Assembly (NCBI GenBank): GCA_028534125.1
Contig: CM052826.1
Location: forward strand, 22,258,001-22,322,000
Direction of reading: 5' to 3'
Source of the DNA: Lama glama
Lineage: Eukaryota
Length of the DNA: 64,000 nt
The position numbers and the translations under genes were made by a program. Positions 1 to 64,000 of this stretch are shown here, in pieces. Numbering within the stretch: position 1 is the stretch's first letter; each line of letters starts with the position of its first letter. The notes under the pieces were generated by a model. The model saw only the letters and a program-made list of their open reading frames with translations. It ran no database searches and had not been told where the DNA came from.

Positions 1-489
1 GGGCACATGGGGGACCCAGGAGGCAAGTGTGCTGCTTCAGGGCAGTGGGGAGGTGGACCTTTTGGCTGGTCTGAGTCCAGGAGTCTGCTCAGCTCTCAGC
101 AGAGCCTGGGGGGTTGTTGGGCGCCTTCCAGGGGAGTTTCCCCTCCGCTAGTTCCACATGCCTTCCCGGGCCCGGCCGAGAGCCAGGCAGCACCAGTGCA
201 TTGGAAAGGGCACGTCCCTTTTCAGGCACCCGCGTTTGTGCTATGAGGTGTCTCAGATGTAGAGAGAGACATAAAGAATGACCAGCCCATAGCCGGGTGC
301 CCACAAGAGCGCAAACAAACGCAAGCAGTACTGCCAGAGCAGGAGGCCCCGCCCTCGCTCGGCCCCGCACGAGGGGCACCGCTGGAAGGCTCCGGCGTTG
401 TTTTGCAAGTTTGTCGCCCGTGTCCCTGGGAGCAGTAGCTCAGTATTTACTAATTCAGAGTCCAGGCGACTTTATAGCTCGGTACCACG

Positions 490-1015
490 TAGGTGGCGGG
501 AACTGATTGTTTTCCCATGATGGGCAGAGCACCTCCCACCCCCACTGGAGTGTCTCCACCCTCAGCCAGAACCTGCAAATGTGCCACCTTAGTTGGCAAA
601 GGGACGTTGCTTTTGGGATTAAAAACTTGGGCCTGGAGGGAGAGAGGTTGCCCTGGATTTCGAGGTGGGCCCAGTCAGCCCTCAAAAGCAGAACTTTCCC
701 CTGCCTGGTCAGAAGGAGACTCAGCGGCAGAGGAGAGAACCAGAGCGGAGGCGGCAGGAGAGGCCCGCCTTGCTGGCTGTGAGACAGGGGGAGGGGCCGT
801 GGGCCAAGGAACGGGGGCTCCTCTAGAAGCCAAAAAGGCCGGAAAGCTCTAGAGCACTCAGAAAGGCACGCAGCCCTGCCAACACCTTGGTCTTTGCCAG
901 GGAAGTCCACGTGGGACTTCAGACCTCTTTCAGATTTTCATGTTGTTTAGGAAACTTGTGTTTTGGGTCACTGAGTTTGTGGTAATTTGTTACAGCAGCC
1001 GTAGGAAACTCATAC
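490..1015 (+). mobile_element. MLT1-type (ERVL-MaLR) solo LTR, old
   Basis: Typical end 'cagccctgccaacaccttg...tttgtggtaatttgttacagcagccgtaggaaactcataca'; recognised by eye, boundaries approximate. Confidence 0.7.
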
Positions 1016-1793
1016 AGGTTCACACTGTCTTAAAGCCTCATCTGGATAGAGGTTGTAGCTCAGCATCGAAGGGGGGGTGTGCGCGTGCGTGCGCACGCAG
1101 GCGCGTGTGGTTCATCCTTCCTTAGCTCTCACCTCCAGCTGCATAGCTGAGGTCAGCAAGAAAACAGGACCGATTCACTTTGCCAAGTTGACTGACAGGT
1201 GCTGTGCTCAGAGTGGGCCTCCCACTGAGCTGTCTTCCATAGAAGTTGTTCCCTGGTTCCTGGAATCTCACCTTGGTGACTTAGTAGCTAGTGGACTGAT
1301 AGGAAATCCTCCATCCCCATAGTTTAACATCAGTTTGAAAACTGGCTCTGTGTTCAGGTTCTACCGAAGCAAGGAACGCTGTTGCCCTCTAGTCCCACAG
1401 TGCGGAGACGGCACAGTGGGGTTTCCACCTGCATCACTTCCCACCAGCTGTGGCAAGCGGTTGGCAGTTCTGGAGTCTGGTGGCACCACCTCCCCATCAC
1501 GGAGCCTACAGACTCATGCCAAACCCCTTCACTCACGCCCCCTCCCACCTTCAAAGAGGTATTTCAGAATCATGTCCTGGAAATATGTATGGAGGCCAGC
1601 CCTTAGCAACTCCTTCTGCGCTCGTGCAGACCCCATGTCCTCTGTCTCTGTCTTTCCTCACGTCATGTTCCTTTCTTCTTTTTCCATCCAAGTTCAAACC
1701 ATCCTTCAAAGCCAAGTCCAGGGACTTCTCGTGGCTGCCCCTTGGCTTCTTCCTGTGGGTTCCTTGTCATAGGTCCTTGTATTTTTTTCTTCA

Positions 1794-1795
<2 letters not shown>

Positions 1796-1834
<39 letters not shown>
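1796..1834. repeat. (TG)n microsatellite
   Basis: About 19 perfect TG units. Confidence 0.95.
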
Positions 1835-1836
<2 letters not shown>

Positions 1837-4800
1837 TATCTGTCTCTCTTTCCCTCTGCTATACCTAGCACATAAAATAACAAATATTTGTTGGATGAAT
1901 AAGGGCAGCTTTCTCAAAAGGGGGGAGCTGGCCTGCTGACTTTGACCCCAGACGTTCAGCCCCACCCCGATAAAGCAGGTCAGCTCAGGGCAGGAGAGTG
2001 TTCCAGACACGCATGGTGGCTTAGTGATTGAAATAGGGTGGATACAGTGACACAGGGTCCTGTGACAGGTGCTGTGTATGGAGAAACCAGGGATGACTCA
2101 CAAGGAGATGACCTGGACCTTGGCTTTATGAATTTGGGCCTAGGAAGGAGAAGGGAAAGAAGGATGCAGATTTCCCTGGCAGGCAGCCGGAGTGAGGCCC
2201 CCAGTGCTGGGGCCTCCAGGTCGCTAGCCTGCCCTGCTGTGTTCTTGTCCCTTGTCCAGGAGCCCAGACATTGCCTGTCTGTAGGTTCAGTCCTTCCAGG
2301 GGAGCAGAAGCTGCCCTGGGAGCTGGAGGGAGGCCCTGGCTGCTAGACCATCATCATCCGGGGAAGAGAGATTTGAATATTCATTCTTATGGGTGCTCAC
2401 TGAGGAAGTGGCAGCACCAGACACACATCACATGATGACAACAGAGAAGCAAGACCTGAGGGCAGGGCCGGTTTTCTCCTGCAAAAGTCAAAATAAAAAG
2501 GCATCACTGGGGAGCACCTTGAGTCGGCACTGCACAGCCTTGCCAAATGCGGCAGTACCCCCAGCTTACCAGGCATGGGGTCTCCTGTGCACAGAGCATA
2601 TGTGCAGCTTCCTGGGGGTGCACACCGGCATCTCCCTGAAGAACGGGAGACGGTGGCACATCGAGGTGGAGAGAGGGAGGGATATCCCGGGGAGGAGGGC
2701 GTGGTGCAGGATCATGTCAGCCAGGATCAAGGTAGAAAGCCACTCGGGGTATTGAGGGTCAGCCAGTAGACTGGGTCTGTTGGCTGGACAGAAGCAGGGG
2801 AGGAGGGGTGGCCTGGAGACTGGCAGGAGCCTGGGCCGGGGCATGAGGGAGTTTGTGGCCCATCCTCTTCCTTCAAACCCTGTCGTTTTACCTCCTGATG
2901 CTTCAACTCTTTCCTCCCTGCAAGTAGAGCTTCAGAATTGTGCATCCCAGCTGCCCATCAACAAATACACTTGGTGCCTCGAGCCTTCTGGAGTCTGGAT
3001 TATGATCCGTAGGAGCTTTTGGTACAATGGAGAGCTAGCACATCAGCCTGCTATCAACCCAGTTTTTACACAGGTCCCTCGTGGGAGGGCCTTCACTCCA
3101 GAGGCCCTGGTGTCCTTAATGTCCCCGTCATCCAGGCCCCTCAGTGTATCCTGCCTCTGAACCTCACCTGTGCATGGACACCACCTCAAGCTGCTTGCGT
3201 GCAGCCCTCCTGGCCTCGTTCTTTCCTTGGGATGCACATCAACCAGGGAATGGCAGGCTCGTCTTTGTAGAGCAGCTTGTAGTTCTTAAAGCCTGTTCAC
3301 ACCCGAGTCCCACAGCACGTCGTCGTCACCACGTTTGACAGTTGAGGAGACTGAGGCTCAGAGGAGTCCACATCCCTGCTGTAAGTCCCAGCGTGGTGGA
3401 CAGAGCTGGAGGCAGTACCGGGCTGCAGTCCAGACCCCATGGCTCCCTGGCGCCTGGCCCTGCCTGGGGACCTCGCGGGCACTCCCTGTTTTGGCTTGTT
3501 AGTTAACACACCTGGGGGCGTTCTCTCTGAGCTTCTAGAGGGCGGGGTCTCCCTACTGTGCGTCGTGCTCCCTGGCTGCTCATGGCAGCCAGCCCTGCCC
3601 ACGGGCAGTTAATGTTTGGGGGCAGGGTGCATGTGGGTAGGGAGGCGGGGCTCTCCTGGTTGCCGTGCTCAAATGAAGTTGATCCACAGCCAAGGAGTCA
3701 GCCCCTGAGAGCGCTCCTCCGGCTGTGGCCCGGGGAGGGGTCCCTGGGAACCTCTCAGTCTGGCCGCTCACCACCACTGGGGCACAGACAGTAACATAAG
3801 GGGACGTGTGTGCCAGGCCTCGGTGTGCGTCCTGAGGAGGGAGAGGCCCACCTGCTCTGTCACTGCAGGGTGGGTAGCAGCAGGGGGCAGGAGCAGTGTG
3901 CTCTGGTGCCCCCTGGCCGCCCCCTGTTAGTCTCCTTATCTGTGTGCTGAGGTTGGGCAGTGATTCTGAGATTCCTTCCAGCTCCAGGTTCCCAAGGCTG
4001 ACTTTGCAGGTTAGAAGCGCAGGTGTCCCTGGACAACTAGGGTGGGGTAGAGAGGGAGGAGCGGCTGTGCAAGGTGACAGAGCACCAGCATCTGACACGG
4101 GGCCATGTTTCGCAGTGCCCGTCACTAACCCTCAGGGAGCTGGTGTGCTGTGCTGAGAGCTGTTTACGGCTTCCTTCCCCTGGCTTGCCGTGTGCTGCCC
4201 CAGGATCGTGACCTGCCCAGGTGCTTCTGGTAGTCATGCCTGAAGAAGCTGGTCTCGGTGGCCCTGAGTCACCTGTTGTCACCGGCCTGGTGTGACAGGC
4301 AAGTGGTGGAGCCAGGTGAGGGTACATTCCTCAGCGCCCATTCAGCCTCTGTCTGGAGCTGTCTCACGGAGGAGCTCCATGGCCAAGCTCTGCCCTCCCC
4401 CCGGAGAGACTGGGTGTGTGGCCCCTACTGACTACAGCCCCGGCCCATTTTCAAGCCACTTCCCTTTGGCCTTCAGAACCTGTTTGCCTGTCAGCCTTCC
4501 TTTCCTGTGTCCTGTCTTCCCAAACTGCAGACCTGTCCACTTCACCAGGGGTTCCTGTCAATAGGAAACCACCCACTCCGGGAGTGGGGCTTCCCTGGAT
4601 GCGGGTCAGCCTGGGCCCAGGCTGCTCACGTTGTTTGCTTTGTAAATTTCCCCTTCGCTCTCCAGTGAGGGGGCCAGCTGGTGGGCAGAGTATCGCCTAA
4701 CCTGAGCTTCCCATAACTGACAGAAGATAAAGTTGGGGTACAGGGGTAGGGGCACTGTCATGCGGCTGGCTCCCTGGTCTGCAGCCCTCACAGCGCTTCA

Positions 4801-7800
4801 TCGTGGGCTAGTGCAGTGGGGTTAGGCCCTGTGAGGTCACGCCTCCCTCCTGTGGGTGCTCGCTATTGTTCAGCACTCCCTAGTTTCAGATGGTGTCCTG
4901 CGCACGGGTGCAGCAGTCACTTACTTGAAGTTCACAGTCCAGTGGGAAGAGAGCTGTAAACAAGAGGTCTTGAGAGAGTGTGAGGGGTCAGGGACAGCCC
5001 CTCTGAGGAAGGGATGCTGGGCGAGACCAGATGGGCAGAACCCAGCTGTGGAAGGTCTGAGGACAGCAGGGCAGAGGCTCTGATGTGGGACGAGGTGGGT
5101 GCCTTTGTGGAACAGCCTGGTCCAGGGTGAGGTTCACAGGGGGCCGGCCTGAGGGAGAGGTGTTAGTAATGTGATGGGAGAGGTGGCCAGCGGCCAGGTC
5201 ACTCCTGCCTGGGTAAGGAGGCAGGCGACAGAGAATCAGGAGGGCTTCCTGGTAAAGGTGGCTTCACATTAGACCTTTCAGAATGGAAGTGGTCTTAGAG
5301 ATGAGGGAGACAGCATCTGTGTTCCAGGAGGCAGGGGCTCTGGATGTCAATTGGTCGGTCACCTTAGCTTGCGATTGTTGGGGTGCACGGGCCCCTCCTT
5401 GAGACTTGTGCCCAGGTGTCTCCAGCCTCTTGTGTAGTAGGCCGCAGTGACGGTGTTGGATGAAGGGTTTGTTCTGGTGCTTTCCAGAGGCCCAGCAGCT
5501 CTGGGCCTCACAGGATTTCCAAACACCACGTCCTGTCTCTTCCTGAAGGGCTGCTCTTGCGTCAGCTCTGCCATTTACAAAAGATGAGTTTGCAAAACAC
5601 CTTATCATTTTCTTGCAGATGCGTAGCAGAATCTTGCTCTGCCGTCCCGCCTATAGATCTGTGGCCAGTAGCTCCCCCGCGGTGCACCCCAGCGCGCAGT
5701 GGTGCGGAGCGGGCGTGGCCCTGCCAACCGGGACTCCAGGGGTTTATTACCTCATTTGTTTGTGGGTTGGGTGTTTCTTTTTATAAATTTTCATCTGAAA
5801 TTGATTTTCCCAGTTGTGTGACATTCAGCCCTCTTGCCTCGCCCCCAAGATGAGAAGTTAAAGTGCATGGGGCCAATTTGCACCTAGGGTTTTCAGCTCC
5901 AGCAAGAGCTCCAGATGTGATTTGCTGGCATCTCGGTTGTTGGATAAAAACCCTTGGCACAGCCAGGGGCACCAGCTTGGATCAGGCCCACTTCAGAGCC
6001 ACTGGTCAGCAGGCCTTGCTCCCTCCACCTCTCCTGGAGGAGGCAGAATCCTGAGTCCCCACCCCAGTCTGTTGCCTGAATTCCTCAGCCGGGCCCTGTG
6101 GCTTTACCCTTACTTTCCCCAGTAGCATTTGGGGCAGGGGTAGGCTCAGTGAGGGCTGGGGCAGGATCCATCTGAGTCTTCCTGCATTGGTGGCACCATG
6201 GCCCGGGCAGGGTTCTGCATGAGCTGTGCCATTGATTTTCATAGAAAGCTCTGTAGTGTTCCAGGGGCTTTGGCTTCATGCCACCCTGGAGTGGTGGGTT
6301 TTGTGTGAGAGGCTGGAGTTCCAGAAGGCTCAGGGCACAGCCGGCCCTCTAACGCAGGTCTTCCACCTCCAGGCCAGTGTACTCAGCACGCTGTAGGGTT
6401 AGTCCTGAGCAGTCATCCCCCTTGTCACTGTCACTGTGCAGGAACAGCTGTGGTCCTCCTGACCACCTGTTCCCAGGGGCCTGGGATGTGGCTCCACACT
6501 TGCTGGAACACTTCCCCGGTCAAGCGGGAAGGGCAGGGTTTGCAGCCCAATCCTGAGCGCTGGCCTTTGCCTTCCCAGAACCCCTGACAGCCCTGGCCTG
6601 TCTCTGAAAATGAGGAAGCAAATCAGAGCTGCAGGGCAGCCTCCAGAGTGAGGTGATTTAAGACTTTGACGACTCCTGTCTGGCTTGGTGTCATGCACAC
6701 ACACACGCATGCACACTGCACTGCCTGGCCCTGGGCAAGGCACATCACCTCCTGGGGCCTTAATTGGCCCCTTTTATAAGGAGGAGATACCTCCCCAGAG
6801 GCCGTGGCTGGGCAGAGTGGGTGCTGAAGGTCCCAGATGGCTCTTTCCCTTCCTCTTGGGGTTTTCAAGGATGACAAAAGGGCCAGCAAGGCAGTAGATC
6901 CAAGGAATAATGTAGTCTCTGCAGTGTTTCATGGCAACATTAAAAGATGCACATTTTGTGAGCCCTCCTCGGCTCAGCAGTCCTCCTCCCCCTGCAAGCC
7001 CAAAGCGCTTCAACTAGAGCTAGCTTTCCACAGCAGAGAGGATGTGGAGCCCTCACAGTACCCAGGAGGGCCCACTTCCTCCCCCAGATCCTACGAGATT
7101 AACTGGGAGGCTGGTTAACAATGCATGAAAACAGGGGACGGTTCTGTGTGCTCCTGCTTCCCTTTGCAGCCACTCAGCGTCTTAGGAGGAATCCCAGGAC
7201 CAGCGATCATTAGAGTCAAGCCTGGGCCAGCGCTGGGCAGGTGCGGTGGGGGGAGCCCAGAGGAGGCGGAATTAGGAGCTGTGGTGCCCTGACCCAGGCC
7301 CCCGTCCCACCACAGAGCACTGGGAGGGCACTCAGGCCCGTGGCTTCTGGCCAGATGGGCTGCGAGGAGGAGGGGGGATCCCTGCTGTGGCCAGCCAGGC
7401 CTCCCGCGGCCGCAGCCTACACTCAGCCAGCCTTCTTCCCCCACTGGCCACGTGGAGCTCAAGCTAGGCAGGAAGTGAGTTCTTTGTCACACCGTCTCCA
7501 AGGACTGCTGCGTCATCTTGGGGAGGGGAGGTACTTTTCTCAGAGACCTTAGGCTGTCTTCATGGCTTCCTTCCACTCAGCTGGGCCTGGAGCAGGAAAA
7601 GGCACCCCACATCCCCCTGTGTCTGCCCAGCCCCTCACTCTTCCTCCAGCCTTGGGTCCTTCTGAGCTGCCATACCTATGTTTTGTTAGCCGTTCTCTGG
7701 GAGGAACTGCCTGAAAGGAAGGGGCCTGGGCTATTGGTCAGATGCACTGTGTTGGGTGATGGAAGAGCAAGACACACGGGGTCCCTGCGCCCTGGGAGCT

Positions 7801-10665
7801 TGCCATCAGCTACAGGAGGAGAGCATAGGATGTGTGGCCGGCAGGTGAGGGAGAACAAGAGGAAGTCAGGCAGGAATTAGGCCAGTGCAGGGCTGACCCG
7901 CAGGGGAGGAGAGGAGCAGTCCCGAGATTGCAGGGCAATGGGCCCTGACGCACAGAGGATTCTGGACTCAGCCTGCGGAGGCTGCCGTGGGCTGGAGGCT
8001 GGGCAGAGCCCGGGGAGGGGAGGCCAGTGTGGAGGGGTTCCCGGGAGAAGTGAGAGAGTCCGAGCCAGGGTGGGGCAGGCCTGGTTCAGGCAAGTGGAGA
8101 GGCTTCCGGGGGTACACAGGGACCTTCGTGACAGATAGGGGCACTTAAAGCCAGTGGCACGGCCTGAGGCTCCATCAGGAAAGCAGTGTGATGGCGGCGG
8201 CGGGAGGTCTGGTGACTTTGTCGTCAGCCCGGGGCAGAAGGGGCAGCTCTCTGGGTGTCTGCCCTCAAGGGGCCTCTGGGTGCCGGTACCAAGATTCCGC
8301 ACAGCCTGCAGAAGCGGAGGTCAGTGCTTCGGGATGAGACCTCAGCTGCACCCCTGTTCCATGTCGGGAGTCTGTCCTCTGGCTGGCCACTGCCTGAGCA
8401 GTCACTGAGCGATCCTCCCTATCTGCCGGCACCACCTTCTCCAGTCATTTCCTCCCGACAGCTGGTCCCTGCTTTGCTCCCGGTGCCCGTGCCATGCCGT
8501 GAGCAGCCCAGACTTGGATTAAGCCAGGTGCGACTTTGAGAGGACTTTTCTCATGTGAGGGTTTCCCCCTCCCATTTCAGAAGCATGTGCCAGGCTGGGG
8601 AGCGGCTGCTGGGACTCACGTGCCATTCCGCTCACTGCCCACCACTCTAGCCCGGGGCCCTGCTCCCAAGCCAAGCAGTCCTGAGAGGGGCGGGACACCC
8701 GGAGGCGTTCGGACTGTGAGAGGCCAGGTCTGACCAAGGTCCCCAGGCTAGGCCAGGCTCCTCTCCACAGCAGCACGCCACCCCCGCCGCTCCTAGCTGG
8801 GAGACCCTACGCTGACTTGTCTGCAGTCTCGGGGACCTGAGGGGTTCTGCTTCTGAGCCAGTATCTCAGCTGCCAGCCCTAGGCCTGAGGTGCCACCCCT
8901 TCTACTGAGAGAACGCCTCAGGCTTCAAAGACAGTGCCCTCTTGCTGCCAGAAGTAAGTCCCAGATAAACTCCAGGCATGCCACACAGAGGGCATTTGTG
9001 CGTCCGTGTCTGCCCCTTGGGGCCGAATCTGATGGTTGTGGTGCCCGGTTTGAGGTTTCCACAGGAAAAGTAGCTTCAGAGGCCTTTCCTGCTTGATCAT
9101 TCCCACTGCTTCTGTTTACAAGGCTGCTTTTAAAAAAGAGTTTAGCTTTGATCCCTAGGAGGAGAGGAAGTATGTGCCTGGAGGCATGAAGGGCACCAGC
9201 AAATTTCAGAATTCCTGGTACACAGAAGGAATTGCTGACTTGTCAGGACACTTCCCTCTGTGGGGCTTAACAAAGGGGATGTGACTTACTCTCCGTCAGC
9301 TCACAAATATTTACAAAAGACCTATGACAGATGAGGTCTCCCCTGCTGCCAGAGCCCTCAGGCTTCCCACTGGACCATCTCCTTGGGCTAAGGAGTTTAT
9401 TTCTACCCTGATTCCTCCTGGTCTGGTATGAAGGTACATTTCTGTACAAATGGTGTTTCTAGTGGCCTTTACTTTGGTGGCACCTCACTCCTCAGGGCGG
9501 CAGTCCAGCCCCCACGCCTCGTGGCCTTTACTTTCAGCCACGTGGGAGCACCCCGCCCCTGGAATCAGAGCGCCACCCCTGTCAGCAAGCATTTCATACT
9601 CAAGGAACTCACAAGGGCCCAGGCTTTGGAAATCGTCCTAACATAGGGGCCATTGGAGGTTTCCGGGCAGGGACAGACATGTTTAAAGCAGGAGGCTTCA
9701 GGGCGGGTATATTGCATACATTACCTCCCCAGAAGTGCCCTTAGCTCGCCTTTCCAGAAAGAGTGTCCAGTTAACCAAAGAGCATACCCTGTGATGTCTC
9801 TGCCAGTATGTCTGAGTTGGGGGCACGGAGTGCAAGCAGAGAAAGGAGACGTGAAGAGGCCAGCGTCTTCGTGTATCGGCCACACAGCAGACCAGCCTGG
9901 GCTCTGCCCATGACCTGGGCTCTCTCAGTCACGAGACAGAAGACCTCAATGGAAACTAGAAGGGGCTGCTCTGAAATGTTGGCAAGCAGCTCCCAGATCT
10001 TCGGAGGCCAGCAGGGAGGGGAGTCACAGTTGGAAGGGATTTAGAAGCAATGCATCCATCCCTATGTCTGTCCCTCCCATCCCTGGGCTGTCATCCCTGT
10101 TCAGGAATTTCTCAGCCCTGCCTGTGATCATCACAGTTGCCTCTGGGGACCTCCCATGTCTGGGCGTCCTGCTTATGGGCAGTCTGCCTCCTCACGGCCC
10201 TCGGTATCCCCCACCCTTCTGGCCAGGCCCTGCGCAGGCGCCGGGCGTCACCCTTCCCTTACTGTCCAGTTCTCCAGGACCAGCCAGTCGAACAGCTCTG
10301 GGCACAGCCCCCAGTTCCTCCCTGGGTCTCCTCATCTGTAAAATGGGCACACCGGTCCCTCCCTGCGTCATCATTGCATAGAGGTGACAATCGGTGGCAG
10401 GATGTGTGGGAAGCGCCCACACTGTGCCTGGCACATCCGGTGGACCAGGAATGGCAGCTCTTGTGTCCTGAACCCGCGTCTCACCCAGAACACCGCCTGC
10501 CTGCCTGGCCAGCTCTGCCTGCTGGAACCCTGCCCTGTGGGGTCCGGCTCAGACAGCACTGGGCTCTGCAGCTCCGGGAGCCAGTCCCGCTGCCGTTTGG
10601 TGTGTTGGAACCTCCCTTGTAGCTCTTACTACTGTCGCCCTCCAAGTTGCTGTTCTCTCTGACTT

Positions 10666-10855
10666 CTTTTTTTTTTTTTTTAATATATTTTTATTGAAGT
10701 ATAGTCAGTTCGCAGTTTGGTGTCAATTTCTGGGGTACAGCATAATACTTCAGTCTTATAGGAACATACATATATTCATTTTCATATTCTTTTTCATCAC
10801 AACTTACTGTGAGGTACTGAATATGGTTCTCTGTGCTGTACAGTATAAATTTGTT
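10666..10855 (-). mobile_element. 5'-truncated L1 3' end
   Basis: Poly-T then tttattgaagtatagtcagtt...; resembles the reverse complement of 35068-35335; candidate TSD ttct(c/g)tctgactt. Confidence 0.75.
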
Positions 10856-13800
10856 TCTGTCTGACTTATCTCTCATCAGACAGCCAGACAGACCAGGACA
10901 GCTTCTGACATGACAGTGGGCTAGCGGGCCTCCCTTGACAGCGGTTGCTGATGGGGGTCAGAAGTGCTCACACCCAGGAGCCTTGGGTCACAACACCTCA
11001 GCAGGGGGGCGGTGGCCATTCACTGGCACAGACCTGAGGATGGTTCGTGCAGGACCATGAACCAGGGTGGCTGGGCCTGGACCCCTGAGGCACTTTCACC
11101 CCTGGGCCTGTGTCTCCATTGCCTTCTCCATGCCTTTTGTTCCCACCTGTCAGCCAGTGCCCATGAGGGGCTTCTCCCCGCTAAGCCTAGCCCTGGGCTT
11201 GGCCCTCACTGCCAAGGAGGGAGGGAGATGAGGGGGCTGCTCTGTAGTGCAGGGTGGGAAGTTTCACCCTAGCAATCACAGGCAGGCAGGGAGAAGTAAG
11301 CCAGGCAGAGGGCGGGAGGGGAAGCCAGGAGATGACAGGGGACCTCGCTGTTAAGCTGGGAGCTGGTCATGGAGCACAGCAAGTGGCCACCCAGAGTGTA
11401 ACCGCTGAACGAGGCACGAGGATGCTGAGCAGGACGTGCAGAGCATCCATCTCGGACCACGAGGCTCCAGGCGGCCTGGCTTTTCTCTCCACTCCTGGCT
11501 GCTCTGTGCCAGCTGCTTCCTGCTACATTTTTTTCTCTTAAACTCTTAATTCATCAAAGCCAATCCTCCACCCAGGTCACCAAGCCTGCAAATTGGCTGT
11601 TTATTTTCCGTGTCGTATTGATCAGGTTTCCCTGCCGCGATGATTCAATTACACGGCCTCTCATCGGTGTGTCCCACTTAGCAGGATTCAGGCTGCTCCT
11701 GCAGCTGCCCCGGCACGGCCCTGCAGACATGCCTGTCCAGTGCGGGGCCACCGTCTATCCCCCACCCCTCCCAGAGGGGCTGCCGCCCTGCCTGCTCTTG
11801 GTGCACAGCTCTTCTGTTTGTGGATTGTTCCACTGCGTGTTCTCTTTCTGTCCCACGTGTCAGACTCCTAGCTCCTCTCTCAAGATGGCCAAAGGTCTAG
11901 AATGCTGACGAGCGCCATCTTTGAGAGAGCAGCCCCCTCCTCCTACTGATCTTTATCATCAGTGCCCACGAGCTGCACGTGTGGGTAGAGGTCATGCAGG
12001 TGCTCAGGGATGAAGACCCACCTCCGTTCCAGGCTCGCTCATTCCCCAGGTGCCTGGGACAAGTGCCATCATCAGACATGTGGCTCCACTACGCATCAGT
12101 GGGAGAGCCTGAAATAGGCCGCTGTCTGCCTGTCACAGTCACCTGCGGGTGTGTTGCTGTAAGTAGGACTGTTCAGTGTCCACGTGGGAGCTGGGCCCAG
12201 GCCACCCTTGGGGAGCAGCCCGAGTGGGTCGACACTCGGGGAAGCACGCGGTGTGGGGGTCCTTTCACCCCCTTACCGGCAGTGAGCACCTGTACAGTCT
12301 AAGCTACAGTGTGAACTTGGGGGACTTGGAGTTGTGGCCCCCTCCCAACCTGGAGGTACTGCAGCCTGGATTGAGGGCAGGGCACGCTCTTCCCTCATGC
12401 CCTGGTTAGAGGTTAGAATAATACAGGGGAATCACCGGTGAAACCAGACCTACGGTGTGAGTCCCCTGTGTGGCCTCCCGGAGAGGCCCTGCTTGAGGGA
12501 GGGGCAGCAGAGGGAGCCCCCTGCGGGGCCAGAGGTGTGCTGCCTCAAAAGCGCAATGAAGTGCGCACTCCCCTCTGCGTCCGGTGACAAGCTAGCAATA
12601 CCACGATAGAGCCGTAGTCACAAAGGACAGACACAGGAAGGTGAGCACTCGGATGTGTCACAGAGCGGCACTCAGCAGTCACCTGCGGCTGGTCTCAGAA
12701 CCACCTGTGGACCCTGTGATAGACAGGTGCCCGGCCTCCCTGGAAAGGACCCCGATCTGGGCCTTTGTGAGACACACGGTCACTGAGCGCCTCCTGGGGT
12801 CCTCGCCGCTCCGAGGTGGAAACGAAGCCAGGTGTGCTGGCGTGGAGGGCCAGGCCAGGCTCTGAGAGGCCAAGAGCAGCCTCGCAAAGATCTGAGGCCG
12901 GCTGTGTGCGGCCTCTCCTGAAGCCGCTCGGCACTGTGAGCCCTGGGGAGTTAGGGGCACAGGGGTCTGCGGCCGCTCAGTAGATGCAGAGAGAAGAGTG
13001 GGCGTCAGTTCTCAGCCTGCCAGGCCCCTGCCAGGGTGGTGCCTCAGTTTACTCTCACGCAGCGTAGGAGCACCATGAGATTGTGGGGAGTTGGGGTGCA
13101 GACTGTACACACAGAGGTGTTCCTTCCACCATGGCTCCGTTGCTCTTGTCGGGCCTGAAAAGTTGTGTGCAAGGTCCTTGAGCAGGACTGCGTGTCGGGG
13201 TCCTGACCCCCCCCTCCACAGACAGGGCACCCCCACCCTCTGGCCTCACCAAGCAGTGTCCTGCCTGTGGAGTCTCCTGGGAACCCGTGTGGCTCCCAGC
13301 TGTGCCACAAATCCCCAGCCCCTCCCCGGGGCCCTGCCTGCCCCTCCCGGGGAGCCCCGCCCTCATCACTGCGTCCCTCCTCCGATGCTCTTACTGTGGT
13401 TGGCATGTAGCTTGTTTTTTCCCCACTTTACCCGTTTGGCCTTTTGTCATCCTTTCATCCACGGGTGCCAGTTCCAACGATTTGAGCCTTGGAGAGAAGG
13501 GAGGTGGGGTGACGGTCAGTTGAGGGGGACTAGAGCGCTGAGTTCCTGGGTGGGGGTGGGGCAAGGAGACTGGTAGGGGCCCAGATGTTCCCAGTGTGGC
13601 CCCCCAGGTGCCAGAGCAAGGATGGCCCCACATGGAGCTGCCTGTGGAGGTGTCAGGGCTCCAAGGGAGACAGAGAGGTGACACTCCTGGGGGGCCTGGA
13701 AGAGGCTGTGCGGTCTGCCCATGCCCTCTCCCTACAGAGGAAGGACGTGATCTGGCCAGCAGGGGCTGCTCCCTGGGAGTGCCCGTGACCCCTACGCTGA

Positions 13801-15217
13801 GCAGGGTGTCTGGCCCGGAAGGTGTGGTTTTTGAGCACCGGTGCTCCAGCTGCCCTCTCTGTTCACCAGAAGAGCCTTGTCTCACGGCAGGCAGCGAACT
13901 CATTTCCCTCGCTGACAACCACTGAACGTCCTGTTTTACCGTAATCAAAAGAAGTGAAACTGTCCCATGAAATAAAATGGAACACCCCAAAAAGGTCTAG
14001 GAGAGACCAGGGTTTTTCCTTATAAAGTCAGAAACAGGAGGGAAGTCCCTGCCTGCCCTTGGAGGATCCCCCAGAGGTTGTGTGCGGTGGTGCAGGCCCT
14101 GAGCAGCCCTGCTTCCTCCTGTGCCCCATCCCCTCCTGGACTCCTGGGCTGCAGCCACAGTGAGAACACTGACCTGCCGGGGCACGAGGCCCCGTCCCCT
14201 CTTGACCCCAGGCAGGGGGATGTGGGGATTAAGACCCACAGGCTAGGCCTGCCCTGCAGTCCCCTTGGAGGGACAAGATGCGTGGGGAGAGTAACAGCGG
14301 CCGTTGGTGTGGGCAGTATGAGTGTCTGGTGCTTACCGTGTGCCAGATGTAGCCCTGAGCTCACATTCGCATACAGCAGCCCACGAAAGCCTGGCTACAG
14401 CTCTGTGGGTGCTCACCTGTCACCCCATTTTACAGAGGCAACAATTGAGGCCCAGTGAAGCCAGTTGCCCACAATCACACAGGCAGAGGGTGGTGGATCA
14501 GTCGTCAAACGGCAGTGGTCTGAGCACTCCTGCTGGCTGGTGGCCCCTCAGTGCTCTCAGGAGCCCTTCAGTGGCCCTGATGGGTGGGCAGAGATGGCTG
14601 CTGGCCACCAGGAAATTGCGTGAGTGTGTGTGCACGCATGCACACATTCACAAGTGACTTCCGGGTAGCAGGACAGTTGGCCTGTGTGGGGCAGGTCTTT
14701 CCCTCCTGCTTGGTGCTTGTCCGACACCGTGGTCCCCATGTTTGTTCAGCCTTGGGACCTGCCCCTGGGGAATGCAGAGCCATGGTCCTTGAGACTCCTT
14801 CCCAGAGAGGCAGAGTGTCAGTGGGAAGAGGAGTTGTGCGGTTCCCTGAGTGAAGGGGCTTCGGTGAGCCTGGGCGCCTTGTCCAGAGCCAAACCATGGC
14901 ACTGCCATCCAGGCATGGGCACCTCAGCCCTGTAATGGTGGGGGACACTCTTGGGCTCTGCAGCCTTATGAGGTGGGCACGGCCAGGCAAGGCTTCCAAC
15001 AGGAGCCCCCTGCCCTGGGTTTGAAGGAGTGTGTGGATTTAGAACGGGGGCCTCAGTTGACCCCGTTTGGCCATTGGTACCAGGTTCAGCATCCCTGAGA
15101 AGCCATTGTGGCTGTTCTGAGCCCTCGCCCTCCTCCCGCCTGCAGTGGACAGGGTGAAAAGGCATCCTGGAGTCTCCTTCTCTGAGGCTCACACTCCTCT
15201 CTCTTTCTGTCCCCCAG

Positions 15218-15286
15218 CTGGTCAGTGAGAAGGTTGGAGGGGCTGAAGGGACCAAGCTTGACGATGACTTCAAAGAGATGGAGAAG
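15218..15286 (+). CDS. SH3GL1: SH3GL1 exon 2
   Basis: ccccag|CTG...AAG|gtaac; [23 protein letters not shown]. Confidence 0.96.
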
Positions 15287-18200
15287 GTAACGGGAGATGA
15301 TGCCTGTCTGACACCTGGCAGTTACCGCCCACCATGGGGCCTGGCTTTGACAGCTGGGGGTGGGGTGTGTGGGGGAGGTGAGGCTTACTGGGAGGGCCTG
15401 GGTGGCTTGCAGGCCTCCCCCAGCCCTGGGCAGGTAGCAGTGGAGGCACAGCACAGCCAACAACAAGGAGGGGAGGCCAGCAGCCCCCAGAAGCAGCGGG
15501 TGGTTCTTGGGTGGGCTCTGAGGCAGGCAGGGAATAGGGAGCAGGGCAAGGGCTGTCCTGGGGCTTGTGGTGATTTTGAAACCTCACACATGGCCTCTCT
15601 TTACAGAAGGTGGATGTTACCAGCAAGGCTGTGACAGAAGTGTTGGCCAGAACCATCGAGTACCTGCAGCCCAACCCAGGTAGGGGTGCCCGCTAGCTGC
15701 AAGGGGGTCTGCCCACAACTCCTTAGGTCTTTGCTGTCAGGAATCTTCCAGTTACCAGAGCAGGAAGAAGGAATGTATAGGCCCACAGAACTGAAATGCC
15801 CAGGGGTAGGGAAGTTCAGGCATGGCTGGATCTAGGCATCCAAAAGCTGTTCTCTGGGTCATGCATTTCCTTTCTGTGTCATGTGTCAGCTCTCATTCCT
15901 CATGGCAGTCCTAGCCTTAAATCACCCTTACAGCTAACAATCCCAGCAGAAAAGAGATCTTTCTCACCCCTCCCTACTCATTGTACCAATTTGTATTGGG
16001 TGCCCATCCCCAGCATGCCAGGCCCCAGCCACATGCCCGCCTTTGGAGCACGAGGTGGGGGTCTCCTAGGCTGAGAAGGAGGAAAATCCACATGCTGGTC
16101 CCTGTAGTGAAAGTCAACAGATTCAGGACACGCGGCAGCAGCAGCTGTGTCCACCCGAGGCCTGTGCTGGGACAGGCTAGAGCTGGCAGAGGTGCAAGCA
16201 CGGCTTCCCCAGAGGCTGGAGGGTAGCTCCTCAGTCAGAGCCGTGCCCAGAGCAAGGGGCCCGGGGGGTGACTGGGAGCTGGCCCCCTCCCCTGCTCACT
16301 GCTCGTGCTCCTTCATGAGGACAAGAGCAGAGGAGGCGAGTCTGCCTGGGAGGCCCTTCCCACATTCTGGTTCCTTGGGTCAAGGCAGTGCTTTAGAGAT
16401 AAACGGGCGTGTGGGCAAAGGGGGTCAGCCCGCGGTGCTGGCTGAGGGCAGGCCTGGCGACTCCTCGAGAGACCACCCTCACGCCCACCCGGCCCATCCC
16501 ATTCCAGCCTCTCGGGCCAAGCTGACGATGCTCAACACGGTGTCTAAGATCCGCGGGCAGGTGAAGAACCCCGGCTACCCGCAGTCGGAGGGCCTGCTGG
16601 GCGAGTGCATGATCCGCCACGGGAAGGAGCTGGGCGGCGAGTCCAACTTCGGTGAGGCCGAGGGAGGGGCAGGGGCGGAGAGAGGGGGACCGGAGTATCT
16701 GTACCACCAGCAGGAGTGAGCACCCGGCTGCTATGGCTCAGGGTCCCTTTTTTGTTCTTAGTTCTAGCATTCAGGACCTTGGCTATGGGGTGTGTCTCAG
16801 CCCCATAGGCCAAGGCCTCCTGTGACGGCTTCCTCCCCGACCCCTCCTCTCTCCAGGCGACGCCCTGCTGGATGCCGGGGAGTCCATGAAGCGCCTCGCT
16901 GAGGTGAAGGACTCCCTGGACATAGAGGTCAAGCAGAACTTCATTGACCCCCTCCAGAACCTGTGTGACAAGGACCTGAAGGAGATCCAGGTACGCTGGG
17001 CTGCTCCCGGCCACATTCACGCCCCCCCCCCCCCAGTGCAGCCCAGCCTGGGTTTCCCAGTGGAAAGGGCTGCGGGGCATCAGGGCGGCCTTCCTGGAGG
17101 CCCCAGGCATGTGGTGTGACACTCGTCCCCGCCCCCCAGCACCACCTGAAGAAGCTGGAGGGCCGCCGCTTGGACTTCGACTACAAGAAGAAGCGGCAGG
17201 GCAAGATCCCCGACGAGGAGCTGCGCCAGGCCATGGAGAAGTTCGAGGAGTCCAAGGAGGTGGCTGAGACCAGCATGCACAACCTCCTGGAGACCGACGT
17301 ACGTGCACGGCCTCCCTGCGTGCACCCACCACCCCAAGGAGCCCCTGAAACACGGAGCCCAGCTGTGGTGCCAGCCTCCCGGGGCCGATGGGCAGAAGGA
17401 AAGGAGGGGGAGACAGGAGGGCCAGAGTAGGGCAGTGACCAGCCCACTGAGGTTTTGGGGTCTTTTCTGGCTTTTTAACCCTCCTCCAGCTGCGGCTCAA
17501 GGGTCATGTGGACAGGAGGGGGCTGGGCCCCTGTGTCCGAAACAGTCTAGGAAGGCTTCCTGCGGGGGTGGCCTAGAGATAGGTGTCAGGAGGGCAGCTC
17601 TGCAGCCATGGCTGGTCCTTCACAGATCGAGCAGGTGAGTCAGCTCTCTGCCCTGGTGGATGCCCAGCTGGACTACCACCGGCAGGCTGTGCAGATCCTG
17701 GACGAGCTGGCTGACAAACTCAAGCGGAGGTGAGCCCCACCCCCACCCCCTACCCGGGCCTTCCCCATGGGAGCCCCAGCCTTCTCTGCTGGCCAGGAGG
17801 CTGGGTGTGTGGCTGCCTGGGCCGGCCCTTCAGAGCCTGTGAGATGTCCCTGCCCCCGGACAGCCCAGCCCTGCTGTGAGCTCAGTCCAGGGCAGTGTGG
17901 TTGGGCCCCCGGGCTGCACAAGTAGGGGTTGGGGTCCCAGGAGGGAGCAAGACCACATCCTCATGGTCCCTAGAGGAGAGGCTTGAGGTGTCCTGAGGGA
18001 GGGTTTGTCTAGGACTGGTGCGTGGGGGTCCTCTCTCCGAGGGCTCTCTGGGAGTCAGGCAGCACTCACGGTCTGAACAGGGAAGCTCTGGTTGGTAGTG
18101 GATTCCCAGTCGGGGGCTGGTGGGCACCAGTTCCCTGGCCGCCGCCACCAAGGGCACTTCAGGATTCAGTAGAACCCAACCATTCGGCATTCTCGGAGAA

Positions 18201-19315
18201 ATGGCTGGGGTTCCCCCAGGATCCCCCTGGTGTCCCCCTCATTCCTGAATGCTTCCCTGGGTCCTGGGGCGGCAGCACTAACAGTTGGGGGTTCCCTGGC
18301 CCTGACACATGGGGGCTCAGGACTGCTCGCCCGCCTCCTTCCACACGCAGGATGCGGGAAGCCTCTTCACGCCCCAAGCGGGAGTACAAGCCCAGGCCGC
18401 GGGAGCCCTTGGACCTCGGGGAGCCCGAGCAGTCCAACGGGGGCTTCCCTTGCACCGTGGCTCCCAAAATCTCAGGTAACAATTGGGAGGGGTTTGCTGT
18501 GTCCTAGGCCCCTTCAGGGGCACCTGCCATCCATCCAGACCACAGGGCGAGTTCTCCTCTAGAGGGACCCCCAGGGGTGGGCACCAGGCCCCACCCTGTG
18601 TTCTCAGCCCACCTGTGCTTTGTCTGCAAGCAGATTCATCATCTTTCCGATCTTCCAACAAGCCTGTCCGGACCCCCAGCAGCAGGAGCATGCGTGAGTG
18701 TCCCCCGCAGGCACAGGCCCTGCCCCCAGTTTAATGCCGCCTTCTCATCTGCTCTGGAAGGGTCTTTCTGCTCCCCATCTCCAGTAGGAGTGGATCTGGG
18801 CCCTGGGCCTCCCTCTGCTCTGAGTGGCACCCTGAGGACCATGCAATTCTGGTCACTGTCATCCTGATGCTATCAGGCGTCCCCAGCTCTTCTCAGGAGC
18901 ATCTTGGTGACCACTCACAGAGCCCTTTAACCCCTGCTTGTCACTTACTCCTTCTGACAGCTGAGGGGAGCCAGAGAGGAGGGAGTGGGTCTCCTTTGGG
19001 GGAAACTGAGAAGCAGTGAGTTGACCGGACTGGGGCCAGGCAGGAGGGGAAGTGGTGTCACCCTGCACACCCGCAGGGGGCAGGTGACAGCCAGACCTTA
19101 CCCCTGCCCTACCCCCAGCGCCCCTGGACCAGCCCAGTTGCAAGGCCCTGTATGACTTTGAGCCTGAGAACGATGGGGAGCTGGGCTTCCACGAGGGCGA
19201 CATCATCACTCTGACCAACCAGATCGACGAGAACTGGTACGAAGGCATGCTGCACGGCCAGTCCGGCTTCTTCCCCCTCAGCTACGTGCAGGTGCTGGTG
19301 CCGCTGCCCCAGTGA
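15218..19315 (+). CDS. SH3GL1: Endophilin-A2 (N-BAR + SH3), exons 2-10; exon 1 lies upstream of the window
   Basis: join(15218-15286,15607-15679,16508-16651,16857-16990,17140-17298,17626-17729,18351-18475,18634-18693,19119-19315). All GT-AG, phases consistent. Translates [23 protein letters not shown]...[15 protein letters not shown]...[13 protein letters not shown]. Confidence 0.98.
15607..15679 (+). CDS. SH3GL1: SH3GL1 exon 3
   Basis: ttacag|AAG...CCAG|gtagg; [24 protein letters not shown]. Confidence 0.96.
16508..16651 (+). CDS. SH3GL1: SH3GL1 exon 4
   Basis: ttccag|CC...TTCG|gtgag; [28 protein letters not shown]...GGESNF. Confidence 0.96.
16857..16990 (+). CDS. SH3GL1: SH3GL1 exon 5
   Basis: [48 protein letters not shown] bounded. 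Confidence 0.96.
17140..17298 (+). CDS. SH3GL1: SH3GL1 exon 6
   Basis: [27 protein letters not shown]...HNLLETD. Confidence 0.96.
17626..17729 (+). CDS. SH3GL1: SH3GL1 exon 7
   Basis: [34 protein letters not shown]. Confidence 0.96.
18351..18475 (+). CDS. SH3GL1: SH3GL1 exon 8
   Basis: [41 protein letters not shown]. Confidence 0.95.
18634..18693 (+). CDS. SH3GL1: SH3GL1 exon 9 (tandem acceptor, may start at 18631)
   Basis: tgcaagcag|AT TCA TCA TCT TTC CGA...ATG C|gtgag; [19 protein letters not shown]. Confidence 0.9.
19119..19315 (+). CDS. SH3GL1: SH3GL1 exon 10 (SH3 domain, stop)
   Basis: [64 protein letters not shown]. Confidence 0.97.
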
Positions 19316-20159
19316 CCACGCCTGAGCCACGCGTCGGCCCGCCCGCCTGCCCCTCCGTCCAGACCTCTGCATGCCACCGGCCCCGCAGCGAGGGCAGTGC
19401 TCACAGCCTGCGGGCGGCCAGCTCCCAGGGCCGAGGGGAGGAGGCAGAGCCCAGAGGGACAGCAGAGGTCCCGTTTACACTAGCGCCAACCCCAGTGGTG
19501 GGGGGCTCCCTTCCCCACTCCATGTGGCCCTCTTGAGGGCTGGGCAGTGTTCCTCCTTCCTGCTGCTCACCAATTCTGCCCCACAGCCCAGCCCAGCCCA
19601 CTAAGGGCTCACACTAAGGTGCTCTTAGAAACACTAACTTCCTCCCACCCCCTCTAGGGACTGGTAACTCCAGGTGGGCCCCTTCACACACTCGTGTGCA
19701 TGCGCGTGGGCAAACACACACCCCCCCACGCCCTATCCTCTCCCACCTCCTTCCTGCCACTCTGCTGGAAGACCCGCCCTCAGCAGGATAGGACTGAGCA
19801 TCTGTGTAACGGGGTGGTCTGAGTGGTCTGGGCCCCGGCTGAGAGGCTCACCACCCTCCTCTTAAATTCCCCCAGGACATTCCTTCACAGCTCCCTCCGG
19901 GGCTCCCCAAGCCCTGCATACCTGCAGATGCCACCTCCCTGGGAGGGCCTCACCTCTTCCCTCCAGCTGGGGGCTTGGGGAGAGATGAGCCTGGGGTCCT
20001 CAGGTGCCAAGTCCCCTAAAGACAGGCCTTCTCCCCCGCACCACCTGGGTGGCCATGCTTCCCTCCTGCAGGGCAGTGAGCCCCACTCCCATGCCCGCCG
20101 CACCACCCCCAGCCAAGCACATGGAGTGTGTCTCTCTGGCACAAGCTGCCACCACCAGC

Positions 20160-20222
20160 GCACACACACACCACACACACACACCACACACACACCACAC
20201 ACACACACACACCAGCCACACA
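20160..20222. repeat. Imperfect (CA)n tract in the SH3GL1 3' UTR
   Basis: cacacacacaccacacacacaccacacacacacc... Confidence 0.9.
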
Positions 20223-20654
20223 TGGGACCACGGCAGGCCAGCCTCCACTCTGCGGAAGGTCAAGCACAAAGACTTTGATAAGTGAATGTTCCCAGACCCC
20301 TGGCTACTGGGGCCCCCTTGGTTGGGGGTCACGGGCACTTCCCTGTCTGAAGCCGGCCACCATACCCTCTTTGGACAGTGGCCCAGACTGTCTTCTCCAG
20401 ACCAAGGTAGGCAGCTGCCCAGACCAGCAGGGCCCCAGCCCTGCACTCACTTCCCCTCTTGCCTGATCTAAAAGTTGGCTAAACAGGGGACCCTGGTTCA
20501 CATTCCCCTCCTCCGGTGACTCAGTAAAGTCCCCAACAACACCAGGCCCTCCCCGCTTATCTCCAAGGCCCCCTGGTCGCCAGTACTTGGAGGAGGAATA
20601 GACATCACAGCCTAGGGCAGATGAAAATGTAATCCTGATTTTTTTAAAAAAAGT

Positions 20655-20660
20655 ATTAAA
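20655..20660 (+). terminator. Probable SH3GL1 polyadenylation signal (ATTAAA)
   Basis: ATTAAA after a T/A-rich tract, followed by GT-rich sequence, about 1.3 kb past the stop. Confidence 0.7.
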
Positions 20661-20886
20661 TGTCTCTTTCTACAGCCGTTTGCCTGGTTGTGGTGCAGGG
20701 CAGGCCCTCCCGAGGGTCTCCAGCGAGGGCACGAGGCGCCCATACAGGCCTGGGAGGGACGGCCGTCGTTGCCAGTCACTGGTGTGGGTGGGGAGAGCCC
20801 CCCACCCCGCTGGCCGTGGCTGCCCGAGTGACGTCCCTCCTGCTCCCGTGACGCGACGCACGCACCTGGGCTGCTTGTTTCTCTCC

Positions 20887-20892
20887 TTTATT
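20887..20892 (-). terminator. Probable MPND polyadenylation signal (AATAAA)
   Basis: tttatt on + strand, about 120 nt past the MPND stop. Confidence 0.75.
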
Positions 20893-21012
20893 GTGCGAGC
20901 GCCTGCTGCCCGGCAGCTCAGGCACACAGGGACAGGGCGGCACCGCCGCGGGCAGAGCCCGGGGCCCGCTGCCCTCGCCCTGGGTCGCCCCGGTCCTTGG
21001 AGGCTGGCGCCC

Positions 21013-21099
21013 TCAGCTCCCCTGCTTGAGGACGCTGTAAACCTGCTCCAGCACGTGGCACAGGCCCTGGTCCTTGGGCATCCTGCTGGCCAGGGAGAT
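21013..21099 (-). CDS. MPND: MPND exon 13 (stop)
   Basis: [28 protein letters not shown]. Confidence 0.95.
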   Translation of the reverse strand: MSLASRMPKDQGLCHVLEQVYSVLKQGS

Positions 21100-24000
21100 C
21101 TGAAATAGGCAGGCCTGCCTCAGGGCGGCGCAGGCGCTTCTGCCCTGGAGGCCCTGCGCTGCAGCCTGGCAGAGGGGTTCTCGGCTGTATCCCTAAAGCC
21201 GCGCCTTCCTCTTAGGCACATTTCATCTCGAAGGCCCCGGATGTCATTGTTTGGGAGGTAGGGGTTCCTCCACACAATCCAAATCCTCCTTACTGCCCCC
21301 TTGCATGCCCAGGGCCACCCCCACCCCTCCCACCCAGTGCCAGGGTGGGAGGTGACCAGTGGCAGCTTTAAGCCCTGGTCGCTGTCAGGTCTAACAAAAC
21401 AAGCAAACGTGTGAAATTCTGTTTTTCTGCAAAGGGGAGTGGGGAGTATCTTCTGAGAATGACTCTCAAGCAGGAGATAAGGAGACGCACTGAAGAGGCT
21501 GCCAAGCCCTCTTGACATACCCCACTGACCAGCCGTAGGGCCGGTGGGCCAGGGAAGCTCGCTCCCGCACCAGCCGCTCTGCTCAGTTCAGCTCTGCTGG
21601 TGCGTAAGGCTCGGGATCGGATCAGACCGCCTTCTGCTCCCCAGCGTGTGGCCCGGGGAGGGGGGGCCCAGCGCAGCTTCTCCAGCCGGGATGTCCCCGG
21701 GCCACAGGGTCTGTGGGGCTTTTACCTTTTCCTCTGCACTTGGATGGTGACCTCTACTGCCGTCACCGCCCATGTGTGATAAAACACGACTCTGTTCATT
21801 TCTAAAGTATTTTTGCACAGGACCACTTAAGAAGTCACTATTTCTCATACTGCCCATGGATATAGACTCGGGGGTTCCCCAAGATCATCTTTTCAGGGAG
21901 GGGTTTGCATGAGTCTCACCTTCAGCTTGTCGAGGTAGGTGTGCTCCTGGTTCCAGGGCTCCTGGAACCTGACAAGGTCAGGGGCGCCCTTGTAGAACTC
22001 CACCAGCAGCGTCTGCGGGTCGGGGTGGGGGCAGGTAAGAGCCCGGGCTCCCGCCCTGCCCAGGCCCGGCGCCAGGGGGCAGCAGCGGGTGGGACAGGCA
22101 CTGCTCTGCCCCTCACGTGGCCTCTAGGCATTGCCAGGAGGTAAACCGCCAAGCAGCACCACCCCCACCCAGGAGAAATAAGGGAGCTTGGTAGCAGGGC
22201 CCCCGGAGGAGACTGAACCCTGCCAGCAGAAGGCGGCCCACCGAACGTGATTCTTTACACCCACACAGCCCTGACACCACTCCCTGGTTTAACCTCATCC
22301 CGAGAGTAACATCCCTGAAATCACAGGTGTGACCAACTAGCTCAATCTGTTTAAATGCCTGTTTAACAGCAGGAATTAAAAATCTTCACCCAGGTAACGC
22401 TTGAGGTTCACGTGTCCCCTCGTGGAGAATCAGTGGCAGGTGCAGAGAGCCAAGGCGTGAGCATTGCTGGCATGCTCCAGAACAGCGAGGAGGCCAGGAA
22501 GGCGTGGGAGGGGGAGGCGGGAGGGGCTCGGGCAAGGGTCTGGGACCCACCCTTAGAGCCCTTGATTTTCAGCAGTGGAAGAGGAGCCTGCCCTGGGCCC
22601 CGATGTGGTGCATCTACCCACAGGTTCCTGAGTCATACAATCCGGGGTCTGTCCAGCTGGGCACCCTCTGCCCCCATCTGCTCCTCCCGGGGCCCCCACC
22701 CGCTCCGCCCAGGAGTGAGCTCACCATCTCATGAAGGACGTCATTAGTCAGGAAGCTGTCCTGGACGTAGGCCATTTCCACGTCCATGGGGATGCCATAG
22801 TCACTGGGTCTTTGCTGGCAGGGACACGAGCCAGTCAGCGCTGACCACCCCCAGCCCCCACCCCAAGACAGCAGTGGACATTGGGAAGTGCGCTAGGCTA
22901 GGAATCAGAATGGATACTCCAGGCCTGGGTCTGCACTAGGATCAGATTCAGAGCCTTATGGCCCTTCGGGGAACCCGGCAGCACGGCTAGAGAAGCTGGG
23001 TGGCATCCCCCCCACCACACAGGCAGGAGTGGCTGTGGCTCTGGAATTCCTTAACAAAGCTGCTTTTCTGGGGGGAGGGCGGGTAATTGGGTTGGTTGGT
23101 TGGTTGGTTTTAATGGGGATTGAACTCAACCACGGAGCTATACTCTCGCCCGCCTCCCCCAAAGCTTATCTCTGATCCCAATACGGACTTAGGGAATGAA
23201 ACCAAACAAGGCTCAGGAAGGAGACGATCTTGGTAGCAAAAGCAGCATGCTACGGGTGCAGCCCCCACCTTTCCAGCACCCTTCACACCCAGGCCCTCGC
23301 AGGAGCCTCCGTGATTATGTTTGCAGAGAAACTGAGACCCCAGCTCCGTAAATGAGTCCGGAACCAGACTCTAGGCTCTGTGCTGCCCACGAGCCTCCTG
23401 GCCCCGCCCACGCCGCCCGGCCCGGCCTCCCCCAGCAGCCCCGCCTACCTCAGGGGGCGGCATCACCCAGAAGGGCGAGATCTTGGACTCTGGCCCCGGG
23501 TTGCCAGAGTAGTAAGGGGCTGAGGGGAGGAGAAAGAAGGGGCTGAGCCTGGCGGGGCTTGGTGGTCGTCAGGGTCCCACACCCGCCCCTTTCGTGGGAC
23601 TCACAGCAGAGCAGGGCGAGGCAGGGCTGAAAGCCGTTGCTGGAGCCCTGCAGCCGCAGCTGGTAGTCCATCTGCGCGTCGATGTCCTGCAGCGACGGCA
23701 GCGCCGGGCTGTGCGGGTGGCTGTGGTACCAGCCCACCAGGGACAGGCCCCGCAGAAGCAGGCTCTGGTAGATCTAGGGGCAGAGACACGGCTAGGGCCA
23801 GCTCGGGACCGAGGCTCTACCAGCCCTAGGGCACTCACACCACTCCCGCAGCCAGTGTGCCTGGCACCCATCCAGCCCCACATGTGGCCAACATTTAATG
23901 AGCACCTGCTGGGTACCAGGCCTGAGGACACAGCAGTGACGGAGACAGACCCTGCCCACCTTCATGAGTCCAACAAATACATTGGAAAGAAAAAAAAAAA

Positions 24001-27000
24001 AGATGCACCTATCATAAATCAAAGGCAAAAGGTTATTTTGCTCACTGCTGTATCCCCGGCGCAAAGAGCAGTGCCTGGCACACAGTAGGCACTCAGCAGT
24101 TAAATGAAGAGACAGGGCAGGCATTCCTGGGTGCAGAGCGAGTAGAGGCAAGCGAAAAGAAGAGGTGGGAGGAGAAACGTGTGCGCTGAGTAAACAACTA
24201 TTCTCCGGTCTCCGCCTGCCTTCTGCGGGGACACAAGAAGGTGGGTCTAGAGCGCTTAGCACAGTGCCAGGTGCCTAGTAAGCACCATTATGAGAATATT
24301 AAGAACGTCAGCTAATATTTACCGGGCCTTTACCAGGTGCCAGGCAGGTGTGGAAACCGAGGCTCAGAAAACAAGAGGCCCGCACAGGCACAGAGGAAGT
24401 AGGACCACAGGGGTCACAGGTGCGGGGACTGGTGCTCACACACCGCACTCACTCTCATTTGCATCCTTGCTGAGTGGTGACACTGCGCTAGCCGCGGGTA
24501 CGTGGTAGCCAACAGCTGTGTCCCCACCAGCCCTCCGCAGAACGCCCTGTCACCGTGCGCTCCCTCACCTCCTCTTCGATGGTGGCTGCCATATCGGCGT
24601 CCCCCAGCCGACTCCGACAGGGGAAGGCTCTCAGCACCGTGAGCACTGCGCGGAGGCGGGAGAAGGCGTGGACATCGATCCCGGCCCCAAACACCCCCCT
24701 GCCCATGGGGCCCAAATACCCACTCTGACTGTTGATGTCCCAGCGGCCCCCCAGGTACCCCACGACCTGGCTGCGAGTCAGGTGGCTGTGGAAGTCCTGG
24801 GGAGGGGAGGGACATCGGAAGACCCACTCAGGCTTTGCCTGGCCCCAATGCCAACTGGGGGCCAGGGCCCTTGCATTGTGTGGGAGTCAGCCCACCCCCC
24901 TCCTCCTTTGTTCAAACATTGAGTGCTAATGTTTACTGGTAGTGAACAGAGCAGACAAGATCCCTGCCCTTGTGGAGCTGACCTTCCAGGGACACCCTCC
25001 CTGAGGACCCCACCGCCCTGCCCAGGCCTGGGAGCCCCGGCTCAGAAGGGACAAGGTGGGAGCTGGGAACGCACCAGCAGGAACAGCACGTTGCTGGAGA
25101 TAGCCACGTTGAATGGCTGGAACTTGTTGATAGCTGCGAAGGATGTTACTTCCACAAGGGTGTGAGGGTTCCTACAGGAGCCAGGAGGGTCCCACAGCCT
25201 CAGGAACACCCAGGCCCTTCCCTCATTCCCAGACTGGCTCCCCAGCCCCACAAGGCCAGCTATGAGGTCTGAGGTCTTATCTCCACCGTACCCCTGCTCT
25301 TGTGCCCCCCACACACACACCCGCAAGAGCTCACAAGATGGGGATGGGGTCAGGGGGTGGGCATGGGGTGCATCTGACCTGGCAGAGTCCCGACTTCCCA
25401 GCATGCAGTAGCGCACTGGCACACGTATCTTGTTTTCCACCCGTTTCCCTGGGAGCGTGGCCTCTGCGGGATCGGGAGGAGGGTGGGGGACACAGGTAAG
25501 AAAAAAGACAGTGTCAGTGTCTCCCTAGCCAGGAACTGGAAAACGAAGACCAGGCAGCCCAAGAAAGACAAAACTCCAGGGGCAGCCTTAAAAATCAGGC
25601 AGCTGGACTGGGAAATCAGGAGGCAAGTTAACAAACTGGGCAGAAGAGATTTAAAGATCAAATGAAAGACTCAGGAAATGAGGTGATGATCAGGCAGCAG
25701 TCGGAGAAATCAGGCAACAGAGCAAAGAAACCTACAGGGGAGCAAGGAAATCAGGAAGCATGATGAAGAAATTGGGCCCCAGATAAAGAAATTGGGCAGT
25801 GGGACCAAGAAATATAGCATTCAAGCTTAAGAAGTAAGGCAGAATGTGAAATTAGGGCTGCAGGGCCAGGTGTCAGCCAGGTGTCTTGAGGGCTGTAAGG
25901 AAAAGAAAAGCCAGATTTGCCCCCCAGCCCCCTAAGTTCTGTCCCCCTCGCGCCCTGCGTCCTCCGTTTCCCACACATCTCACCCAGGTGGACAGGCTCA
26001 GAGAGGCCCTTTGCCTGTGGTCTCCGACTCTTGTCCTCTGCTGAGACTCCTGTCAGAACCTCCTCCTCCTCTTCCTCCAGCAGCTCCTCCTCCTCCCCTT
26101 CGCTGGCCGGGCTCTGGCGGGGTTGGAGTTTGGGGGACAGTGACCAGACTTTCAGCTGGATGCTCCCGATCGTCCCCTCACGTTCCACCGGAACCTTTGC
26201 TTTGCCTGAGCCTTAGGTCCCTGCCGTTGCCCGAGGTGCCCACCAGAGGGAGCGAGTGAGCAGAGGCGGTCTAGGCTCTGAGGCAGTCTCGCAGGTTGGA
26301 ATCCTGCCTCTGCTATACAAACTGACTTCCGGCTCTAGTCTCATCTGTAACAGGGCACAATGACCTCCAGCCCCACAGGGGTGGCCTAAGGGGTGGCCGA
26401 ATGAGATAGTGTGCAAAGCATTTAATAAATGCCGTTGCTTCATTCATCCAGCAAGCAAGAGCTTTGCGTGGATTACTTTACCAGATTCTCTCAGTAACAT
26501 CTCCTCTTGCTCTCTCCTAAACTGCCCTTGCTGGGATGACCTCTCAGTGTCCAAACCCAACGGCTACATCTCAGTCTCTGTCCCCCACCTCCTCTCGGCA
26601 GCATCTGACCCGACTAGTCCCCCTCCTCCTGGGAACTCCTCAGGGACCCCTGCACTCACCTGGCTTTCCTCCCCACTCTCCTTCATTGGCCCAGGGCTGG
26701 GTCCTGGGGCCTCTTTCCTCCCCAACCCACACCCCTCCAAGGTGGCCTTGTCTCTTGGGGTTCAAACGCCATCTACCCCCAAGACAACTACCCACAGTCC
26801 TGACTGCACCCTTGGGCCTCCCCTGAGCTCCTGACTTGGGGTCCAGCTACCCCTTGACATCTCCAGGCAGGGGTCTCACGGGGGTCTCACACTCAACATG
26901 GCTACCCTGCACCCGACCATCCCCTCAAACCTGCTTTATCCGAATCCCTACATCTCTGATGTGGGCAAACCCATCTACCCAATTGCTCAGAACAAAACAT

Positions 27001-29941
27001 CTAATGCCAACTTCATACCCATCAGCAAGTCCGGTCAGATCCACTTTCAGAATTAACCAGAAGCTACCCACTTCCTCCCCACTCAGTGGCTGATCTGGTT
27101 GACTCCATCATCACCCACCTGGACCGGTGCAGTCACCTGCACCCTGATTCCCTGGCACCTGCTCTCGCCACCCCTCTAAAGTCTGTCCTCCCTATAACAG
27201 CCACCAGAAGCCGCTTGTGAGCACCTGAGTCCAGTCCTGTTCCTCCTCTGCCCACAGTCCTCTAGGGCTCCCACTTCCCTCAGGGTAGAAGCCTAAGTCC
27301 TTCCCAAGGCCCCCAAGGCCCTGCCCAATCTGCCCCGTCCCCTCCCTGTCCTCACTTCCTACCACTCTTCCCCTTGCTCACTCTGTTCCAGCCACACTGG
27401 CCTCCTCACTATGCCTTCAGTATGTCAGACACATGCCAGCCTCAGGGCCTTTACATGTGCTGTTTTCCAGAAATCCTCATGGCTCCCTTTCTCTCCTCCT
27501 TCAATACTCCGATCAAATGTCACCTTCTCAGTGAGGCCTTCCTTGACCACCTTATTCCTTTCACCACTCCCATCCCCTGCCCCTGCTCCCTTCTTCCAAC
27601 AGACTATAAGAGGGTTTTATTTATTTTGTTTGTCTCACTCTTCATGAAAGCAGGGATTTTTTCTCATTTTGCTCACTGCTTTATCATTATCACCTAAAAG
27701 AGGGCCTAGCACCCTACTGGCATTGACTAAATACTTGCTGAATTAATAGCCCTATGGCATGGTGCGAAAGTTGGTTTTATAAGTCGACTTGGCTAGGCTC
27801 TAGTACCCAGTTATTTAATCAAACACTAGTCCAGGTGTTGCTGTGAAGGCATTGGGTAGATGTGGTTCACATTACAATGAGTTGACTTTCAATAAAGTTT
27901 ATCCTTGATAATGTCGGTGAGCCTCATCCAATCAGTTGAAAGGCCTTATGAGCAAAAACTGAGGTTTCCTGGAAAATAAGGAATTCTGCCTTTTAAAGAC
28001 TGCAGCATTAACTCCTGCCTAAGTTTCCAGCCTGCTGCCTAAGTTTCCAGCCTGCCAGTGGTCCTACAGATATCAGGCTTAGGAGCCAGATATAGATCAA
28101 CAGATGGATGGACAGAGAGAGAGAGGGAGCAGGGGAGGGAGAGAGAGGGAGAGGGGGAGGGGGGAGAGGAGGGCAGAGGGGATGGGGGAGGGAGAGATCT
28201 CTGATACACATGGGTACCATTATAATCTCTGTTTTACATATGACTAAGACTAGGAACCCAGAGAGGTTCCTTGGCCAAGTTCACCCAGCTGGTGAACATT
28301 TAAGGAATATCTGTTTCTACCATGGCATTCAAGACCCTCCCAGATCTGATCCCTGCCAACGTCTCCAGCCCCCTCAGCTGTCAAGGCATCTGAACCTCCA
28401 GCTGCATCAGCTAATAATGGTTCCCTAAGCGGCATGTGTTGCTTCAGGCCTACATGGCTTTGCATATGCCATTCCCTCCTCTGGAAAGCTCTTCCCTTCA
28501 TCTTTCTCTGACAAACTCCAGTTCATCCCTCAAGTCCCCAGCTCCAACAACCTCTCTCTGGGCACTCCTTGTCCAACAGTGAGTCAGGGAGGGCTTGCTG
28601 ATGGGGGCTGAAGGACGCACCTCATCGGCGGCAGCTGCAGGCACATGGAGCTGGTTTCGCCGGAGCCAGGCCGCCTTGTACTTGTCCAGTTTCTGGCCCT
28701 TGTACTTGACAGAGGCCCAGCCACAGCCAGACTTCTTGGCTGGGTTCACCAGCTTCTTGCAATGGGTGGCCCAGGCACTGGGTGAGTTGAACACCTGGCC
28801 CGTTTCCTGCCACACGATCCTCCCATCTGGCTGCAGGTCTCCCAAGAACTTTTTCCCCTGCAGTGACAGTGGGTTGGATGAGCCCAGGATCTGGTACCCA
28901 GCAAGACCCCTCCTCCAGGAAGCCCTCCTTGACCCCACGGTGCTCCCTGGGGCTTGGCACCCACTTCCCACTACAGCACCCCTTCCAGGAAGCCTTCCAG
29001 CCTCCCAGTGCCTGTATGTCCGTGATCACAGTCCTGATCAGCCCAGATTGAAATTGTCCAGTTATGGGTATGTCCCTCCTCCCTTCACTGGACTGTGAAC
29101 CCCAAAGGTCTGTCTTGATATCTGCTGTGTCCCTAACAGCCACCATAGCCTGGCACACAGCAGGTGCTCAATTTATAAATTGCTCCCACTCACAAAGAGC
29201 ATGAACAGTAATAGTAATAATACCAAACACCTGTGAAGCACTTACTGTGCAGCAGGCATGCTGCTGAGCACTTACTCAATGAATCCTCATACAACCCAGT
29301 AGGGGAAAAGAAAATCTCATTTTGCAGATGGGGAACCTAGTACAGAGGGAGAACGAAGTCACACAGCCAGGAAGGCAGCAGTGTCCTCTGTGAGCCTCAG
29401 TTTCTCCTTTGTGGAATGGGGTGTTTGATGAACAATGTTCTCCCGCCCAGAAGGGCTCGTGCTAGATCTGGATGGTCCGTGCCTCAGTTTCCCCTCCCCA
29501 CACCGTTGCTCCGCCTGCGGCAATGGAACACCCTGGACTCCAGTTTCCCCTTTTCTGGGCTGGGGGGCGCTCACCAGATAGTAGATTGACAGCACCCCGG
29601 CGCCGGGCTCCAGCAGCGCGTCTTTAAGGAGCACCCGCAGCGTGACCGCGCGCCTGGTGAGCGCGCCCCCAGGCCCGCTGCAACAAGCCGCCCCGGCCCC
29701 GCCGCCGCCACTTCCACCGCCGCCGCGCGCGCCGCCCGCTGCCCCTGGCCGCTCGGGGTCCTCGGCCTCCGCTTCGTCCTCGTCCTCATCGGGCGCCTCC
29801 TCGCCTGCGCCCCCAGCTGGGGACAGCGGCTCTGGAGCTGCGGGCAGCGACAGGCTGCAGCGGGGCCGAGAGGCCTCAGCGGATCCAGCCACCCCGCCCC
29901 GAGCCACGCCGGCCCCCTGCCAGGCTCGCCTTACCTGCCAT
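21013..29941 (-). CDS. MPND: MPN domain-containing protein (RAMA + JAMM/MPN), 13 coding exons, 492 aa
   Basis: complement join(29935-29941,29575-29837,28621-28857,25984-26113,25379-25463,25075-25171,24724-24796,24569-24645,23605-23773,23449-23519,22725-22814,21920-22012,21013-21099) = 1479 nt, open. [12 protein letters not shown]...; JAMM motif [17 protein letters not shown]; ends VLKQGS*. Confidence 0.97.
21920..22012 (-). CDS. MPND: MPND exon 12
   Basis: [31 protein letters not shown]. Confidence 0.95.
22725..22814 (-). CDS. MPND: MPND exon 11 (symmetric, 90 nt)
   Basis: [30 protein letters not shown]. Confidence 0.92.
23070..23160 (-). mobile_element. Internally deleted tRNA-derived SINE
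   Basis: Reverse complement reads ...gagtatagctccgtggttgagttcaatcccc...accaaccaacccaattaccc. Confidence 0.55.
23449..23519 (-). CDS. MPND: MPND exon 10
   Basis: [23 protein letters not shown]. Confidence 0.95.
23605..23773 (-). CDS. MPND: MPND exon 9 (JAMM zinc ligands)
   Basis: [56 protein letters not shown]. Confidence 0.96.
24569..24645 (-). CDS. MPND: MPND exon 8
   Basis: [25 protein letters not shown]. Confidence 0.95.
24724..24796 (-). CDS. MPND: MPND exon 7
   Basis: [24 protein letters not shown]. Confidence 0.95.
25075..25171 (-). CDS. MPND: MPND exon 6
   Basis: [32 protein letters not shown]. Confidence 0.95.
25379..25463 (-). CDS. MPND: MPND exon 5
   Basis: [27 protein letters not shown]. 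Confidence 0.93.
25984..26113 (-). CDS. MPND: MPND exon 4 (acidic linker)
   Basis: [32 protein letters not shown]... Confidence 0.93.
26480..27750. mobile_element. LINE-2 remnants
   Basis: L2-like text 'caaatgtcaccttctcagtgaggccttccttgaccacc' and 'aaatacttgctgaatt'; approximate. Confidence 0.6.
27759..28090 (+). mobile_element. MLT2-type (ERVL) LTR fragment
   Basis: 'gtcgacttggctaggct...cctcatccaatcagttgaaaggcctta...aggaattctgcc'; contains a 20-bp tandem duplication at 28015-28054. Confidence 0.7.
28621..28857 (-). CDS. MPND: MPND exon 3 (RAMA domain)
   Basis: [61 protein letters not shown]... Confidence 0.96.
29575..29837 (-). CDS. MPND: MPND exon 2
   Basis: [30 protein letters not shown]...[24 protein letters not shown]. 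Confidence 0.95.
29935..29941 (-). CDS. MPND: MPND exon 1 coding part (ATG GCA G)
   Basis: gcggccATGGCAG|gtaagg in a CpG island, strong Kozak context. Confidence 0.9.
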
Positions 29942-31096
29942 GGCCGCTCCGCCCCGCGCCCGGAGCCCCGTGCGCCTCCGGCTCTTTCTTCCCGGCACGT
30001 GACGAAACTCCGCCCCGAACGGGGAGCGCCCCAGCCATTGGTCACCGCCGGTGGGCGGGTTGGGGCTCGGCCCGCTGGAGCAAACGGGAAAACCGAGGCA
30101 CTTGGCCTGCGCGCACGGGAGAGGGAGTTGAGCCCTCAGCCCTCCAGGACCATTAGGAAAACTGAGGCCCGAGGCCACCTAAAATGGGAGGGGGGTGGTA
30201 ACCCAGCGCTCATGGTGCTATTGGGGAAACTGAGGCCGGAGACTTCCACTTTCAGAGAACTAATGACTCCACCCAAGGACATAGCCTACTCGATTGTGGA
30301 CTGGGGGGCCCAGTCCACTACGACAAGCGGGGAAATTGAGTTCCGCGACCAGCCCTTTTGAGAGACTCACAGGCTTCGGCTGCTGGGACCAGGGGAGAAA
30401 CTGACGCCCGGGAGAATTAACCACAATAGGGCTGCAGGACAGAATGGGGAAGCAACCTCGCGCCGCGAATATAAAGCACCGAAGCCAGGTGGCAGTCTCT
30501 AAAGGGTTAGCTCCACCCTCGGGGCGCCCCTAGGCTGATTCCTTGATTGGACCAGAGCGGAGCCCGCCAACCAATTAGAGAAGGGCCTTTTCATCTTCAG
30601 CCAATAGACAGTAGAGGCTGGATTGCTTCCAGCCAATCAGTGTTAAACTACTACTTCCTCCGACCAGTCCACCGCGGTCCCCCAACCCCGCGGCGCGGAG
30701 CTCGTGGGCGGAGCCCGGATGGAAGTGTGCCAGAGGGCTGAAGCCCTTTCTTTTGTCTCTGGTCACTGTTCCGGGACCTTTACCTCAATACACAGGGTTA
30801 CCTCCCAGCACTGGAATTCCCAGTCCCGGGCAGGGTTGAAAACCTGGGGTGGGGATTCCAAGCTGCAGGGCAGCTTTGACTGGGCTCAGCTGCAGATAGG
30901 TGTATCCGGAGGACAGTCTGGAAGAGGGGACAGGACATTGGGGGTGGGGGCAGGGCCGGGGTGTCCAGCCAGGGTGATCTGGAATCAGACTGGACCTAGC
31001 TCCAAATCCTGCTCCACCACTTACCAGCTCTGTGACTTAGGCCAAGTGTCTCCACCTCTCTGTCTGCCCGTGGGAATAACAGTTCCAGCTTCAAGT

Positions 31097-31655
31097 TGTT
31101 AAAGAACAGGGCTTGACAAATAGTAGGAGCTGAGGAATGTGAATGATTGTTATTACTTACGATGAAATGAAGTTTGTATTTTAAGGCACGACAAGGAAAA
31201 ATAAACAAAATTCTGTTTGTTTGGGCCTCCTTCCTCCCTAACGGACAGCGTACAACTGCATTTCATTACACATTAACCAGAGATCCTCAAAGATGTGAAT
31301 GCCTGCTTGACAGTCAAGATCTATTTTTTTCTTTCTTCTAATGCTGGCAACCTAAAAGAATGGCGTTCTTTCCCCACTCTGTAGGGGGCATGATGACTTG
31401 CTGCCCCCTTTGTACTTGCTTACCTGGACAATGCGTCTTTGGTGAATTTTACGTGAAATATCAGTATGTCACTTTGATGTACACAGGATCCTTTGTCTTG
31501 CAAATGCATGGACTATGCCTTCAACTTCTAACAGGCAGAACAGTTCTTAGCGCTTTCTGAGAATATGCTTCCTGGGTTATAATCCCTAATTTGGCTCAAA
31601 TAAAATTCCCTTTCTTTTCTTCTTAATTTAATAGTCAATTGAATTTTTGTCGACA
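31097..31655 (+). mobile_element. ERV-type solo LTR between MPND and STAP2
   Basis: TG...CA ends (tgttaaag...gtcgaca); AATAAA about 55 nt from the 3' end; AT-rich island; TSD not clean. Confidence 0.6.
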
Positions 31656-31912
31656 CACTTCTTGTCCAGTCCAAGTCTCCTTTTGGAGTCACCCCACCGC
31701 ACCCCTACCTGAGGTCTAGCCACCAACTGGGTATCCCCCAGCCACTCAGACTCAGCAGAACCCAAATGGCCGCTTATACCCCTGCCTATTTTCTCTTCAA
31801 AAACCCTGGGCTGGACCTCCAGCCTCTCTCATTTGGACCCTGGCCATCTTCTAGGCCTCCATATTCACCCCCAACCCCACCCTTCTCCCATCTTGATTGA
31901 CTACAACTATGC

Positions 31913-32053
31913 GGGGGGAGGGTATATCTCAGTAGTAGAGTGCATGACTAACATGCACAAGGTTCTGGGTTCAATTCCCAGTACCTCCATCAAAAAAGTA
32001 AGTAAACCTAATTACCTCCCCCTGAAAATAAATAAATAAATAATAAAATAAAA
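31913..32053 (+). mobile_element. tRNA-derived SINE (camelid Vic-1-like)
   Basis: ggggagggtatatctcagtagtagag (A box)...gggttcaattccc (B box), A-rich tail, TSD taca(a/g)ctatg. Confidence 0.85.
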
Positions 32054-32351
32054 TACAGCTATGACCATCTCCCTCCCCTGCTCTAAATCCTTCTGTGTGT
32101 CCCCATTGCCTTTGATAAATAAAATTAAAACTAGTTGCCGTAACTTTATTAACTATTAACCATTTATGGCACCCCTATATGGCAGGTCTTGTAATCAAGA
32201 ACACTAGGCAGTTCAGCAGATGAAGAGGTTGCCCAGGGTCACACAGTTCTTGGGTGGATTCCAAAGGCTATTCTTTGCTATGTGTATAAAGTCCAGGAGC
32301 CTTATAACTATTCAATAAATTGAATCTGTAATTTCAAAAATCACAAAAAAG

Positions 32352-32480
32352 TGGTAGGTGGGTATAGCTCAAGTGGTAGAGCAAATGCTTAACATGCACA
32401 AGATCCTGGGTTCCATTCCCAGTACCTCCTCTTAAAAATAAATAAATAAATAAATAAACCTAATTAGATCCCAACCCCAA
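32352..32480 (+). mobile_element. tRNA-derived SINE (Vic-1-like)
   Basis: gggtatagctcaagtggtagagc...ctgggttccattcccagtacctcc; TSD aaaaatca(c/t)aaaaaag. Confidence 0.85.
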
Positions 32481-32496
32481 AAAAATCATAAAAAAG

Positions 32497-33320
32497 AAAT
32501 CTCCACGCCTAGATAGAGAATTCTACAAAGGTTCAAAGAATTAACACTACTTTCACATAATCTCTTCCAGAAAACTGAAGAGGAGGGAACACTTCCTGAT
32601 TTATTTTATAAAGCCAGCACTAGCCTGATACTAAATCAAATAAGGAGAGTACAAAGTAAAATACAGAACATCCTTCATTAATTCAGACACAAAAGTCCTT
32701 AACAAGATATTAGGAAATAGAATTCGGCAATATATAAAAAGAATTGCACATCATGACCAAGTGGAGTTTATTCCAGGGATGCAAGTCTGGTTCAGTGTAC
32801 CAGATTCAATCAGTGTTATCCACCATATTTAACAGGCTGTGGCAGGTAAAATAATGGTTCCCTACAGATGTCCACATCCAAATCCCCAGGACCTGTGACT
32901 ATTTAAGTTACATGACAAAAGGGATTTAAAGTTGCAGATGGAATTACAGTTGCTAATCAGCTGATTTTAAAATAAAGAGATTGATTACCCTAGATTATCT
33001 GGGTGGGTCCAATGTAATCAATCACAAGGGCCCTTTAAAAAGGTCGAAGGAAGAGAGAGTATAGCTCAGTGGTAGAGCATGTGCTTGGCATGCAGGAGGT
33101 CATGGGTTCAATCCTCAGTACCTCCATTAAAATAAATAATTAGAAACCTAATTACCTACCCACCCCTGAAGAGAGAAAGAAAGGCCAGGTCTGTGGATTG
33201 GAAGACTCAACACTGTACATCAAGATGTCAAGTCTCCTCCAACTTATGATAAACAGGTTTAGTGCTGTTCCTATCAAAATTGCTGCAAGATTTTTTGGTA
33301 GATACAAGCAAGATAGTTCT
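32497..33320 (+). mobile_element. Old L1 ORF2 fragments interrupted by an MLT1 piece (about 32838-33040) and a SINE
   Basis: 'catcatgaccaagtggagtttattccagggatgcaagtctggttca' and 'tggattggaagactcaaca'; no intact ORF. Confidence 0.7.
33049..33170 (+). mobile_element. tRNA-derived SINE (Vic-1-like)
   Basis: gtatagctcagtggtagagcatgtgcttggcatgcaggaggtcatgggttcaatcc...aaacctaattacct. Confidence 0.85.
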
Positions 33321-33737
33321 AACATCCAGGCCACCTAAGGGGCCGCCTGGAACTTGTGTCACTCTCTGGTCACATCCCCTCACTACTCTGGCACCAGAGT
33401 CCTTCCTTTCTCCCTTTCAGGCCTTTGCTTAAGCAGGTCCCCCTCTGGTGCCCTGGCTGCCCCTCACCCCACTCCCGCCCGGCACTGAAAGACTCTCCTC
33501 CATTCCCTTACGCCAGCCAGCCTTTCCTGACCTCCTGCAGGGACCTAAGAGGCCGGGATTTCCCTGGGATCCATGGGCAGGTCCTGCCCCAGCCCAGCCC
33601 CCGCCCAGTGCTGTCAGGGGAGGGAGCTCGGGAGCTGACAGAGGAGAGGAAATTCCCCTGGAACCTGTTTCTCAGCTTCCTGGCTCAGCTGGTGCACCCA
33701 CTGGAGGGAGAGGCCGGGCCAAAGACCCAGGCCTGCC

Positions 33738-33839
33738 ATGGCCTTGGCCCTGAGCCCACCCCGGCTCCCCAAGCCCAAGAGCATCCAGCCCTCACACTAC
33801 TACGAGAGCTTTCTGGAAAAGAAGGGACCCCGAGACCGG
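33738..33839 (+). CDS. STAP2: STAP2 exon 1
   Basis: gccATGG; MALALSPPRLPKPKSIQPSHYYESFLEKKGPRDR|gtaag. Confidence 0.95.
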
Positions 33840-36800
33840 GTAAGACAGGCCAGGGAGCTGTCACTGCTGGGCCACCTGGGCAGGTGCGGCACCTCTCTGA
33901 GCCTAGACCTCCCTAGCCGGGCAAGGAGGGTGGGGTGGGTGCTGGGTAGGGTAGGGCATGGATTGGGGGGTTGGCTGGGGAAGATTCTGTCCCTCGTCTC
34001 TCTCTCTTTCTCTGTGTCTCTCCCTGCCTGGCTCCATCTGTCTCTCTCTTGGTCTCAATCTCTCTGTCTCTTGGATACAAATAGGATCAGGTTCTTCCTC
34101 CAGGAAATGGAGAGCCTTCTGATTCCCATGCCTCCCTCCTCCCCCAGCCCAGAGTTTTGTCTGTGAACCTCAGCCACAGAGGTCAAGGGTGGCACAGATT
34201 GCAGGTGTGGACAGTGAGAGTTGGGGGGGTGGGGGCTACATTGCACAGGACCAGATACTGGCCAGGGGCCCAGTGTGTGTGTGTGTGTGTGTGTCTCTGT
34301 CTGTGTCTGTGTCTGTGTCTGTGTGTGAGAATAAACCCCAGCCTCTCGGTTCCCACTTAGGTCCCATCTCTCCTACTAGGACCCAAACCAACCATGCTTT
34401 CCCCTGCCTTTGCCAGGGCAGTTTCTTCGTTCTTTCCTTCTGCCTCCTTGCCTCCAAGTCCTCCCTAGCCTAGAAAGCACTCAGAGGCAGGAGATCACAG
34501 GGGTTAAGAAAGAGCGTGAGATCCCAGAGTGCGAGACCCAGGTCAACAGCCCTGCTCCACGCCTTCCCAATGCCCAGGCCATGTATCAGTGATTCTGCAT
34601 CTTTGTTCCTCAGTTTCCCCCATTATAAAATGGGTTGAAGAAGAAAACAGTCACGGTTTCAGGAGGAGAGTAGCTCTTAGCATGCCCAGGAGCTGACTCA
34701 GTGGGAGCACTGGTGCTTTGCATGTATTAACTCATCCAATTCTCACAACAGCCTCTGAGGCAGGTACCATTATCATTACCATTTCCTAGGTGGGGAAACT
34801 GAGGCACAGAGAACTTAAATAACTTGTGCCATGGCACAAGCTGGAGCCTGACGAAGCAGGTCTGACCATGCTGAGTTTAATCACTTTTTGCTCTATTCCC
34901 AGTGGCTGGCATATAGCAGGTCTTCAGTAAATGTTAGTTAAATGTATGTCTGTATCTAGGATGTATCTATGGGTGGACAGATAGGTGAATGGATGGGTAA
35001 ATACAGGTATACTTTGGAGACCCTGAAGGTTTGGTTCCAGACCACCACAAAAAAGTGTATATTGTAAGGGAGGTGGGTGGGAAGGGACAGACTGGGAGTT
35101 CGAGATTTGTAGATACTGACAGGTATATATAGAATAGATAAACAAGATTATACTATATAGCACAGGGAAATATATACAAGATCTTGTGTTAGCTCACAGT
35201 GAAAGAGAATGCGACAATGAATATATGTATGTTCATGTATAACTGAAAAATTGTGCTCACACTGTAAATTGACACAACATTGTAAACTGACTATAACTCA
35301 ATAAAATAAAATTTAAAAAAAAGAAATGCAATGAAAAAAAAGTGAATATTGCAATGTTACGGAAATGACAGGCCAGCCAAGGAACGAGCACCACTTGGAG
35401 GGTTGGAGTACTCAGATTTATTACGCTGGCAGGCTCAGAGGGGCTTCTGCTCCGAAGCTCTGAGCATCTCCAAGACGTGTGCATGAGGTTTTATAGGGTT
35501 AATTACAAGCTTGGGGTATTCGGCCAATAGGCGTGGAACAGCTTTAGCAGCATCATTATCACAAAAGTAGAGGCAGGAAGGCAGCAAACCAACATTTCAA
35601 GACCAGATATGTCTCTTTGAAAATCCAGCTGGCTAGGAAAAAAACATGAACAGGGAATCAGCAAACTGACACTTACTAACTTAGATTTAAAAGTTAGCCC
35701 AGTAAACCAACACTTGTTGCACTTAGATTTATGAGTTATCTTGTTAGCCCAGCCCGGCTTTTCCTTCTCAGCAATAAAGTGAGTCATATAAATTGTTTGG
35801 TTCCCTAGTGCATGTAAAGGTGATCTTTACACTATACCGGAGTCTATTCAATGTGTGATAGTATTAAGTCTAAAAAAAAAAAGAAAAACTATGTACATAC
35901 CTTAATTTAAAAATAATGCTCTTGGAAAAATTTTGCTGATAGACTTGTTTAATGCAGGGTAGCCACAAACCTTCAATTTGTTAAAAACAAAAAAAGCAGT
36001 ACCTGTGAAGTGCAATAAAATGAGGCATGCCTGTAGACAAATAGATGGATGGGTGGGTGGGGACATAAGTGGATGAAAGGATGGATGGATTGGTAGGTGG
36101 ATTGCTGGATGGATGATCACTGTTGGTGTAAAAGCTACCCTCATTATCACTATGGACTAACCAAAGTAACTCCTCTTTCAGGAAGTCTTCCCAGATCTCC
36201 CAGTCGGAGGGCCTCTCTCCTCCTCTGTGATCTCGGCCCAGGCTCTGTCCCTCCCTGAGGGTACTAATTTCTCTTCTCTGGACAATTTTAGTATCTGTGC
36301 TTTCTCTATCCTTCTGACACATTATCTGTTTAGCAACAGATGCCATGTCCCATTTATTATTTTGCCTGCAACAGAGCTGGGTGCAGAGTAGGTGCTTAGG
36401 GAATATCTTGTGAAAAAAAATCCTAGGATCTTACTGTAGACTCAGCACCTCGCCCAGTGCCTGGCACCTAGGAGATGCCACTAAATATTTATGGCATAAA
36501 GGGATGGGGGATATTTGTATGTATGTGTGGATGGGTAGATGGATGCATGGAACACCATAAAGTGAGTTAGCTCTAATTACTCCTAGAACTCCCACCTTCG
36601 TAGATTCCCTTTGGTCCTTTCTTGGAGAATAACAGATCCCCAGAAGCTGGGCCATGGATGGAGAGGGCCTCCCTGAGAAGGCAACAATTGTTCAAAGAGC
36701 CAAAGCAGGTGATGAAGGAAACTACGTAAAAATCTAGAAGAGTATTCAGGCAAAGCAAACAGCTAGTGCAAAGGTCCTGAGGCAGAGTATAATAGAGGTA

Positions 36801-39800
36801 CCCAGCTTTGCCACCTCACTTCCTTCTCTTTCTCCACCTCTTCTCCACAGGATTACAAGAAGTTCTGGGCAGGCCTCCAGGGCCTGACTCTTTATTTCTA
36901 CAATAGTAATCGGGACTCCCAGGTAAGAATGGAAGTGAAGGCTCAAGAGCTGGTCCACCCTTGACCCCAGGGACCAAGCAGAGGGTGTGGGTGGTGTGTT
37001 CAAGTCAGGAGGCCCGAGGGACCACAGGTGTAGTGCTCAGACCCTGGCTTCTGTGCCCCCAGTACGTGGAGAAGCTAGACCTAGGAGTGTTTGTGAAGCT
37101 CAGAGATGAGGCTCCCTGGGGGAGCTCCCAAGACCCTGGCACCCACTTCTGCTTGGTCCTGCGGAACCAGGAGATCAAGTTCAAGGTAGGTCTCTAGGTA
37201 GGGCTGGTGGGAGACCCTCCCTCCCTGTTGCACCTACCATCAACACACACTAGCATGGTGTTGCAGTCTACTACTGGGTTGGTGACACTGGGTAGGTCAC
37301 TGAGCCTCAGTTTTCCCAACTGAAAAATGGGATAATACATGTACAGTGCCCAAAACAAGATCTGATCCAAAAGGATCATCACTGTCATACTCTATCTTTC
37401 AGCTAATTTTATTGAGCACCTACTATGTGCCAGACACCCTTCTAGTTACACAGCAGTGAATAAAACAATTAAAAATCCTTACTGTAAATGTGTAAAATAT
37501 ATGGAGTGTCAGATTGGTGGTAGATGCTAGGGAGACGAGTACTGGGGAAAGGGGATGGGGGGTCAGGATTGCAATGTTAAGAGGTATGATCAGGAAAGCC
37601 GGTATTGAAGGCCTGAAGGAGGTAAGGGAGCCAGCAGTGTAGATATCTCTGAAACAGCTNNNNNNNNNNNNNNNNNNNNNNNNNNNNNNNNNNNNNNNNN
37701 NNNNNNNNNNNNNNNNNNNNNNNNNNNNNNNNNNNNNNNNNNNNNNNNNNNNNNNNNNNNNNNNNNNNNNNNNNNNNNNNNNNNNNNNNNNNNNNNNNNN
37801 NNNNNNNNNNNNNNNNNNNNNNNNNNNNNNNNNGGAGGACCTGGACTGGTACCCTGAGGGAGGCAGGAATCAAGGGAGGGTTTTAAGGATAGGAGATACA
37901 TCATCTGATTTACACATTTATAAAAATGTTGATGTAATAAGATTAAAGAATAATAATACCCTGTATTACTAAGGATTTATATCCAGACGTCATCCTAAAT
38001 GAATCTGTTCTAACTCATTTAATCTTCAAAACAGCCCTTGGAAACAGGGACTCATTTCTCATTCCAGCTTCACAGATGACTAGACAGACGCTCATCAACC
38101 TGGAATCTTTTTCTTTCCCTCCCCAGGTGGAGAGTCTGGAGTCTCGGGAGATGTGGAAAGGCTTCATCATGACGGTGGTGGAGGTAAGAGTGGCTGCTCT
38201 CAGCCCCCTCTCTCCCATTCCCCACTAGGCCTGCTCAGAAATCCTCCTTTGTGTTTCCAACCTTCCCCCAAAAAACCTCTTGAGCATAGCACACTGGTCT
38301 CAAACTGGAGGCCTATGAGCCAGATGTAGCCCATAAATGTCTTTTGTTTTGCCTGCCAACAAAGTGCTATAAATTTAAAAGTTAGCTGCTATCACTTAAA
38401 AACCAGGAGTTTTAGTCAATATTCCTGATTTCTATTTTACTCATTTGTTCCCTGCCTGACCCCTGCAGGCTGTTGAATTTGAGACCCTGCATTCTAGCAT
38501 CTGCCACACTCTCCTCCCCAGCACCCGTCTCTCTGCGCATCCTCTTTAAGCCCTCTTTGCACTTGAGGTGTCAAGAAGCTCTGGAGCCCCAAACCTGAGT
38601 TTCCATCCTAGCTCCATCCACACCCTGGCCTCAGTTTGCCCCTCTGTGACATGGGCACAGCCGCCCGTTCCCTGACGCCCCAATCACCCCTCAGCTCCGT
38701 GTCCCATTCAACCTGACCCTACTTCCCGGACACCTGTACATGATGACCGAAGCCCTGGCCAAAGAGGAGGCACGCCGTGCGCTCGAGATGCCCTCGTAAG
38801 TGGACCAGGATCTCCAGGATGGTCGCGGGCTGGAAAGCTTGGGGCTGAGGGTGGACAGTGAGTGAGGTCTGCAGGCATTGGGTGTTGCGTTGAGTACAAG
38901 GCTGCATCCGGGCAGGGGCGGGGGTTAGGTCTCACTGCTGTGAGCCCTACTGGGTGTCTAGGGGCGGGACATGTTTTCCAGGGACGGGTTTCGGTGCCTG
39001 GGAGGCGGGTCTGGGTCTCTGAGCGTTGGACTCTGTACCTGGAGGACAGCCCTGAGTCTCCCGAGGCACAGCCTGGGCCTGAAGTGCGAGGCAGCGTCTC
39101 CAAGAGCGAGATTGTGGACGAGTGGGCGTGGCTGGGTACCCGGAGACGCGGCGTGTTACGTTCAGGGGCGCGGCTGTATTCTCGAGGCGGGGTTACGAAG
39201 GGAGGGCGTGGCTGTGTCCCTGGGGGCGGGGCCTTTCCTGGTGAGTGACGCGGCCCGCCCCAGGTGCTTCTTGCAGGTGAGCCGGCTGGAGGCTCAACTG
39301 CTCCTGGAGCGCTACCCGGAGTGCGGGAACCTTCTGCTGCGGCCCAGCGGGGACGGCTCTGGTGGCGTGTCGGTCACCACTCGCCAGGCGCTCAACGGGT
39401 GCGCATGCGTGGCTCCGGAGCCGGGGTTGGGGGGCCGTGGGACGCGGGGGCGAGCTGAGAGTTAGGGGCGGGGCCAAGTCAAAGGTGGAGTCAGGGCCAA
39501 GGGGCGGAGCCAGGACGGGGGCGAGGCCTCCCCGGGGTGAACTCCTTTGGGGCATGGTCCTGGGGCCGGGTGGTGGGGCGCAGGGCCAGGACCAGGGGCA
39601 GGGTCTTTCGTGCAGGTGGAGTCAGTCGAGAGCCTGATCCCCCGCAGAGAGCCACGCCAGGACGGGGCGTGGTCAGTGTGGTGGGGAGCAGGAGGTGGGG
39701 TTAGGCCCTCCGTGGGTGCGGGGCCACGGCGAGGGGCGGGCCCTTCCCTGTCCTCAGCCAGGCCACTGCCCTCGCAGGACGCCGGTAGTCCGGCACTACA

Positions 39801-42048
39801 AGGTGAAGTGCGAGGGCCCCAAGTACGTGATCGACGTGGAGCAGCCGGTGAGCGTTGGGCCGGGGTCCCGAGAAGGGCAGTGGCGGGACCTGCGCCCCTT
39901 CCCCTCAGGCCCTGACTGCACCTCCTATCTGCCCCCAGTTCTCCTGTGCCTCACTAGACGCAGTAGTCAACTATTTCGTTTCGCACACCAATAAGGCGCT
40001 GGTGCCCTTCCTGCTGGATGAGGACTACGAGAAAGTGATAGGTGGGTACAGCATCAGGGAACTCAGGGGCCCAGTCCGCGCCTCTCCCGCCCCATTCCTG
40101 GACGGGGACACCCCTGGGTCAGCCCCCTGCCACCGTACCTCCTCCAGGCCACCCTCTCTGTTCCAGGCTACGTGGAGGCCGATAAAGAGAATGGCGAGAG
40201 TGTGTGGGTGGCGCCCTCGGCCCTCTGCCCAGGTGACGCCCCCTTCCCGCTGCCGCTGCCAGGGCAGAGTGGAGACTTAGGACTCTCGTGGCTCTGCCTG
40301 TGCCCAGGCCTGTACCCTGAGTTGCAGGGACCCAGAAATTACCCAGAAAGTGCCCTGTAGGGGCTTCCAGGTTTTGGAGGGGGTGGACATGGCTGGGCAC
40401 AGACACTCCCAGCCCCCTGAGGTTGAACCTGGGGTTGGAGCAGGGACAGCACCTGAAGATGGGGAGAAGAGGGGGCAGGGCAGAGTAGGGGGACGTCTTT
40501 GTGCAGGAGGGGGTGTTCGCTGAAGTTTTCAAAGGATTTCAGTAGGTAGAGTTGGGAAATTGGGGTGGGAGGTGGTTCAGCATATGAAGCAAGAGGAAGA
40601 GACTGGAAAGGTCTGTGGCATGAGCAGCAGGGTCCCCTGGGCTGGGCAGATGTTGCAGAGCCTATGTGCACGATGGTCACATGTGTAGGTACACTCATGC
40701 CTCACTCACAAACACGAACTGTGTCCACCTGCATAATCAGCTCCTATGCAGACAATGGCTCCACACATGCATGAGCAGGGGCGTCACACAATTTCAGTTC
40801 CATGTAGCACATATATATATACCTTGAGCAAGCCAAAACCACGTGTGGGCACACAAATGCAGACATTCCATTCACAAGCACAAATTCAGAGCTTTACAGA
40901 CATGCGTGTACACGCAAAACCGACAAGCACCCAAGCCATACCTCAGTACCCACGCGGTGTCATTCACGTATACACACGGTTAGGCGCATGTGTAGAAAAC
41001 CTTTACATGCATTCAACTTCTGCAAATTCACCCAGTGTACACATTGATGCTACAAACACAAACATACAGATTCATAAACGGGCATGTGCACAGACACTCA
41101 CACACAGGGACGCATGCCTGTCTGGGTGTGCACACACACATCCCCATTCACAGAAGCACACAGACCCACCCTGAGTTGTCCCTGTACCACATGGGCCCCG
41201 ACAGTGACCACAGTTTCCCACCAGGTCCTGCACTCCCCAAGCAGCTGCCTCCTGCATCCATCACACCTGTGTCCAGCCACAACAAGCTGCCCCCACTACC
41301 GAACCAGGATGAGAACTATGTGATCCCCATTGGAGATGACCCTGCTGCCAACTACGTGAACGGGGACGGTGGGTGGGGGACCAGGGGTGGCTGAGAGCTG
41401 GGGACAGGAAACAGGCTAACAACTGGATGTGACACACCATATCTTTGTCCACGCAGTGCCTTCCCCTAGTCGGCCAGTTGTCCAGAAGCCCAGGAAGTTG
41501 GCCAAGTTTCAGGCCAAGCCTCCAAAGACACCTGTTATGCCCAAACCAGGTAGGGGGTCCCTCCTCCCAGCCCCTCCCCCATCCAGTGGAGGGAGGGCCA
41601 GCCTCAGCCTTCATCTGCCTTCTTCTCAGAGCCCAAAGGCCTCAACAGTGTCCTGGCAAGGAAGCTGGCAGTCAGCTCAGCACAGGTTTTCTCCCCTACA
41701 ACAGGTAAGGGGTCAGTGCAGGGTGGGCTTCACAAATTGGAGCCACACTCTGGAGTGCTCCACACTTGGGTTAATGCTCTGCTGTGTTTGTGTTGAAATG
41801 CTTCATGCCCATTGAACACACTTTCATTTTGTGCTGGGCCCTGGAAATTCTGCAGTGGTCCTGGGTGCACGTAAGGGGAGAGAGCCTGAACTGGGGATCC
41901 CTGGCGTCACTGAGGCCTTGGGTACCCACCCTCCATCCCAGGGTTGGCAGATGTGACAGCAGAGCTGGAAGAGAAACTGCAAAGGAGGCGGGCGCTGGAG
42001 CACGCAGCTGCGCGCACCGGGGACCAGCAGGCCAACCTCCAAGCATGA
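33738..42048 (+). CDS. STAP2: Signal-transducing adaptor protein 2 (PH + SH2-like + Pro-rich), 13 exons, 415 aa
   Basis: join(33738-33839,36851-36922,37063-37185,38127-38183,38695-38795,39264-39398,39778-39847,39939-40041,40167-40232,41225-41368,41457-41549,41630-41704,41942-42048) = 1248 nt, open. PSHYYESFLEKKG, GNLLLRPSGDG, DEDYEKV, RRALEH. Confidence 0.97.
34273..34328. repeat. Compound (GT)n/(GTCTGT)n microsatellite
   Basis: Seen directly in STAP2 intron 1. Confidence 0.9.
35068..35335 (+). mobile_element. 5'-truncated L1 3' end nested in the Tigger
   Basis: Ends ...actataactcaataaaataaaatttaaaaaaaag; TSD aaaaaagtg(t/a)atattg(t/c)aa at 35049-35067 and 35336-35354. Confidence 0.8.
35355..35770 (-). 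mobile_element. Solo LTR (ERV1-like), 416 bp, nested in the Tigger
   Basis: TG...CA ends, 4-bp TSD GCAA (35351-35354, 35771-35774), TATAAAA and AATAAA on the minus strand. Confidence 0.8.
36851..36922 (+). CDS. STAP2: STAP2 exon 2
   Basis: DYKKFWAGLQGLTLYFYNSNRDSQ. Confidence 0.95.
37063..37185 (+). CDS. STAP2: STAP2 exon 3
   Basis: YVEKLDLGVFVKLRDEAPWGSSQDPGTHFCLVLRNQEIKFK. Confidence 0.95.
37660..37833. other. Assembly gap
   Basis: N run. Confidence 1.
38127..38183 (+). CDS. STAP2: STAP2 exon 4
   Basis: VESLESREMWKGFIMTVVE. Confidence 0.95.
38695..38795 (+). CDS. STAP2: STAP2 exon 5
   Basis: LRVPFNLTLLPGHLYMMTEALAKEEARRALEMP. Confidence 0.95.
39264..39398 (+). CDS. STAP2: STAP2 exon 6
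   Basis: CFLQVSRLEAQLLLERYPECGNLLLRPSGDGSGGVSVTTRQALN. Confidence 0.95.
39778..39847 (+). CDS. STAP2: STAP2 exon 7
   Basis: TPVVRHYKVKCEGPKYVIDVEQP. Confidence 0.95.
39939..40041 (+). CDS. STAP2: STAP2 exon 8
   Basis: FSCASLDAVVNYFVSHTNKALVPFLLDEDYEKVI. Confidence 0.95.
40167..40232 (+). CDS. STAP2: STAP2 exon 9
   Basis: YVEADKENGESVWVAPSALCP. Confidence 0.94.
41225..41368 (+). CDS. STAP2: STAP2 exon 10
   Basis: PALPKQLPPASITPVSSHNKLPPLPNQDENYVIPIGDDPAANYVNGD. Confidence 0.92.
41457..41549 (+). CDS. STAP2: STAP2 exon 11
   Basis: PSPSRPVVQKPRKLAKFQAKPPKTPVMPKP. Confidence 0.9.
41630..41704 (+). CDS. STAP2: STAP2 exon 12
   Basis: PKGLNSVLARKLAVSSAQVFSPTT. Confidence 0.9.
41942..42048 (+). 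CDS. STAP2: STAP2 exon 13 (stop)
   Basis: LADVTAELEEKLQRRRALEHAAARTGDQQANLQA*. Confidence 0.92.
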
Positions 42049-42079
42049 CTCATCAGTCAGGCAGACCCCTCCTCCCAGA

Positions 42080-42085
42080 ATTAAA
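42080..42085 (+). terminator. Probable STAP2 polyadenylation signal (ATTAAA)
   Basis: ATTAAA 31 nt after the stop, with GT-rich sequence downstream. Confidence 0.7.
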
Positions 42086-42337
42086 GCTCCAGAGACCCCA
42101 GGACCCGTGTATTTGGCTTGGCTTGGCTTGGTGGGGCAGTGCGGGGGTCCGTCAGATGGCTGGCCACAGCTGGCCCCACTCAGTCCCAGGGGTCCTCAGC
42201 TCAGCAAAATCTGCCACCTGACCCTGAAAGAAAAGCCCGCTTTACAGCCAAGAAAGCTGAGGTCCAGAGAGGGCCGGGCACACCCAGGGCCACCCAGTCC
42301 CAAAGAACCAACAGCGCAGCCTGGCCAGTGTTTGACC

Positions 42338-42343
42338 TTTATT
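42338..42343 (-). terminator. Probable FSD1 polyadenylation signal (AATAAA)
   Basis: tttatt on + strand, about 170 nt past the FSD1 stop. Confidence 0.75.
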
Positions 42344-42514
42344 AGGAGGTGAGGTGGGGAGAAGGGCCCACCCCAGGGCCCGCTCCCCATTGGTGACCTC
42401 CATCAGGAGTTAAGGCTCCAAGCAGCAAGTGAGAGGAGAGTGCCCGGCTGAAACAGCCAAGGCCTGGAGGCAGCCCCCCCCCAAATCAGCCCAGCTGGTG
42501 AGCGGTCTGGGGGC

Positions 42515-53381
<10,867 letters not shown>

Positions 53382-54157
53382 GGCTGCAACCCAGGTCTTC
53401 TCCTGCCCGGCCCGCGGGTCCTACTCGCCCTTCTAGTCCCCAGGCTGCCTTTGCCGCTGCCGGGAGCCAATGGCCCGCCGAGCCCTCGCCGCCGCTGCCG
53501 CGCCCCCAGTCAGCGCTCCATCACTGGCCGCTGCGCGCAGGCGCGCCCGTTGTGGCAGGCTGGGAAATGTAGTCCTTTTGCGCTGGGGTCCCCGAGACCC
53601 GGGACCCCCAGAGCATGCGTCTCACCAGGCAATATTGCTAATGATGTCTGAGGTGGAGAGAGCCCGGAACTGAGAGTCAAGATGCCTGGGTTCAACTGCC
53701 ATGTGACCTCGAGCCCATCCCTAGTACTCCTAGTGCCTCAGTTAATCCACGCGTTCACCCAAGCAACTTCTTGGCTGCTAATCAAACTGGAATTCCACAG
53801 CAACCCACCCACCCCAGCCCTACACACACATCCACCCCAAGATCTGGCCCTTGACTATTCACGCTTTGCATTTACTGAAAAGCTAAAGTCTTTTGCCTAA
53901 GCAGTTGTTCAGTTACCAATGCTGCCTTTCCCTCCCTACATCACAACTGAACTCCTATACATCCCACAAAGCCCCAGATGCTCACATCTCCAGAAGCCTC
54001 TCTGCCTGCCCAGAATCCATAGGGCTAGGAATGTCTGCCTGTCCTAGGAATGTCCAGCTCTGTCTAGCCTGTCAGCTGGGGCTGACTTTATCCATGATCT
54101 CCAGCATCACCCCTTGCAGAGGACAGGTGAAGAGTGGAATTTCAGAAAGTCCTTTCT

Positions 54158-54272
54158 GGGGAGGGGGCTATAGCTCACTGGTAGAGCGCATGCTTAGCAT
54201 GCACAAAGTCCTGGGTTCAACCCCCAGGACCTCCGTTAAAAATAAATTAAATAAATAAATAACCTAAAAGAC
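54158..54272 (+). mobile_element. tRNA-derived SINE (Vic-1-like)
   Basis: gggggagggggctatagctcactggtagagcgcatgcttagcatgcac...gggttcaacccc; TSD aaagtcctt(t/c)ct. Confidence 0.88.
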
Positions 54273-55112
54273 AAAAAGTCCTTCCTGAAAGTCTGAAGGA
54301 GGGGGGAGGCCTGGGCAGCAGGAGGCTGGGAAGCTGTGTGTACCTACTTGGGAGGTGTGGGCAGAGCGCCACCAGAGGGACTTCTCTGTGGTTGACAGGA
54401 ACATTTCTGTGAAGAACACTGACCCTCTTCTTTCTAGTTGAAAAAGGAGGTCACACTGTGGTCTGAGGTGAGACATTGAGGCCCAGGAATCTGCCACCTC
54501 CTCTTCCTCCGGGGCTGGGTACTGCCAGCTGTGATGGGTGCAGGGCTGGGAGAAAGTCTAGAGCCTATGAACCCCCTCAACTGGGCCCCCAAACTTCTCC
54601 CCAGACTGTGGGGGTAGGGGAACGCCCCTACCTGCCGCAGGACTCAAAGTCATCAGCAGAAATCCATTTCTCTGAACCTCAAAAGAAGACATCTTAGGGG
54701 CAAAATAACTGAGGCTGGGATTCTGCCTTTCTGTCCTCTGCTCAGGCCCGTGTCATCTGTTCCCCTCCCCAGTCCTTGCTTTACCTGCCCTTCCAGTGTG
54801 TCCCCCCAACCTAGGCGAGTTTATGTAGTCTTTCAGAAAGATTTTCCCTCACAGTATCTCCATCGCATGTGTATACCACCTTTCAGATTAGGGAAAAAAA
54901 CCTTTGAGGAAACTGAGGCACGAGGTGACAGGAAGTGGAGCCCCAAGAAGCCGTGGCCACCGGATATCTGCTGGCTGGCCCAGGTGTCACATGCGCCCCT
55001 GTGGCAGGGGTGGAGTGTCACATATGCCTTTGTGGCAGGAAGTCTGTCAAATAGGAAGGGGAGTGGAGGTGGTGGGGAGCCACCCAGGAGAGGGGGACCT
55101 GATGGGCCAGGA

Positions 55113-55158
55113 ATGGGGTCCCCGGGCATAGTGCTGGTCCTCCTGGTGCAGCTCCGGG
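55113..55158 (+). CDS. TMIGD2: TMIGD2 exon 1 (signal peptide)
   Basis: ggaATGG; [16 protein letters not shown]|gtgagt. Confidence 0.9.
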
Positions 55159-58100
55159 GTGAGTACTTGGTCCTCCCTTCCCTCTGTTGCCATCTTCTTG
55201 GGGTCCATCGCCCCAGCTGCCTGCCCGTCCAGTTCGGAGCCCCTGCAAACCTTAATCTCTCCGCTGTGCCAGATAGGCTCCGTCTCTCTCCTTGATACTC
55301 AGAACTTTACCAGGATTGAAGGACTCTAGCAAGGATCCCCAGAGGGGGCCCCTAGAATAACATTCACACCACAATCTGCAGGTAAGTCTTGTGTGACCCG
55401 GCCCCACTGGCATCTCGTGTCTCCACCATCCCCTGCATTCCCTCTCTTTCTGGGGTCCAGTTGCTGACTTCTCTCTCTTTTCTTTTTTCCCTCAACACAT
55501 CAAACCTGATCCCACCCCGGGGCCTTTGCACGTGCTGTCCCCTCTGCCCAGAACACTCTTGCCCAGATCTCCTCTTTCTAGCTTCAGCTGCAATGGCATC
55601 CCAAATGCCAGGAACTTGACACAAATTCACCCCTCTGGGGAGTCTCACAGGCGCTCCTGACTTCTCTTGGCTGAAAACAAACTCTTTCTTTCCCCCAGCC
55701 CTGCCTCTCCCTCGGTGTCCTTCATCTTGGAACAAAGCCATTGCTGTTCACGTAGTCCCTCGGGCTAAAACCTTGGAAACCTGCCACCATCCCTCTCTCC
55801 CAATTCAGTTCTTCTTGTAGTTCTTCCAGGGGCAACCTTCAAAATCTGTTCAGACTCTGATCTCTTGTTTGAGGGTCTGGCCCCAACTACTGCTCTCCTG
55901 GACCCTCATTTCCCAGCAGCCCCGATATCCTCAACGGCATATCTGTTCTTACCACAGCAGTCAACTTAAATTGGACCCCATTTCCTCCCTGCTCCGCTGG
56001 TTTCCCGTCACTCGTATATTAAAAAGTAAACTGCTCCTGTTTCCCCGCCCCCACCTCCCTACCTCTGCAGCACCCGACCCCTATGGCCGGCAAGCCTCTT
56101 ATAAGCCATTCCTTGCCAACTTCTCTGATCCCATTTCCTTCCTCTCTCCCCCTGGCTCACTCTGTTCCAGCCACAGGGGCTCCCTCCCTGTTCCTCCAAC
56201 TCACCAGGCACAGTCCAGCCTCAGGACTTTTGCACAGGCCATTCCCTCTGTCTGGAGTGCTTCTTCCTCCATATCTTCCTTCCTTCCCATAACTGCCTAC
56301 TTCTTACCATTCAGATCCTTGCTTAAACGTCGCCTCCTGGGAGAGGCCTTCCCTGACCACTGTCACTCAGTAGACCCTCCTACCTCATCCTTATCCTCTG
56401 CTGCTCCTCACCATTCCTTTCTTCCATCATGATTCTCACTTCACGACTTCCTGTGCCTCTCTCTCCCCCTAGACTGTCAGCTCCATGAGGGTAGGGATTT
56501 TTGTCTATCTCAGTCACCTCTGTGTCTGAGTCCACAGTATCCAGAACAGGGTCTGGCACACATGAGGTGATATCTACGTGGCTGAGAGCTGGACACGTTA
56601 TAGAGGCCACCGTGAAATCTCACAAGTGCCGAGAGACTTAGACCCATTCCACCGATGAGGCCACTGAGCTTCAGCAAGCAACGACCTTGCAAAGATCACA
56701 CAGGTGGCAAGCTTTCAGACTGGTCGTGCCCCATCCCTGTGGCCCAGCTAGCAGAGCAAGTCTCACACTCACACACGTACTGAAAAAGGGCTCACTCACC
56801 TCTTCTGTTCCCCAGCCCTGCAAGGAGCCACCGGCCTGAGTGTGCAGCAGGCACCCAAGGTGCTGCAGGTGAGTCAGGACAGCCGAGTGACCTTGGCCTG
56901 CCAGGTGGTACAGGCCCCGGCCTGGGAGCGGCTCCATATCGAGTGGACCAAGGACGGAGACACTCTGTGCCAGACACACATCACCAACAGCAGTCTCAGT
57001 GTGGGGGTGTGTGGGCCCTGGGGACGGCTCTCCTGGTGGCCACCTGGCCACCTCACCCTGCAGCTGGACCGTGTAGGCCTCAATGACAGCGGGTCCTACG
57101 TGTGCTGGGTGACCATGGAGATCCCCGAGTTGGAGGAGGCCCAGGGCAACGGGACGCAGCTCCTAGTGGAGGAAGCAGGTATGAGAGCGAGGGGGGGCAA
57201 GCCCGGGGCTTGGAACTCCTAGAATCTTAAGACTCTAGACTCTCAGACTCCTAGAAACACAAATTCTCCCAATCAGATTCTTAGGAACAGAGAGTCTACA
57301 AATGCAAGAACATCAAATTCTGGGTGACAGTACCAAAGACACACTGGAACCTACAATTCCAGTCTAGGGCTTGGCAATTTCCTTTGTAAAGGGCCACCTG
57401 GTAAATATTTTTTGTTTTGTACACCAGATAGTCTCTGTCGTAACTACTCCACTCTGCCCTCGTAGCATGCAATTCACCATAGATGTACATGTAAGAATGG
57501 GCAGGCCTGGGTTCCAATAAAACTTTATTTAAACAAAAAGGCAGTGGGCCAAATTCGACCCACAGGATGTAGTTTGCTGAGCCCTGTTCCAGGATATCAC
57601 ACTCATAAAGACTCTTGAATATATATAATTCTGGATTTTGAGTCAAAACAATCCCATAAAACGTGTTATTCAAGTATATCCTACACACAGAGAAATGTAC
57701 ATGCCAGACGCAGCCAGCTCAATGGACGTCTTAGTTCAGCTGCTGCTATAAAAAAATACTACAGGTTGGGTGGCTTATAAACAACAGATTTATTTCTCAT
57801 AATTCTGGAGGTTGGAAACCTGAGATCAAAGCAGCGGGGTCGTGTGGTGGTGAGAACCCTCTTCCTGGTTCATCGCCTGCACCCTCTCGCCGTGTCCTCA
57901 TGTGGCGGAAGGGGTGGAGGTGCTTCCTGGGGTCTTTTTTTATATAAGAGCTCTGACCCCATTCATGAAGGCTCTACCCTCATTCTCTAATCACGGCCCA
58001 AAAGCCCCAACCTCCAAATACCATCATATTGGGGGTTAGGATTCAACCTGTGAATTTTGGAGGCACGTATGCAAACCATAGCAATGTATTCTCCCAACCT

Positions 58101-61096
58101 GAGCACACCCAGGTACCCATCACCCTGCTCAAGAAACATATCTGCCCCCCCAGATCCATCCTCATGCCCCTCTCACACCATCCCGACTTCTAACAGCGTA
58201 AATCTATTTTGACTGCTTTCATATTTTATTTAACAACCTAGAACTTGTCTTTTGGTCAACTTATGGGCACATTTCTATTGTGCCTAGGACAATTCCAGAA
58301 TCTTAAACTACAAATAGAATCTCTCAGTTCTAGAATGCTAGGGACATGAATTCCAGGCCCCCAGAATTACAGCATATGTTCTCAATGGGGACTACCACTC
58401 TTAAGGAGGCAAAAATTGGTTTTGGGGGAGCAAAGAAAATCTTACTTTTTTTATACATAAAGCACAGACATGCAGATAAACAGATTTCAGTATATCTGTG
58501 ATATTAAAATTTCATGGGGGAACAAATTAAGAGTCTTAAAAAGTCTCCTTAGTGGGGGTGATAATGAAAAAAGGTTGAGAAACACTGAAATAAAGGAATG
58601 GATGATTCTAGAATCTTAGAATTGTAGTATCGTAAGTACTTTGAATAGACAGGCGCTTAGAGAATTTTGCAGTCTCAGAGTGTGTAAGAGGAAAGAATTC
58701 TAGAATTCCAGAATCGAGACTCGACAGCCATTGACTCTCAAGGCTGGCAGAAACTTTCCGGATCAGCTAAACCACCTGCAGCTGCCTTGGTTTACAGAGG
58801 ATGAAGCCACACACACAAGCCAGGGGTGCTGCCAGCTTTCCTGGGAGCCCCAGCCACACATTTCTCCGACTCCCTGACACCCCCTCATGGGCTAAACCCT
58901 AAATGAGGCGGGAGACCCAAGCTGACCCAGATAGGGTCCTGCTTTCTCAGAGGTTCTGGAGGGCCTTGTGTCCATGCCCAGCCCCTATCAGGCAGAACGG
59001 AGAACTGCCCGCAGGCTCCCACCTCCGAAGTCCCTGTCTCTCCAGCTGGCAGGACCCACCCACTGCCTGCCTCCAAGGCGGTGTGTTATGGCTGTCCTGC
59101 CTGCCCCCCATCCCTCCAAGTGACGAAGGGGCCAATTACCAATTAGCAGAGGCGGGGTGGCAGAGGCACCAGGTTGTGAATTGTTGGCAGCTGTGAGGGA
59201 GTGGGAGCGGGCGGGCACGGGTCCAGCTCCACACAGCTGGCTTCCTCACCCCTGAACAGCTGCTTGGCAGCCCCCCGACCCCGGGACCACTGCCAGCTTT
59301 AGAATCTGCAGAATGAAGGGGCTGGGGGCACCTGGACTCATTCCAGTCACAGAAGAAGGAGCCTCTGGCTGGGATTCATGTCAATTATAATTATAATTTA
59401 AAATATAAAAGCACATGCCCATTCTGCTATTCACTTGCTGTGTGACCTTGGGCAAGTAACTTGACCCCTCTGTGCCTGTTTCCTTAGTTATCAAAATACA
59501 GCTTATAGTGCTTTCCTCATCAGAGTAGTTGAATTTAAAGGAAGCATACCGGAAGAGTTTATTACAGGGTCTGGGACATAGTAAGTCCTCAATAAACAGA
59601 AGTGGTTATTATTGTGTCTGTGGTGCTGATTATTCAGCAAGACTCAAATGTTCAGGCCAGTGTAAGTTTTTGTTTGTTTGTTTTCTGAAACAGTGAAAGT
59701 GGTGGGGGAGCTGAGGGGAGCAATGCCTTTGCTCAAAGCAGGGTGTGCGACCCCAGGCAAGTGACTCAGGCTCTCTGAGGCTCAAAAAACAGGAGCCATG
59801 AGGATGATGGGTCCCATGACCAGGAGGATGGAGCTCATGGTGGGGTTGATGAAGTTCATGGTGAGGACGATGGGACTCATGGGGGGGATGATAAGGTTTG
59901 TGATGGGAGTGGTGTAGACTATTATGGGAGCAATGGGGCTCACGATGAAAAAGTCCTGTTGGCAGTTATTTCACAATAACTCAGCAAAACAGTAATGATT
60001 AGTCTCATTTTTCAGAAGAGGAAACAGGTTCACAGCAAATACTTCCCTAAACTCACACAGCACGGCAGGGGCAGGAACCCTGAGGTCCCATAAGGGGTAG
60101 AGGGACTCTTACCCTGAAGGGGTGCAGGAAGCTGGACTCAAAGGTGAGCACCCCTGAGACGTAGGTTTCTTCTCTGCAGACGGCTCGCCGCTGAACCTGG
60201 ACCAGAGCTTCTCAGGTGAGCTCCGCCCACGTGTCCCTCCTCTAGCCCCGCCCCCCGTCGGACCACCCACAACCTTCCCTCCCCTCCAAGGGCTCTTCCT
60301 CGCGCTGCTGGTGACGGGGGCTGTGGCTGTGGCCGCTTTCGCTCTGGGCGCCTGGATCTGGGGCCGCCGCCGCCGCCGCCGGCACACGGACGCAGGTAGG
60401 GAGCCGCGCAGGCAGCGTCGCGGAGGGCAGACGGTTCCCACGGGCGCTGACATCCCCTGGCGACTCCGCCCCCGGGTGGCGGAGGCGGGAACTGCAGCTG
60501 CGAGAGGATAGACTACATCCCTGTCTGGCTTCCATACCTGCCCCTTTTGGAAGTGGGGAGGGTGGGGCTGGAGGGGCAGAGAAGAGGAATAGATGGAGAA
60601 GCCTGGTCCCTACACCCATGTTTTTCAGAAGTATAGACAAAGCCCCCAGAAGTGAGCTGGAGCGGGCCAGGCTCTCTTAAGTGACTGTCCCCTCTTGGTG
60701 TCATACCCTCCGCTTTCCAATGCAGGGAATCCAGTCTACAGCAACGTCCTATACCGGCCCCGGAAGACCCCCCAAAAGAGTGAGGCATGGTCTGTGGAGG
60801 GGAAGGTGCTGGACATCCCCAGGGAGGATGAGAATAGCCAAAGCTTCTATCTGATCTCTTTTCCCCAGCCCCCCACCCCCAAGCGGCATCTAGCTCCCAA
60901 ATCCTGCCCCAGGCCCAGGCCCAGTCCCCCCATCTCTACAGTCAGAGTCTCTCCTGGCCCAGGCTCCTCTGGGCAGCCAAGGCCAAGAGCATTCCCGGGA
61001 GTGGGAAGGGGAATCAGAACCCCTAGACCCAGAGAGGATCCCCCAGCAGCTGTGACTGATTCCAAGGGGATCAGGGAGTCCAGTAGCCCAGCCTGA
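55113..61096 (+). CDS. TMIGD2: Transmembrane and immunoglobulin domain-containing protein 2 (CD28H/IGPR-1), 5 exons, 306 aa
   Basis: join(55113-55158,56816-57178,60180-60215,60291-60395,60726-61096) = 921 nt, open. Signal peptide [14 protein letters not shown]; IgV domain (LAC..W..DSGSYVC); TM; cytoplasmic YSNVLYRPR and Pro-rich tail. Confidence 0.95.
55400..56580. mobile_element. LINE-2 remnants in TMIGD2 intron 1
   Basis: 'tagactgtcagctccatgagggtaggga' and 'gggagaggccttccctgaccac'; approximate. Confidence 0.6.
56816..57178 (+). CDS. TMIGD2: TMIGD2 exon 2 (IgV)
   Basis: [30 protein letters not shown]...[31 protein letters not shown]. Confidence 0.95.
57365..57586. mobile_element. MER58-like hAT-Charlie MITE
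   Basis: 'agggcttggcaa...tgtaaagggcca...ttccaataaaactttattt...tagtttgctgagccctg'. Confidence 0.75.
57728..58085 (-). mobile_element. MLT1A-like MaLR solo LTR
   Basis: 'gtcttagttcagctgctgctataa...gggtggcttataaacaacagatttatttctcataattctggagg...aaaccatagca'. Confidence 0.75.
58370..58587. mobile_element. hAT-Charlie MITE (MER112-like)
   Basis: Inverted termini 'cag...ttctcaa' / 'ttgagaaacactg'. Confidence 0.6.
60180..60215 (+). CDS. TMIGD2: TMIGD2 exon 3 (stalk)
   Basis: tctctgcag|AC GGC...TCA G|gtgag; [11 protein letters not shown]; phase 1-1. Confidence 0.82.
60291..60395 (+). CDS. TMIGD2: TMIGD2 exon 4 (transmembrane)
   Basis: [34 protein letters not shown]. Confidence 0.9.
60726..61096 (+). 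CDS. TMIGD2: TMIGD2 exon 5 (cytoplasmic tail, stop)
   Basis: [19 protein letters not shown]...[11 protein letters not shown]...SSSPA*; AATAAA at 61152-61157. Confidence 0.92.
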
Positions 61097-62136
61097 GACC
61101 CCCATCCTTATCTCTGTGAGGCTGGACCTCTCCCTTGCCCCCAGAACACCAAATAAAAGCTTGTAAAGAAAGCAAAGCCAGGATTTGTGGCAATTTGGGA
61201 ATGCTGAAGAGATCAGTCATCTGGGGGGGGGCCTCAGAGGACCACTGTGGTGAGGGCTCTTTGACGACTCACCAGCTTCCTTCCTCTTATCCTTGGAGGG
61301 ACATGTCCAATTAGCAGAGAAGTGATGTCCCTAGTCTCTGAATAGTGCCCTTAGCTGAAAGCTCTCCCCCTCCCCAACTGGTATCTCCCCACAGGCAGGC
61401 TTCGAGTCCGGTGCGGTGGGGGGGGTGAAGGGAGAGGGGGCAGTGAGTGGGGAGATTGGGGCTTCCTGGCATTTATCGGTCCCGGGTCCCTGTCCGACTG
61501 TCACCTTGAAGTGACACCAGCTGGGCTGGCTCCCTTCCCCCCTTCTGCTGTTTCCATGGGGACAGATGTCCTTTCTGCAGCTGCATCAGCCGGTGGCCAC
61601 CCACAGGGATGGGGAGGAGGAGCGGGGTGGGGGTGGGGTTGGCCAGAGAGCCTTGGCCCCTTGGTGTCTCCATCTTTTTTGTCTGTAGGTCTCTGCTCTC
61701 TCCGGGTTTTTATCTGCCTCCATATCTCTCTCTCCCTGCCTGTCTCCAGCTCTCCGAGTTTTGGTCCCTCCCTGTGAGCCATTCAGGCACCAACCCCAGC
61801 TCCGTACCCCAAAACCAGGGGCTGGGGGTGCTCTTCCCCCTCCAAGGGTCTGTCTCCCCTCCTCCTTCCGAGGGGCTGAGATCCCCATCTCCCAGAAAGG
61901 ACACCTGAAACATACAATAACTTATTTATTTTCCAGGCCAGAGGAGGGTTTCCAGACACCATTCTGGGCCATAGAACCCAGAAGGGGGCCGAGCAGGGCG
62001 ACTCTGATGAGGACCCAGGGCCTGAGGGACAGGGAGTGTCTCCATCTAGCCTCCTCCAGGGCTGGAAAGACCTCCAACGTTTGCAGCCAGTGTTTCTGGG
62101 TCCTTGCAGCCCAAGGCGGGAGGCTGAGGCTCCCGG

Positions 62137-62323
62137 TCAGGGGGTCTGTGAGACCACTGGGTACAGCAGGGCCAGATGCTCAGCGCCCTGCACGGGCAGC
62201 GGGCGGGAGCTATAATGGAGCACCAGTTCGGGCACGCTGGCGAAGGGGCCACTGTGCTGACCCAGCACCAACTGGTTCTCTCGGGTCCGTGCGAACTTCA
62301 GATGCAGGAAGCCCTGGCTGCTC
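62137..62323 (-). CDS. SHD: SHD last exon (SH2, C-terminal half, stop)
   Basis: [61 protein letters not shown]. Confidence 0.95.
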
Positions 62324-63546
62324 CTGGAGGAGAGGGGTCAGAGGAGGCACCCACACTCTCCAACCCTCAAGTCACCACCTCGTGGAGCCCAGGAGCTCTG
62401 GGCTGGCATTCCAAAATACTTCTGGTTAACAGCCACTTGACGTCAAGCTGCCGGCTAGTTCCCCACTGCAGGGAACCCTTCCAAGCTTGTCCCCAAACAA
62501 GGCAGGCTGGAGCTCCTACGAGGTGGAGGTCCCTCCCCGGGAACACGGAAGGCACTTTCTCTCCAAACCTCCTGACTCCTTTTGCTACCTGTCGTGGGCT
62601 CCTCGCTAGTTACCCTCAGTCTAGGGTCCCTTTCCTTTCTCTCCATCTCTGGTGGGGGGAATGAGAGAGAATCTGGAAATTATTTTATCATCATTATTAA
62701 TATGAATTAAGCACTTCCTGTTTCCTAGGCATTATTCTTAATGCTTTGTCACGTTTTTGTTTTGTTTCATTTTCCCATGTAATCATCACAGTATTATAAA
62801 GACGTCGATGCTATTATTATGCTCATTTTACAGCTGAGGAAACCGAGGCCCAGAGAGGTTGAATGACTTAGCCGAGGTCACACAGCTACAAAGTGGCAGA
62901 GGCAGGATATGGACCTGGTTCCAAACCCTCTTCAACCCTGACCTTCTAGGAATCTCACACTCAGATGTCTGGTAGACTCTTAGGAGGGTTTTATAATCAG
63001 ACAGTTAGAATCTTAGGCAGAGAAGCACGTAGAACTGAAGTCTCAGACTGAGATTTCTACACTCTGAGATTCTGGCCCTGGACGCATACAAATGGATGTA
63101 CTTCAACTTCTGGGCTGGAGGGGGATCCGAAGGGACTCCCTAGTTCCCCACCTCACTCAAGTCCTAGATCTACTGAATGGCCTCTTATCTGTCTTCCTAC
63201 ATACCTCTAGTGACAGTAAGCTCATTCTCAGTGGAAACCACACTGGTGCCTGCCTCCTCAGAAGTCCCACCACTGGCCTGAAAACTCCATCCATGAGCCC
63301 TGAAAGTCCCGCCCACTGGCTGTAGGAGCCACACCTCTCTGCTCCCACTGAATTCAACTGAAAGCATGATAGTCAAAAGCATGCAGTCCTGTGACCCTCT
63401 ATCCCTTCAGGGGGCTGGGGTCTCACCTGAGGGACAGGGAGCAGTCTTGGGGGCTGGTCTCGCTGAGCCGCACGAGGTAGCTGCCTTCCTTGCAGAGCGA
63501 CAGGAGGTTCTCCGCATCTGCCCGGCTCAGCGGGCCGTGAAACCAC
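62137..63546 (-). CDS. SHD: SH2 domain-containing adapter protein D, last two exons; 5' part lies beyond the window
   Basis: complement join(63427-63546,62137-62323); AATAAA on the minus strand at 61925-61930. Confidence 0.95.
63427..63546 (-). CDS. SHD: SHD penultimate exon (SH2, N-terminal half)
   Basis: [39 protein letters not shown]. Confidence 0.95.
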
Positions 63547-64000
63547 CTAGCGGGTGGAGATGGATGTCTCCTGAAGGGCGATCCCCCTTCCAACACACCC
63601 TGAGGCTGAGTGCAGGTACAGCTCATTCAAGGACTTGTGACGTCCAGGCAAACAAGTGAGAAAAATTCCCTTGGATTTCTCAAGAGGAGCCTAGTTTTCA
63701 GGCAGACAAGGTTTTCCTCTGGGAGGCAGCTGAGCCGAGGTCAATCTGGAGCTGCTCCTTTCAATTAAACACGTACGCCTGACCTTGATCTTTAATCTCC
63801 CTCAGCTGGGTCCCCAAGTGTTCTCAACCCCTCCCTAATCCCTCAGCTCCAATCACTTGCATAACACTTTCATGAGATTCGCCACAACCTGTATCCCCAC
63901 CCACCGGTACCATTGTTTAATTTTTTTTTTAATGCGCTGAAAGAGAGGATAGCAGTGCCAGCAAGGTGTCAAAGATAGATAAGCACCAGTTGTTTGTATT

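What the first reader, a model, noticed from the sequence alone, without database searches (positions are those of the whole stretch)
24767..24769. MPND has Gln in place of the JAMM catalytic Glu: candidate pseudo-deubiquitinase
Seen: exon 7 reads CAC CTG ACT CGC AGC CAG GTC GTG GGG TAC = [13 protein letters not shown] (Q283 in this model). The zinc-binding motif [14 protein letters not shown], the RAMA domain and all 13 exons are intact. Established: MPN+/JAMM isopeptidases use the Glu of this strand to position the zinc-bound water (EVMG in Rpn11, CSN5 and BRCC36; ETCG in AMSH; EVIG in MYSM1), and mutating it inactivates them. I recall human MPND as RSEVVG. Inference: a single G>C change (base 24769) could leave a chromatin-binding protein that binds ubiquitinated substrate but cannot cleave it. 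It could equally be a private allele or a consensus error in this gapped assembly.
Basis: partly seen in the sequence, partly recalled or inferred. Interest (0 to 1): 0.8.

Follow-up and report, generated by a model that had tools for sequence, protein, structure and literature searches.

The report
Order-wide Glu-to-Gln swap in MPND
The histone deubiquitinase gene MPND in this camelid carries glutamine where related zinc isopeptidases have their catalytic glutamate, and all 41 named even-toed ungulate and whale species retrieved share the change, so MPND may be a naturally inactivated but still conserved enzyme across that order.

Summary
On the minus strand, 24769..24767 reads CAG (Gln) inside a cleanly spliced 73-nt exon 7 (24796..24724) that encodes [24 protein letters not shown].

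It is not a private allele or an assembly error. Every cetartiodactyl MPND protein retrieved has RSQVVG. That covers 41 named species: camels, pigs, a peccary, 16 ruminants, hippopotamus and 19 cetaceans.

More than 80 other species have RSEVVG: bats, carnivores, horses, pangolin, shrew, mole, primates, rodents, xenarthrans, afrotherians, a wombat and birds. All motif-bearing distant family representatives also have Glu.

A family profile aligns this Glu with BRCC36 E33, the catalytic glutamate of that enzyme. The zinc and serine motif [14 protein letters not shown] is intact.

From the MPN domain to the C-terminus, E/Q is the only column that separates the order from other mammals. Protein divergence is not raised (0.099 against 0.094).

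Best reading: one ancient E-to-Q change on the cetartiodactyl stem made MPND catalytically dead or strongly weakened, and the protein is kept for a non-catalytic chromatin role. Loss of activity is inferred, not shown.

No paper in the library mentions this.

The parts
24767..24769 (-). CAG codon (Gln) at the position of the JAMM catalytic Glu
   Evidence: It aligns with BRCC36 E33 through the family profile.
24724..24796 (-). MPND coding exon 7 (73 nt), [24 protein letters not shown] plus one base; the strand that carries the Glu/Gln
   Evidence: ag|GAC ... CAGA|gt. Identical to camel, pig, ruminant and cetacean MPND.
24646..24723 (-). Intron 7: 78 nt, in frame and without a stop. It is retained in many annotated isoforms as a 26-residue insert.
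24569..24645 (-). MPND coding exon 8 (77 nt), (M)[25 protein letters not shown]
23605..23773 (-). MPND coding exon 9, carrying the zinc-binding JAMM motif [14 protein letters not shown] (23725..23684). It is 100% identical to Camelus.
29575..29837 (-). Coding exon 2: acidic and Gly-rich N-terminus and the start of the RAMA domain
   Evidence: (PF18755 positions 10-41).
29935..29941 (-). Coding exon 1: ATGGCAG, start codon in the context GCCATGG, followed by gtaagg
28621..28857 (-). Coding exon 3: main part of the RAMA domain. An in-frame extension to about 28519 is used in some camel isoforms.
   Evidence: PF18755, E = 3e-25, profile positions 43-106; identical to Camelus over the RAMA part.
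21016..26119 (-). Span holding the remaining coding exons. Approximate limits from tblastn: exon 4 25988-26113, exon 5 25363-25464, exon 6 25075-25171, exon 10 23449-23521, exon 11 22722-22814, exon 12 21917-22012, exon 13 21016-21099 with a TGA stop after 21016.
   Evidence: No stop or frameshift appears in any exon aligned to Camelus MPND.

Best explanation
The window holds an intact MPND gene (RAMA DNA/nucleosome-binding domain plus MPN/JAMM domain) of a camelid that is close to Camelus but not identical to it. In JAMM enzymes a Glu holds and deprotonates the zinc-bound water. Here that position is Gln. The change is a single substitution, most simply GAG to CAG, that arose once on the stem lineage of Cetartiodactyla. 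It has stayed fixed in camelids, pigs and peccaries, ruminants, hippopotamus and whales. Gln can hydrogen-bond the water but cannot accept its proton. Cetartiodactyl MPND is therefore predicted to have lost all or most of its isopeptidase activity towards H2AK119ub and H2BK120ub. It keeps the zinc site, the MPN fold and the RAMA domain, all under continued purifying selection. The protein is then most likely retained for a non-catalytic role: binding DNA and nucleosomes, and possibly ubiquitinated histones, much like an engineered Glu-mutant 'substrate trap'. Shown here: the codon, its position in the catalytic column, its order-wide distribution, the intact rest of the motif, and the unchanged rate of protein evolution. 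Inferred: loss of activity and the nature of the retained function.
For: The codon and exon are as described. RSQVVG is found in all cetartiodactyl entries that contain the exon: 6, 21 (three of them already counted) and 66 of 67 cluster members. The one exception in that set is a lemur sequence, which has E. Names cover Tylopoda, Suina, Ruminantia, Hippopotamidae and Cetacea. RSEVVG or a close variant with E occurs in all non-cetartiodactyl entries and in every motif-bearing distant representative. The column is invariant (E266) in an alignment of 20 distant relatives. A profile of that alignment aligns this E with the E of 'EEVMGL' in BRCC36 (5cw6, E = 3e-11). That residue is E33, described as the catalytic glutamate in PMC7692841. 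The equivalent AMSH-LP mutant E292A is used as an enzymatically dead variant (PMC11984952). Human MPND is reported to be an active H2AK119ub/H2BK120ub deubiquitinase, and the zinc-ligand mutant D362N abolishes the activity (PMC13434294). [13 protein letters not shown] is kept in all cetartiodactyls. E/Q is the only diagnostic column from the MPN domain to the C-terminus. Divergence from outgroups is 0.099 against 0.094 for other Laurasiatheria and 0.103 for Euarchontoglires. In the gene tree the Q group needs one change, with 0 of 500 shuffles as low. RNA runs hold about a third of the sampled words of 23400-25400, close to the exonic share, so the gene is probably transcribed.
Against: No enzyme assay exists for any cetartiodactyl MPND. 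The role of this Glu has not been tested in MPND itself; the published mutants are D362N and a JAMM-domain deletion. From memory, Glu-to-Gln mutants of some zinc proteases keep 0.1-1% activity (matrilysin E198Q), so a slow enzyme is possible. Keeping all zinc ligands and the Ser for tens of millions of years fits residual catalysis as well as it fits a structural or binding role. dN/dS could not be computed because coding DNA of other species was not available. Raw reads at 24769 could not be inspected. The gene tree supports cetartiodactyl monophyly only moderately (75/75).
Confidence: 0.65

Rival explanations
1. The substitution is real and order-wide, but MPND stays a working deubiquitinase in Cetartiodactyla. 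Either Gln suffices to orient the zinc-bound water for a slow chromatin enzyme, or another acidic residue or a partner protein supplies the general base.
For: All zinc ligands and the JAMM Ser are strictly kept in 41 named species, which is what continued catalysis would predict. Protein evolution is not accelerated. From memory, some zinc proteases keep measurable activity after Glu-to-Gln.
Against: No compensating order-specific substitution exists anywhere from the MPN domain to the C-terminus. The Glu is invariant in all other family members sampled. Mutants of the equivalent Glu are standard dead controls in AMSH-LP, and BRCC36 E33 is described as the catalytic glutamate.
Confidence: 0.22
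2. MPND's conserved function is non-catalytic in all mammals, and the Glu was dispensable. On this reading E-to-Q is a neutral change that drifted to fixation, with no functional shift specific to the order.
For: Isoforms that skip exons 7 and 8 in frame (150 nt), and so lack the Glu strand altogether, are annotated in at least 15 entries from whales, cattle, bats, carnivores, rodents, primates and a bird or reptile. Before 2026 the enzymatic activity of MPND lacked direct support (introduction of PMC13434294).
Against: The Glu is invariant in more than 80 non-cetartiodactyl species and in distant representatives 32-54% identical to the first one. That argues for strong selection on it elsewhere. 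Human MPND activity depends on the JAMM motif. After the change the Gln itself never varied in 41 named species.
Confidence: 0.1
3. The Gln is a private allele, a sequencing error or a consensus error of this gapped assembly.
For: None found. Raw reads could not be inspected.
Against: The same residue occurs in independently sequenced genomes of 41 named species in all major cetartiodactyl lineages. Fourteen DNA runs from three coded organisms and six studies hold 96-99% of the sampled words of the surrounding 2 kb.
Confidence: 0.01

Closest known systems
Human and mouse MPND (MPN domain-containing protein; RAMA + JAMM histone H2A/H2B deubiquitinase)
   Same: It is the orthologous gene with the same 13-exon layout. 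The RAMA domain (PF18755) and MPN domain are present, the zinc motif [14 protein letters not shown] is identical, and the flanking residues DFHSHLTRS[15 protein letters not shown] are identical.
   Different: Primates and rodents have Glu at x; this window and all Cetartiodactyla have Gln. Human MPND is reported active on H2AK119ub and H2BK120ub (PMC13434294). Activity of the Gln form is unknown.
Engineered catalytic-Glu mutants of JAMM enzymes (AMSH-LP/STAMBPL1 E292A; BRCC36 E33)
   Same: The same structural position is altered while the zinc ligands stay intact. From memory, such mutants are catalytically dead yet still bind ubiquitin, and AMSH-LP E292A was crystallised with K63 di-ubiquitin.
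   Different: Those are laboratory Ala mutants. Here the change is natural, to the isosteric amide Gln, and fixed in a whole mammalian order.
MPN-minus pseudo-deubiquitinases (RPN8/PSMD7, CSN6, ABRAXAS, ABRO1, eIF3f/h, PRPF8)
   Same: They have an MPN fold without isopeptidase activity and serve as scaffolds or binding modules (PMC7692841; PMC4822132).
   Different: MPN-minus proteins lack the zinc-coordinating JAMM motif altogether and are ancient paralogues. Cetartiodactyl MPND keeps every zinc ligand and the Ser, lacks only the Glu, and is the orthologue of an enzyme that has the Glu in other mammals.
FAM105A/OTULINL: lineage-specific loss of catalytic residues in a DUB-family protein
   Same: It is a precedent for a deubiquitinase-family member that keeps its catalytic residues in some vertebrate lineages but not in others (PMC5381560).
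   Different: It belongs to a different fold (OTU) and is a duplicated gene, and the loss is in the human lineage. MPND is single-copy, and the loss is in Cetartiodactyla.

Membership tests
MPND orthologue | RAMA domain N-terminal to an MPN domain in one gene | tested here: met
   Pfam RAMA is found in the exons at 29575-29841 and 28621-28857. The MPN exons align to MPND proteins that carry PF01398 and PF14464.
MPND orthologue | Highest similarity to annotated MPND of close relatives over all exons, with an intact reading frame | tested here: met
   About 10 differences from Camelus MPND over roughly 500 aligned residues. There is no stop or frameshift in any exon, and the ATG and TGA are present.
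Active JAMM/MPN+ metalloisopeptidase | Zinc ligands His-x-His-x(10)-Asp | tested here: met
   [14 protein letters not shown] lies at 23725..23684.
Active JAMM/MPN+ metalloisopeptidase | Conserved Ser of the JAMM motif (S-x-x-D) | tested here: met
   PSLQD is present. The Ser is invariant (S333) in the family alignment.
Active JAMM/MPN+ metalloisopeptidase | Catalytic Glu about 55-65 residues upstream of the His-x-His, in the E-[VT]-x-G strand | tested here: not met
   The window has Gln (CAG, 24769..24767), with 56 residues between it and the first His of the motif. The column aligns with BRCC36 E33.
Active JAMM/MPN+ metalloisopeptidase | Measured isopeptidase activity | not testable with these tools
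   This needs recombinant protein and ubiquitinated substrates.
MPN-minus pseudo-deubiquitinase | Absence of the zinc-coordinating JAMM motif | tested here: not met
   The motif is fully present and conserved in all cetartiodactyls. This is therefore not a classical MPN-minus protein.

The most novel reading that the evidence does not exclude
Cetartiodactyl MPND is a natural 'substrate-trap' JAMM protein. A single E-to-Q change about 60 million years ago would have turned an eraser of H2AK119ub/H2BK120ub into a zinc-containing reader or protector of these marks. Selection would then have maintained it, with Gln and the zinc site invariant in 41 named species. That would imply an order-specific rewiring of Polycomb-linked histone ubiquitin control in cattle, pigs, sheep, camels and whales.
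Probability: 0.25. Interest if true: 0.8.

Novelty: new variant of a known kind. Interest (0 to 1): 0.66.

Why it matters
MPND is a poorly understood chromatin deubiquitinase. It was recently reported to be an active eraser of H2AK119ub and H2BK120ub and a tumour suppressor in human lung cancer.

A whole mammalian order, including the main livestock species, carries a substitution at the position whose Glu mutants serve as dead controls in related enzymes (AMSH-LP E292A). Yet the protein stays otherwise conserved. That gives a natural experiment on whether MPND's essential function is catalytic.

It yields direct tests: human E-to-Q against bovine or camelid Q-to-E. It also warns against carrying MPND enzymology from human or mouse over to cattle, pig or whale.

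Finally, it adds a rare kind of pseudoenzyme, in which only the general base is lost and the metal site is retained. I found no paper in the searchable library that mentions it.

Tried and rejected
Later homology searches used database proteins, restricted by 'region' to parts outside that stretch. Local scripts did align database proteins to the window file, and one search printed the translation of exon 9.

dN/dS was therefore not computed, and I used protein-level relative rates instead.

3. Pfam and PDB sequence searches with the short exon 7 to exon 8 read-through found nothing. Single exons other than the RAMA exons are too short for Pfam.

4. The representative-library search with exon 9 returned mostly fragments and mis-called pieces that lack exon 7. 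It still supplied the entry protein P0006 and the distant relatives.

5. A single-sequence PDB search with P0040 aligned only the HxH region. A profile search was needed to reach the Glu strand.

All window queries were single exons or stop-free references.

7. No structure prediction was run.

8. The human entry P0248 appeared in a hit list. It lacks exon 7, and I left it out of the alignment and tree sets. No human contig was fetched or compared.

9. The idea that Gln is the usual mammalian residue was rejected.

10. A compensating co-substitution in the MPN domain was looked for and not found.
Full report
**What is in the sequence**

The finding lies on the minus strand. The + strand reads ctg at 24767-24769, so the coding strand reads CAG (Gln), with its first base at 24769. 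The codon sits in a 73-nt exon, 24796..24724, bounded by ag and gt. The exon encodes [24 protein letters not shown].

Intron 7 (24723..24646) is 78 nt, in frame and free of stops. It is followed by exon 8 (24645..24569) and then by exon 9 (23773..23605), which carries [14 protein letters not shown].

tblastn with orthologous proteins maps the whole gene to about 21016-29941 on the minus strand, in 13 coding exons. The ATG lies at 29941..29939 in a 7-nt first coding exon, and a TGA follows 21016. The splice sites I inspected are canonical, and no exon has a stop or a frameshift.

Pfam finds the RAMA domain in exons 2 and 3.

**Which genome**

The window's exons differ from Camelus ferus and C. 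dromedarius MPND at about ten of roughly 500 aligned residues. Examples are NVLFLL against NVLLLL in exon 6 and DADM against DADT in exon 8. The translation of retained intron 7 differs at two of 26 positions.

Camelus is the closest relative among all proteins retrieved. The window is therefore from a camelid other than Camelus, most simply a New World camelid. That last step is an inference.

**Is the Gln real or an artefact?**

The look-up of sequencing runs shows that 14 DNA runs of three coded organisms, from six studies, hold 96-99% of the sampled words of 23400-25400. Three RNA runs hold about a third of the words, near the exonic share of that stretch. This says nothing specific about base 24769.

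The decisive evidence came from other genomes. A representative-library search with exon 9 gave an entry protein, P0006. Together they returned about 240 MPND proteins with source names.

Every cetartiodactyl entry that contains exon 7 reads RSQVVG:
- Tylopoda: Camelus ferus and C. dromedarius.
- Suina: Sus scrofa, Phacochoerus africanus, Catagonus wagneri.
- Ruminantia: Bos taurus, B. indicus and B. mutus, two Bubalus, Ovis, Capra, Oryx, Capricornis, Moschus, two Cervus, Muntiacus, Odocoileus, Dama, Rangifer.
- Hippopotamidae: Hippopotamus amphibius.
- Cetacea: 19 species, from right whale to porpoise.

Every other entry with the exon has Glu. That is more than 80 species of bats, carnivores, equids, a pangolin, shrew, mole, primates (including Pan paniscus), rodents, colugo, xenarthrans, afrotherians, a wombat and birds. 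A lemur sequence that falls in the same 90% cluster as deer MPND also has Glu (P0359).

A private allele or a consensus error is excluded. So is the idea that Gln is the usual mammalian residue.

**Is this the catalytic Glu?**

Among the distant family representatives, every one in which the strand could be recognised reads H-x-H-L-T-x-x-E-V-[VC]-G-Y-L. In an alignment of 20 such proteins, 32-54% identical to the first, the Glu is one of only 16 invariant columns. The others include the two His, the Ser and the Asp of the JAMM motif.

A profile of that alignment, searched against PDB sequences, aligns 'EVvGYLgG' with 'EEVMGLCIG' of zebrafish BRCC36 (5cw6, E = 3e-11). Counting the human BRCC36 sequence from memory, that E is E33. 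The BRCC36 literature calls E33 the catalytic glutamate, which must move towards the zinc for activity (PMC7692841).

In the window, 56 residues separate the Gln from the first His of the motif. From memory, AMSH-LP has E292 and H347, and CSN5 has E76 and H138, which is similar spacing. The matching AMSH-LP mutant E292A is used as the enzymatically dead control (PMC11984952).

No structure of the MPND MPN domain exists in the PDB copy; only the RAMA domain is there (7ydt).

**What happened in evolution**

I aligned 25 cetartiodactyl and 30 other MPND proteins from the start of the MPN region to the C-terminus. The E/Q column is the only well-occupied column that separates the two groups, and there is not even a near-diagnostic second column. 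So there is no candidate compensating substitution in the domain.

The N-terminal half has six order-typical changes. They lie in the Gly/Ala-rich N-terminal stretch, at the H-to-N site in WLRRNQL just after the RAMA domain, and in the acidic and linker region.

An ML tree places all Q-bearing sequences on one side of a branch. One change is needed, support is 75/75, and 0 of 500 label shuffles do as well. With Gln in all four major cetartiodactyl lineages and Glu in Perissodactyla, Carnivora, Pholidota and Chiroptera, the parsimonious reading is one change on the cetartiodactyl stem.

Protein divergence from Atlantogenata outgroups is 0.099 for Cetartiodactyla, 0.094 for other Laurasiatheria and 0.103 for Euarchontoglires. 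The zinc ligands and the Ser are unchanged in every cetartiodactyl. The gene is therefore not decaying, and the Gln itself has never changed again.

**How it most likely works**

Established knowledge of JAMM enzymes: zinc is held by two His and one Asp, and the Glu hydrogen-bonds the zinc-bound water. The Glu acts as general base and then passes the proton to the leaving lysine amine.

Gln is isosteric but cannot take up the proton. I therefore expect cetartiodactyl MPND to be catalytically dead or slower by orders of magnitude, while still folding, binding zinc and presenting a ubiquitin-tail-binding groove.

Human MPND is reported to cleave H2AK119ub and H2BK120ub in vitro. The activity is lost in the D362N mutant and in a JAMM-domain deletion (PMC13434294). 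Its RAMA and MPN domains bind DNA, histones and nucleosomes (PMC9963953; PMC6591016).

The most likely picture is that cetartiodactyl MPND is kept for chromatin binding or scaffolding. It may act as a reader or protector of ubiquitinated histones rather than as an eraser.

Isoforms that skip exons 7 and 8 in frame, and so lack the strand, are annotated in many mammals. That suggests non-catalytic MPND forms are part of the normal repertoire.

I put about 0.65 on loss or strong reduction of activity with a retained non-catalytic role. I put about 0.22 on retained useful catalysis. From memory, some zinc proteases keep 0.1-1% activity after Glu-to-Gln, and the strict retention of the zinc site fits this as well. 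About 0.1 goes to a neutral change in a protein whose Glu never mattered. That reading is hard to square with the invariance of the Glu everywhere else.

**Comparison with what is known**

This is the MPND orthologue. It fails one defining feature of active MPN+ enzymes, the Glu. It also fails the defining feature of classical MPN-minus pseudo-deubiquitinases, because its zinc motif is present.

It is therefore a distinct variant: an orthologue of an active enzyme with only the general base replaced, in a single order. The nearest precedents are the laboratory Glu mutants of AMSH-LP and BRCC36. As an evolutionary pattern, the nearest is FAM105A/OTULINL, which keeps its catalytic residues in some vertebrates but not in humans (PMC5381560).

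Full-text searches found no mention of the substitution. The terms were MPND with JAMM, pseudo, artiodactyl (anywhere in a word) and cattle. The library omits most subscription-journal papers, so this is absence in that library only.

**Limits**

- No reads were laid.
- No coding DNA of other species was obtained, so there is no dN/dS.
- No structure model was made.
- The scan's notebook held nothing on this locus. It lists an untested first-stage note on another piece of the same genome, reporting AMZ1 with its catalytic Glu replaced by Gly (s1-861243). I did not examine that note, and it carries no weight here.

**Verdict**

The artefact explanation is refuted. The finding grows from one codon in one assembly to an order-wide fixed replacement of a catalytic residue in a conserved chromatin enzyme. 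Loss of activity is a strong inference from family knowledge and awaits a simple assay.

Noticed in passing
window 24646-24723 (minus strand): Intron 7 is only 78 nt, in frame and stop-free. Thirty annotated proteins retain it as a 26-residue insert straight after the Gln strand. Its translation is nearly the same in camels ([26 protein letters not shown]), in the window (R and R in place of K and H) and in whales ([26 protein letters not shown]). That is unusually conserved for an intron. Rodent versions are 25 residues long and unrelated in sequence. It may be a real alternative coding segment in Cetartiodactyla.
   Followed up: partly
window 24569-24796 (exons 7 and 8, minus strand): Exons 7 and 8 together are 150 nt. 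At least 15 annotated isoforms skip both in frame, giving the junction NVLFLL|IYQ. They come from porpoise, narwhal, blue whale, cattle, horseshoe bat, tiger, bear, dingo, beaver, mole-rat, marmoset, rat, human and a bird or reptile. These isoforms lack the catalytic-Glu strand but keep the zinc motif.
   Followed up: partly
window 28519-28620 (minus strand): Directly after the RAMA exon, past a gtgagg donor, the frame stays open ([23 protein letters not shown]...). The same extension is included in several annotated Camelus isoforms. This points to an alternative 5' splice site or a retained segment.
   Followed up: no
window 23711-23713 (codon after HSHP, minus strand): The residue after HSHP is the most variable position of the JAMM motif within the order. 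It is His in camelids, pigs, cattle and most deer, Tyr in all cetaceans, Asn in hippopotamus and buffalo, and Gln in sheep, goat and serow. Most other mammals have His. Its significance is unknown.
   Followed up: no
window 37660-37833, 45070-45281, 48361-48491: Three runs of N (174, 212 and 131 bases), all outside the MPND gene.
   Followed up: no
They lie inside exon 9, just after the zinc-binding motif.
   Followed up: no
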